Positions 1 through 64,000 of a stretch of DNA of 64,000 nt are shown here, one piece after another (the first letter of the stretch is position 1; each line of letters opens with the position of its first letter). This DNA is from Phyllosticta citribraziliensis (taxonomy: Eukaryota). The notes under the pieces were generated by a model, which was not told the DNA's origin, made no database searches, and saw only the letters and a list, made by a program, of their open reading frames with translations. Made by a program: the position numbers and the translations under genes. The stretch spans positions 248,001 through 312,000 of the forward strand of contig NW_027117353.1 of NCBI RefSeq assembly GCF_038025025.1, in the 5' to 3' direction.

Positions 1-405
1 AACAAGCACGCCCGGATCCAGCGCCCAGTCACGGCTGCCGCGGCTGCCGCAATCAAAGAAAAGCTGCGCGCTCTCAACGCCCGGCCCATCAAAAAGGTGC
101 AAGAAGCCAAGGCTCGCAAGAAGTTCCACGCGGCACAGAAGCTGGAGAAGCTCAAGAAGAAGAGTGCTCTGCTGGAGAACGAGGAGGGAATGACGGAGAA
201 GGAGAAGGCGCAGAGCATCGTGAAACTCATGTCCAGGGCGGCCAAGAAGAAGCCGAAGAAGAAGGTCGCGGTCGTCGTGGCCAGGGGCGGCAACAGAGGT
301 ATTAGCGGTAGGCCCAAGGGTACCAAGGGCAAGTATAAGATGGTGGATGCACGGTTGAAGAAGGACATTCGGGGAATGAAGCGGGCCGCGAAGAAGAAGA
401 AGTAA
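1..405 (+). CDS. SPB1: 3' end of Spb1 (FTSJ3-like) 27S pre-rRNA 2'-O-methyltransferase, partial; runs off the left edge
   Basis: Frame is open from base 1: ...[24 protein letters not shown]...[25 protein letters not shown], matching the Spb1 C-terminal domain. Stop TAA at 403-405. Confidence 0.9.
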
Positions 406-737
406 AGGACGCTACTCTGCTGCATTTGATGGCGTTGGGTAGTTGGAAAAGGAAATGCACTTGTATATCATGGGATTTTCTGACCTCGATAAAAGTTGTC
501 GAGGCTAATAAAAGCAGTTTGTTTCTTTGCTCAGGTCGCAATTGGCTCTGCTCTCACCAAGACCGTCCGGTAGACGACTTGGCACACCAAGCTTTGTTAT
601 GTCATCACACTTGTCTTCCTTATCGCCTCCGGTGTCGGTGTAATTCACGAACCAGACCTACAATCATCAAAGGTTCATTTACTCATACACATCCCAAAGC
701 TTCAGCATCTCCGAGTTTGAATCTAGATGCTGTCAGA

Positions 738-2013
738 ATGGACGTTCCGGCTGCAGCGAATGTCCTTGGAACAATTGGGGCGGTAAGTCGCATCAAACTA
801 TATCGTAGAGAGAAGCAGGGAGAAAGCTGATCCATAACCTTCGCGCAGGTTTGCTGGTCTATTCAGGTATGTATCTTCAATTTCTACCCCCAGTCATGTC
901 TCAAGAGAACCCTGGTTTTGGGAAGAGACACTTGCGCCATCGCGACTTGCGAGCCGACTGAAACTATGCACGCTGTTCTTTTTTCACTTTTTGTCGGCGC
1001 TAATTGTCTGCAGTTAATCCCCCAAATCATCATAAATTACCGCCGACACCATGCAATCGGCCTCCAGCCAGGCATGATGGTCCTGTGGGCATGGGCTGGT
1101 GTCCCTCTTGGAGCGTACAATATTGTCCGAAACTTCAACGTCGCACTGCAAGTGCAGCCGCAGATATTGACGGCGCTGAGCCTGCTCACGTGGGGACAGT
1201 GTGTTTATTACCAAAAAGTGAGTTTACTTTTTTTGTGACTGCGGAATGCAATGCGGACTCCCGCTTTTTCCACGTCTTCGACTGCTTCTTGACCTTTAGA
1301 CCTACCTTCTTACATATGCCGGGCATCAGAAAAAGTCTCTCTATGAGACAACACTGCTCGCACTTCCCCTGGCTCTTATCATGGGTGGGACACAAGCCGC
1401 CATCATTCTCCTTCTCCGACATTACATCTCGTCCTCCACTCTCGCGCACACCAACCCTATCCACGCCACCACGCAAACCTGGCCATTGCCGACCCTCGCC
1501 GCCCTCTCTGCGCTACTCCTGGCTCTCGGTGTCGGCAGGCATTACATCGACATCTATCAACACCGCAGCGTCCGCGGCATTTCGTTCCTCTTTGTCGGCA
1601 TCGATGCTGCCGGCGATGTTTTCAGCGCGCTGAGCATCGTGTTCCAGAGCGAAGTCGATGTCATAGGCATCGTTGCCTACGCCTTGGAGTTCGTGCTGTG
1701 GATGGGTGTGTTTGCTTGCGGAGTTGCCTTCAATTTGAGGCCATGGCTTAGGCGCAAGTGCAGAAGAGGTGAGCACGATGAAGGGTGTGACTTGGGATTT
1801 GGTGAAAGAACAGGCTCTGCGGTTGCTTCTGGAATCGATGTTCGTGCCCCAGACTCTGAGTCGGCTGTTGGGACTATTGCCCTTCACAATCTTCCTTCGT
1901 CGACGTCTGTGTTCAGGACGCCATCCAGTGAGACCGCGATTTCTGGCGCTCGACCCAGAGCTGCTCCTGGCGGAAGGACTTCTGCAAGTGAAGGGCATCC
2001 CGGGGAGAGATAA
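738..2013 (+). CDS. PQ-loop repeat membrane protein (4 exons)
   Basis: Spliced reading MDVPAAANVLGTIGA|VCWSIQ|LIPQIIINYRR... with GT-AG introns about 783-848, 867-1013 and 1218-1328. PQ motif and several hydrophobic helices; second half GISFLFVGIDAAGDVFS. Confidence 0.85.
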
Positions 2014-3202
2014 CAAGGCACCACAGGGAGCATTTGTCGAGCGGATGAAGCAGTTGATCCAACGCCAATGGAAGATGCCATTACAAATGGCCGCACAAGT
2101 AGTCCACCAACTGCTGCAGTTCCCTCACCAACGAAGTCACTGCTCTGAATGAGAGCACGGAGGCTTGGCAGGGTCTGTTACGGACATATGTCCCTGCAAC
2201 ACAAACCAGACGAATTTCTGATTGAGCCGACGACGGAGCACATCACCTAACTCAACAACGAGCGATCTCCTGACAATCTGCGCTTCAAGATCAGCATCGA
2301 CGAGCATCATACAGTCTTGCCCCACCGAGGTGCGCATCGTGAGTTCCGACGATGCCGTCGTGCAAGAGCCCACCGTGAGAGATTTGGACCGGTGCAAAGG
2401 ACCAGCATCCCGAGCATCAACCCGACGGGAGGAGAAAGGGACTCGTCAGTCTCCCTGCCATCGACCATCAGCGGCCATTGGGCTGCGTCAAATCCAACGA
2501 TCAAAATCTTCAAAGTTCGAAAAAGCGATCTCGGCGGTGCGTGCGTGCAGCAACTCATGCAGATCGAGGAGTCGCCAGCGGTGAACATGGTAGACTCGCA
2601 TGAAGCCGAGTCCCGCAGGCATCTGGAATCCTTCCAGCAGGATTCTGCAAACGGGCTCCACGGCGCCTGAGCAGTTCTCCACGGCCAAACAAGCTTGCAT
2701 TCAAGACGCACAGGAAGATGACGTCATGAGCGCGGAGCCCTCAGGAGAGCAGAAGACAAAAAAGCCATGAGCACAGACGCGAAAGACGGCATTGTGCCCA
2801 CTGTCCGTATCCAGAACCATGAATAGACCACAAAAGTGGACGGCCATCGCGCGGTGAGCACAAATGCTAGACACATGATCCAATCAGAATCGACCACGGC
2901 CGAGAGCGGGACTTGTTCCTGCTTTGCTCTCTCAATTTGTCCCCTGGGCACATCCTGGTTTCCCAGCACAAGCTCCAGCCATCCCGCAACTCTAAATTAT
3001 GACATCACCCCGCACAGTTGTTAGCATTTTGTTTATCAACTTCATGTTCCCGCTCTTCTATGTGTTTGTCCTCTCGTTGTACACCTCATCCTCGAATAGC
3101 AGAATCTAGCTATTCTCGAAGCTGGACAAGGAGGACATTCTCCCACTTTAATAACTCGTCTTACTTTTAATTCTTCCTCCCCTCCCAAATTGGTCCTTCA
3201 CG

Positions 3203-4656
3203 ATGCTCTCGCTCCTGGCAACCTCGGCTCTCCTGGCCGCGTCGGCGCAGCCGGTCCTCGCAACATCTCAAAACATCCTCTACAGCCCCAACCACTACCA
3301 ATTCGACCCGCTGGAGCACCTGGCGGGCATCGCGCCGTACTTCGACCCGCAAGACCCGCCGCTGGACCCGGCGCCGCCGCAGGGCTGCAACGTGACGCGG
3401 GCGGCGTACCTGGTGCGGCACGCGGCCATCTACGCCAACGACTTCGACTACGAGTCGTACATTGAGCCGTTTGTGCAGAAGCTGGCCAACTCGACGGGCG
3501 CCAACTGGGCCGCGTCGCGCGACCTGGCGTTCCTGGCCAGCTGGAAGAGCCCCATCGAGGACGAGGACATGGAGCAGCTGACCAAGATTGGCTCGCTCGA
3601 GGCCATGAGCCTTGGTGTTGAGCTCAAGCGCCGCTATCCCGGCTTCGCGTTGCCCAAGAAGCTGTGGACGAGCACTGCTGAGCGCACTGTTAAGAGCGCG
3701 CAGAGCTTGATCAACGGCTTGGACCACAGGGGTAACGAGACGCAGTTGGTGCAGATTTATGAGAGCAAGGAGTCTGGTGCCGACAGCTTGACCCCGTACA
3801 AGGGGTGCCCGGCATACAGCTCCAGCAGGGGTAGCGAGCAGTCGAGCGTAAGTGACCATCCGCTTCAAACCTACCATGATATGGGGGCTGATATTGACTG
3901 TCATTACAGACTTTTCAAAAGAAGTACACGGCGCCCATCATCGCGCGCTTCCGCGCCGCCGTGCCCGGCTTCAACTGGACCGCGTCCGACATCTACGGCA
4001 TGCAGCAGCTGTGCGGCTACGAGTCGGTCATCAAGGGGACGTCGCCCTTCTGCTCGCTGTCGCTCTTCACGCCCAACGAGTGGCTCGCCTTCGAGTACAC
4101 AAACGACATCATGTACCACCACAACACGGGCTACGGCAACCCCATCTCTCCGGTCCTGGGCTGGCCATGGGTCAACGCGAGCGTGTCGTCCCTCTTCGAA
4201 GACGCCACCGCCAACAGCACCACCGGCGACCAGCAGGACCTGTACGTCAGCTTCTCGCACCGCGAGCTGCCGCCCACGGTGCTCGTCGCGCTGGGCCTGT
4301 TCAACAACAGCGCCGCGTCGGCCTCCAACGACCCCAACGCCACCATGCCCCTGTCGCAGATCAACCACGGCCGCGCCTGGAAGAGCTCCAACATCCTGTC
4401 CTTCCTCACCAACATCGCCGTCGAGAAGATGAGCTGTGACAGCTACGGCTACGAGGACGCCGGCGACGAGTTTTACCGCGTCATCGTCAACAACAGCCCC
4501 CAGCCGCTCGACGCCTGCGCCGATGGCCCCGGCGAGAGCTGCGCTAGGTCCACGTTTGAGAAGTGGGTTGCGGAGAGGAACGAGCGATACAGCGGCTTCA
4601 GCGAGAAGTGTGGCGTCACCTACCAAAACTCGACCGATGCGTTGTCCATCTACTAA
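3203..4656 (+). CDS. Secreted histidine acid phosphatase / 3-phytase-like protein (2 exons)
   Basis: Signal peptide, then GCNVTRAAYLVRHAAIYAND, LTKIG..EAMSLG, RTVKSAQS, LCGYE and LYVSFSHRE. Intron 3848-3909 (GTAAGT..CAG) joins ORFs 3203 and 3961. Confidence 0.88.
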
Positions 4657-4942
4657 AGACGCCGAAGAGACGACAGGCGGTAGTAGACGTTGTAAATCTG
4701 TTAATGACGGGTAAATAGCTGTAATGACAATAATGAATCCATGTAGATAATCAACGTCTGTAACAAACTTTGTCGGTGACTGCAGGGTGAAGACTACTAC
4801 GCTGACCAAGGCCATGGCGAGTGAGAGAAGTGGGTTCACAGAAATGGAGGCGCCGTGGAAGCGTAAGTTTTTTTGCACATTAAATCTATTTGCGTCTGTC
4901 GTCTCAAACTCATGGTAAATATCGGGGTCGTAGCCAACAGGA

Positions 4943-5808
4943 CTACTGGGAAGAGCCACCAGAGATGGTAATGACCTGGCCTGTCGATGGACGTCAGTTT
5001 CATGGGCAATTGACATCAACACGCTAGGGGATAACGAACCGTTGACCCATCCACCATCATCACTGGCCAAGAAGGCTACGACGCGCGCCACGTCCTCGGG
5101 GACGGCGCACCTGCCCAGGGGACAGTGATCGGCCATGAGCTGCTCAATCTTGTCTGCCGGGAAATCAGGGGTGCCACCGGGGATGTAGTGCCAGGCGTTC
5201 TGGGTGAACATGTCGCTCTTGATGCCACCGGGGGCAACGCCATTGACGGTGATGCCCTTGGAGCCAAAGTCGGTAGCAAAGGCCTTGATCATGCCGATGA
5301 CGGCCATCTTGCTCGCGTTGTAGAGGGCGTGGTCCTTGACGCCCATGAGGCCGGCGGCAATGCTGCTCATGAGGATGAGGCGGCCGTTGCGCTCGAGGTG
5401 CTTGAAGGCGGCCTGGCCGACGAAGAACTGCGCCCGCGCGTTCAGGTTGAAGACGTGGTCGTACTTTTCCTCGGTGATTTCCTCCGTCTTGTCCCAGCTC
5501 TCCGTGCCCGAGTTGCTCATGACGATGTCGATTTTGCCAAACGCCTTCTTCGACTCCTCGAACAGCCGGTTGATCTCAGACACCTTGGACACGTCGGCCT
5601 GGATCGCCTTGGCCTTGGCTCCCGTCCCGTTGGACTCGATTTCCTTGACCACTTCTTGGGCCGGCCCGGAGCTTGAGACGTAGTTGACGATGACGGAGCA
5701 TCCGCGCCTGCCGAGCTCGAGAGCGCAGCCGCGGCCAATGCCGCGACCAGCACCCGTGATGAGAGCGACCTTGCCCTCAAGGCTGGCGGTGGGAACGGGA
5801 ACAACCAT
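4943..5808 (-). CDS. Short-chain dehydrogenase, 1,3,6,8-tetrahydroxynaphthalene reductase (4HNR)-like, DHN-melanin pathway
   Basis: TGAGRGIG Rossmann motif, VMSNSG, HALYNASK (YxxxK) and APGGIKSDMF..NAWHY, features I recall from 4HNR. One short intron (about 4981-5038) before QVITISGGSSQ*. The 634-aa ORF in the track is intron read-through. Confidence 0.85.
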
Positions 5809-6001
5809 TTTGTGTGATGGTGTAAAGCTTTGAATATTCTGCTAGATGGTCAATTGGTTGAAGGAAAGAAATGGGGACGATGTGTCGTACATGTGAAGCT
5901 GCGAGCTGCAATTGCAGGTTGGTAGTGAGCAGGAGAGGGGAGAGGGATAGAGGTCAAAAGCACAGAAATATGGTCCTCTAAGAGCTCGAAGCAAGCAAGA
6001 G

Positions 6002-6010
6002 CTATATAAG
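6002..6010 (-). promoter_or_regulatory. Candidate TATA box of the 4HNR-like gene
   Basis: CTTATATAG on the minus strand about 195 bp upstream of the ATG, followed by a CT-rich tract. Confidence 0.45.
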
Positions 6011-7292
6011 CAAACAAAATCGAACCTGGTACAGGCCGAGCACCGAACGCGGCGCCAGACGCGTCCGGAGTCGAGGGCGGGGACCCGGACGGCAGCACAC
6101 AGGTGGCAGCTCACCACCAACACGTTAGCTTTTGGCTGGGGCCCACAGCTCCGTGGGGTCCTCTTTCGCAAAAGGTACAACGCTATGCCGCGAACCACCT
6201 AGCTCCCGGGCAAGCCCAGGGAGAGCTGGAGCTTGTCATGTTCGGCGGGTTGAGGGGCCTACAGCTTTCGGATAGGGTCTGGGCCCCGTCAAATGGAGTC
6301 GGAACTCCGATGCCAGGAGCTGGGTACCCGATTCCAGTCGACGGGCACGGAGAGCCATCCGGGTTCTGGTGGTGGTCGGTGATGAGGTGGTTGTTGTCCG
6401 AGTCGGCAGCAGGGCTCAGCGACGAGCTGTCCGGAACAAAAGTGCTGACAGATGGCGAGCAGAAATGGAGTGGCTGGTTGCGTCGAGCAGCATTCTTGAC
6501 TGTTGAAGCTTCACAAGGAGACGGATTTGCTGTGGTTAGAGGGTGGCTTGGGAGCAGCATGGCTAACCCAGAGCGGTCCTGAAGACGAAGTGAAGCGCAG
6601 AGAGGGCATGGTTCGAGCTAGGTTGTTGGTGATGGCGGGGCGCTAGCAGCTGCCATGGAAAAAGGGATCTGATGCGTGAATGATGCTTGAGAGATGCGAA
6701 AGAAGAAGGATTGGCGTTGATGGCGGGGGATGGGGGACGAGCCGCCCCGCCCCGCCACGACGTCGTGGGTGCTCGATCCCTTGTCGCTTATCGATAAGGA
6801 CCTGAGGTGAGGCTTTGGGTTGGCGTGGGTGGGTTCCCGTCGGGTTGCTGGCGGTCGACAGCGCACCTGAGACCTGGAGCACGTCACCACTCCAAAGCTG
6901 CTGGCTCCGCATCATCCACCAATTGTCATTGCAGTGGAAGAGCCTCTGCCCTCGACGGCAAAATACAGCACACCATGAATCGCCATTCGTCTGTCGCCAG
7001 TCGGGCCACGCGCCATGGCTGCTGCCAGGCGCATGCTACGACGACCGTCGCTTAAAGACATCGATTGAACCCCTCGACCTGACGTGATCGCCGCCACCTC
7101 TAGCTCGTCCTTGTCTTCATTTTATTCCGTACCTCGACGACCCTTCAAGAAAACCTCCCATCCGCACCCTCAGGCACACGGCCAAGCAACATTCGACAAG
7201 GGTCTACTCCGGCAACGGAACAAGAAGCCCAACAGCCTCTACACCATTTCCATCCACGTCACTGCCAGCCTCACGTCACATCGACCCTCAAG

Positions 7293-8448
7293 ATGCATAT
7301 TCTCGTATGAGCCTCCCGCCGACCCAGTCCCAACCCTCTCTAACCATATGTCCTCAGGTAACCAACGACGACGGGCCACCCTCGAACGACTCGTCGCCTT
7401 ACGTGCATCCCTTCATCTCCACGCTCCAGTCCCAAGGCCACACCGTCTCGGTCGTCCTCCCCCACACGCAGCGCTCATGGATCGGTAAAGCCCACATCGT
7501 GGGGCACAACATCCGGCCCACCTATTTCCGCCCTGACCCAATACCTTCGACGCTACCCGTCTCCGCCGACGGCACCCCGCGTTACTCCAACACCGGCGAA
7601 ACCAGCAACCGACCTCTGCCTTCAAATTCTCAAGCCGAGGAATGGATTTTGATCGACAGCACGCCTGCATCTTGCGCCCAGATTGGTCTCCACCACTACT
7701 TCAAGGAGCGCGGTCCCATTGATCTGGTTGTCTCTGGTCCAAACTACGGCAGGAACACCACCGCCGTCTTTTCGCTGAGCAGTGGAACCATCGGCGGCGC
7801 CATGGAGGCTGCCGTGTGTGGCGTGCGCGCCATTGCGCTCTCGTATGCCTTCTTCGACCGCAATCACGACGCCAATGTCATTGCCGAGGCTTCTACGCAC
7901 GCCGTCAAGGTCATTGAGCACCTGGCCGCAAACTGGGACAAGGACACGCATTTGTACTCGGTAAATGTGCCGCTCCAGGCTGGGGTCAGCAAGCAAAAGA
8001 CAATGTGGACCGAGATGCTGCAGAACGCATGGAAGAGTGGGAGCTGCTTTCAAGAGGTGGCGATCCCCGACAGCGAAGACGAGGGTCCTTCAGAGGCTGA
8101 AAAGGAAATTCGCGAGAGAGAAGCAAATGTTGAGTCGTCGTCAGCAGCAGGGAACAATGGTGTTGCGGAAGGCAGTGGGACAAGTACCCCGCACGCCAGG
8201 TACAGTCACAAACACTTTAAATGGGCGCCGAGCTTCCAAGACGTGCATGATAGCGTGGAGAAGAGCGAGCCTGGCAACGATGGGTGGGCTGTCAGGCAGG
8301 GCATCACCAGGTACCCTCACTCCCCTTGCCCCTGCTTTGCCTTACAAGCTTTGCTCGACCCTGTCGTACTGACTTTCGCAGCGTCACTCCATTGCGCGCA
8401 AACTTCATGCACGCCTCGGCGCCCTTCAAGAGCGAGTTGGTCTTGTAG
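7293..8448 (+). CDS. SurE-family phosphatase / 5'-3'-nucleotidase (Pby1 N-terminal-like), 3 exons
   Basis: MHIL|VTNDDG, TPASC, DLVVSGPNYGRNT and SSGTIGGAMEA SurE motifs. Introns 7305-7357 and 8311-8381. Ends SVTPLRANFMHASAPFKSELVL* (TAG 8446-8448). Confidence 0.88.
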
Positions 8449-10262
8449 ACGGACTGGCCAGACATTTCCTTTTCCTAGAGCCTCACCAAGAAAATCTTAC
8501 CTAGACGACCGAACAATTATCATCTCTCCCCCTCTTCTCTCTCGCCATTGACATGAGCCAGACGTCGCCAAGCTGTCACCCGCAACCAAGACTCCAAGCC
8601 TTGGTGCAAAGCATGACGCAGTGCCAATATTCGATGCGACGTTCGACGCTCGACTTAGTGCGGCGTCCGTGTCTCTGTTCCTGTCGGCCGGTCGTGGCAT
8701 CCCACGCTCGGCTTGCGGTCCGAAGAGTGAAAAAAAAAAAGGACTCAGAGACGCCAAGTACCTGGGCATATCAGATAGCCGCGCCGACTATCGATTCTTA
8801 GCCAGAGCAAATATAGCAACGGCCTCTCCCGCCCCGTACCACAGACCACACGCGCTTCTCCAAACTTTGTACGTCGGCGAGTTCCGCTGGCGGGCCATTG
8901 CCTTTACTCTTTGTGCTCTTTCGCGTCTGGTGATGGCAACTTGTCTGCGGTCACAGTGTAGACGCTTACGGCAGGGCAGGTAGGTTCTTTGGTGCTCGTA
9001 GTCTCTGCGCATTTTTAAAATTCTCATCATGAGCGCTTATCCGGCGGTCAGAACGTTTACCGAATGGCGAAACTGAGCGTAACGTCCAACGCTGCATTGT
9101 GTCTCGTTTTATCGGCATATCATTTTCATGTAGGACACAGCCAAGTCCGTCTCGCATCTGGATGACAATGGCAACCCCGACACGGCGACTTGATGGTTTC
9201 GTTTTCTTCTCTCCCATGTGGCTTGACTTTCGCACGCAACTGTGGCGCTCGAGGTGGCTCGCTTTCTCATGCTTGGGCTGCACATTAACGGGGCGGAGAC
9301 GCGACTACATGGCTGCTGATCTGGCTTGGCAACGGGGGCGATGTGCCAGGACTACGTAACTTGGCTACACAGCCCATGGTGATGGTCGCTCCGCCTCTTC
9401 CCACGCCGAGAGATGGAGTTTTGTGTGATACTAGCAGATGGAGGGGATGGAAAATCACTCAGGTTCAAGGGAGAAAGAAGAGCACAAGGCGGACCGCACC
9501 GGTATCTGGGCGCTAGTGTCGTCAGGTCGTTTCGCTCCAGGGATTCGTCAAGTTTGGTCCAAGCGCGGCTCCAAAGGCTGGCACCGTCTCTCCGGGCGTG
9601 TGGACGACCAACGGGATTGGGCTAGCATTGGCGCGCTGACAGGCACCCTGAACGATTTGACAGAAAGGGGACTGCAAGTTGAATATTCCACGAGCAGACA
9701 GATGTCCTGTCTGTCGTAAGGCAGCCACAGATTGATGGCCAGGCGCCCAGCCACCACTGAGGTTTGGAGCGTGTTTTGTTGTCGTCGCACAGCCTCTCCA
9801 GATGGTGACGAGCAATGGATCGTCGACGAGAGCTGGAATAAGCACATGGCCCGCGAGAAGAGAATGCGCGCCCACAGGACGAGGTGAGCTTGAAGTAAGG
9901 TAAGGCTATGGAAAGCTATTTCGGTTTGAGACAGGGATTCACACACCCGCGGCCGCGTCAAGGTCAAGGGCAAGGACCGACACCAGCCCATCACCCATGG
10001 CCATGTCAGCCGCTCAGCCACACCGTCGCCGTTTGCCCAACCCTCTCTCTCATCATGTCTCCGAACACTTCTCAAAGACTTTGATCAAACACGCCTTTTA
10101 AACCTCGACTTCCTTGCGCGCTCACCCCTCTTTCGCTTCCTTGTTTGTTTACACAACCGTTAGCCGCCCGCTTCGACCTTCGTTTCCCCGGAACAGCGCC
10201 TTCGCCAACACCTGCTTCTCCAACACATCTCTGCTTCTCCAGCGCGACCGTCACCGCTCGCC

Positions 10263-12017
10263 ATGGCGTCACACGACTACTACAGTTCTTCCAACCATGA
10301 CCGCCGAGAAGATGCTCCTCTCCCGCCGTTGCCTCCTCAATCCACGCAACCTATCTGCCCCTACGTCGACACCTCTATGACCTCATCCCACTCGCCCGTC
10401 GGAGCAACCACCCAGTCTCCTTTTGAGGACCACGCCTACCCTGCCAACAATATACCCCACAACCCCTACGGTCCCGGTCCTGGCGAGGATACCGCATACC
10501 ACGGAAGCGCTGGAGATTACTATGGTTCTCAAACTCGGCCAACCGACCCTTTCACGGACCACAATGCCATTCCACTACACTCGCAACAGCCCAAGACGGA
10601 TAGCCCTTCCAAGTACAATGCTGACCCGGAGGGGCATGCGCCTCTTGTTGGAGATTATATGGGTCAGGCGCCTCGATCAAAAAAGAAGAAGGGTTTCTTT
10701 AAAAAGAAAATGTCGTGGGTTGCGTACGGCCTGGCGGTGATTCAAACCGCCGTCTTCATTGGCGAGATCATTCACAACGGTAGGGATCAAACATGTGCTT
10801 CTTAGGACTTTGACTGACAGTTTCACAGCTGTGCTTACTGGATCGCCCATCGAAATCAAACCTTCCTTCAATCCCATGATTGGCCCCTCGCCCTATGTTT
10901 ACATCAACATGGGCGCGCGCTACATACCTTGCATGCGCCAGATGGGCGGCAGTAGCGAGGTCAACATCACTGCCGACGTTGCCTTTCCTTGCCCAAACAC
11001 GACCACGTCGACTTCGGAATGCTCCCTCAGCCAGCTCTGCGGCATGAGTGGCATTGGCAGTGCTGATTCCAACGGCAAACTGCATCCCAACCAGTGGTAC
11101 CGCTTCATCACGCCCATCTTCCTCCACGCCGGTCTCATCCATATTGTCTTCAACATGCTCGTGCAAGTGACGGTGGGACGAGACATGGAGTTGCTGATTG
11201 GACCAATCCGCTTCGCTTTGGTCTACATTGCCGCGGGAATCTTCGGCAATGTCTTGGGAGCAAACTATGCCCCGAACGGCATGGCCTCCACGTAAGTCGC
11301 ATTTCTTTGTCCCACGTGTGCAGTTCAGCTGCTAATGCAGACTCCGACTCAGTGGTGCCTCTGGAGCTATTTTCGGAATCATTGCCCTCACGCTGCTGGA
11401 TCTTCTCTACCACTGGAGAGAGCGCCCCAAGCCGATTCGGGAACTATGCTTCATTGCACTCGACATCGTCATCGCTTTCGTCCTGGGTCTTTTGCCAGGA
11501 CTTGACAACTTTGCCCACATTGGTGGCTTCATAATGGGGCTTGGGTTGGGCATATCCATTCTGCATTCCCCGGGTCCCCTCCGCGAGCGCATCGGTATCG
11601 ACGATCCTCCTTATAGCGCCGTGCCCAACCCAAAGGATCCCGAGAACCGGGCCGAGGGAATCAAAGAGTTTACAAGGCAGCCCGTCGCCTTTTTCAAGGA
11701 CCGCAAGCCCCTTTGGTGGGCTTGGTGGTTGTTCCGGGCTGGAGCTCTTGTTGCGGTGATTGTAGGCTTCATCGTTCTCCTGAACAACTTCTACGTCTAC
11801 CACAAGTCTTGCAACTGGTGCAAGCACTTGAGCTGCTTGGTGAGTTTTCTGATAAATCCTCTGTCTGGACTTTACTAACATCTTTGCGAAGCCCGTCAAG
11901 AACTGGTGCGACATTGGCAACATTGAGCTATCGACAACCTCGTCAAACTCCAAGCGCGATCTCTTCGGCATCATGCGGGATTACGAATATGGTCAAATGG
12001 GGTCGCCGGCGTTTTAA
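10263..12017 (+). CDS. Rhomboid-family intramembrane serine protease (4 exons)
   Basis: QWYRFITPIFLHAGLIH, spliced ASTGASGAIFG (catalytic GxSG) and DNFAHIGGF (catalytic His). Introns about 10780-10828, 11292-11352 and 11840-11891. Confidence 0.9.
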
Positions 12018-12838
12018 ATCGACTAAGGCGTTTTCTTCCACGTCCGGAATCTGGTCTCGTTTCTTGACCCCTCGCCAAACTCGCTCATTTGGACCGGGTC
12101 ATTTTCTTTTCTTCTTGTCCATGTTCCATCTGGGCGCTTTTTATGATTCCCTCCACCCGGATCCACCACGAAAGCATGAATATTCAAGCATGGCGGGGGC
12201 GTTTTGCGTTTCTTGGCGGAGCTTTTCGGTCTTCCCTGGATGGGCCTGCCAGGATTGGACAGCTTGGTTGCGGCGAAATGCCCTTTTCTTTATGGCGTCG
12301 ACTGGAGGTCACGAGGGGCAATGTATGAATCACCATGATGCTTTGCCCATACGGAGGACGACGATAGGATCGTCCAAAATGAATTGAGGCGTGCTGGGTG
12401 GAAACCTTGAATGCTCATTACACGTGTTATTTTTAGCTGTCGCTCGAATCTGTGGATAATCTGTAGCGGGTCGCTGTGTAAATATATGCTTATAGCTTGT
12501 GTGCATAAGGGGGTGTTGGCTATTAATACCAGAGATGCTGGAGCAGGTGTGGTGCGTGAATGACAAGACTTTGTCAGTGATGGGGATGCGACTGGCAGGA
12601 ATACTCAAATTGCACGGGTGAGGTTGGAATGAGGACGTTGAGTGAAATACGTACGCAAGTGAAGATTCGTCCAGTGGAGTAGCGGTAGCTCTACCTCCAA
12701 CACGGTTACGCGCGGTGACGGTGACGTGCCGGCCCGCCTCCCCGGCAGCTAGCTCACGCCCAACCTTTCTTCCACACTCCCTCTTTGAGACTCTTCTCGC
12801 TCTTTCTTGGCTCGTTGCCTCAACACCCAACTCCAGCC

Positions 12839-15297
12839 ATGTCTGCCGCCCTCATCGGCATCAACGTGCTTGTCACGCTCAAGCAGCCTCCGAACGTCGT
12901 TGTGCAGGGCATAGTCGCCAATGTCGTCGAGCAGACAGCAACCCTGGTCTTGCAGAACGGTATGTACTTGACCACCTGGGCGCCTCTCTCAGCCCAACCT
13001 AATGGCTGACCCTGCATGCAGTGTACTTTCCGGCTTCCGGCCACCGCTTGGCTAGCTACACCATCGCAGGTGTCCACATTGCCGACATTTCTGTCCATCA
13101 ACCCTCGCTGCCGCCTCAAACCGCACCTCCGCCCTCTCTTCCTCCCAGCAATGCTCCCAGATTTCCACCCTCGATCCCGCCGTCTGCCCCTGCGCCTGTC
13201 CCTCAGTATTCCCGGCCGAGCGCAACACCTGTCGAGGTACCGGCACCGGCGCCGGCCTCGAAGCCGAAGCAGAGTTTTGTGGATCCGGCCATCCTGAGCG
13301 TGGGCAAGAAACCAGCGTCAGGTGCCTCTACGGCCCACGAAGTACCTTCGACTCCGATCAATCCTGTCGACGCAGGTCCCCCTCCATCTTTGCCCAGGAA
13401 TACTCCCCATTTTCCTCCGCCCGCGAAGAAGCCGTCGGTTAGCGCCAAGGCGACGAAGTCAAAGGAGGACCCGGCCACCCTGACGGCGCCGTTTGATGCC
13501 TTGGGACTCGAGAGCGGGAGCGATTCTGGAGATTTGACGACAAATGAGGGTCAGAAGCCAAGGGTCAGCATCGACAAGACGCGGACTGGGAAGCTAATGG
13601 AAACTCCACTCAAGGGTGATGAGGGTAGGAGGCGCAAACGCGGCGGGCGAGGAGGCAAGAAGCAGAGAGAAGATCAACTGTTTCCGCCGGCTCGCGAAGC
13701 TGCTGCTCCACAGTTGTCTCCTGAGACTCAACGGAAGACGCCAGCCCACTACAAGGGCAAGGGATGGAGGCAGACCCCCATGCTGCAAGACAACTCTGCT
13801 ACGCCCCAAACACCAGGCCTGATTGGTGGCAAAGTCGGCCGTGATGCCGTCAAAGCCTCCAACAAGAAGAGCAGGCGCCAAAAAGCGTTGGAGGCCACGA
13901 ACGGTTGGGCCACGGAGGATGCCACGGACGTCCAGGAGCTGCCCGAATTTGACTTTGCCGAGAACTTGTCCAAGTTCGACAAGCGCTCAGTCTTTGAACA
14001 AATCAGGAACGAAGACACAACGGCCGATGAAGAGCGGCTAGTGAGCTTCAACCGTCTCCAGCCTCGCGCTGGAACCGCTGGCGGCAAGAACCTCCATCCC
14101 ACGGAAAACGTACTGGATCAACGCCGGACTCGTCGACAGGACTCGTCCTCCAGCTCAAGTGAAGAGGAATTCTCCGACTTTGATAGCGGGCGCAATTCCC
14201 GTCGCAACAGGTCATTGGCGTCGACGAAGCGTGTGCCGTTTCGCTCAAACAGCGCGATCCAGGAAGACATCATAACCGCACACAAATCACTCCGATCCCA
14301 AGGACATCGCGGATCCAACGCCTACTCGTCAACGAATAGCCCCGTGCCCGGCCGTCCGACACCTCCCTCTTCACCTTCACTCTCCCTCTTCCCGCAATTT
14401 CATCCTGCAAAGCTACGTGTCACCTCGTCTGGCAAGAGCTGTGCGACAATCACCCCTGGCACAATGACAGCCTTGGAAGAGTTGGCCGAAGTCGAATATC
14501 TCATGACAGAAGAACAGCTGGCTGAAAATGCTGGTCGGGGCATCGCACAAGTTGCGCTCTCAGCAGTGAACCCAGGGGGCCGCCGCCTCGCCCGCGAAAA
14601 CCTCGCCATCAACGCCCGTCCCGTCGTTATTGTTCTTGCAGGCAACCACCGCACCGGTGCTCGCGCCATTGCTGCGGCCAGGCATCTCCACGCGCGTGGT
14701 CCTCGCGTCTTTGTGGCACTACTGGGCTGCGAGAGACCAGCCGACTATGAAAAGGACGTGCGGCGCCAAATCGACATCTTCAAACGCTTTGGCGGCTACG
14801 TGCGCAGCTGGAGCGACGTGCACCGCGTCCTCAGACGCCTGGAAGCACCGCCCGAGCTCATCGTCGACGCGCTGCTGGGCCGCAACAAGGAGTTTGACGC
14901 GCTTGGCCCGCAGGACAAGGAGACGGCGCTGGCGGTGGTGGGATGGGCCAACAAGAGCCGGGCCAGCGTGCTCTCGATCGAGGCGCCCTCGGGCATCAAC
15001 AACTCGACGGGCGAAGTGTCGATCCTCGAGGGCGAGCCGCTCGAGGTGCGCGCCAAGTACATCGTCTGCCTCGGGGCGCCGCGCACGGGGTTGCTGCGCG
15101 CGCTGCAGCTGGGCGACGGCCGCGACCCGGAGTGGCTCGTCTGGGTCGTCGACCTCGGCCTCAACAAGCCGTGGCGCCGTCTCGGCGGCCCGGGCAAGAA
15201 GGGCGTCAAGTTTGGCAGCGAGTGGGCTGTTGCTCTGCGGTTTGATACTGGCGAGGACGTGGTCGAGGAGGAGGCTGAGGTCGTTGGCGCGAGGTGA
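12839..15297 (+). CDS. EDC3: Enhancer of mRNA decapping Edc3 (DFDF/FDF motifs + YjeF_N)
   Basis: EFDFAENLSKFDKRSVFEQIR, RLVSFNR and NLHPTENVL, then YjeF_N (ENAGRGIA, LAGNHRTGARA, ELIVDALLG). Intron 12960-13021. Confidence 0.9.
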
Positions 15298-15960
15298 GCC
15301 GTTGCGGCTGTACTTCAATGCGACGACGGCCATGGCGGCATGGAATTGGATCATTCGGAGTAAAAGGCGTCGTGGGCATTGGATTTGGTTACGGACGGGT
15401 GGCGTTCTTTGGACTGGATGGACGGTGGATTATAAAAAGGCGACATGGCTGTTATGCGGATATGATGATGGTGGTGGATACAATCGATCGATCAATCAAT
15501 ACTACTTCAACCTCATTACAAACTATACCGCCGGCTATCCTCTCGCCTCTTCGTTCCGGCAAAATGTTGCTTGCTCTATCTTTCTGAGAGCTAGACTGCT
15601 TCATAGGTGATCCCTGAGGTCGCGTTGTATGCCGCCGCCAAATAACAACGTCTGGTTTTCCCTCTTACTTTGCTTTTTCGGCCGGCCGGGCTTCGAAAAT
15701 CGTCTGCCACTACTTCTGCATCCTTCTCACGGCGTCCCCTCGCTGACCGATGGCCGCGCCTTCCTTCTCCCAAAAATCGCGTCAAGCACGCATGGCAGCC
15801 ACCCACCACCGCACAGACGCACCCACCCACGCGAACGCGCACACGCACGGACCATCTACCTACGCAATCCGGCTCCGCTCGGCACACGGCCATGCAAAAA
15901 ACTTCACCACCACCTCACGCTTCCACCACCGCAACAAAAGAGCACAAAACAAAAAGATGT

Positions 15961-16095
15961 TGATGAGGACGAGACTCGAACTCGCGCGGATTGCTCCACC
16001 AGGAAACAATGAGAATCACTTGAATGATTCGCGCTGTTGCAATTGCTAAGATTGAGACCTTAACCTGGCGCCATAACCAACTCGGCCACCTCACC
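15961..16095 (-). tRNA. tRNA-Leu(AAG) with 53-nt intron
   Basis: Minus strand GGTGAGGTGGCCGAGTTGGTTATGGCG-CCAGG-TTAAGG-[intron 16057-16005]-T-CCTGG-TGGAGCAATCCGC-GCGAGTTCGAGTCTCGT-CCTCATCA. Acceptor, anticodon and T stems pair; long variable arm; anticodon at 16061-16059; TTTT Pol III terminator just downstream. Confidence 0.93.
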
Positions 16096-17196
16096 TGTTG
16101 ATGGAAAAGAGAGAGACGGAATAGGTTTATAATTGTTAATTTTTGCAAGGGAGAGTGAGGGGTGGTGGAGCCTGTTCGCATGTGGCAAGGGGGGAGCACT
16201 AGGATTGTGTCGACGCTTTAGTCTCTTCTCCTCTCCTGTCTTTTTCTTTTTTTTCTGGGAGGCTCCTCTACGCCCTCTCGTGTTCTGTCTACTTGCTTCT
16301 TGGCTTCTTTTGCAGTCTACTCCACTAAATTAGACCACGGCCTCCATGCGCTCATTAAGTAGCTGCCGGGGGGTTTTTTTTTTTTTTTTTAGACTTCTTT
16401 GGTCGGCCTAGCTATGCACCCTTTTTGAAATGTGTAGAACTCTGAGAGAACAGCGTTCTTTCCCAGTGCCTTTATTTTACTTTATTTGCTTTCCTCCCCC
16501 GAGGGGGAATAGGCGCCGCGGCAAACTTGAATCCTGTATCCGTGATGACCCTGGCTACACCGGTAGGTCTAAATGTAATAAGGGTCTGGCATGCAGCCTG
16601 GCCCACTACAACCCCTTCTCCGCTGAAGAGTTGAAGAGAGTCATGCACCAAGTTACTCACACGTGCCTATTTCAAGTTTGGTAGGGATGATGCCCTAGGA
16701 GACAAGTGGATATAGCAAGCTTTGCACTATGAGCAGAACAGAGAGTGAAATTTGTGGCTTGGGACAATACAGAAACAGACAATGGGCAGAGGCACGATTA
16801 GTAACGAGCGTATCGGTGAGTTATTATCTAATAAGACAACCCAAGAAAGGAAGCGGAGAAGCCCAAGGCCAGTCAACTTTACGATTACATGGTTCAAGTC
16901 ATACACCACAGCAGCGGCAAACCCACATTAAAGAGTGTATCAGTGAGTAATTATGAGAGAGCATTACGACTACATCATTACAGGGGAGGGGACGGAAGAC
17001 AAAAGGGAAAGGAGGGACGCGAGCACCACGACCACCACACACCACGATGAGGGCGAAGAGAAGAGTACAAGGAAAAACTTCGTTCTGTGTGCACAGCACA
17101 CACAACTATTCTACCCCAGCCAACAAAAGTTTTCCGCTGCCACTGCTTGCTGCTGCTGCTCCCACAATTACTCGACCGCGAGGGGGGATGAGCTTC

Positions 17197-18164
17197 TTAC
17201 TGCTCCTTGGCGAGGGTGCCGCGGGCCATGTGGCGCTTGCGGAGGTTGTACTCGATGGCGCGCTTCTTGGCGGCAGCGGGCTGGATGAAGGCGGCGGAGC
17301 CACCGAAGGGACCTGGAGATGTTGTTAGGACGGGCAAGATGGTAGTAGGGTCATGTAGGCTTACCAGCAGCGGCACTGTTCCTGACGCGGACAATGCAGA
17401 CATTCTCGGCACCACCGGCCTTGCCCTGGCACTGCATGCCCTCGGGCATCTGGACCTTGACGGGGAAGTCCATCACGGCCGCGCCGGAGAGACCGCCGAT
17501 GCCAATGCCCGGGACATCCTGGGTGACCTTGGCCTCCTTGAAGGCAGCGTTGTCGGTACCGCCCGAAGTCGGGTCGACCTCAGCCTTCAAGGGGCCGGCG
17601 CCGTCCTGGTTGACCTGGTGGTAGGTCAGGGTGATCTCGCCCGTGTCGGAGCAGGTGGGCATGCCAGAGGCAGCGCCCTTGCCGGCGGCGGCCTTGACGC
17701 CCGTCTCGGACGTGCCCTTAGGGGTCTTTGCGCCCTGAGCATCGGCTCCGCCGCCGTTGCCTCCGCCGCCGAGGATGCCGTCGAGGAGACCGCGCTTCTT
17801 GTTGGCGGGCTTGGCCGCCGCGCCGCCGGGGCCGTTCATGAACATCTCAATGTCCTTGGAGGCGTCGACCTTGCCGCCCTTGTTGGTGCGGCCAAGTGCG
17901 CTGGCCTTGGTGCCGCCCGAGATCTCCCTGTCACGGATGATGGAGGTATCGCCCTCGGATCCGCAGGCCGGGCTGGCACAGTCGCGGGGAGTACCGTCCA
18001 TGACTGGAGCGAGAAGATTAGAGAAGAATTGTCATGGTGGGGAGCACAAACGTACCGCCGAGACCAGGCATCTCTACACCATTGGCGCCCGTGATCTTGG
18101 TGACGAGGCCATGGGCGGAAACGGACGCAGCCAAGGCTGCCACGACGACAGTGGAGTAGTGCAT
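17197..18164 (-). CDS. Secreted gEgh16/GAS1/CAS1-like (DUF3129) protein (3 exons)
   Basis: Signal peptide MHYSTVVVAALAASVSA|HG, then DGTPRDC, YHQVNQDGAGP, CIVRVRNSAAAG|PFGG. Introns about 18055-18004 and 17364-17312. Confidence 0.88.
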
Positions 18165-20360
18165 TTTGTTTGGGGTATTAAGGGATTGAAGACGAAGGGC
18201 GACCGGCGCAAGAACTGAAAAACTCTGGACTCAAGGACTGAATGTGGAAGTGGTGCTGATGGAGCACTCAAGGCCGTGGAGTGCATCGGCTCTTATACCT
18301 GCCAGTACGCTTTCCCATTCTGCTTGTGAAGGCTCCACTGGAAGCTTAGCAAGTTAGTGTATCACAATTCACGATTTGGAAACCACCAGTCATGGGTCGC
18401 ATCGCATTCGCAGCGATGAACGAGGGGGCGGCGTGTGCCAGAAAGGAGCGGGTGAGACTGTGTCTTCAGGGCGTGACACTCGATGGGGATTGGGACAAGG
18501 CTGAGGCACAACGAGGGCTCCGGAGATCGGCCTGCAAAGGGACAAGGTGAAGCGAAGGTGCGGGCTCAGGCAGATTTGGTGTTGGTGTCCAGACGAATTT
18601 CTCTCCAGGCACCGTTTGGACAAGTCTGGCGCAGCCAATGGCAGCCGTCAGACGCTCCAACTGTCCGAGGTCGTTCAATGTCGCGCTTGGTTTGAAGCGC
18701 TCTCGGGTGGCAGGCAGAAAGGATTGCTTGCATAAAATGTTGGGGGACTCGAGGTCTCAGATTGCAAACACCAAGAAGGAACATGCAGACGGACGGGCTC
18801 TGACGTAGTGACAGTAGTGGGCGAATTTGGACGCCTCTTGGTTGGATTGATACGTGTACCTTTGAGCAGAGCTTGGTGGAGGAATATCAAGCGCGATACT
18901 TTTAACCAGCCATTTCGAGGCGGCACAGGGCGAGCAAGTGTCGCTCAGGTTGCCCGAAAGAGGACCTTCTCTTACCAAAACAGGATTCGTGAGAAGTGGC
19001 GAATGAAATGGGAGACAAGTGCGTGTTTGGAGTTGCGAAAAGTCGTCGTCTGACACACGGCGTGAACAGCGTCTCGCGGGCCGAAGGCGATGGAGCTTCC
19101 TTGTGAACGGCGACTCGACGAGCCTAACGTCCGGTGTAGTCTTGACATGATTGACTGCGATGAAACGCGGAACGGGCGTGGGCCGAGTGGTGCTGGACTG
19201 GAGTGGCAGAGAAGAGGAGGTGAGGTGAGGTTGAAGGAAGCGCCAAGATGGTGCGACGGATACGACCGCACACGTGCAGACCAAACCTTGCCGTCACCAC
19301 CGTCTTCGACCCTCCTGTTGATTTTCAATCACCATCAATGCCACCACCCGCTCCACCAGCCCTCTCGCCCCCGTCTCCTGCACCTGCTGTCCTCCCTCGA
19401 CTACAGATCAGACGGCGTTCCCGCTCTTTCGACGAGACGACTGCTCTCCGCCGCAGACGATCCGTCAGCTCAAGCCACTCGACGCTGTGTCCATCCAGCG
19501 CCGACTTCACGGACCATGTCGATTGATCCGCCGAGACAATTTGCCATGTCCGTCTCTCATCTTACTGGCTCGTCGCTGGTCGAGCTCAGCCTTTGCCCTT
19601 CAAGTACCGAGGATGTTGGACGTCGTCCAGTCGGAAAATAAATATGCCAGCTGCAGCCGTCCATTCTCACTCGGTCTCGCCGGGCCTTTCTCGCTTGGAT
19701 GCTTCCCGATGTCGTTAGCCATTGCCGTCAGGAAACAGGGGCCGTAAAGCCAGCCGTCAACCGCAGTCAAACAGCACTCAGCAGCCCTCGTCGAGATGTG
19801 ATCGCTTCGCCTTCTCCACAAAAGGCCATGTCGGTCCTGAGGCTCTGCGGAACCTTTTCCCCAAAATTCGACCCCGAGATAGACTTTCTTTGCTTTGACC
19901 CCAACTTACAAGATGCCTCGGCTCGCATTATTGCATGACGCCATCCCCGCAAACCGACCGGCCGTACGCTCGTCGTACAAGCGCCCGTGTGCGCAACTGT
20001 CGGTCTACACCGCCGGACGCAGATACATGCACTGTAGAGGGCCAGAACAGAAATTACATGTCGTACTTGCAAGGTAGTGCTCAAATCCTGGCGTCTGCCG
20101 CTTTTGTTTCGTTTCAACATGTCTTTTCGCCCATCTTCATTCAGGCCCCTCCTCTCAAGATACCACGCCTTAAAACTCTGCTTCGGCCCGCATACCATTT
20201 TCGAGTCCCCTTCCGTATTCCCCTCGTCCACCTTTACCCGGCTTGAATTGAGAGCGATTGGCCGATAGATCCCTTGTTTTCTTGGCATCTTGTATCAAGA
20301 CGGATTTCCGGAGCTCTCAACATCCGCACACTCAACGACTCGATTCTCCACGCCCTCAGA

Positions 20361-22161
20361 ATGCCCCTGAAGTCACACTACCACTGTGATATTCCCCTGG
20401 TGGACTTGCCAACCCACGTCTTTGGCGGGCCGTCATCACCCCTCCCAAAGAACAAGAGCTTCATTGATGCCGAACGCCCCGAAAGATACTACCTCAGCTA
20501 TGAAGACTTTCGATTATGGTCAAAACGTGTTGCCCTCGGGTTCCAGCGCGCGGGCCTCAAGCAAGGTGACCGTGTTCTCCTCTACTCGGGCAACAGCATC
20601 TTCTTCCCCGTCGTCATGATGGGCGTCATCATGGCCGGGGGAGTTTTTACGGGAGCCAATCCGTCATACGTTGCGCGAGAGCTTGCATACCAGCTTCAAG
20701 ATTCGGGTGCGCGGTTCTTGATATGCGCCGAAGGAAGCCTGCCAACCGGACTCGAGGCGGCCAAGAGCGTTGGAATGGACAAGAGCAACATTTTCGTCTT
20801 TGATGCTGGCTACGATACGTTTGACGAGGTCGGCAAATCTGTCGACGGCATTAGGCATTGGTCTCATTTCATCGCGTCTGCAAAAGAGGGGGCATCGTTT
20901 GTATGGGAGAAGCTCACCACCCCAGAAGAACTCAACCGCACCGTGGCCCTAAACTACAGCTCCGGCACGACTGGCGTACCAAAAGGCGTCATGATCACCC
21001 ACCACAACTTTGTGGCCCACACAGAGGAAGTGCTGTATCTGACGTCGCTCCACCCGGACCATGAGGCCATGAAATCGCGGAGCGCCTGGATATGCTTCGT
21101 GCCCATGTACCACGCCATGGGACAGGCCCTCTTCGCCATCTCGGGGCCCACGCGCCAGATTCCCATCTACATCATGCAAAAGTTTGACTTTCTCAAGTTC
21201 CTGGAGTACATTCAACGCTACCGCATCACGGATTTGGGGCTGGTGCCGCCCGTCGTGCTGCTCATGGCCAAGCACCCGGCGACACGCAAGTTCGACTTGA
21301 GCAGCGTGGAGAGAGTCGCCTCGGGCGCGGCGCCCCTGGGAAGAGAAGTCTCCATCGCCTTTGAGAATCTGTTCCCCAACGGCAAAGTCAACGTCAAGCA
21401 AGGCTGGGGAATGACCGAGTGCGTCCTCGAAACCCCCCTTTTCGCGAATTCACCATGCTAACGCGCCGCAGGACTACGTGCACGGTCAGCGCCTTCCATC
21501 CCCTCGCACGCAGCGATTCGGCGTCAATCGGCCAGCTCATGCCCAACTGCGAAGCCAAGATTGTCGACGAAGCCGGCAACGAGGTGGCGCAGGGCGAGCG
21601 CGGCGAGATCTGGGTGCACGCGCCGCAGGTCATGAAGGGCTACTGGAACAAGCCCGAAGCCACGGCCGAGACGCTGACGGCCGACGGCTGGCTCAAGACG
21701 GGCGACATTGCCTACGCCGACGCCGACGGCTACCTGTTCATCGTGGACCGCAAAAAGGTTTGTCACTACTTAACGTCGCTGAGTGCGACCCACCAACAGA
21801 CACACCATGCTGACATTGCGGGCTTCAGGAACTCATCAAAGTCAAGGGAAACCAAGTCGCCCCGGCCGAACTGGAGGCGCTCCTCCTCGACCACCCGGCC
21901 ATCGCCGACGTGGCCGTCATCGGCGTGCCGGCGCCGGACAACGAGCTGGAAGAGCAGCCGCGCGCGTACGTCGTGCGCAGCCCCGGCACCAACGCGTCCG
22001 CGGACGACGTGGCGCAGTTCATCGCGCAGCGCGTGGCGCGGCATAAGCGCCTGACGGGCGGCGTGCGCTTCGTCGAGGCCATTCCGAAGAACCCGAGCGG
22101 CAAGATTCTGCGCAAGGAGCTCAAGGACTTGGTCAAGAGGAAGCGCATGGCTAAGTTGTAG
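20361..22161 (+). CDS. 4-coumarate-CoA ligase-like AMP-dependent acyl-CoA synthetase with PTS1 (-AKL)
   Basis: YSSGTTGVPKGV, QGWGMTE, GWLKTGD, DRKK|ELIKVKGNQVAPAELE and PKNPSGKILRK. Introns 21419-21471 and 21758-21828. C-terminal AKL. Confidence 0.92.
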
Positions 22162-23400
22162 GCCTGTTGTCTGACTGACTGACTAACTGTCGTCTGTCTT
22201 TCAAGCAGCCAACCAGGCGGACATTGACGGCCATGATCCTGCGATTTCCACATCGTCGTCCCACTTTCAACTTCCTTCCCTTGTACAGCACACAGCATAG
22301 CATGCTCTGCATGTACATCTACTCCCCCCGGCTGAGTGCATCAGTCAGCCAGTCCTGTATCTCTCTCTCCCCCTTCCCTTCCTTTCCCTTCCTCTCTCGT
22401 CCAGCGCACCTGTATCCATCCTTCCATTTATCCACACGTGTCTAAACCTGTAACATACACATGTCTCTGTACCTACCGCGTCATCCCCAAGCACCGTAAT
22501 CCACCTACCCACCTACCTACGTGCACCTGCTCGATAGATACCTAGATAGACTATTATACCACAAACACAGACATACACACGCACAAGAAGTCTCCTCGCT
22601 CACCGTCACTACAAAGCAAGAAAGCGGAGGCGGGAGAAGCAGGAGTGTCCTCAGTTAGTCAGTCACTTACTCGTCTGCATGTATTATACGCTCAAACGAC
22701 CAAACATAACGTCTTCAGCAAAGTTTTATAAAGCACCATGAATACCATGTATCGGGGAGACTAGAAGGTTTGGCGAGGAGGGTAGTAGTTCTACTGCTAC
22801 TATTACACTATTACACTACTACTGCTGGACCACACAAAACTACTACTATGTAAACTAACTATGCTACCACACAACCAAGCGAATACTTCAATCGCCGGCC
22901 ACCAATGATTCCTCAAAAGCGTGACAGAAAATGCAGCGCTTCTTTCCGTTCCGATTCTCATGGCTTTCTGTCAGTCTGGTCATCTACGCTCAAAGATCAA
23001 GCGCCCATCTGTCTGTTGGTCTCTGTTTCGTGCCGCGTCCGAAAAAAAAAAAGAGAAACAGAGAAGGGGGGAAAGAGGGAGAGTTTCTTTTCGTCCATCC
23101 CATTCCATTCCACTTATCCATGCCTCAAAACCCCTGCTGGCTGTACCCACCGAAGGCTCCAAACAACGACGTCATGACGGTGATGATGATGCTGGCTATT
23201 ATGACAATGGCAAATTAAAGCCCTACCCTGCGTTGCCCTGCTCTCCACACCACGACGTCCCACCCTCCGTCCGTCCGGTCAGTCTCACCACCGCACGCTA
23301 CAACTTACAAAAGCAACGCACCCGACCGACCGCCCAACCAAAACCCCCCAACCCAGTAACCTACCTCCCCTCCCACCTCCCCACCTTCCCGCCCACCCCA

Positions 23401-26400
23401 TTACCGCCTAAAATTCCCCGCCATCAGACTCTGCTTAACAATCATCTCAGCCGCCGCCGCCGCCGCCAGCCGCTCCTTCTGCCGGCTGCGATCGCGCAGG
23501 TACCGCTCGGCCTCGGGCCGCATGCGCAGGATGCGCAGAATCATGTCGTCGCTGGGCTCGGCCTGCGCCTCCTTGCGCTTCTCCTCCTTGGCCTTCTTCA
23601 TCGTGCCCAGGTTGCGCGACAGCATGATGGTCTTTGCGCGCCGCGTCGGCATGCCCGTGAGCCCCACCGCGCCGCCGAAGCTGTGGCCGGTTGGTCCGTT
23701 TCCGGCGCCTGCCGCGTTTTGCTGCCGTTGTTCTTTTTCTTTTTGCCGCTGCAGCGTGATGGCGGCCATGTTTTCTGATGTGCGGATCAGCGTCTCGGTC
23801 GGCTCGAAGTAGAAGAAGTTGAGCGTCTGCAGGTCGTGGTATTTGGGCGACTTGAGCACGTCGTTGGGCACGCCCGACGGGATGCCCGTTTCGTCGTCGA
23901 CAGCGTGGAAGAAGTCGAAGAGTAGCTTCAGCCACTTGAAGACAATGTCCAGCTCTTGTTGTGTGAGGGGTCGCTGGTGCGATGGCTTGTCGCTGAGCGG
24001 CGGCACGAGCAGTGATTCGATTGTTGCAAGCACTTCTTTCCACACGCGCGACATGACCATGACCATGGCGCTGTCAGTGAGAGTCTCCTTCATCAAGGCG
24101 AAGTTGTCGTTGAAGTAGTTGAAGAGCGGCTTCAGAGCATTCGCCACATCGTCCTGGCTGGGACCAGTCGATACTGATTGTGGTCTGGCACGGAAATACG
24201 AGGCGACCGACGATGCTGTCAGGCCACGGGTGAGGAGGGCTTTGAGTGCACGGCGAGACAGACAGTGATGGATGTAGGCCGAGAGCTGGTCTGGTCAGCA
24301 CATTACTACAACAGCGATAGACTCAACTTACCTTGTCCGTAATCTTGCGCGTCATGTCGCGCTCGGTCCTCTTTAGTATTCGGAAAGCCTTGCCAAAGTA
24401 GAATTGAATGTCGTCGCGCTCTCCTTCCATGCTGACCCTAAGCAGCAGCCGACCTTGAGTATCAAGATCAAGCCAGTACTCCCGGGGCATAAAGTCACGG
24501 AAGTGAGATGGGTCGAGCTTGAGCGAGGTACGACCGACGCAGTCGTGGTCACCCAGCGTGTCGTAGTCCCAGATGGTGGCGATGATGTTGAGCGGGCCAG
24601 AGGTAGTAATGTCAACAGTCTCTTCCCATCTTGGATTGAGATTGCTAAAGACGACGCGGGTTTTGGCAAGCCGCTTTTGGTACTCGTCGCCCAAGACAAC
24701 GTACGGGTCGCTGAGGCCGTTCATGTCGCAAGCCTTGAGGTCCTCGGCTTCGATGATTTTGATGGTGAACACGTACTTGTTCATCCTTGGCTGTTTTTGC
24801 GTCGGCGGCGTGTTTCGCTGGATGACCTCTGCACATGCGTCGACGTTGATTTCTCGCTCCAGTTTGTCGAGCATTTGGGTGGCGTACTCGACATTGTTCA
24901 ATTTTACCAAACTCTGCCAAGCGTCAGTGGAGTAGCGAGGGAAGAACGGTGCGGATTACCTCGCTCAAGAACTGGTATGGTTCAATTGATTCCTTGTTTG
25001 CCCAAGTGTCCTTTGCCATTTGGAGCCACTTTTCTTGCCTCGTCTGTTTCTGAGCAGCTTCCTGCTCGGGCGTCAGACGCTCCATTTCCCTGCTGAACAT
25101 GCCTTCAATGAGTTCGCAGTATCGTCCCAGAGCATCGCCAACCGCCTTGGAGACTGAGGTCATGAACTTGGCATATTGAAAGTCGTCATCCCAGTTTAGA
25201 TTGACAATCTGCTCAATGGCTTGGTTGAAGGAGCGGAAAATGTCGACGACGGACACACTGTGGCGCTCCTCGTCGGTTGGAATGTTGCCTGGATGGTCGA
25301 CGCGAACCTGAAAGTCATCCTGCTTGACGGCCCCTTCGACCCAATTCTTCAGATTTGCATTGGTCATTTCAATCCAACGCCAGACAAATTCTTGCAGGTT
25401 ATCTTCAATGTGGAACTCAAAAGGTAAACTTGGCCAGTCAGCTTTGACGTCTGTTGGAATTCACGACACTTACTCGGGTAGTGCTTGCGCGTGGATGCCG
25501 CGAATCTCGACAAGCTCCTTGTACAAATCAAATCCGTCTTGGATGGGAACCTCCTCGCCCTTTTGGTGGGCCACATCCATGATTCGAGTCACCAAGTCTC
25601 TTGCATCCGCGGCATAAGAAGGAAAGACTTCTTGGACAAGGACGTTGAGCGGATTGACGCTAGGACGGGTTAGCCAAGTCTTGCAACGTGTGGAAATGCT
25701 CCTACCCCATGATTTCGGGATTCTTGCGGTATCGCTTTTGAATCTTTTCGCAGAGCTTAATCACTGCCTTGCCAAGCTCAATGACATGGAAAAACTCCCA
25801 CTCTTCTTTGCTGTCCGGAATGTTCTTGGAGAGAATGTCGCCGTAGACCTCTGCAGCCCGTTTTCGGAGCGCCTCTTGAAGCCTCTCCGTGTACTCGTCA
25901 AGGTCTTCGGGCGTTTTTGAAAAGAGCGGGTCGTCGTAAACGTGATTCTCGAGAATGTACATGACCGGACCGAGTGGAGGGGGTTTGTTGTCGTAGCACT
26001 GAAGCATTAGTTGGAAAAGTTCGCGCAGCAATTCGTCGTGCAGAGCCGAAAGAATTTGCTGCTTGAGGGTAAAGTCGTGAATCGTCCACTTGGTATGATC
26101 AAACAGAGCCGACTGCATCAACATGATGCTCGATCTGTTACCCTTTTTATTATTCTCGACAGGAGGCTGTTTGATAAAGGCAAATGCCTCGTCGAGGGTA
26201 TCGAGGTTGATTTCCTGCTGCTGGTACTTTTCTTTGATTACGTCGAGGAAGAGGACAAGTCGAGAGAATTGTGGGACGCGCCAGCGCAGACCAATCTCAC
26301 TCAGCAGCTCTGTAGAGTCTTTGGACAAGAGCTTGATAGACTGGACCTCGGATCCAGGCGTCGAGGGCTCCAGATCCCCGTCTTGCATGTCGTACGTGAG

Positions 26401-27690
26401 CGCCTGCTTCACAACAGCGCGGTAAAATGCTCGAGGCTCGGGTGGAATATAGGTATAAGGGGAAGTGCCATTGTCAGCGGGTTCGGGACCATCGTTGAGA
26501 TTGAGTGCACTGAGATCGACGGGCTGGTCAATGACGTACGAGCCATCCGAGGCCTCGGACATTTTTCTTGAAATTTCAGAGTAGCCCGAGTCGGAGCTTG
26601 TTCCACGTTCCGATTTGAATTGAGGCAGGCCAGCGCCCGACGTGCTCTTGGCAAGTTCGGGGTTGGACTGGATAATGGCCAACATCATCTGCGACAGGTC
26701 CGTCACCTCGTGCTTTTTCCAGGACTCGTAAGCATCATCCGTGTCAAAGTCATCGGGACTGAGGGTTTGCCTGGTGTTGAGGCTGAGGTTGGTCTGGTAG
26801 GTCTTGAGGTCTTGGAGGGCGGCCTTTTCCGTCCAGACGTCTCTCTTGGCATTTACGTCCTGTTGAATCTGGTCATAGGGAACGTTGAAGATGCGTGACA
26901 CGACGAGAACCAATGGCATGTCCTTTACTTCATAACTGCGAGGCACTTCGACTTCAATCGACTGGCTGCCTCCGCCGCCATTGCGCTGGGAGGCGGCGGC
27001 CAAGTCTTGGTCGTGCATCAACAACTTCTTTTCCATGGTGTTGAGACGCGACATGAGCTCCGGCCTGTCGCGGGTCCAGTCGTGGCTTTTCAGAGTGGAG
27101 CTGATCAGGCGGATGAAGAGGGCAACGTGGCGGTCGACCATCAACCTCCAAGAATCGTCATCTGGAGCCTTGCCCCTTTGCAGCACCTTGGTGGCATTGG
27201 AGAAGAAGATGAGCAGGAGATCCTCGACGCGCCTATTCTCTTCCATAGTCTTTCTGAACTTTGGGTCCTTGAACTCGTTGAGGAAGGCAGCAAAGGTGGA
27301 CTTGATGCCGGCGTCACTGAATTCGGGCATCTTCTCCTTGCCAATCAGCACGCCCGTCAGGCGCTTGTCGAGCTCCTTCATGAAGCCATGGGGAAACTTT
27401 GTGCTCTTGCTATCCCGTATCAGGGCAAAGTCCTTGACCAAGTCTGTCACGGAGGTGGAGGAACGGTGGATCTGCTTCGGGGCAGCGACATGTTGTATGC
27501 GACGGGCACGAGGCTGGAGGAGGTATGAGAGGTAGGCTACACGGAGGGCATAGGAGTAGGCGTCTTGGGGGGCGACGACACGACGGCGCGAGTATGAAGA
27601 GCTCCGGCGGTTGGAGTGGTCTTGTTGCTGCAGGCTGTTTACGCGCCAGCGGCTGCTGCTCATGGAGCGGTTGTGGGACGAGGTCGACAT
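23401..27690 (-). CDS. Munc13-homology (MUN/MHD) + C2 domain protein, Ync13/Git1-like (5 exons)
   Basis: ORFs 27690-25702, 25367-24924, 24910-24323 (C2: IKIIEAEDLKACDMNGLSDPYV..NLNPRWEE..IWDYD) and 24147-23401 (MHD2-like) join through four short GT-AG introns near 25705, 25472, 24959 and 24331. Confidence 0.85.
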
Positions 27691-28562
27691 GATGATTAGA
27701 GGACCGGGAGGCGGGGAGACGGCGGATGCGGTGAGAGCGAGCAGCGCATGTCATTCAAGACTTGGCCGCAAGATTGGGCACGGAGGCGTAAACGAGGAGG
27801 AGACTGGCGGAGCGGTGAGGCAGCAGGAAGATGGTCGGGCGGGATGAAGGAGAGGTGCCGAGGGTTGGTGGGTCGGTTATGGAGGAATTCTGCACCGGTG
27901 GGAAAGGTGAGAGGGGCGAATTTGGAGGCTGCGTGGTGAGTGGGAGAGGAGAGGTGGTGGTGGTGGTGGAGGAGGAAGTGGTGATGGGTGCCGACTGACT
28001 GACTGACGGTTCAGTTGCTTGGCAGGTGACGGGCAGACCAGCGTTCAGGTTCCGTTCGCCTTCTGTTCCCTCGCGTTTCAAATTGCTGCGGGCAGGGATC
28101 ACGCCCTCGCCTGCGGAACGCGTCGATCATGTCAGGTGACGAGATAATCCCAGGTCCCGTCCGCAACGTGCGATAACCAACGAACCCAACACCCATCCAA
28201 ACCAGGTACACACTCGTCTCCCTCTCCGCATGTCTCTCTTACGCGTGCGGTCTCAGTCTGGCTCCGCACCCCAGAAACAGTGCGCTCGGCTTGCCGCTAC
28301 CTTACGCCCATCCAATTACGTGACGTATCGCTGCCGCCCTGTTTCGGACAAGCGCCTGCCTGGTTGAGCCCGCAACTCCACTTCAGCCCTGCCGTTCCGT
28401 TAGCTCGCTGGCCCGCACCCCCCTCCCCCCACCTGCTGCGCTGCGCTGCTCCAACCACAGGCATCCTTGCCCGACTCTCCACCTGGCACTCTCAAAAGAC
28501 GCCCTTTCACCATCCCAATCTATCAATCCTCGCTATTCTCTCCTCTCCCGCTACTCCACACC

Positions 28563-28982
28563 ATGTCGCCTTCGCCGCCCGCCAAAGGCCCCGGTCTTGC
28601 TCAAGCTCCCGACAAGCCCCGCCTGACCGAGGAGGAGAAGAAGAGCAACCACATTGCCTCTGAGCAAAAGAGGCGCCAGGCCATCAGGCAGGGCTTCGAC
28701 CAACTCGCCTCCATCGTGCCCGGCATGGAGGGCCAAGGCCGCAGCGAAGCCGTCGTCCTCGAAGCCACCGTCAAGTACATACGCGAACAGTACGCCGAAC
28801 AGTTTAGGCTTGGTCAGATCGCCGCCGCCAAAGGCATCAACCCCACTTCCGTTCCAGGCCTGCCCGAGACCTATCGCGACACCATTGGCGGCCAGACCTC
28901 CAAGGACGCCGCTCTCGCCGCCATGCAAGCAAACCAATCCAACGACGCCTCCTCGGCCCACGAGAATGGCAACGGGATATAA
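28563..28982 (+). CDS. Small bHLH transcription factor, Ino4-like
   Basis: RLTEEEKKSNHIASEQKRRQAIRQGFDQLASIVPGMEGQGRSEAVVLEATVKYIR basic-HLH; ATG at 28563. Confidence 0.85.
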   Translation: MSPSPPAKGPGLAQAPDKPRLTEEEKKSNHIASEQKRRQAIRQGFDQLASIVPGMEGQGRSEAVVLEATVKYIREQYAEQFRLGQIAAAKGINPTSVPGLPETYRDTIGGQTSKDAALAAMQANQSNDASSAHENGNGI

Positions 28983-30326
28983 AGACGGAAAGAAAGACAA
29001 GTTTGCTACAGTCATTCTAGCGAAGAAGCTCTTGTGAATCGTTTCCTGCCTTGTCAGCCAGTTGCATCGCTTAATCTTGTCAACCCGCCCAACCTGCACC
29101 TCCATGGCCAACCGAAACTGCTTGTCACGCACAGGACGGCAGATCATGTCAAGGTATGGTTGACAACAGGTCCCAAAACATGGAAACTTGTTTGAGCGTT
29201 CCACATCATAATGTTAACCCTGATGGCCCTGCAGCCACGAACGAGGCCCTGATAATTGCACGGCTCTCTTGCCTCCAGGCAGACCACGCTTCATGCATCC
29301 CTCGACAAGGCAGACGGGCGCTCCGAACTCCGCGCTTGCTGTTGCGAGGCGATTCGCAGCTATGACTCCGGCACCCCCCATAACGCAACTCTCCAACCAG
29401 GCCGCTCCAGACGTGTGCCGCGTTGGCTGCCCTCGGGGGTGAGCCACAACATTGGAGTACGTGCCCATCGTTTCCACTTCTCCTTTCAGTCTGCCTTCCG
29501 GTTTTGCATCGTCGATCTCGCGTTGGCTTCTTTACATGAGCACGGATTGGATTGTATTGGATGGGTGGGAAAAAACGGGGGAAAACTCGTGGTTTAGAGA
29601 AGAGAAAGCAGTAATGGATGACGGTCATTTTTGCGACGTTATGCCGCCGACCTGACATGTTCGGCCCAAACCTGCCTTGGCTACTACCTGTTGTCAATTG
29701 CGCACCTGAGACAATTGGCTGTCTGCCAGTGAAAGAAAGAGTGCGTGATGTGAGACTCGCTGTCTGTCTGTCCAGGTAGGTACGGGGGACACATAGAACA
29801 AGCTCAGGGCAGACGAGTCCGTCCCGTATACTCAGCAGAACCTGCAGAGCCAGCAGCGATGACAATAGAAACCCAGGCACGCTTCGCACTGCTATCTTTC
29901 TTTCTTTCTGTCCTTGCTGCGTCTGCCAACGCAGCGACGTGAAGAGAGGCTGGCAGGCTGACAGACAGACAAATACATGTCAAATACATGTAGGCATGCC
30001 ACATGATGGTACACGCGCATGGAACGTAGTGTTCAGTCTTTATTTCCTCTCCCTGCCTCTGACCCCCCCTCTCTCTCCCGTTTTAAACCCCCCGCCTATC
30101 CACACGCTCAAAGTAAAATAAGGTAGGTAGGTACCTAGGCTCAACTGTCTGCCCTCTGGCCTCCCTCCCCCTCCCCCTCACCCTCCCAGTCCACCAACAA
30201 CCAACAACCAAAGGAGAGATAACAGGAAAAAAAGAAAAAACGCCTCGAGCGCCACGCTGCCATACCTATGTAGTGTGTGAGTGATTAAGTGAGCGATCGT
30301 ACCTGCCTACGTACCTGCCTGCCTGC

Positions 30327-32387
30327 CTATGCCATACCACAGCCGCCCATCTGCGCATCTTCTGCCTCTGCGTCATCGCCATCGCCATCGCCTTCTCCAT
30401 GCTTCCTCTTGCCCCTCCGCGCCGCGGATTCACCGGCGGCTGTGGTCGCTTCGTCGCCACCACCGCCACTACCGGAACCTTCGCTCTGTTCTGCACTCTT
30501 GCTCTTGCTCTTGCTCTCCTTTTCTTTTGCCTCTGCCTCTGCTGCCGCGCCCACCTCCTCATTGTCAACGGCGTCGACGTCGACGTCGTCTTTCTTCTCC
30601 TGCTCTTCGTCCTTCCCCTCCGCTGCCGCCTCGCCTGCCATGCCGTCAAACTGCGTCGTCTCCTCTCCTCGCGGCAGCATCTCCCAGTCGTCGTCGACGT
30701 CGTCGGCGCTGCTCACGCCGCCAAGGGCTTCAGCGATGGGTTGCGCAGAAGTCGAGGTGGGATCCGCGTCCATCGTGTCCAAAGACTCTGCCTGGGCCGG
30801 TGTCTGTTGGTCTCCTTGCGGCCCTGCTGAAGACGACGCCGACGGCTCCGCTGCGGTGTCGCCGTTATCGGCGTCCTTCATCTCCTCCTCTCTACTACGG
30901 CCTTGCGCCTCATCGTCCTTCGCGCCCTCACTCTCCTGACTCCCCTCGCCGCTCCTCTCCGAATGCGGCGCCGGCCGTCCAACAGCTGCCTCCATGTCGA
31001 TGCTCCGGGCCAACGCGCCACCCTGCTGCGGCCCCATGTCCTCCATGCCAATGACGTCTGGACCACGCGCATGCGGCGCATCTGTATCTTCTACGGGCTC
31101 GCCTTCAGCGTGTGGCTCCGACTGGTGGTCTGGGTTCGGCTGTTGAGACGCGGCCAAGAGGCCCGAGGAGCGCGTGACGGGGCGCGAGGAGGTGCTGCCA
31201 GATGCGCCGCTTGCCGCAACCGTGACGATGCCGGCCTCTTGCTCCTGGCGCAACAGCTCGCCCTGTGTGATAGGCCCGGTGTCGCGAAGGGCGTCCGGGG
31301 CAGTAGCCGTGGCATTGGCGTTGGCGGCACCAGATGTAGAAGACGGGGAATCAGCGGCGTTGTCGGGAGAAGGTGAAGTGGACGTGGTGGAGGCTGGCGC
31401 CGAGGTTGTGGTCCCCAGGACGCCATTGACGACGGAGACGGTTTCGATGCGTCCGGTGCCGTTTGGACCGTCCACCATCTCCGTCGATTCGGAGACCAGC
31501 TCGCTGGCGCTATTGCCCGAGCGATCATTCTCAGGTCGCAGCCAAGGGATGGGAGTCAGAAGAGCACCGCCCAAGCTGTCGTCACTGCCCAGACTCGGCG
31601 AAGATCCAGCACTGGGGGAGCTCAGGTTCGCGGAGCCCGGCGTGACGCCATTGAGTATCGTGGAACCGGACGAAGGCACCGTGGTCTGCGGGAGAGGAAA
31701 GACGGTCGTGGGAGAAGAGACGGTGACGACGCGGTCGAGCGCGCGGAGGTACGAGGGAAGGAAGCGGTAATGTGCCCTGGGAGACATGACCAGCTCGGCC
31801 AGACGCTGGAGAGTGTGCGGGGGATGCTGAGGAAAGTTTTTGTTGAGGTTGAACACAATCGATGTGTAGAGCTCGTGGAGTTCCGGCGGCAGTATCGCGT
31901 CGTCTGATGCTTGAGCGTCGCCGTCAGCCTTTTGCGACCCACCACTGCCTTCGTCTGATGCTCCTCCTCCCGGCGGCGCATTCTCATTGTCGGTAGCTAT
32001 GGATTCTCCCGCAGTCTCAGGTTTGCTCGGGGTGGATGAACGGTCGCGCGCAGGCTCTGTGTGCGGTGCCGGGGCCGTAGGGATAGGAAAGTGGTTGTGT
32101 ACTATCTGGACAGACGGTGAGCAAGCGCATCGAGGTAATCGTCGGAGCCATGTTTGAAGTCGCGTACGTCGTCAAGTCTAGGCAGGATGAACCGCAAAGC
32201 ACGGGGCCAGTCTTCGCTGCAGCATGGTCAACACGGCGTTAAGCACGGGGCTGCGGTGAGGTGAGGCGACGTACGGCACCATGGAGCCATCTTTGGCAGC
32301 CTGCTCCAACAGCTGCTCAGCTGTGGGCGACGTTGTCAGCTGAGGCGCGCGAATCGAGCAGACGGAACTGAACGTACCAGACAGCAT
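30327..32387 (-). CDS. Protein phosphatase 4 regulatory subunit R2 (PPP4R2/Psy4-like), 4 exons
   Basis: FPQHPPHTLQRLAELV..P..HYRFLPSYLRALDRVVTVSS motif and long acidic tail. Three small 5' exons (MLS|AEQLLEQAAKDGSM..|EDWPRALRFILPRLDD|IVHNHFP). Confidence 0.8.
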
Positions 32388-35300
32388 GGTAGAGGTTGGG
32401 CGTGAAGCGCGACAAATACGTGGAATGAATGGAAGGCGCGGTGCGTGGGAGCGTGTTGATGCGCGTCGGGTGTTGATGTCAACCACAGATGATCCGTAGG
32501 CCGAGCGAGGCTCTCGGAGCTGGCAGGACAAGGTCCAGACTGGTTGATGAATCAGATCATCTTATCTGCCGCTAGGCCGATTCGGGTAGGTGGCGTTGTC
32601 AAACTACCCCAGGACGTTGACCATTTTCTCCAGTCGCATAAATAACTCGTCATGGATTGAATTACAAGAGACCAGTTTGTCTTTATCCTTGAACCATCTC
32701 TAGTCCGTTGGTCGGATTTTGCTGCAGAAATTGTCTCGAAGCGGGACCAATGCTAAATGTCGGGGTAGATCTGAAGACATCGCTGCAGTATTTCAGACCA
32801 GGACTGCCCTTTACATAACCTGATTCAAAATGCCCAATGTGTATGCTCTATAGCTCTATATAAATGGCTTCGTACGGATAGCTAAAGGAATCATCCCCAA
32901 CCGCCCTCTTTGAACTGCCTGGCACTGTGGGCGACCTCGATACAGCAGATACATAGCACCCACTATCTACACACTGTCTCAGAACTCACACAGGCCATCC
33001 TGTACATATATCCAGAGCGAGTGCCATCCACAAACAGGCAGCCCAGCTCGAGCTCACCCCACAAGCCGTTGGCCCCGCAGCCACGGACAACGCACGCCCA
33101 CCACGAGCAAGCGGCCAAGACCGGAGCGACAGACGACCGGACGAACGACAGGTCATGTTTCCAGATCGGGCCGGCTCGGCAGGTGCGTGGCGTTCCAAGT
33201 CATACATGACAGACCAATGCCTCTGCTGAGTGTCGCATGTTTTCATATGGTAAAGACGGGGCGGGCGAAAAATGGCGGTGCGGGGAGGGGGCGAAGCGGG
33301 ATTAGGCTGGACCCTTTCGACGCGACGGCTAGACGAGGCGACGGGCAGCAGATGCAACGAGACGGTGCGGCTGGTGGGTGCGTGGATAAATGCTCCGCTG
33401 GCGGGTTCGCGCTGTGAACGGACAGATGAGAGGCGGATGAGGGTGGTGTGTTGCTGGGTAAGTGCAGATGCCGTGCGACGGTGGATGGGATGGGTGGGTG
33501 CAGTGGTGCCGAATGTGGCATTGTGCGAGGGTTACGCCGCGGGTAGGTGGGGGTGAGGTGAGGTGATGTTTGCTGTGGGCGAGGGGAAATGGGCCGAGGG
33601 CGGAAACAAGGGGTGTGTAGGAAGAGGGGATTTTGCCTTGACACCAAAATTAGCTTGTTGATGATGGGGATGTCGGAAGATCAACCTCGATCTTTGGGTT
33701 GAAAGAGTTGAAGTGTAGAGCATCATGCGTGCTGAAAGAAAACCGCATTTGAGTGACCTGAGGTTGCATCCGCGGTTCAACGACGGTGCAGCGAAAACCA
33801 GAGTGTGACTTGGCGGTCCGGCAGCACAGCAGTACCACGTGTGCGCCGTATAACTAGGCAATGTATGCACAGCATGAGAGCCCAGGCACACTCATCCAGA
33901 GTCCTCGTCATCCTTCTTCTTCGCCGCCCATGTTTCGAGCACGCAATGCCCGCACTCTGACCAGCGGCCTGACGCCGATGTCTGCACGTCATAACGCCCA
34001 AGTCCATGCCGACGTCTGTTGCCGTCCTGCTGCAGGCACGGCTCTCGAATACGAGATGAAGTGCGAGGCTGGGCTCTGCGTGCTGAGCTGAGACGTCGAT
34101 AATATTTCTGTATCGCACTGCTGGTGCCTCGTGGCAGAGACAAGAGAGATGGAGGGAGAGACAGACAGGGCTCTGGGTCCGGCTGGAAGCCAAAGGCGAG
34201 CCCGAATCGAGCGTCGCACAAACGCCTACAGAGAAACAATGCAGTGGCTTTATCTCAAGGGTCTAGCCACGAGCAATCCGCAGTCAAATGTTGCTGAAGA
34301 CGTCTTCGTCCTTCTTCATCGGGATCTTTGCCTTGAGCTCCGCCCAAGAACCCCCGCAGCTCTCGCTTTCCCCTGTTATGCATTTTTATGGCGCAGCGAA
34401 TACCTAAGCGACGGGATAGAACAAGGGGCGATTCTGCGTGGTGCTTGGATCCGGCCTGTCCCGGCACAACTTCAAGGGAAAGAAGCGGAACGACCGAGAA
34501 AGACTCATCCCGACGGTGAAGGAAATTCCAGGGCGATGATGGCGCGACGGCTCTCGGACTAGGTATGCCCCTCGCGAATTTCTCCGTCGGCGCAATGTTT
34601 AAGGGGATCGATCGAACCCTTACTTTTTCAGCAAAAGAAAAGAAGTATGGAAACAGAAACACGAAGCAAAGAATCAAAAGAGCAGCCTGGCCAGAGAAGA
34701 GCTCCCAGAGAGATGAGAAGCTTACGTCACGCATCTACCTTCGATCCCAACTTGTGCTGTACAGGTTTTTTTTCTTTTTTTTTTTTCCTGCGAGACAAGA
34801 CAGGATGTTGGCCGTCATCGTATCTTGCATCCAATGTCGGTGCTCGAGCCGGGCTGCGGGAAGTGGGCTCGTGTGGGGAGCGGCGATTGGAATTGGTTGT
34901 GGGGGATTTGATTGCTTTTCGTGGCGACTAGAGATTGAGCAAAGCAGCAAAGGTTTGCGGGAAAACCAGGCATATGTCGACAAACGGTGATCGGCTGCGA
35001 CTAGAGGAGATTAAACCAAGAAATGCGCCGATGGGACAAGGCCAGAACTTTGTGGCCTTGAGCGTTGAGGAGACGGAGGCTCGACTCACCGCTAAGTGTT
35101 GACGGCAAAAGAAGAGTTGACTAGCGGAATGTGCGTCTCGAGGCAGGCAAAACAAGAGCCCAACAACGCGTCTGTCTCTTGTGCGTGCAGCTATGGCGCA
35201 AGCGAGGTGCTCATTAGCAGCATCAATCAATCTCATTCCGTTGCGCGTAGGGCAGGGCAGCTTGGATCAGGCACGCGCTAGGGCATGGCCGACGGCTGTT

Positions 35301-38300
35301 GATGATCAGCTCGCTCGCTCGGTTCCATTGTTGCACGTCCATGGGTCGTATTTGCGAGCCAGCCGGCCAGCCAGCCTTGGTGTCAGGGAAATGAGGAATC
35401 ACCAGAACCAAGTCGAACAAAGCGGGAGCCGTCATCAGCCAGCGAGGTGAGGTGTTGGAAGCCAGAAATGGCACAGGAACCAGCGGAGGCGGCGGGAAAA
35501 GGACAGGGACAGGGACAGGGGCAGGGGCAGGATCGTGCCATGCCGCCCGCTGGCCCTCTTTTGTTCTCTCCCGGTCGCGCCGCCTTGTCTGTCCAACGTC
35601 GCGTCAGGTCGCGTAGTGCGTTGCCCGGTCCCGGGAAGCCGTCGAGCGAGCCGCGCATCTTGCCCTGCGCGCGATACCTCCAGCGACCCTTCCAAGAAAC
35701 CAGAAGAAAGAAAAAAATTCGTCTCCTTCGCGATTCAAGCAGCCAATACTCCAAGACTGCCCGCATGGCAGAGCAATGCTGGGCTCCAATTTCAGTTAAG
35801 CTTGTACGCTTGCTCGAGAACGGCATACCCCAGACAGGTATCCCACCTAGGCTCCATGACACTCGTACTGCCTTCTTACCGCTCCGCGGCTCGTCGGACA
35901 CCGCAGCGCTCCGCACCGCCGCCCGCCGCCGCTGCCCACGCCCACGCCCACGGTCCGCTTGCGGCCATGAATCAACAGCCTGAGACTCACCGACCAGCGC
36001 TCAAGCACGCGTTCGCGTTGCGGTCCTGCCTGCGGCGGTGAAGCCCGTCTACCCGCTCTTGGATTTTAGTACTAGCCGCTGTCCTGCGACCTCACTGCTT
36101 GGTGCTAATTATGGCCGGAATTTCGAATTCTGAGAGGCGCCATGAGCGTCCCGCTCCGCCTTGCTGCCAGCCACCGCACTGCCACTCGATGCCCATGCCA
36201 CTCACTGCCACTGCCACTTCCAAATCGCTGCCACCTCCGCATCGCGAGCCATGGGCACCGACACCGGCTTTGCATTGCGATAAAGAAGCCTCTGGCGAGA
36301 AGAGCGGTGTCGGTATCGGCGTCGGTGTCCATGTTGGTTGGTGTAGGGACCAGCCTGGACCGGGGAAGTGTCGCGTTGCGTCGCATCCGAGTCGGGGTCG
36401 GTAGATGGGGCGCGGCGGGGCGGATGTGGTGCCATTCGTCTGCTATGGTCGTCCATGCCCGCTGGATTAAGGGGTCGTCGTGTTGGTTGGTGAGCTGAAT
36501 GGCGGACAGGACACGAGGTGGGATGACATGAGACTTTGCGCTTGGTTTGAAACTCGCTGCGCTGCGCTGCGCTGCGTCGATAAGGGAGAGCGCTGGAGTC
36601 GAGACTCTTGTGTGTAGTCCTGCAGGTGTATTTGGGGGTTTGAGAGAGCACTAGAATAGCGTTCAATTCCCACAAAGCAAAGCTAGTATTCTTATACAGT
36701 TCATGGCAAGCTCTGAAAAGGGTCCTTCTTGTGACGACACATGCGAAACAAGTGATGCCGAAGCACATGAGCGCCGAGGATTCCACATCGCAGTCCTCCG
36801 CATCGGACCCGCCGCCTCTTGTGTCCAAGGAACTAACGGGGTCTTCCCACGGCAACGCCAAAACAGCACAAGAGATCGACGTGTAGGCCGACCGAACGAT
36901 GCGCAACCAAGACAAAGCTAAAGGGCGCTAATCGCAACTACACCATGTCGGCAGCAGCACGCGTTGCAGAGACGGACAGACGGCGTCGGGAACGTGTTTG
37001 GGTGGTTGCCGCGGCTGGGCAAGCTGGTGGTGATGTATAGTACATGGTTCGGACGGAGAGATTTGCTTGTGACATGTAGCAGGAGGTATTTTTTGAAATG
37101 GTGGAGAAACCAGACGGCTTAAGCAAACAACGGCAGCGCGGATCAACAAGAAAAATGTCAAAGAAGCAACAAAGACGAGTGGCAATGACGTAGAATGGAT
37201 TTTGGTAGCGCTGACAGGATGAAGTTTACTGTTGACGGTGTTTCTAGTATCGGCTGCCTAGGTTTCGGGGACGATCGGGGAGCGTGTGATGAAACGGACA
37301 AAAAAGGACATTAGTTTCAGCACCTCGCAGGGCAGGGCAGGGCAGCGCAGAGGGGGACGGAGGGAGGTGTGAGTGAGAGTGTGCAGTGGTTTTGAGCGGG
37401 GAAAAAGCAAAAGCAAGTAGGAGTACCTAGAATAGCGGCGGAGCCAAGGCACAAAAGGAGAAAGGTGTCGATGGCCGTTTGGTGACCTGAGACGGATAGC
37501 GTGAATCTGGACGAACCACGGTTCCAGAGGCCGTTGTGCAGAGCCAGTGGTGAAGAATATTGGCTGGTGGACTGAGGCCCTGGCTGGAGAGCTGAGGACA
37601 CGTGACGGTGAGGCGACGGGACCGGGAGGTGGTGTGGTGGGTGGGAAGACGGGTTGAAGGTGGTCGGGGACTTGGAGATTCTATGTATCCACAGTCTTTG
37701 CCAGTCTGCCTTTTCTTCTTGTCGTGCCTGTCCGTCCGTCTTGTTGTCGCCCTGGCTGCACCGTCTGGTCGAGTCAGCCGAAGAGGTCCAAGTCTGATCG
37801 GCAGGTGGAACGTCCCGCTTGGCTGGACTGTTCCCGCAATAGCCGCAGCCCGGCATGCAAGGATTACGACGTGACGGGACGTGTGAGTGCTTCATGTTCT
37901 TCAGGTCGGCGACGGGGCGAGGCTGTTGTTGGAGGGCGAGTTGAGGTGCAATTGGGCGGCCGTCGACTTCAGCGACAGTCTTCTCGTCTGATACATGCAG
38001 CTGGCGACGTTGTTCTCCGTGTGCAATAACAACCACCTTGACCATGGCAGGGAGCCGGCAGTTTGCCCTCTGGGCCCCTGTAATCCACCTCACCCATCCA
38101 GCTCGTGCGGGCACTGCGACTGCGACTGCGGTGCCACGTCCCTCCCCCATGTCGCATCCATGGCGACAATTCCATCCCATCGACCGACCGGCCGACTGAC
38201 TGACTGACGGACTGACTGCACCGATTGACTGATCCTGCCTTTTGCTGTCTCTCCCCCGCTCCACTCCTCACAAAGGACGGCCTCGTTTCGCGCCCTCCAC

Positions 38301-38745
38301 CCGTGGCTTGCACGCCCCAGCGCCTTCGCGTCCCGTCGGCCCTTTGACCTGACGTCTGTGACCGGCGCTACCACCGTCCAGTCCGCCTACGCCTACCTTG
38401 GCCACCTTACACACGTTCCTCGACCATCCATCTCCGACCCTCTCCGCATTCCTCACATCCACCACCACCGCCATTGCTACCACCCTCTCTCCCGTTGCTT
38501 GCGTGTGCATCGCACCAAGCTGCTCCCTCCACCCCACCCCACCACTACTTCGACCATAGTCACGCTGCCAACGCCTCAAACACGGCCCCAGTTTGTCTGT
38601 GCTGCTGCCCTCACGGGTGCGCCAGCTTGACGCCAACCTCTCACCACCTCCTTGTCGTCCTCAACGCGACCCTCTCCGCTCCGACTCCGACCCTCTCAAC
38701 CCTCGTCGTCGACGTCGTCGTTGTCCGTCACGCCTCGAGCCCACC

Positions 38746-41283
38746 ATGGCGTCTTCCTCCCACGCGGCTGCCGGCATGCTCCTCAGCGGGGCTCCGGATA
38801 CTTACATCGGCTCCAAGTCGATCCCTCCCGCCAGCAGAGGCAGACACGCCATGCAGCTCGAGCTGACCCAGGACGTCCTCGACGAACTCATCACCAGCAT
38901 CCGCAATGGCACTCCTCCGAAGCTGCTGCTCGGCCACAACCCGGTACGTCTTGCTGCTGCCCGTGTCGAACTCTTCTGACTGGAAAACTGTACAGGTCAT
39001 TCAATACGGCGACACAAAGCACATTCTCCACTCCAAGAACCAGATTGACCGCCCCGAACTCTATCTTTCCAACTCCGACTCGAGCGACGACGACGAGTTC
39101 CAAGGCCTCGTCAGCCGGTTCGACATGCACAGAGCCCGGGACAACACCGCTGGCTTCGATGCAGCCCTCGCGACCTTTAAGAACAATATGGCGGCCATGG
39201 ACAGAGAACGAGAGTCCAAAATGTACGCTAGCATTAAGACGGGCTCTTGTTACGCGAGTCGGGTAAGCTGACATCTTATGACAGGGTCGCCATCGCGGAT
39301 GCGAAAAATTCCCGTGCTCTGACCGACAAGAAGCGCATTCCAAAGAAATTGGCTCCGGGAGTCAACGTCTTTGGGGCCAAGATGGGCCAGTCCCGTCAGT
39401 CCAGCCCGTCGCTCGCCGCCGCGTCACCGTTGCCCGGATCTGCACCCACCTCCGCACCGCCCTCGAGCCGCATGTCTGCCCTACAAAAGGCCATCAAGGT
39501 GCCCATCTTGCACATTCTCGCCATCAAACCTACAAAGTTGGCCGACTTGCAGCGCACAACCCGTGCCCCAAAGCAAGAGCTCGCGGCCGTGCTTCAAAAG
39601 ATTGCAACCGAGAACAAAGATGGCGAGTGGGAGTTGACAGGCAAGTCATACAAGGAGCTCGATGTTTGGACATTTCCATACCGTTCCCAGGACGAGAGGC
39701 AAGCCGCCATTGACAATGCCATTCGTGCTTTCGACAAGCAGCGGTTGAGTCCGGAGGAGAAGATTTGGCAAATGCTGCTGCCTTTGGATGAAAGGGGCAA
39801 GGGCAAGACGCTTTCGAGGTTGACCATCGGCAAGCCCCGAGAAGTCTCCCAGAAGACAACGCCCACTGTTGGGCCCCTGAAAAATCTCAAAAAGATGCTC
39901 AAGGCACCGGCGAAGAAGGTTGAGCCCAAGAAGCGAAAGGCAGAGGAGAGCAAGGAGAGTGCTGTGCCGAAAAAGAGGGCCACAGGCACCAGGGAGGAGG
40001 TCAAGGAGCCGGCAAGGAAATCCGGAATCAAGACTGTCGAAGCAGACAAGGAAACAGCTGCACCAAAAAAGCCACTGGCCAAGTCAGCTAGTAAGGAGGG
40101 GACCGCGTCGAGGAGTTCGGGAAGGGAGACAGATGGCGACAAACCTGCTGCAACTCAACGAAAAACAACCAAGGCCGTCCCAAGTCAACGAGAAAACCCG
40201 CTTCCTGCGAAGCCTGCACCGTCGGTCTCGTCGAGAGATCAGCAGGAGGATGCTCGCAAGGCCGGCAACGCAAGTCAACGTGAAAGGTCGGACAAGACAA
40301 ATGGTTCTGAAGCGTCTGCATTTGCCTCCAAGAGCTCCAGTCAAAGGAGCACAGCTTCTAACGCCGGCACGAGAAAGGATATGAAGACGAAAAAGATGCA
40401 ATCCAAGATAAACGAGAGACCGTTCACATCGACCAAGAGGGTGCAGGACAACAAGCCAAAAAATCCGTCTCCTCTAGGAGCTTCTCCCCCAACCAACGCC
40501 TCGGATCTTGGCAAGGACCATCCGATGAACAAGAAACAGTTTGCGTCTTCGTCCACCAATGGCCGCGCAAACGAGGGTATGGCTCCTTCGCTCTCTCGCA
40601 GCGACGTCCGCCAGCCCGAGCGCACTTTCAAACGCAAGGCAAACGAGTTGGACGGCGACAGCAAGGCCGACGTCAGCGCCAAACCGCGCAAACCAGCTCC
40701 AGCAGCTGCGAATGGCACGAGCTCCAAGGCATCCGCTTCTACCATGACAACAGATGGACGCCTGAAGCGCAAGTCCCCAGATCCCGACACCGACGCGTCC
40801 AGATCTCATCCCCCCAAGCGCTTGGCCGCCCCCACCAAGCCCGCCTCCAACAACAGACAGGCGCCAACCCAAACACCGACACCAAACCACTCGGGCTCTT
40901 CGTCGGTGTCGTCAACAAGCTCATCATCACGGCCGCTCGCGGCGCTCTCGGCACGAGTCGGCGCGGCGTTTGGCAGCAGTGGGAGCAGCAGCAGCGGCGG
41001 CGGCAATGGCGGTGGTGCCGCGACGGCTTCACCCCAGTCGCTGCGCGATGACGGCGATGAGTCTCCTGAGCCAACGGGCCCGCTCGACCACTCGCACGTG
41101 GTGGAGATGTCGGCGCTATTCAAAAAGTATTACACGCGGTACTACGATCGGTACCAGCGGCTAGCAGACCGCGAGGAGCCACCTACCGAGGCCGAGCGGC
41201 GCGAGATTGAGACGATGCACCGCCAGCTGGTGCAGATGAAGCGTGAGATCTACTCTGGTGTGCAGGCGGCGCGGACAAAGTGA
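38746..41283 (+). CDS. RNA polymerase II elongation factor ELL-like protein (3 exons)
   Basis: Conserved-looking block PILHILAIKP...WELTGKSYKELDVWTFPYRSQDERQAAIDNAIRAFD and a C-terminal helical YYTRYYDRYQRL...MHRQLVQMKREI segment resembling the occludin/ELL domain. Introns about 38944-38995 and 39223-39284. Confidence 0.65.
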
Positions 41284-41294
41284 TGATCTAACGT

Positions 41295-41476
41295 GGAGCA
41301 TTCGCGCGGGTGCCAGAAGTGCGCCACACTGGGGAGCATTCGCGCGTGTGCCAGAGGTGCCCCTCACTCAGGAGCATTCACGCGCGTGCCAGAGGTGCGC
41401 TCCACTGGGGAGCATTCACGCGTGTGCCAGAAGTGCGCCATACCGGGGAGCATTCGCGCGCTGCTGGAAGCGCGCC
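41295..41476. repeat. 38-bp minisatellite, about 4.8 copies
   Basis: Units start at 41295, 41333, 41371, 41409 and 41447; consensus GGAGCATTCRCGCGNGTGCCAGARGTGCGCCNCACTGG. Confidence 0.95.
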
Positions 41477-42539
41477 GACATGCACATGGTCGATGCATTT
41501 ACTGATGAGCGATCTTTGGTTCTTCTTCCTTTTCATTTCCTTATACTTACTTACATTTGGCGCCGGCCAGCAGTCTACGGACGCCGACGGAGAAAAAGAA
41601 TGGGACATGGATATTTGCATGGGATGGTATGGCATGGCATAGCATGGCATACATGAGCATAGGCATGAGCGGGCACGAACATGAGGAGCATGCTACATAC
41701 TACTTGGTTACTACTTCTATCGACTGCTCTCTTTCTCTGTCTCTAGCTCTTTCTCTTCTAGAAGAGCGGCGTGGGGTAGGGTGGGTGGATGAGTAGAGCT
41801 CTAGGGTTTGATGATGATGGTGTGATGAAAGAAAAAGACTTTATCTTACTTTTCTAATGTGTCTTGTCCCTATTTGACCTATGTGCATGTGTAGACACGT
41901 AGGCCATTAAGCACGCGAAGCTTTTTCAGATCTATCTACTCTGGTACCCATGTGCTCGGTGAGAGAGAGAATGTTGATCCATCTGTTTGTCCTGCACCAC
42001 CCACAATATATCCACACACCCGCCGACTAGCTAACCAATGGACTAATAACCAGCCGGCCGACCAGCTGAGCGCCAACCAACACTGACGACCAAAGCAACA
42101 GCAGGAAAACGCGAATAGAAATGTCTTTTTTGGGCATTACCACCCACCCATACGCTCTCCACCACCACCACCGCAACCACCAACGGCAACAAGAAAGACG
42201 GAGACCGAGAGGAAGAGGGACAAGACAACGACCTTCCTCGCCCGATTGAGCGAGCCTGAATGAATCCAAGAGCACCACCGACCCACCCACCGCCCAAAAT
42301 CAACCCAGCAACCAGAAAACCCCCCCGCACACCAGACCAGCACCCCGAAGCAAGAAAAAGAGGCAGCGCATCTCCGCAACGACACCGACACCGTCACAGC
42401 ACAGTCCAGCCCGGCCCGGCCCAGCCTAGCCTAGCCCCAGTCCACCAGCCGCTTCCCATGCATGCATGCAACGCAACAATCACGACCCCAACCAGCCAGC
42501 TCCGCCCGCTAATCCGCGTGGTATTTTTTGCGCGCAACC

Positions 42540-42727
<188 letters not shown>

Positions 42728-42750
42728 CGTCGACGAGGGAAAGGCAGGGT

Positions 42751-43527
42751 TCATGCGGCGAGCTCTTCGTCGCTGAGGTCGCGGTGGCGCGCGAGGACGA
42801 GGCGCTTGAATTCTTCAAAGTCCGTATCCCACAGCTCGGCGGCCTGGCCGTTGAGCGGGCTGGCGCTGTTTGCGGCGTTAGTGTTGGGTTGTTTGGAGGG
42901 TGTTGCTGCTGCTGCGTCCGATGAGAGGAGGGGCAGGATGGGAAATGGAAAACATGGAAAACAGAATTTGTTTGATGTGGTGGAGGAGGAGGTCGACGGA
43001 AGGGCGCTCACTTATTCGGCTCGCCCAGCAAGCTCTGCAGACTCAGCAGCACCGTCTGCACATTGTAAATGGCGCTCCACTTTTCCTTGAGAATGTCGAG
43101 GCAGATGCGGCCGGAGAAGTCGATGTTGGGGTGGTAGATGGGCGTCTTGAACAGCACCGTGGGCGGGCTGTACGGGTAGTTGGAGGGGAAGGCGAACGAC
43201 AGCTTGAGCGAGAGCCCGCTGTAGGGCGTGCCCTCGGGCCCTTCGATCGTGGCCGTCCACTCGAGGAAGTTGGTCTCGTTGGGGAAGGCCGAGATGCCGG
43301 GCGACGGCGACATCATGAGCGTCATGAGCTCGGTTTGCAGCCTGTTGTTTTTGGCGAGTACTGGTCAGCGCTGGCGCTCCCCGCTGCGCGATGGGCGAGG
43401 TGCCCTGCCTGCTGTCTGCTTACCTCTTTGTGACATTGGCATTGTTGGAGGAGCCAGCGGGCGACGGCTGCTTGGCCTCGGGGATGGCGTCGGTGGGGTT
43501 GTTGGCGGGGTTGACGGCCGAGTCCAT
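42751..43527 (-). CDS. Ubiquitin-conjugating enzyme E2, UBE2C/UbcH10/Ubc11-type (3 exons)
   Basis: [45 protein letters not shown] (active Cys) and [18 protein letters not shown]. Confidence 0.92.
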
Positions 43528-46500
43528 GATGATGCCAGACGGACAGATGGAGGTCGATGAAGGATGTGGTCGAGCTTCGTTGCACGACAGACAGCTTTAT
43601 GCGGCGGCGGGAATGTAAGGATGGTTGCGCGAGAGGCGGGAGTGGTAGGAAGTCTGAACGAGGGAAAGGTGCAGGGGAGCAGTGCCGCTGCGGGCGCTAG
43701 CTAAGGTCTTCAGGTCTTTGTTTACTGTCGCCGTCTGCCAAAACCCCGGCCCGCCGGGCAACGCCCGCCCCTACTCGGCTGTCTGCCGCCGATCTAGCGC
43801 GCAACCGACGCGCTTGTGTCGTGTGCTACAGGTTGCTGCCCTACAATTATTTCCGACAACACTGACGATGCACTCTTTCCACCTTGGCTTCGCCACCAGC
43901 ACATGGCCCTGAGCCTATCCAAATCATTTTTCGACTGTCCAATCATCTATCCAGCACCGCAACACGGAAAACAAAAGCTGCTCTGCGCCATAGCAACGGC
44001 CGACATGATGATTTTCGGGCCAAACGACCAAGCAATGTTCGACTTTTCACCCTGAGATCTTGGTACGGCAGAAAGAGAAATAGAAATACCTTTGATCCTG
44101 AATCTCGACTGCGGAAAATAAAGTCAGACGACTCTCGCACCATGTTTGTCCACCTCACCGCGAGAAGCACTGCCCTGTTGGAGAAGTGGTGCCACTTGTA
44201 GATGCAATAAGCGGAAGCAGGTCAAGAGATGCCGCTGAGATGCCGTTTTGCTAGCAAATCGGAAAACAAAGACAAAACTGATTTGTTGGTTGCAGACATT
44301 CGTGAGCCATCCGCTTCCTTGCTGTTTGCGGACTAGTCCCGCTGGCAAGCCCAACGCATCATCTGGTCGACCTCGGCCTACGCTCCTCATGCGATGCGTG
44401 TGCATTGAGAGCAAAAAAGAACTTGAGACTCGTACGTGAAGATGACAAAAAAGAAAAGAAAAGAAAAATCAAACATCGATTGTCTTGAAGCTAATCAAAG
44501 CGAGCATTGTCTGCCTGCTCTGTTAGAGATGGGCGGTAGAGGGAGCCCCCGCGTCGCCAAGTAGACAGCCCGAGGCTGGCAAAGTGCGTGTCGAAAGAAT
44601 TGATACATCCTGACGGCTTTATTCTTCCGTTCGCTGCTGCAGACGAATATCATGAAGAGCGGCCGATCATGACTGTACAGTAGTTGCGCCCAGAAAGCTG
44701 GCCAACACCACAGCAGTTGACTTGGGTAGTGTTGTTTCTTTCGGCCCCTACTGTGCTGATAGCGAACGCCGTGTCGAACAGCACAAAGAAGGGCTTGGGA
44801 TGGGGAGCATTCGGGCCACAACGAGTCATGATACTTATGAGTGCGCAAAGTTTCTGGGGACATTACGCTGCTTCGAAGTCCCTCAACAACAACGGCGCGT
44901 AGATATGACGACATTATCTTTGCAACCAAATGGGGAAATGCTGATGCTGAGCATATGAACATGCTGGTGGCCTCGGTCTCTTTCGAGTTGAAAATGCAAC
45001 ATTGGGTACCATTGACCATGAGCATGACGTCGAGATCTCCCGCTCATTGCTAAGAATGGAGAAGCGGGCGAGTCGACAGCAGTGCGCACATTGATAACAT
45101 CGCTGGGTGGTTCAACACCTCCTGTCGTCGCCGTCGGTGCAACAGACGACATGACGTCGCGGAGAGCCGTCGCTAAGAATGGCATCGTGAAGAGTCGAGA
45201 GGGCGTAAATCATGAGGCTGGTCTGAGACCAAGCGACCTATCTTTAGACGGCAGACGGCAGCAGGACTCTGGGGAGCATCCATGCCCGCAGCAGGCCGCG
45301 TTGGTCGCGGAGATGAAGTTCGCGTATCCAGGCGACAGCGCGGTGGTGAGGACAGTGCCAGTACTCAGGACGCCTGAAGGAGAGCGACGAGATGGATCTG
45401 TGAGGTAGCGCAAGCGGCGGCAGCATACACATTTGTATGCCAGGTGATGATGATGTCTGAGTAGGCTCTGCCGCCAAGCAGACTGTGCGTGACACATGGC
45501 TGCCAATCCATGCTCTTCGCAGACAGCGGCCCGTACGAAGACGGCCAAGCGAGACGCCTCTGGCCCGAGAAGGGAAAGAGAACAAAAGAAAAGGACGGCT
45601 AGTGGCTAGTTGTCGTAGGGAGAAGACGACCTATTTTTGACCTGGGGCAGACAATGGTTCGGTCCGTGTTTCCGAACGGCATATGCCCGCTCGACATGAA
45701 GCGTCGGCGCTGTGCTCGTGCAAGCGCAGACAGCACTGCATGAACGGTGGGAATTGCAAATCGAGATGCCAAATAGCTGGTGCATGACGAGAGGTAATTG
45801 GTAGTTACAGGCCAAAAAAATGCGGCGGAAGTGAGGGTGCTGACATAGCAGCCACTGGATTGTGGAATCAGGCGGCAGGGAAGGCCGTCCGGCAGCGTTT
45901 CAAGTGGATATGTGTGTTTCTGGAATGCTGCCAGACGTTTGGCTTGTTGCGCAATCAATCACATTCCAGCCGCCTTTGCTTTGCAGACTTGGACCCGTAC
46001 AGTCGAGGCTCATCAGGCTCAAGCTCAGGTTCAGGCACAGCCCGCACGGCGGCAGGGCACGGGCTGCTGATGCTGCGGGCCTCGGCGGCGGATGGTCATC
46101 CTGTGGCGCGAGAGCGATTCGGCCGGTCGACTGGACGGGACTGGAGCCGAAGACGACGACGGCGACGACGGCGACGGATGGCTCGGACGGTGCTGCGCAT
46201 TTTTTTCCCATCACGGGTTGTTAATCAGTAGATGTGTGGTGGTGGTGGTGATGAGCGCAGGGGGGCCATAAATTAAAGTGCAAAAGTCAGAGGATCGAGG
46301 AGATCCTGCTACGTCAACAAGCTCCAACGTTCTTCTCTGGCGCCGCAACACGCAACTGACAAGCCTTCCCCGGCCACCACCCTCCTCGTCCCGCTCCTCG
46401 TGAAACCATCCTCCTCCTCTCCCTCTCTCCCTCTTGCGTCCCTGTCCTGCCTTCCTTCAACTACCCTACCCCCGCCCTTCCTTCGTCCTCCTACATGGAC

Positions 46501-46561
46501 CCAACGCCCTAACTGCGCCCATCACCAAGAGCGAGCTCGCCCGCCGCCATAGCTCGACACC

Positions 46562-48517
46562 ATGTGGCAGCGCACAAAGCATGGCAGCAAGGCCAGCTTC
46601 GACAAGCTATGGGGCTGGGCAGACAAACTCGGTGCCCCCGTCAACCGTCTCTCCAACAAGCTGGGCTCCGAAGCCTTTTGGCCCACGACCCTCGACAAGG
46701 AGAGCGACAAGGCTGCCCGCATCCTCAGAAGTTTTTGCAGTATGCCTGGTCGAGTCCGCCATGTTGCCTCCGCTGACTCGCTCCCAGAAGATGGTTTTTA
46801 CGAAGAGGAACTGCTCACCACCATCGACGGGCCTAAGCAAAAGCAAAAAGTTCTCAAAAAGATTCCCGCTGAAGTCTGACCTCCCCCGCTTTGCCCCTCC
46901 TCCACAAGGCCCAAGCTGACGTCGGCCCAGGTAATTCGCAACGCCAAAGGACTCGCCATCTTCACTACCATGCGCAGCGGACTCTGGATATCAGGCGCAG
47001 GAGGAAGTGGAATTCTCGTCGGACGCATGGAAGATGGCAACTGGTCGCCTCCCTCGGGCATCATGCTGCATACCGCCGGCCTCGGTTTTCTAGTCGGCGT
47101 CGACATCTACGATTGCGTCGTCGTCATCAACACACAACAAGCATTGGAAGCATTTGCAAAAGTACGATGTACACTGGGCGGGGAAGTGAGCGCAGTCGCC
47201 GGTCCGCTCGGCGTCGGAGGCATCGTCGAGACCGAGGTTCACAAGCGTCAAGCCCCCGTATTCAACTACATGAAGTCAAGAGGTCTCTACGCCGGCGTGC
47301 AGATAGACGGGACCGTTGTCATTGAGCGGACCGACGAAAACGAAAAATTCTACGGCGAAAGACTTGGTCTGGCAGATATCCTGGCCGGCAAAGTTGCAAA
47401 TCCCCCTCTTGAGATCCGCACCCTAATGGAGACGATCAAAGCCGCGCAAGGAGATGCCGAATTCGACCAGAATCTCCTACCTTCCGAGCCCCCGCCGAGC
47501 GATTTCGAGCTCGACAGTGACCACATTTTTGGCGTCCCGGATAAGATGGATCCTGATCCGTATGGGGTGTTGGCATTAGAAAAGCAAGGATTTCATATTG
47601 TCGAGGCCGGGACGCACAAGAGACCTACCAGCGAGCAATTCGAGTTCAACCCGAGCCCGCAGAGCCCAATTTTCAGCACATTCAGCAGACGGAGCGTTGA
47701 CGGACGCAGCATAAGGACTACGAGCCGGCGGAGCAGTTGGAGAGCGAGCACCCTGAGCACCTCTACAGTCGACCGTGGAATACAAACGTGCGACATGGGA
47801 ATCCAGACAGACGTTTTCGACACGCATTCCATCAACAGCCCGAGCATGTCCGCGACGACGCGATCAGTCATGGCGGAAATTCCGGAAGATGACGTCCTTG
47901 CCGAACCCGAGCCCCTGCCGAAACAGGGTTCTGCGGGTGAGGTCACTCAGCAGTCGGGAGTGCGGCAAGAGAAGCATGTGGAACAACACGAGACGGAGGC
48001 CGAAGCGGAAGCGGCGTCGAGGAAAGATCCGGATGCCTCTGAATCAGACGACGACGATGACGACTTTGAAGATGTGGAGGAGCCAGTGGTGGCAGAGGTC
48101 CAGCAGGCCACCCAGCCCCAGGCAATCCGTGCCAGACTCGTCACCGTCACCAAGCCAGCGGCGCCGAAGCTTCCTCCGCGGAACCCTATCCGCAATCGCA
48201 AGGGCCCTCTTGTCATCAACGCCGATCCAGAGAACCCCAACTTTGTGCACGAGGCAAGCGCTTCGCCTCGTTCGCCCATGTCGTCGTCCGAGCGTCCCTC
48301 CGCTAGCACCATTGACAGCGCATCATCCTTCAGCTCCCGCGACTCGGTTTCTTCGGTCGAGGCCGTGAGCGAAAACCTCGACAAGACCAAGCTCGAGGAT
48401 GTGGAAACGGTCCGCGGCAGCGTCAACGAGGACCGCTCGCGTTATTTCGACAAGTACTACCCCAGCCCGGCGAGCTCGCATGGCCGCAAGAGCCCCGTCA
48501 GCGAAGACTTTTCGTAA
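46562..48517 (+). CDS. SYLF (Ysc84/Lsb3, DUF500) domain protein (3 exons)
   Basis: EAFWPTTLDKESDKAARILRSFC|...KKIPAE|VIRNAKGLAIFT..SGAGGSGILV..WSPPSG..KSRGLYAGVQIDG. Introns about 46740-46788 and 46874-46930. Confidence 0.9.
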
Positions 48518-51102
48518 AGACTGGGTTGGCCCAGTCTGGGGCAATTTTGACGACGATTACTGTCTAATGCCCTTTTCTCTCCCTTTCCTTTTGTATTTGA
48601 TTCCCCACAGCCAGCATATTTGCCTGGCGTCTGGGATGGCTTGCTTTATACTAGCGTGGATATCTCATCTGGGACTCTCTCACATGCAGCAGGTGTTTTT
48701 GGTTTTGTTTCCTTTTCTTCCGCAGGAGCGTGCAACGAAGGGACATGGCGACTTGTCTTACACATGGAAGAGGACATGGCTTGAGATGGGTTTTCTTTTC
48801 TCCTGGGAAGCCTAGTGCTTCCTTTTTGGGCCCAGCGCCACTTCTTTCACCTGGACACTTTTTTAATCCTTTCACCTTCGACTCATCATCGGGCGTGGAG
48901 GCGTAGGGAAATGTTTGCTCATTCCCTGCATCCATTCAAAACGCACCTGTCGCCCAGAGCTCTTAGTTGCCCCATCCTATTGCGCGTGGGCCTTTTACAA
49001 ACCTCTCTTATCCTCCTCTTCTGCCACGCCTTTTTCTTCTCCTCTTCTCTTTCTTCTTCTTGTCGAAACTCGGCCGTTTTTCCTCCTGAAAGTGTCGTGG
49101 TTTGCCAGTCGATGAGTGAGCAGTCACGTCCTGTACGCAAGTCCTTTTCGCCCCGACGAGTTTTTTCTTTTTCTGAGTACCTACCTACATGTCGATAAAC
49201 CATACACAGGCTACGCTGAGAAATACAACCCATGACTGAATCTCTTCTTTGTTCCTGACCCGACCGTCTGTTCGTCAGTTTTGTGTGCAGTCCATGAATG
49301 TAGCTGTGTATTTCAGCATGCGTGGATGACGCGTCAGCTCTTTTTCTAGAAGGTCGTCTGTGCACTTGGGTGGGTGGGCGAGCTGTCGGAGCTGATGCTG
49401 CTGCTGCAGGGTAGGTTGTTCCCGCTGCCTTCCGGCAGTGATGGGAGAGGAGAGAGAAGGGGGGTTGTGAGGGAGGCAGCCGGCCGGCCGGGTGATGCCG
49501 AGGTGGACGAGACATTGCAGAGTGCTGCAGAGTAGAGCAGAGCTCGCGGGTTCGCGACGTTTTTGGCCACGGTGACGCGCGAAGAAGCATACCTACGCAT
49601 ACATATGATAGGTGGGTGCTCAGGTGCTTAGTAAGGTGGTTTGGCAGCAGTGACATTGAGGACGATACAGTCACACCGACATTTGCGCAAAGAGGCCTAT
49701 GAGCATTGCGCGGGTTTCAGAGACGGGCAGGTAGGAGGGTAAGGTACATAAGGTAGGTGAGCTGTGCTGATGCTGTGGGCATGGACATGGGCGTCGCGCG
49801 TCATTGTGCGTGTGCAGTGGCGAGTGAGAGGAGCATGGTAGGCATGTCAGCCGGGTGCAGCGCAGCGCAGCGCAGTAAAGCGCAGTGCAGCAGTGCTTCA
49901 TGTTGCTGCCAGACGAACGACATTGTCGACGGCGTGGGATGGAATGGGAACGGCACTCGTATGATAGGTGGGATGGCAGAAGATGGGATGCTTCGCTATG
50001 TCGACTGGAATGGGGTTTCTTCTCTGTCTCGCCGTCTAGAATGCGCACACGCAGCTCAAAGGCTGCGTTCCGTGGAGACAGACAGCGTCGACAGCGAAGA
50101 TAGATAATGTACGTACAAAGACCCAGTACCCCATTCTCCAAAGGCCACTGCGCCGCGCCTAGTTGGCTGGCCAAAACCAAGAACGACAGGCACACTTTGC
50201 TGTCTGTCCAGACTTGTCTCGTCTGCGAGAGAATGAGTACGAACATTTAACCGCTGCCCTGTGCCCTTTCTGTTGGCCGTGTTTCGAAACAGAGGGCACC
50301 TCGCAATGACTTGCCTGTTTGCCTGCTTGAAAGCTTGGCCAGTCTGACGCGTCTTGTATCAAGGCCGACGACGGCCAGAGCCGCTGCACCCTGTACTGCG
50401 TGATGCCCTGCCTTGGTGCGCAGACGCTGCTTGGCGGATGGCTGCCTGGATTGTCTTGATACCTTGAGAACTGTCGTCGAGTAGACCAACGAGGAGCAAG
50501 ATTCCAAATGCTCTCCGCACAGTGAAAGGCGCATCACAGCCTGTCAGCGGCAAGCAAACGTACGAGGTCAAAACGAGACCAAAGTCGACGGTTGCCTATT
50601 ATTAGAAGGCCGAGGGAAAAGGTGGGCATAGAGAGACGAAGGGTTGATGCGAGCCGGGGTGGTGGTATCCAGGGGGACCCCGGCGATCCATGCCCTCAAT
50701 TCCCACCTCGTACCTCTCCCTCTTCACCCTCCATCCACGTCTCACACCGCAAACCTGCATCGATGGCCGGCGCTACATGCTTCTGCTTTCGACCATCTCG
50801 TTCCAGCACCATCATGCGCTTTGGAAGCACTGCTTCTTTGTAATGGCATCGCTGCCGGACCAGCTCGGCTGCTTCTCACGTAAAGCAGCCACCGCCGCCT
50901 CCATCTACATGCTCTCTTGTCTCTGTCACCCACTTTCTTCCTCGCAACCCTGTCTGTGCTAATCGCGTACGCGCTGCTCCAGCCTCTCCGTTTGCCGCGT
51001 TCCCACTGACCCGCATCCGCCCTTCCTTCATGGCCTCGACAACCTCGAGGGGCTGGTCCGCCCTGTCTGGTCTGCCAGCCGTCCGCTATGGTACCTGCTT
51101 GG

Positions 51103-51136
51103 CATCCATCCATCCATCCATCCATCCATCCATCCA
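51103..51136. repeat. (CATC)n microsatellite
   Basis: About 8 tandem CATC units, directly visible. Confidence 0.9.
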
Positions 51137-52300
51137 CACCGTGCCGTCAGATGGAATCATCATCCGGCCGGGAAAACGAGGCGCCTCTCGCTTGGCTGGC
51201 CAGTCGCAGCATTCGCCAGCGCCATGCGGCCGTGATGATGACGATGATGCTGATGCGCGCCATGGATGACGGACGGATGGCCGTCGGGCTCGCGCTCTCG
51301 TCGGTTGCCCTCGCCCGTCTCTGTCGCTTTCTCTGATGCCGCTCTTCGTCAAGCCAGCCAGCGGGGCCCGCCGGCGCCGTCCTGTCCTGTCAGATGCACG
51401 TCGTTTTGGCAATCGTTTGCGACTTTGGGGCGTCCGGCATGATCATGACCAAGCCCGCCCATCCGCCAGGTCGCCGCGAGGCCCGCAGAGCCGCCTGCAT
51501 GCATGCACGGCATTAGAAATTGTCGTCGTCGTGGTCGTCGTCGTTGACGGTGCCGGCTCGCTCGTCCGCTCGTTGCTCATCAATTGCTTCGTCATCTGGC
51601 GACGGCCCGGTCCCGCTGAGAGGAGAAACGGATTGATTTGCAACCACGAGAGCCTCTTGCTCCCATCATCATCCTACTCGTCCTCGTCCTGGTCCTCTCC
51701 TCCCATCCTGTCACCCTCGACCGGACAGCTGCGGTCATGACGCGACTGACGGACGCGAGCTTCCTGGCGGGGGCCCATGAGCCAATCCCATGTCACCATG
51801 CCCTCGCTTGGTCGCTGCCTTGCCCTCTTACACCGTGACTTACGACGGGACGGACGGACTGACTGACAGACACACAGGCAGACGCAGCGAGCGACCAAGT
51901 GCGGTGGTGAATCCCACCCCTGCAGCCCTATCTTAGACCGTGCCTTCGCGCAATGCTGACAGCTTTGCCCTCTCTTCCCTTGTTCCTGCCGTTGTATCCA
52001 CGACTCTCGTTTCTCCGTCCACTTGCTATTTGTTGCTCGTCACCGTCTCTTTCCTTTCGTCACAGTACCGCTGGATAATCGGCATCATCCACCATCTCAC
52101 AACTACCTGCGGCAGGCGGCAGCAGTGGCAGCAGCAGGGCTTCACGCCATGCCCATGCAAAACGTAGGGCTGCAGATGGATGATGGTCCACAAAGAACTG
52201 CTACTGGTTCACTTCTGTCCGCCGTTTGCTAAGCCATCTTCCTCGCTCGTCTCCTTCTCTCGACGGTGGTGCCGTTCGACGCGACGGCACCGCTTTTTTG

Positions 52301-52310
52301 ATATATATAA
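52301..52310 (+). promoter_or_regulatory. TATA box upstream of the small Cys/His-rich gene
   Basis: ATATATATAA in GC-rich context about 250 bp upstream of ATG 52559. Confidence 0.55.
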
Positions 52311-52558
52311 GGCATCACTGAGTTTCCAGTCTGTCTCTTTTCGTTGTCAATCATCACATCACGCTTCTGCTACTCCATACTACCGGTTCTGCATCTCTTT
52401 GAAAAGGACGGCGTTCTGTTCCCATCAGTCACTTAATCGTCGACTCATACGATTCTCGAAAGTAAAACACTCTTCAGCATCTATCCTGCTCTTCGTTACA
52501 TCAGAGGACCAACCCACACGCAGCCAGCCAGTCCGCCAGCCAGAGAGAAGGCAACATA

Positions 52559-53137
52559 ATGTGCTACCAACTGACCGAGCGCTACGCCGTCTGCGGCTGC
52601 CTCTACCACAAGCACGCCGTCGACCCCTGCGCGCAGTACGGCCAGTACGGCCACTCCGTCCAAGAAAAGACCGTCCTCGTCGGCTACGCCTGCGGCGTGC
52701 ACAGCGCCGGCCGCTCATCCGGCAGTTCCGCCACTACCTCTTCTCCCTTTTGCTTTTCGGCGTCTTGGTCCATTGGCGGTGCGGTGATGGAAGAAGAGGA
52801 GGAGATGGCGGCGATGGGCGGCGTGGGTAGAGAGGGAAGTGGGAGTGGGAGTGTGGGCGGGGCAGACTTGGTGCTGCCCCCTGAGTCTTTGGGGTTGCAG
52901 TTGGCGTTGGGAGGGCGATTAGCGAGCGGACTGCACACTTCGACTGCTGCTGCTGCCGCCTCCTCTTCCAATTCCCTCTCACTGTCTCGCGCACACAACC
53001 GACGCATCATCATCAGGCGAACGGCGGCGGGCTTGTCGCCGCATCCCGTACGCCGCAGCAGCAGCCATCTCACATCTCCTCATGCTGCCGCCGCGCTGCG
53101 GAATCATCGCCATCACCGGCACGCCCACATGATCTGA
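52559..53137 (+). CDS. Uncharacterised protein with N-terminal ~49-aa Cys/His-rich domain and low-complexity tail
   Basis: MCYQLTERYAVCGCLYHKHAVDPCAQYGQYGHSVQEKTVLVGYACGVHS with strong C/G-ending codon bias, ACATAATG start context and an upstream TATA. The 3' extent is uncertain. Confidence 0.7.
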   Translation: MCYQLTERYAVCGCLYHKHAVDPCAQYGQYGHSVQEKTVLVGYACGVHSAGRSSGSSATTSSPFCFSASWSIGGAVMEEEEEMAAMGGVGREGSGSGSVGGADLVLPPESLGLQLALGGRLASGLHTSTAAAAASSSNSLSLSRAHNRRIIIRRTAAGLSPHPVRRSSSHLTSPHAAAALRNHRHHRHAHMI

Positions 53138-54929
53138 GCATCTGAGCCGCTACCACCGTGGTAGCGGCGAAACAAACCGCGACTGGCGAACAGAATGCGC
53201 TCATGGAAGGCAGGCGAGATGGCATGGCACAGCACGGCGATGTGGGTCCAGTCTCTTTTTCTCTGTTCTGTCGTGTCGTGTTGTCGCATGAGGCTTGTAA
53301 GGTGGAGGTCGACAAGAGGACGACGACGTCGACACAGCAGACGGAGGAGGGAGCTGCCGACAGCCGACCGAAACGCAAGAAAAGAAAAGAAAACGAAAAC
53401 GAAACGAGGAGGGAGGCAGGGCCGCGCGAGCAAAGCGGCCAGCCCAGGCGGCGCCAATACACCTGACGCCACGCGGTGATGAACTTCTCGCATGCCGCAA
53501 ACTAGACAATGGAGGATGGGGGCGCTGCAACCGAAGGAAGCAACGACGCCATGCATCATCCACCTGGATGATGTGCTTGGTCGGGTCGATTGAGCGGCGG
53601 CGGCGGCTGGCTGGTGGGCGTGTACTTGTGAAATGTACTGTACTGTACTGTTGTACATATGCTGGTCGGTAGGCAGAGAGGCCAGATGAATACGTTTTCT
53701 TGTGTAGACCAAGAGATCCCGCAGCGACCCGACTGCCCGCAACCCGACGGACTGCAACGCAGAGAGGGGTACCTTGTCCCTTCCCTTTCCTTTCCTCCTC
53801 CTCCCTCTCGTCTCCATTCAGTCTACATTACATACATGTAGTTATTGATTCTTGCCATCTTCTACCCACATACGTTGTACAATACCAAACAATACGTAAA
53901 TAACGGTGCCTTGTAGCTACACAATCGAAGGCCATGAACGGTGGTCGAATGCAACATCCATTCACTAATCGATTGCCTGATTCCTCCGCTTAACTAACCG
54001 ACTAACCCTTTCATTCTAGTCTAGGAGGTAGGCGAGCAAGTAGGTAGCCCACTACCACATCGGAGCCCCTCAACTACCGTCGACGTCGACGATTCGGAGA
54101 AGATGACGAAAGCAACGTCATCGCCTGGCTTAAAGGGAGGAAAATGGGGAGAAGCTTTTGCTGTCTGCACGCCGCGCTCTCGTCACATCTCTTGTTGTAC
54201 TTGCTTGCGTGCTTGCCTGCCTGTTGCAGAAAGAGACGGGCAAGAAAGCTAGCTAGCTAGAGACGAGAGGCAGAGTAAGTGTTTCTGAGCAACTTGGTAA
54301 TGCAAGTGCAGGCGCAGATGCAGGTGCAAGGGAAAAGGCAAATGACAAGGGGAATTTTCAAACTGAACCGTAAGGGTTGGATTATTAGTGCTGAGGGGTT
54401 TTCTTTGGAGAGACGGAAAGAGGGAGAAGAAGAAGAAGCAGCAGCAAAAGTAGAGTGAGCAAGCCCAGACCACCGTAGTCGACCTTTCAGAGGCTGTCGG
54501 CGGTAGCAGAGTTGGATCCGTTTGTCGCAGATGGCGGGTAGTCGAGAGGGGATGCACCTGAGAAGCCGCCTTTGCTTTTGGTGATTTTGTTTTTGGCCAT
54601 CACCCCCTTCGCTTTTCGTGTTGAGGTGTACGGCCGAGGTAAATAGAATTGTCCGAGTGTCGATCAGATACCGTGTCGAGTCAGAAACAATCGAAAAGCA
54701 ATCGAGTGGGCTGATGTAAGACGCTTTATGGGAGTGATTGAAAAGCCCTTGAGGCCAGATCACACCGAAACCTCAATTTTTGGGAAGTCTTGAATAGTGT
54801 TCAGAGGTATCGGCTGGGTCGGGATTGAAAACACAAACGGTTTCGTTCCGGCCGAGAGATATAATGAGACCTGGGTGCTGGAAGAGTGGCTTCAGGCGCC
54901 ATGTTAGAGCACCGGCGCCTTTGAACAAT

Positions 54930-56954
54930 CTACTTGTTCGTCTCCTCCATCTCCCAGATATATTTCATGTCTTCGCGACGCATGACCTTGTATTCTTCGG
55001 GCACGACGTAGATGCCAGTACGGTCACGTCTGGCATTCGGGTCGATCATGTGGGCCGAAGTGCCGTTCGGCTCGTCACCTTCGGGGTAAACAAGCTCTGG
55101 GTAGATGGATGCCGTCGAGCGAGCAAACTTGCGCGAGCTCGAGATGGGGACCGACGGGTTCATCGTTCCAGTGAAGCGGCGCGGGGGACCAGATCCGTCA
55201 TCCCAGGTGCGCCCGACGGTCGTCGTCTGTCTGGACGTTGCACTTCCAGCTCCAGCCCAGTCGTTTGGAACGGTTGCGATGTATTTGATGTAGTCAGACT
55301 TCATGCCAGAGCCGACGATTCTGAGGCCATAATCATCTCGACGGTCTTGACGGTCTTGATCCGTTATGTCGGAGCGATGAGCCTCAAAACGTGTCAGCGG
55401 CGGATTACTCATGATGGCGAGGGTACATGACTTACATCTTTGATGCCAAGGAACCCACCACTGAACAGATCAACAACCTTCCAGAAATCGCGAGTGTGAG
55501 CAACTCTGCACTCGGACGAGGCGTTTTCGCAGTGAGCCAGCAAGGCCGAGCAGCTGTTGAACAGCTTTGAGCACGTAGGGCAGCGGACTTGGGTGATGAT
55601 GTGCTTCCCAAGAAGGTGCTCAGTCATCTTGGACGGTTCAAAAAAGTGAGCCCTGTGAATCTGTCAGCAACGTCCTAGCTGGTGGAGTCGGGAGAGACAT
55701 ACTCGCATTTGCTAAGTGGGCAAATGTACTTTCCAATGGTGTTGTGGAAGAAGCGCTCCGGATCATACTGCGGATGCTCTGGGTCCCAGAAGCGCAGGAG
55801 GAAAGGGTTGCATCGAGTTCTGTCTTCGTACTCAAGATCGCGCTCCGCAAGCGCCTGTTTCCACTTTGCATCCAGCGGCGTCTTCTCTGCGCCGCTAAAG
55901 AGCGTCGAAGAGGTCGTGGAAGACTGAACTGCAACGAATGGCCTCGTGCCGGTGCCCTTGAAAAGCACCTCTGAAGATTGAGACGAGGTCTCCCACGCAT
56001 TGGAGCCATTCTTCAACACGGTCCTCTCGCTACCGGTAGAAGAGTTCAGAGACATTTGACTAGTCGCCCTGGAGAGCTGGGACACGGAGGCGTACGACTT
56101 GGGTCCAGGAAGTGGTGGAAAGTCTTCAGCGCGACGCGGGGCGGCTGCCTTGTTGGCCCAGGTCATGGGAGTGCTATTCTTTGCTCCGGGGAGCGCGGGA
56201 AAATTGTCGACAGGATGTGCCACCTTGCGGGGCTGTGACTTGACCTCTGGCAGCAGAGCCGCGATGGGAACACCGCCCTCTTGCGAATCAACTGCCGAGC
56301 AATCGTCCTCATCGAGAATATGGTTGCCAGTCGATCTTCCTCCCACAGTTGAGCCTCCACCAATGGTTGAAGCATCGTCGAAATCGGTACTCGCATAGGT
56401 ACTGCCATCAGTAGCGAGCGCAGTGGCGCCATCGAATTCTTTCGTCTTGACGTAATCTGGATCCTCGAGCATTTTGTTGACCAGCGCCGTGTGCTCAACA
56501 CAACTCTTGAATTGCGAAGCCGGGATCGCCCTGCAGTGATCGAACTCGAGATGTCCAATGAGGGCGTAACCACGAACGAAGTGTTCCTTGCAGCCAATGC
56601 ATCGGAGGTCCTGTTCAACAGGATGCATCTACAGAGATGTGAGCAATCTTCAAGTGTCGGCAGCGGGAATGATCTCACCTTCCTGACATGAATGTCTCTA
56701 GTCCTGATGTTTTTGAAGTCCTGGCCACAGAACTTGCAGCAGATGTGAAGTTTGGGGGAATTGGCCTTGTGGTCGGTCAACTCGTCATAGCTGTTGGCCA
56801 TGTACTTGCAAGGCTTGCAATAGTCATGAGAATCTTCTTCGGCCCAATGACGGTGAAGTGCCTTCTCCGAATTGAACACGGTGCCGTTGCAGTCTGGGTG
56901 ATTGCAGCGAGACATGTCTTCGGGTAGAGGTTGGTGATGTTCGGATTGGGCCAT
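54930..56954 (-). CDS. Multi-C2H2 zinc-finger protein (4 exons)
   Basis: Fingers CNHPDC..LHRHWAEEDSH, CKFCGQDF..DIHVRK|MH, CIGCKEHF..LIGHLEFDH, CPLSKCE|AHFFEPSKMTEHLLGKH and CPTCSKLF..LAHCE. Introns about 56678-56629, 55702-55653 and 55434-55383. Confidence 0.8.
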
Positions 56955-57779
56955 GATCAGAAGGCCGATGGGGTGGGAAGCCGATTGTGGGGGGGTGCAG
57001 CCCGGGCGTATCGATTATCGATGGACCAAGCGATATATCTGGACGGCTCGGCTGGCGGGTGCGCAATCGAAGGCGGGTGGTGATGGCGAGGGTTGTGGAG
57101 TGAGGAGTGAGCAGCGAAGAGCGAGGAGCGAGGAGCGAGGAGGGAGGGAGGGAGGGAGGACGGATGGTGGATGATCAGGCAGAGCCGTGGTAGAGTTGTC
57201 GGGGTTGTTCCAGAGGAAGCGTGAAGCCGTTGACCGCTTACCTTCCATTGGGCAGGCACGCCTGCTCGCTCGGGGTCCTTCGCTGGCCGGCACTACATGC
57301 TGTGGTGTCGTTTTCACCATTGTCTGTAGTCTGCAACCTTTGACGCGAAGACTCCAGATTCAAGAATGGGATCTTAAATGACCTCAACATTGACTTTCTT
57401 GCTGTCATTCTTTCTGAGATTTGAGAAGCCTAACCCAAGCCCACGATGCACATGAGCTTATGAGGTATTGGACTCGACTCTTAGTGCGTGGTGTTTTGCA
57501 CGTCAATAAGCTTTTGCCTGGTGATTACGATGAGCAGTCACAGCTCTTCCGTCTAATCGAATTTGCTGCTCCTAAGCAGATGCACCAAAGATTGGACACT
57601 CGATGCATGCAGGCAGGCCGTACAATTAACCAGTACTTTCTTGGAGAGGTTGTACTAACCAGCAGCAGGGTAACTCCACTGGGCAGACAGCCGCGAGCGC
57701 CACCACACAGGGAAACGTAGGTATGCAGTAAATTTACATTCGATTATACGCTAACCAGAACAGTACAGAATTAAAACAA

Positions 57780-58495
57780 TCAAAATCTCGAGTAGGGCAG
57801 CCTAAGAATGTCAGTACTGGGCATTGTTCCAGAATTCGGCGCACTACTTACCACTTGCCGCGGAGGGTAATCTTGGCCCACTCGCCCTTGTCGTCCGTCT
57901 CCTTCTCAACCTTTGTCGAAAACGAAATGGCGCTCATGATGCCGTCGCCAAACTTTTCATTCAGCACAGCCTTGTAAGCATAGCCGTAGTTTTGGACGAT
58001 TTCGTAGAGACGGTAGATGAGCGGGTCCTTGGGGGGCATGTCGAGAATGCGGCCACGGTCCGGGAAGCCAGAGAGCTGGGTCTCTAGCGTGTCGGCAGGG
58101 ATCTCGAGCAGCTCCGACAACTTCTTGATGTCTTCCGGGGAAGCCCTCGCCTGGCCATAGAAGAGAGCAGCGACAGCAACCTCTTCGCGACCCAGCTTGT
58201 TCGCAATGGCCTCGAAAGACAGGTTCTTTGCCTTCTTGGCCTCGAAAAGAGTGGGGGACGACTCTGGCAGGCGCGAGACCAGAGAGGACTGCGACCGTTA
58301 GCTTGGGCAACGCGCCAGCTGATGGATTTGGCATACGTCGAGCGTGGCGATGGATTGGCTGGGAGCAGTCATGTTGGAAGACTGGTGGAACTGGCGGATG
58401 CTGGAGCTGAAAGCAGGTCGCGCAAGTCTGGAAGCCACGGGAGCGACGACGCGAGGCAGGATTCTGGCAGAAAGAGCAGAGGAAGCGGCAGCCAT
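57780..58495 (-). CDS. CYN1: Cyanate hydratase (cyanase), 3 exons, with N-terminal extension
   Basis: [64 protein letters not shown] and ITLRGKW|LPYSRF*. In-frame ATGs at 58495 and 58372. Confidence 0.95.
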
Positions 58496-59049
58496 GATGG
58501 ACTTATGTTGGTTTCGCAAGAAGGACGAGGGGAGGGGGAGCGGATGAGGGGTCGAGTGGGCGTATTTGAGCAGCCATCGCAGATGATTCGGGCCACGGCA
58601 GAGCGGTAACCATGAGGTCATTGCCGCTCCGTGCTGAAGCTCTGGGTTGTTCCAACACCAATGATGGCGTCGCGAGCAGGCCGACATAGCCGGAGTCGAT
58701 CGGCATCATGGCTCAAACCAAGGTGTTTCCGCCGCGGACAGCACCTCATGCATGTTCAACAAAGACGACCTGAGGCTCAAATAATGCGACCACGAGCGTC
58801 CATGATTCGCCGGGTTCGAGAAGGCGACGCGGAACCGGGCCAGCCAGCAGGGATGGAGCCAATGGACGCGAGGTGGGGGGAGTTGGAGCTGGAGGGGTGA
58901 TGTGTTTGTTCCACTCCCGCCCGCCGTCGCTTTCATCACCTCAGGTTTCCCTCCCCCTCAGGGACCACCGGGTGCCCCAACACCCCCCTCCTCCACCACT
59001 CGCCGAAAAGCTGCCGTCTACCCTGAGGTCCTCGACCGCCCGCTCCGCC

Positions 59050-62000
59050 ATGGAGGGCCTCGACGACGAGGACCATCTGGCCTATGGCGAGTTCCACCAC
59101 CATGACCTGTACGACGGCCAGTCCGACAGCTCTGGACGCGGTTTGGTGCGTGACCTGGGGCGGAGGCTGCTCCACAAGAACCACGGCCCTGATGATGAGG
59201 CGGAGCAGCAGTCTGTGAGTACTGGCCGACTCGTTTCAAACTGTCCTGATTGACCATAAATATCCAGCCCACTCACTCGTATCCCTACACCGACCCTTCC
59301 TCCGCAAACCCCCAATTCACCTTTGACCAACCCGACAACCCTCGTCCCAAAATGACTGGCTTCTTCGAGAGGATCAAGGAAGCCATCGTCGGCGAGGACC
59401 ATGACACCCCTCCCACTCAGCAAGAGTTCGCCGCTGATGCTGCCGATACCTCCCACGAGGGTGCTCAGAGGTACTCCAAGCACCGCTTCCTGAGCTTTGC
59501 TCCTCAGCGTCAGTCTGGCAACGACGCCAAGTGGTTCGTCGATGCCTGCGGATACATGTGGGCTGTATCCGTCGCCTTGGAGCGCGCCCAGGAATCAATC
59601 TGGATTTTGGATTGTGAGACCCATCCGCCTTGAAACTGTGCAACCACGCTGACGACACCAGGGTGGCTGTCCCCCGAACTGTACCTGCGTCGTCCCCCCG
59701 CCAAGAATCAAAACTACCGCATCGACCGCATGCTGCAGGCCGCTGCAGAGCGTGGTGTTAAGGTCAACATTATCGTATACAAGGAGGTATCCCAGGCATT
59801 GACTCGTAAGTTTCTGACCCCAGTTCTCCCATGGTTGACCGATAATTCCATTGACCCCTGGGCCTGGACGTCGCATTCGGATCTTGAGAATATATTGAGA
59901 AAAGAACCCCGCTGATTCATTCCCTTGACAGTCTCCTCGGAGCACACCAAGCACCACCTCGAGGCTCTCCACCCCAACATTGCCGTCTTCCGTCACCCCG
60001 ACCATATCCCGGACGCCAACACCGTAGGCCAGGATCTCATTGATGAGTTTAAGAACTTTTCATTGAGTGCAAAGTCGGCCGCGACCCTGCCTATGGACGC
60101 GCTCAAGGCCATCTATGGCTCTGGCCAGGACACCGTTCTTTACTGGGCCCACCACGAGAAGCTGTGCTTGATTGATGGTACCATCGCCTTCATGGGAGGT
60201 CTAGATCTCTGCTACGGCCGCTGGGACACCAACCAACACTCCATTGCCGATGTCCATCCCGGTGATCTAGACCAGATCGTCTTCCCCGGCCAAGACTACA
60301 ACAACGCCCGCATCATGGACTTCCAGGATGTCACCAACTGGCAGAACAACAAACTCGACCGTGAAGAGAGCTCCCGCATGGGCTGGTCCGATGTGGCTCT
60401 CTCCCTTAGGGGACCTATTACGGAGGATCTCCAGGAGCACTTCGTCCAGCGATGGAACTTCATTTTCCATGAAAAGTACAAGATTCGGAGTGACGAGAGG
60501 TACAGCCGTCTGTCCAAGAAATCATCGGCCCCTAACCCAGCCCCCGAGGACGACTTGGCGTACGAAGAAAGGCAAGGCGGAGGTTTCCAAAAGACGTTTA
60601 CCAACTTGTCTGAGCGCTTCGAGCACGGTGCCGAGCGCCTCGGCTACCACCCTCAACACAACAGGGCTCACCAAGATGAGTACGACGAGCCCAGGGAGGA
60701 GCGTGGAGATGGCTCTGTTGGAATTCAGCTCGCCCGTAGCTGCGCCAAGTGGAGCCACGGTGTGACGATTGAACACTCTATCCAGAACGCCTACATTGAA
60801 ATCATCAAGAACAGCAAGCACTTTGTCTACATTGAGAATCAGTTTTTCATCACGGCTACTCAGGACGACCAAAAGGCCATCAAGAACAAGGTCGGTGCCG
60901 CTATTGTCGAGCGCATCATCCGTGCTGCTAAGAACGGCGAAAACTGGAAAATGGTGGTTCTCATTCCCTCCGTCCCTGCTTTCCCTGGTGACCTCCGCAC
61001 CGACGAAGCTGCCAGCACCCGCGCCATTATGGAGTTCCAGTACAACTCTATCAACCGTGGCCACGGAAAGTCCATTTACGAATGTGTTGCTGCCGAGGGA
61101 ATCAACCCCATGGACTACATTCGCTTCTACAACCTCCGCAACTACGACAGAATCAACGTCAGCGGCGCTCTGCGCGACGCCGAGGACAAGGGAGGCGTCT
61201 CCTACGAGGATGCTCGCGAGGAGCACGACCGCGAGTATGGCGGCCGTTACCAACGCCGTGTCCAGGGCGATGAAGAAGAAGACGGCTACCCAGGAGAGCC
61301 CGGTGAGGAGGAGAGGTACGACGAGTACCAGAGTGGTGCCCGCAGGATGGGTAAGCACCACGGCCTCGCCAGCGGCCGTTGGGACTCGGTTGCGGAATGC
61401 TACATGCTTGGTGGTGAAGACATCAGGAACGTTCCCTGGGAAAATGGCGCGCTCGACGAGATCGAGGCCTTTGTCTCCGAGGAGCTCTACATTCACTCCA
61501 AGCTGCTCATTGCCGACGACCGTATTGTCATTTGCGGCTCCGCCAACCTCAACGACCGCAGCCAGCTCGGTGACCACGACTCGGAGATTGCCGTCATCAT
61601 TGAGGACCCAACGCCCGTCGACTCTGTCATGGGCGGTGAGCCGTGGCGGGCCTCCAGATTTGCGGCCTCGCTGCGCCGCCAGCTCACGCGCAAGCACATG
61701 GGTCTGCTCAAGACGCAGGACTACGAGACTCCCGACGAGAACTACCTGCCCATCAGCGACGCCAACAACATCTACGACTGGGGCTCCGCCGAGGACGAGT
61801 TCGTCATGGATCCGATTTCGGAAGACTTCCAGAGGGCGTGGAACAGCCAGGCCAAGACCAACACCGACGCCTTTGGCGAGGTCTTCCACTGTGTTCCCTC
61901 CGACAACGTGCACACTTGGGAGCAGTATGACGAATTCTACGAGCGCTACTTCAAGGACGACGGCAAGAAGGACGAAGACAACAAGGATGACGAGGGCCGG

Positions 62001-62198
62001 TCCCACCGTCGTTATAAGCGCGGCCACGTCGTTGCCGAGAACTTTGCCCCCGGCGAGGAGGGCGCGCGCCAGGTCAAGGAGATTCTGAGCCGCGTCCGCG
62101 GTATGCTCGTCGAGATGCCGCTGCTCTTCCTCAAGGACGAGGATGTTGCGGAGGAGGGCTTGAGCTTGAACGCCTTTACCGAAACGATTTACACCTAA
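59050..62198 (+). CDS. Phospholipase D with two HKD motifs and no evident PX/PH domains (4 exons)
   Basis: HHEKLCLID and HSKLLIADD..GSANLNDRS, plus IWILDW|WLSPELYLRRP and FVYIENQFF. Introns 59215-59277, 59614-59661 and 59806-59931. Confidence 0.93.
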
Positions 62199-62697
62199 GC
62201 ATGCACTCTGTAGCATACTGTACGTAGTCGCTGAGCGACTGTGCGAGTGGATGTTTGATTGCATTGCGGATTGCTGGACTGGCTAAATTGCTGATACTCT
62301 GCTGCGATGGCATAGCGTGGCGTAGTAGGCACGAGACGAGGCGCTTGTCTCTTTGGCGACTGAACACCTAGGACACTCCTTTGCGTACATCAAAGCCTAA
62401 ACTACCATGAATTGATGAATCATGACTACCTTCTCTGTCTGCATTTCGTTGTGTTTCCTCGCGTCCTAGCTGTACTACGGTCACCTGACCCGGTCTCTAA
62501 TCGTTCTGTTTCCCTTCCTCTTAGGCTCATTCACAAGCTTGTCCGCAGTATAATCTCTACCCAAGAAATCTGAGGTAAGGCATCCTCGGCCCAAGCGGAT
62601 CTGCGTGAAAACACGAATGCGAATGGGCTCACAAGCAGGGAGAAGAATACCAAGGCTGCTGAGTGGGTAGGCGAATCAATGAGGAAATCATGCAAAT

Positions 62698-63338
62698 ACA
62701 ATCAGGGAGGTCTTGTGAATGGAGTGCGATAGCCGGGAAGGGAGCAAGAATATGGGTACCACAATACTAACATGCTTCGGCTTGCTTCTTGGGATGGAGC
62801 GTGTGACCGTCTTCGTCTGGCGGTGCGCCCACATCGGCGAGCCTAGATCACATCTGACAATCGTATGTCATCTCTTTCTGAATGCACTTGAAAAGGAGCT
62901 GTTGATAGGGATTTGCTTTTTGGTCAACAACAATGTATATGCTGTTAAAGGCGCGTTGGCACTTGGCCAAAGGTTGAATCGAACAATCAACACGGAGCGA
63001 AATTCAGATAGCAATTTCGATGATAACGGAACCCGATATTTGGTTTGTAGTGAAGGCTTTTGTCGCGTGAACGAAGGGTGGTTGGTCGCCCGCTTCGGTC
63101 GACGTGGACAATACCAAGGGGGCGCGACAATACTAACGCAGGAACAATATCAACACCATGCCAAGATGAGAATCACCGTTGATTCTTTCAACGCCACCAC
63201 TTCATTCCATCCGACAGACAAACCCTCGACCATCCAGACCCTCCAAACTCTTTGTTCGTAACCTCGGACGCAATCAGAATTGCCATACTCGACCCAAGGT
63301 CTTGCTACTGCAGGATGGACTCCCAGTTCGAGTATAAA
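62698..63338 (+). promoter_or_regulatory. Promoter of the putative pheromone gene: ACAAT/AACAAT cluster, CTTTGTT and TATAAA
   Basis: ACAAT at 62698, 62761, 62857, 62930, 62983, 63108, 63127 and 63144; CTTTGTT at 63250-63256; TATAAA at 63333-63338. Confidence 0.6.
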
Positions 63339-63515
63339 TCTCGCTCGACTTCGACGACCAGAGACTTTTTTCTTCATCCCACAACTTCCAACTCATTTCC
63401 AAACCAACTTTCCAAGTAAGCCATCCAGCGAGCCTTCTCTCCTGATCTGGCATCATCTGCGGGGCAATCACTCACCAGAGCAAACAGGTTCTCCAACTTC
63501 AATCCAATCGCTAAA

Positions 63516-63722
63516 ATGGTTTCCCAAATCATCGCCGCTCCCGTCAACCAGGGCTCCAACGTCGACATGTACGGCTGCACTGTCCAGAGCAACGAGCCCG
63601 TCAACCGCGGTTCCAACGTCGACATGTACGGCTGCACCGTCCAGAACGCTGAGCCCGTCAATGAGGAGAAGTTGATCCGCAAGGGAAAGCTCGTCGACAT
63701 GTACGGCTGCTCCGTCATGTAA
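63516..63722 (+). CDS. Putative a-factor-class (farnesylated lipopeptide) pheromone precursor with three repeated peptide units
   Basis: 68 aa with no signal peptide. VDMYGC-T/S-V-Q/M occurs three times, and the terminal CSVM* is a CaaX box. AAAATGG start context. Two 57-nt repeats show synonymous differences. Upstream TATA. Confidence 0.8.
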   Translation: MVSQIIAAPVNQGSNVDMYGCTVQSNEPVNRGSNVDMYGCTVQNAEPVNEEKLIRKGKLVDMYGCSVM

Positions 63723-64000
63723 ATCTCCCCACACGACGACACTGCACCTGCGCAACGCTGCACCGAGTAGTGTGCGGCCGCGGCGGTCCCGGATGACTGG
63801 TCCCTCTTCTCTTTCTCGCGCTGCTGCTGTCGTCTGCTGCGCTCCTCGCGAATCCGACTCGACCCTTTCGGACGGCTGTCATCCAATAGTCTTTGCGGAT
63901 ACGGTGTCTGACGAGCCCCTGTCGGATACGAATCCGCCTTTTCCGCCTCGTTCGGCGCGAAGGGGCTGATTTGAGCGCTTCTTTTTCGACACTAGCAGCG

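Follow-up and report, generated by a model that had tools for sequence, protein, structure and literature searches.

The window analysed here, a 64,000-nucleotide stretch of Phyllosticta citribraziliensis DNA (contig NW_027117353.1), carries a divergent gene pair encoding a CYN1-type cyanate lyase and a phospholipase D (PLD), and ~1.3 kb downstream of this pair a small open reading frame (ORF) of fewer than 100 aa (Table 1). The cyanate lyase gene is 5.2 kb off, with the PLD gene, whose product matches a protein of Phyllosticta citrichinensis at 98% identity, lying in between. Independent translation of the ORF gave 68 residues followed by TAA, agreeing letter for letter with the string given in an earlier note on this DNA, which had read the ORF as an a-factor-type pheromone precursor.

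Table 1. Features of the locus, in window coordinates.
Feature	Position	Strand	Basis
Cyanate lyase (CYN1-type) exon, divergent from PLD gene	57848..58297	-	Pfam PF02560, E 4.4e-32
PLD gene, 5' limit approximate; large exon 59916-62198	59250..62198	+	Pfam PF00614/PF13091
HMG/TR-box-like promoter motif, lead only	63249..63257	+	3 window matches versus 0.58 expected
TATAAAT box, ~180 nt upstream of ATG	63333..63339	+	Read from sequence; putative function
72-nt GT-AG intron, 5' UTR	63416..63487	+	Splice junction of P. citricarpa model P0122
Precursor CDS, 68 aa, stop codon included	63516..63722	+	Translation, codon bias, RNA-library contigs
Unit 1, residues 1-24; Cys21 at 63576-63578, then TVQ	63516..63587	+	Translation
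Unit 2, residues 25-43; Cys40 at 63633-63635, then TVQ	63588..63644	+	Translation
Unit 3, residues 44-68, longer basic linker; Cys65 at 63708-63710, terminal CSVM	63645..63719	+	Translation
Optional 52-nt GT-AG segment, donor overlapping last codon and stop	63719..63770	+	Removed in P. citricarpa model P0122

The terminal tetrapeptide, CSVM, stands directly before TAA and constitutes a C-terminal CaaX box plus stop. VDMYGC followed by a CaaX-type tripeptide occurs in each of the three units (TVQ, TVQ and SVM-stop respectively). The repeat units, which had been placed at 63540–63596, 63597–63653 and 63654–63719, proved correct on re-checking, and so did the invariance of the VDMYGC core, whose 18 coding bases are the same in all three; Tandem Repeats Finder reported a 57-nt period over 63540–63661 (2.1 copies, 87% matches). 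Six-frame scanning of the window yielded 527 ATG-initiated ORFs of 20–100 aa, of which 19 end in CxxX and two pass a strict CaaX filter; only the precursor ORF combines strict CaaX with repeats, and no other frame in the window contains a Cys-ending 4-mer three times. A chance origin of the repeated Cys-ending units is excluded.

Tandem short core peptides within a small precursor are also a feature of ribosomally made, secreted cyclic peptides of the ustiloxin/dikaritin kind, and we considered whether the ORF might encode one of these. We regard this as highly improbable. Judged by inspection rather than with a predictor, the first 20 residues contain a hydrophobic run of ~6 and no basic n-region, and do not look like a signal peptide; KR and RR sites are absent from the 68-aa precursor, which has only an RK at residues 55–56. 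Furthermore, a Pfam scan of 58 of the window's 99 frames that reach 160 aa showed no UstYa/DUF3328, tyrosinase or methyltransferase family, and this class of peptide has no need of the Cys plus three residues that ends every unit.

A phmmer search with the ORF against 1.84 billion representative proteins returned six matches, two of them real: P0122 from Phyllosticta citricarpa (E 3.8e-23, 75% identity) and P0125 from Saccharata proteae (E 8.9e-6), both annotated as 'hypothetical protein' and both with four units. Three others (P0123, P0126 and P0127) are repeat proteins with no relation to the precursor; the inspection covered all matches but P0124 (5918 aa). In a three-way alignment of the window precursor with the P. 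citricarpa and S. proteae proteins, the only invariant positions are G-C-T-V-Q and E-P-V-N, twice each, together with the last G, C and V. CTVQ is present in all eight internal units of the three proteins, and the long basic linker before the last unit is common to the window precursor and P0122. A word-indexed protein search (length class 37–119 aa) gave no candidate and the ESM Atlas no usable match; a Pfam match to 'Apicomplexa microprotein' (19.9 bits versus a cutoff of 27) was taken as chance. No named pheromone matched the ORF significantly in the protein, Pfam, phmmer or ESM Atlas searches, and what ties it to established a-factors is its architecture, its position and short motifs; we count this against the pheromone reading.

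The P. citricarpa model also bears on the exon structure of the locus. Joining 63415 to 63488 reproduces the P0122 exon junction ...NQLSK/FSNFNPIAK..., which places a GT-AG intron on the + strand within the 5' UTR. Third-position composition in the + frame of the precursor ORF is 65% C and 24% G, in keeping with 50/25 for PLD and 40/36 for cyanate lyase. Codon bias and intron orientation together support coding on the + strand. We nevertheless examined the idea that the gene is an antisense ORF of 114 aa (63374–63718; 205 aa from stop to stop), with the + strand ORF as its shadow. The antisense ORF is the longer of the two, stays open despite the substitutions found in relatives and shares its wobble position with the + frame. 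Its third positions, however, are 66% G and 22% C, the reverse of the PLD and cyanate lyase bias; it has no Pfam family, and the two homologues with annotation follow the + frame. A 7-nt insertion in a relative (DNA run X8) falls within the 5' UTR intron, which is also inside the antisense ORF, where it would shift the last ~20 codons. With the + strand intron added to this, an antisense gene is scarcely credible.

A further intron is proposed by P0122 at the 3' end. Removal of the 52-nt segment turns the terminal M-stop into I and adds an extension, ...CSVI running straight on into the frame that follows; spliced likewise, the window sequence would have a frame open to 63969 and give a P. citricarpa-type protein of ~150 aa without a terminal CaaX, in which the repeats serve some other end. 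The segment does have GT and AG ends, and among the indels that the runs show in the 3' region two are multiples of three (CCA and GCT), the third, at 63970, being a single-base deletion in four of four runs. Against this, RNA-library contig X11 is unspliced and retains the whole segment. P0122 is, moreover, a partial model with no start Met in which the 5' UTR and the TATA box region are also translated; these features are the behaviour of a longest-ORF modeller. In the extension, wobble positions account for only two of five substitutions in relatives, and coding constraint is thus not apparent there; nor was a Pfam family found, in a scan that covered the antisense frame 63377–63991 only. 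We therefore think the longer protein quite unlikely, but if a splice of the P0122 type were real and dominant, the product would lack a C-terminal CaaX, and this counts against the pheromone reading.

Two metatranscriptome runs yielded contigs that cover the ORF with 99–100% identity, one over 63513–63818 (X11; three differences, no gaps) and one over 63519–63669 (no differences). The earlier note had set a transcript over the ORF as a test beforehand, and such contigs were found; they carry no information on strand or level, and contaminating DNA could in principle be their source. The starts of the two contigs differ by 6 nt and show no loose ends, at a place where DNA run X8 continues; this is a weak hint. 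Neither RNA run covers 62900–63512 or the 5' UTR exon, an absence that is not evidence, and the comparison of runs was made outside the small-share runs (X12–X16, X19 and others). Upstream, the HMG/TR-box-like motif is no more than a lead and lacks statistical significance as a site, 4 of 100 shuffles also reaching three matches.

The earlier note had taken synonymous differences between neighbouring codons as a sign of selection on the peptide. Units 1 and 2 differ at five codons, two synonymously (GGC/GGT and ACT/ACC) and three non-synonymously (Q/R, S/N and N/A). The synonymous changes are thus real, but the argument built on them shows neither peptide selection nor strand: as the + and antisense frames share their wobble position, both changes are silent in either frame and the argument is uninformative. 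Recent duplication or gene conversion fits the identical 18-nt core as well as selection does. Comparison between species is better evidence for selection than codon differences within the gene. In relatives X8 and X17 the replacements are V10I, N15H, N26A and R31H, and every VDMYGC-TVQ/SVM is intact. Among close relatives five of the six changed bases of the ORF are non-synonymous, so that an overall signature of purifying selection is absent outside the core; this, too, we count against the pheromone reading.

In Neurospora, Magnaporthe and Fusarium, a-factor genes have cyanate lyase in their vicinity, according to the accessible text of Schmoll et al. (2010; PMC3068285). The earlier note had proposed a tBLASTn and synteny search beside PLD/CYN1, and such a search was made in 80 metagenome loci. 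The arrangement of cyanate lyase on the - strand and PLD on the + strand is present in 30 of the 80, and 49 loci, each extending 1800 nt or more beyond PLD, were informative. In 12 of these 49 a + strand ORF ending aromatic-x-C-a-a-M plus stop lies 1598–1758 nt past PLD, compared with 1525 nt in the window; clean two-exon models of 32–41 aa could be built at 10 of the 12 positive loci, and cyanate lyase is upstream at 10 of the 12. By eye, the two-exon models have AAP and T-E-V-P-Q in common. Sordariales a-factors contain T-K-V-P-Q and one Saccharomyces a-factor AAP, as listed in the accessible part of file S2 of Wilson et al. (2023), and by these short motifs, again seen by eye, the PLD-linked metagenome genes bridge the repeat form of the window and single-copy a-factors. 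Comparable 5' UTR introns were also noticed by eye in the metagenome homologues.

A tblastn search with the ORF against the 80 loci gave no significant match (best E 2.0). Sub-threshold tblastn matches pointed to ...YGCTVM-stop ends in metagenome loci. No a-factor-like ORF was present downstream of PLD at 37 of the 49 informative loci, including all those with the most window-like PLD (60–69% identity), so that synteny is patchy, and we count this against the pheromone reading. The 12 positive loci make up only three sequence families. Re-examination of 28 loci with a loose filter gave no convincing CaaX ORF downstream of PLD, and none of the 80 contains a tandem-repeat Cys precursor.

Supported in silico by the CaaX-stop, the tandem units, the strand, the RNA contigs, the homologues in Botryosphaeriales and the position near cyanate lyase, the reading of the ORF as an a-class pheromone gene has held up. 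We believe that it probably encodes the precursor of a farnesylated lipopeptide mating pheromone, in a tandem-repeat form of the mfa-1/ppg2/MFA1 type. A real gene with a prenylated product might have another signalling role (self-signalling or chemotropism), or the prenylated peptide might be of unknown use. The RNA-library contigs come from freshwater metatranscriptomes and not from mating cultures; a non-mating use of pheromone in Fusarium oxysporum is cited in the accessible text of the Huntiella paper (PMC10182648), and the Leotiomycete precedent, as presented in the accessible text of Wilson et al. (2023), indicates how thin the evidence can be on which a small, conserved CaaX ORF is named an a-factor. 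On the other side, the position beside cyanate lyase is the same as that of a-factor genes, other fungi have canonical-looking a-factor genes at this site, and rapid divergence of the peptide around preserved processing motifs is what pheromone precursors typically show. A role outside mating therefore seems unlikely to us.

Maturation of the proposed pheromone can be modelled on yeast a-factor biogenesis, as set out in the accessible text of Tam et al. (1998; PMC2148179). The precursor would remain cytosolic and a Ram1/Ram2-type farnesyltransferase would farnesylate the terminal CSVM, after which Rce1/Ste24-type proteases would take off SVM, a Ste14-type enzyme would methyl-esterify the Cys, and Ste24-type and Axl1/Ste23-type proteases would trim the N-terminal part; a Ste6-type ABC exporter would then carry the peptide out, and the partner's Ste3-type receptor would detect it. 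For the internal copies, an endoproteolytic cut behind Gln would turn the CTVQ boxes C-terminal, so that each precursor could give as many as three lipopeptides with the end ...VDMYGC(farnesyl)-OMe. A Q-ending CaaX is workable in a-factor, a CAMQ variant having been used in yeast. The precursor lacks KR/RR sites and we know of no protease that would release internal CTVQ ends, a further point against the pheromone reading. The conserved E-P-V-N before each variable part may be an N-terminal cut mark; yeast Axl1 cleaves behind Asn.

A more specific proposal can be made, for and against which we see the chances as evenly balanced. It holds that this is the first a-factor gene recognised in Dothideomycetes and a positional orthologue of mfa-1/ppg2, in an ancient cyanate lyase/PLD/a-factor block whose members in other fungi, outside Sordariomycetes, include single-copy a-factor genes that lack annotation. 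On this view CTVQ and E-P-V-N would define a maturation pathway in which the precursor is cut behind Gln and every unit so freed is prenylated, one precursor giving several lipopeptides. According to the accessible text of a 2023 paper, Sordariomycetes were the only filamentous ascomycetes in which a-factor genes had been found. The literature that we searched, whose coverage left out most subscription journals, contained no a-factor reports for Phyllosticta, Botryosphaeriaceae, Dothideomycetes or Lecanoromycetes, and the peptide motifs of the precursor retrieved only an unrelated catfish paper. Most likely, then, this gene encodes the lipopeptide mating pheromone that had long been missing from Dothideomycetes.

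Given a credible a-factor from Dothideomycetes and a simple positional anchor, the DNA downstream of the cyanate lyase/PLD pair, searches would become tractable in this class, which is rich in crop pathogens, and in other classes; pheromone–receptor pairing and cryptic sexuality would then become directly testable. The series of three- and four-unit precursors with conserved CTVQ and EPVN is also natural material on the maturation of internal CaaX boxes, a question common to HPP1, Huntiella and rhodotorucine A.

The BCIN_13g03330 family, a putative Leotiomycete a-factor, is likewise a small CaaX ORF, mostly ending CTVM, but has a near-invariant Cys-rich tail (...CCCIPIPC...) across > 100 species that is absent from the window ORF and the PLD-linked genes (accessible text of Wilson et al., 2023). 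Neurospora crassa mfa-1, Sordaria macrospora ppg2 and Saccharomyces cerevisiae MFA1/2 share with the window gene the CaaX plus stop and an aromatic residue near the Cys, and the single-copy a-factor genes of Sordariomycetes are, as in the window, close to cyanate lyase; such canonical a-factors, however, consist of one unit, are 21–38 aa long and show no significant sequence match to the window ORF. The rhodotorucine A precursors of the basidiomycete Rhodosporidium toruloides, discussed in the accessible text of Schmoll et al. (2010; PMC3068285), contain tandem copies with CaaX-like spacers, from which one precursor is believed to give several prenylated peptides; no maturation enzymes are known for them either. 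They belong to another phylum and have no sequence relation to the window ORF.

Tandem-repeat a-class precursors are established in Sordariomycetes, in the form of HPP1 and those of Fusarium, Verticillium and Huntiella (accessible parts of the papers cited below), and the architecture is therefore not new, a point overlooked in the earlier note; it is in the fungal class that the novelty appears to lie. Like the window ORF, the h-type precursors (HPP1 of Trichoderma reesei and its counterparts in Fusarium) are small and carry three G-C-(T/S)-V-x copies, the last forming the CaaX, and the first 'a' is polar (CpaX) in both; the Fusarium h-type gene is also in a cyanate lyase region (Schmoll et al., 2010; PMC3068285, accessible text). 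This likeness to HPP1, a Hypocreales protein set beside one of a Dothideomycete, was judged from the published motif and not by alignment. The published h-type consensus, (L/I)GC(T/S)VM, differs from the window's Y-G-C-(T/S)-V-(Q/M), which has Tyr at position 1 and internal copies ending in Gln, and HPP1 has two Kex2 (KR/RR) sites whereas the window precursor has none. The a-factors of Verticillium (five units) and Huntiella (three to five units) resemble the window precursor in being built of near-identical short peptides, each closing with a Cys and a CpaX tripeptide (SVM or TVM, for example), in the lack of a signal peptide (for the window precursor, as judged by inspection) and in a unit number that varies among species, as it does here between the window (three) and P0122 (four) (accessible parts of file S2, Wilson et al., 2023; PMC10182648). 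In those precursors the units abut, X is Met and the next unit begins with Lys or Arg, whereas in the window the internal X is always Gln, followed by the conserved x-x-E-P-V-N, and the last unit carries a long basic linker.

Translation of the forward-strand ORF at 63516–63722 gives MVSQIIAAPVNQGSNVDMYGCTVQSNEPVNRGSNVDMYGCTVQNAEPVNEEKLIRKGKLVDMYGCSVM and then a TAA stop, identical to the reading in the earlier note. A 57-nt period runs across 63540–63661 (2.1 copies, 87% matches; Tandem Repeats Finder), and the 18 bases encoding VDMYGC do not differ among the three units. A CxxX end is found in 19 of the 527 ATG-initiated ORFs of 20–100 aa in the window, a strict CaaX filter is passed by two, and no other frame of the window contains a 4-mer ending in Cys three times; the repeat/CaaX feature is therefore not a product of chance. 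Units 1 and 2 differ at five codons, two synonymously (GGC/GGT and ACT/ACC) and three non-synonymously. The synonymous differences, previously taken as a sign of selection on the peptide, do exist, but the argument is weakened because, by codon arithmetic, the third codon position of the ORF is also the third position of a 114-aa antisense ORF, in which both changes are likewise silent.

Base composition distinguishes the two strands. Third positions of the forward ORF are 65% C and 24% G (50/25 in the flanking phospholipase D gene, PLD, and 40/36 in the cyanate lyase gene), whereas those of the antisense frame are 66% G, a bias reversed with respect to both neighbours. Upstream lies a 72-nt GT–AG segment whose excision matches the exon junction of the Phyllosticta citricarpa model P0122 at every residue; a 7-nt insertion within it in X8, a DNA run of a close relative, does no harm to a forward-strand intron and shifts the frame of the antisense ORF. 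A transcript over the ORF, on which the earlier note had made its proposal depend, is supported by contigs from two freshwater metatranscriptome runs, one spanning 63513–63818 (306 nt, three differences, no gap) and the other 63519–63669 (151 nt, zero differences), which carry neither strand nor level information and could include DNA carry-over. The starts of the two RNA contigs, neither with a loose end, are separated by 6 nt and lie at a point past which a DNA run extends; this hints weakly at a transcript end. We conclude that the ORF is a real gene. The TATA box is preceded, by ∼85 nt, by the sequence TCTTTGTTC, which resembles the HMG-box/TR-box sites used by mating regulators; the motif occurs three times in the window versus 0.58 expected.

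Features of the ORF and its surroundings
Feature	Position	Strand	Basis or remark
Cyanate lyase	57848–58297	−	Pfam PF02560, E 4.4e-32
PLD, large exon	59916–62198	+	
TCTTTGTTC	63249–63257		
TATAAAT	63333–63339		Upstream of ORF; read from sequence
Antisense ORF	63374–63718	−	
GT–AG segment, 72 nt	63416–63487	+	Excision reproduces P0122 exon junction
ORF	63516–63722	+	
GT–AG segment, 52 nt	63719–63770	+	Equivalent removed in P0122

A word-indexed protein search with the ORF gave no match of 37–119 aa. With phmmer, run on 1.84 billion representatives, six matches were obtained; of the five inspected (all but P0124), two were real: P0122 ('hypothetical protein IWX47DRAFT_94775, partial [Phyllosticta citricarpa]'; E 3.8e-23, 75% identity), whose relevant stretch, MVSQTPILPVNEADMYGCTVQNNEPVNQADMYGCTVQNTEPVNQADMYGCTVQNTEPVNQGRAWYLRKGEVAMYGCSVI, has four units, and P0125 ('hypothetical protein K490DRAFT_65747 [Saccharata proteae CBS 121410]'; E 8.9e-6), with four units in MTPRPIFGCTVQMIPRPIFGCTVQSAEPVNEMIPRPIFGCTVQSAEPVNEAIPRPIFGCTVQKEDF and a peptide unlike that of Phyllosticta. 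The other three were dismissed as unrelated repeat proteins. In the three-way alignment, G-C-T-V-Q and E-P-V-N are each invariant twice, together with the last G, C and V, while the variable peptide reads NVDMY, ADMY or RPIF. The Cys box and the stretch before each variable peptide are thus conserved and the peptide changes, as would be expected of a precursor with constrained processing signals and a diverging mature signal. Across the three proteins, each of the eight internal units closes with CTVQ, and the last unit of the ORF and of P0122 alike has a long basic linker and then CSV-. Among the differences listed for X8 and X17, runs of close relatives, at least six bases change the ORF (V10I, silent S14, N15H, N26A, R31H), and none of those listed hits the VDMYGC-TVQ/SVM blocks. 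Within 63488–63710 the X8/X17 contigs fall into pieces of 33–112 nt, two with seven differences per ∼85 nt, which would fit another unit number (cf. four in P. citricarpa). We regard the ORF as, very probably, a Dothideomycete's a-class pheromone precursor in tandem-repeat form; all the biochemical and genetic steps are inferred.

The chief difficulty for this reading lies at the 3′ end. The donor GT of the 52-nt segment takes its G from the end of the final Met codon and its T from the start of the stop; once the segment is excised, the frame reads I where M-stop stood and continues into an extension of ∼80 residues, in the window up to 63969. There may thus be an alternative isoform in which the extension replaces the CaaX end, as in P0122, where the equivalent segment is excised. 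However, RNA-library contig X11 passes through the segment unspliced, and P0122 looks like a longest-ORF artefact, because the model is partial, has no start Met and translates the 5′UTR and TATA region too.

For the precursor ending in CSVM, yeast a-factor provides the template. As described in sections of PMC2148179, it is farnesylated by Ram1/Ram2, stripped of aaX by Rce1 or Ste24, methylated by Ste14 and exported by Ste6; Ste24 also takes off the first seven residues (Tam et al., 1998), and Axl1 or Ste23 then cuts between Asn and the first mature residue. By analogy, the terminal CSVM unit would take the same route, and the invariant E-P-V-N may mark an Axl1-type cut. For the internal units, the invariance of CTVQ suggests a cut behind Gln, which would expose new CaaX ends. 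We know of no protease that cuts there. The same missing-protease gap is apparent for HPP1, Huntiella and rhodotorucine A in portions of PMC3068285 and PMC10182648, and Gln is accepted as last residue in a CAMQ a-factor variant used in yeast (PMC2148179, in part).

Cyanase and PLD form a divergent pair, and the ORF starts 1318 nt past the PLD stop, on the PLD strand. At the protein level, the PLD exon is 98% identical to a sequence named for Phyllosticta citrichinensis, 91% to one of P. capitalensis, 73% to Neofusicoccum parvum and 64% to Saccharata proteae, which places the window in a species of Phyllosticta (Botryosphaeriales, Dothideomycetes). The contigs bearing P0125 and the S. proteae PLD are of equal length (867,510 nt), which is consistent with linkage but no proof of it. 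Proximity to cyanate lyase, or a place downstream of it, is reported for the a-factor genes of Neurospora, Magnaporthe, Chaetomium, Podospora and Fusarium (Schmoll et al., 2010, PMC3068285). We scanned in six frames 80 metagenome loci encoding the C-terminal 298 residues of PLD (48–69% identity; 667,456 nt in total; downstream sequence of at least 600 nt in 62, and of at least 1800 nt in 49, counted as informative) for aromatic-(0–2 residues)-C-x-[VIL]-[MQAS]-stop. Twelve of the 24 matches lie on the PLD strand 1598–1758 nt past PLD, versus 1525 nt for the stop of the window ORF. They form three sequence families (...GYGCTVM, ...GFGCCIM and ...GYSCCVM), and ten give clean two-exon models of 32–41 aa with a phase-1 intron right before the mature part (L067, with GC for GT at the donor, and L070 fall outside); cyanase lies upstream in ten, the flanks of the other two being too short. 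By eye, these genes open with M-Q-P or M-S-P-S and are then T-rich, like yeast and Sordariales a-factors; AAP and T-E-V-P-Q are shared among them, and several have a 5′UTR intron just ahead of the ATG. AAP forms residues 7–9 of the window ORF. For comparison, Wilson et al. (2023, file S2) list a Saccharomyces a-factor with AAP, and all four from Sordariales have T-K-V-P-Q.

A search for short CaaX-stop ORFs beside PLD, as the earlier note suggested, is thus positive for 12 of the 49 informative loci and negative for 37, among them all those with PLD closest to that of the window, which argues against a universal cyanase/PLD/a-factor block; the tandem-repeat form occurs in none of the 80. The neighbourhood provides a usable synteny anchor for a-factor genes. 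In one family of metagenome contigs, no a-factor-like ORF is present at +1.6 kb, but a frame with the end ...YCFVQ-stop lies 4–5 kb downstream (L033 at +4025; L057, L058 and L060 at +5131 to +5134), perhaps a chance occurrence or a displaced gene. P0018, a PLD homologue (827 aa, 57% identical), carries the source name 'Cyanate hydratase [Chaenotheca gracillima]'; adjoining cyanase and PLD genes may have been fused or mislabelled in this model, so the pairing may extend well beyond Dothideomycetes. Positions 1–57000 have gene content that looks ordinary (PQ-loop, histidine phosphatase, short-chain dehydrogenase, SurE, rhomboid, YjeF_N/FDF, AMP-binding enzyme, C2/MUN, bHLH, PPP4R2, Ysc84), and a scan of 58 of the window's 99 frames of at least 160 aa revealed none for a mating type, a receptor or an exporter.

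According to Wilson et al. (2023; PMC10569646), filamentous ascomycetes outside Sordariomycetes had yielded no a-factor gene, and our search of literature outside subscription found no report of one in Phyllosticta, Botryosphaeriaceae, Dothideomycetes or Lecanoromycetes. The tandem-repeat architecture is already established; what appears new is the fungal class, where the gene was missing. HPP1 of Trichoderma reesei, needed for male fertility, is such an a-class precursor with Fusarium counterparts (PMC3068285, in part), and Verticillium and Huntiella have others (Wilson et al., 2023, file S2; PMC10182648; both in part). The window ORF has the architecture that defines the HPP1 type but departs from its consensus (L/I)GC(T/S)VM and, unlike HPP1, has no Kex2 sites. 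It is also unlike the putative Leotiomycete a-factor, which in the part of file S10 concerned (PMC10569646) is near invariant over >100 species with a Cys-rich tail. That candidate in turn looks unlike both Sordariomycete a-factors and the PLD-linked metagenome genes, and the region downstream of cyanase/PLD may be where Leotiomycetes carry a more typical a-factor.
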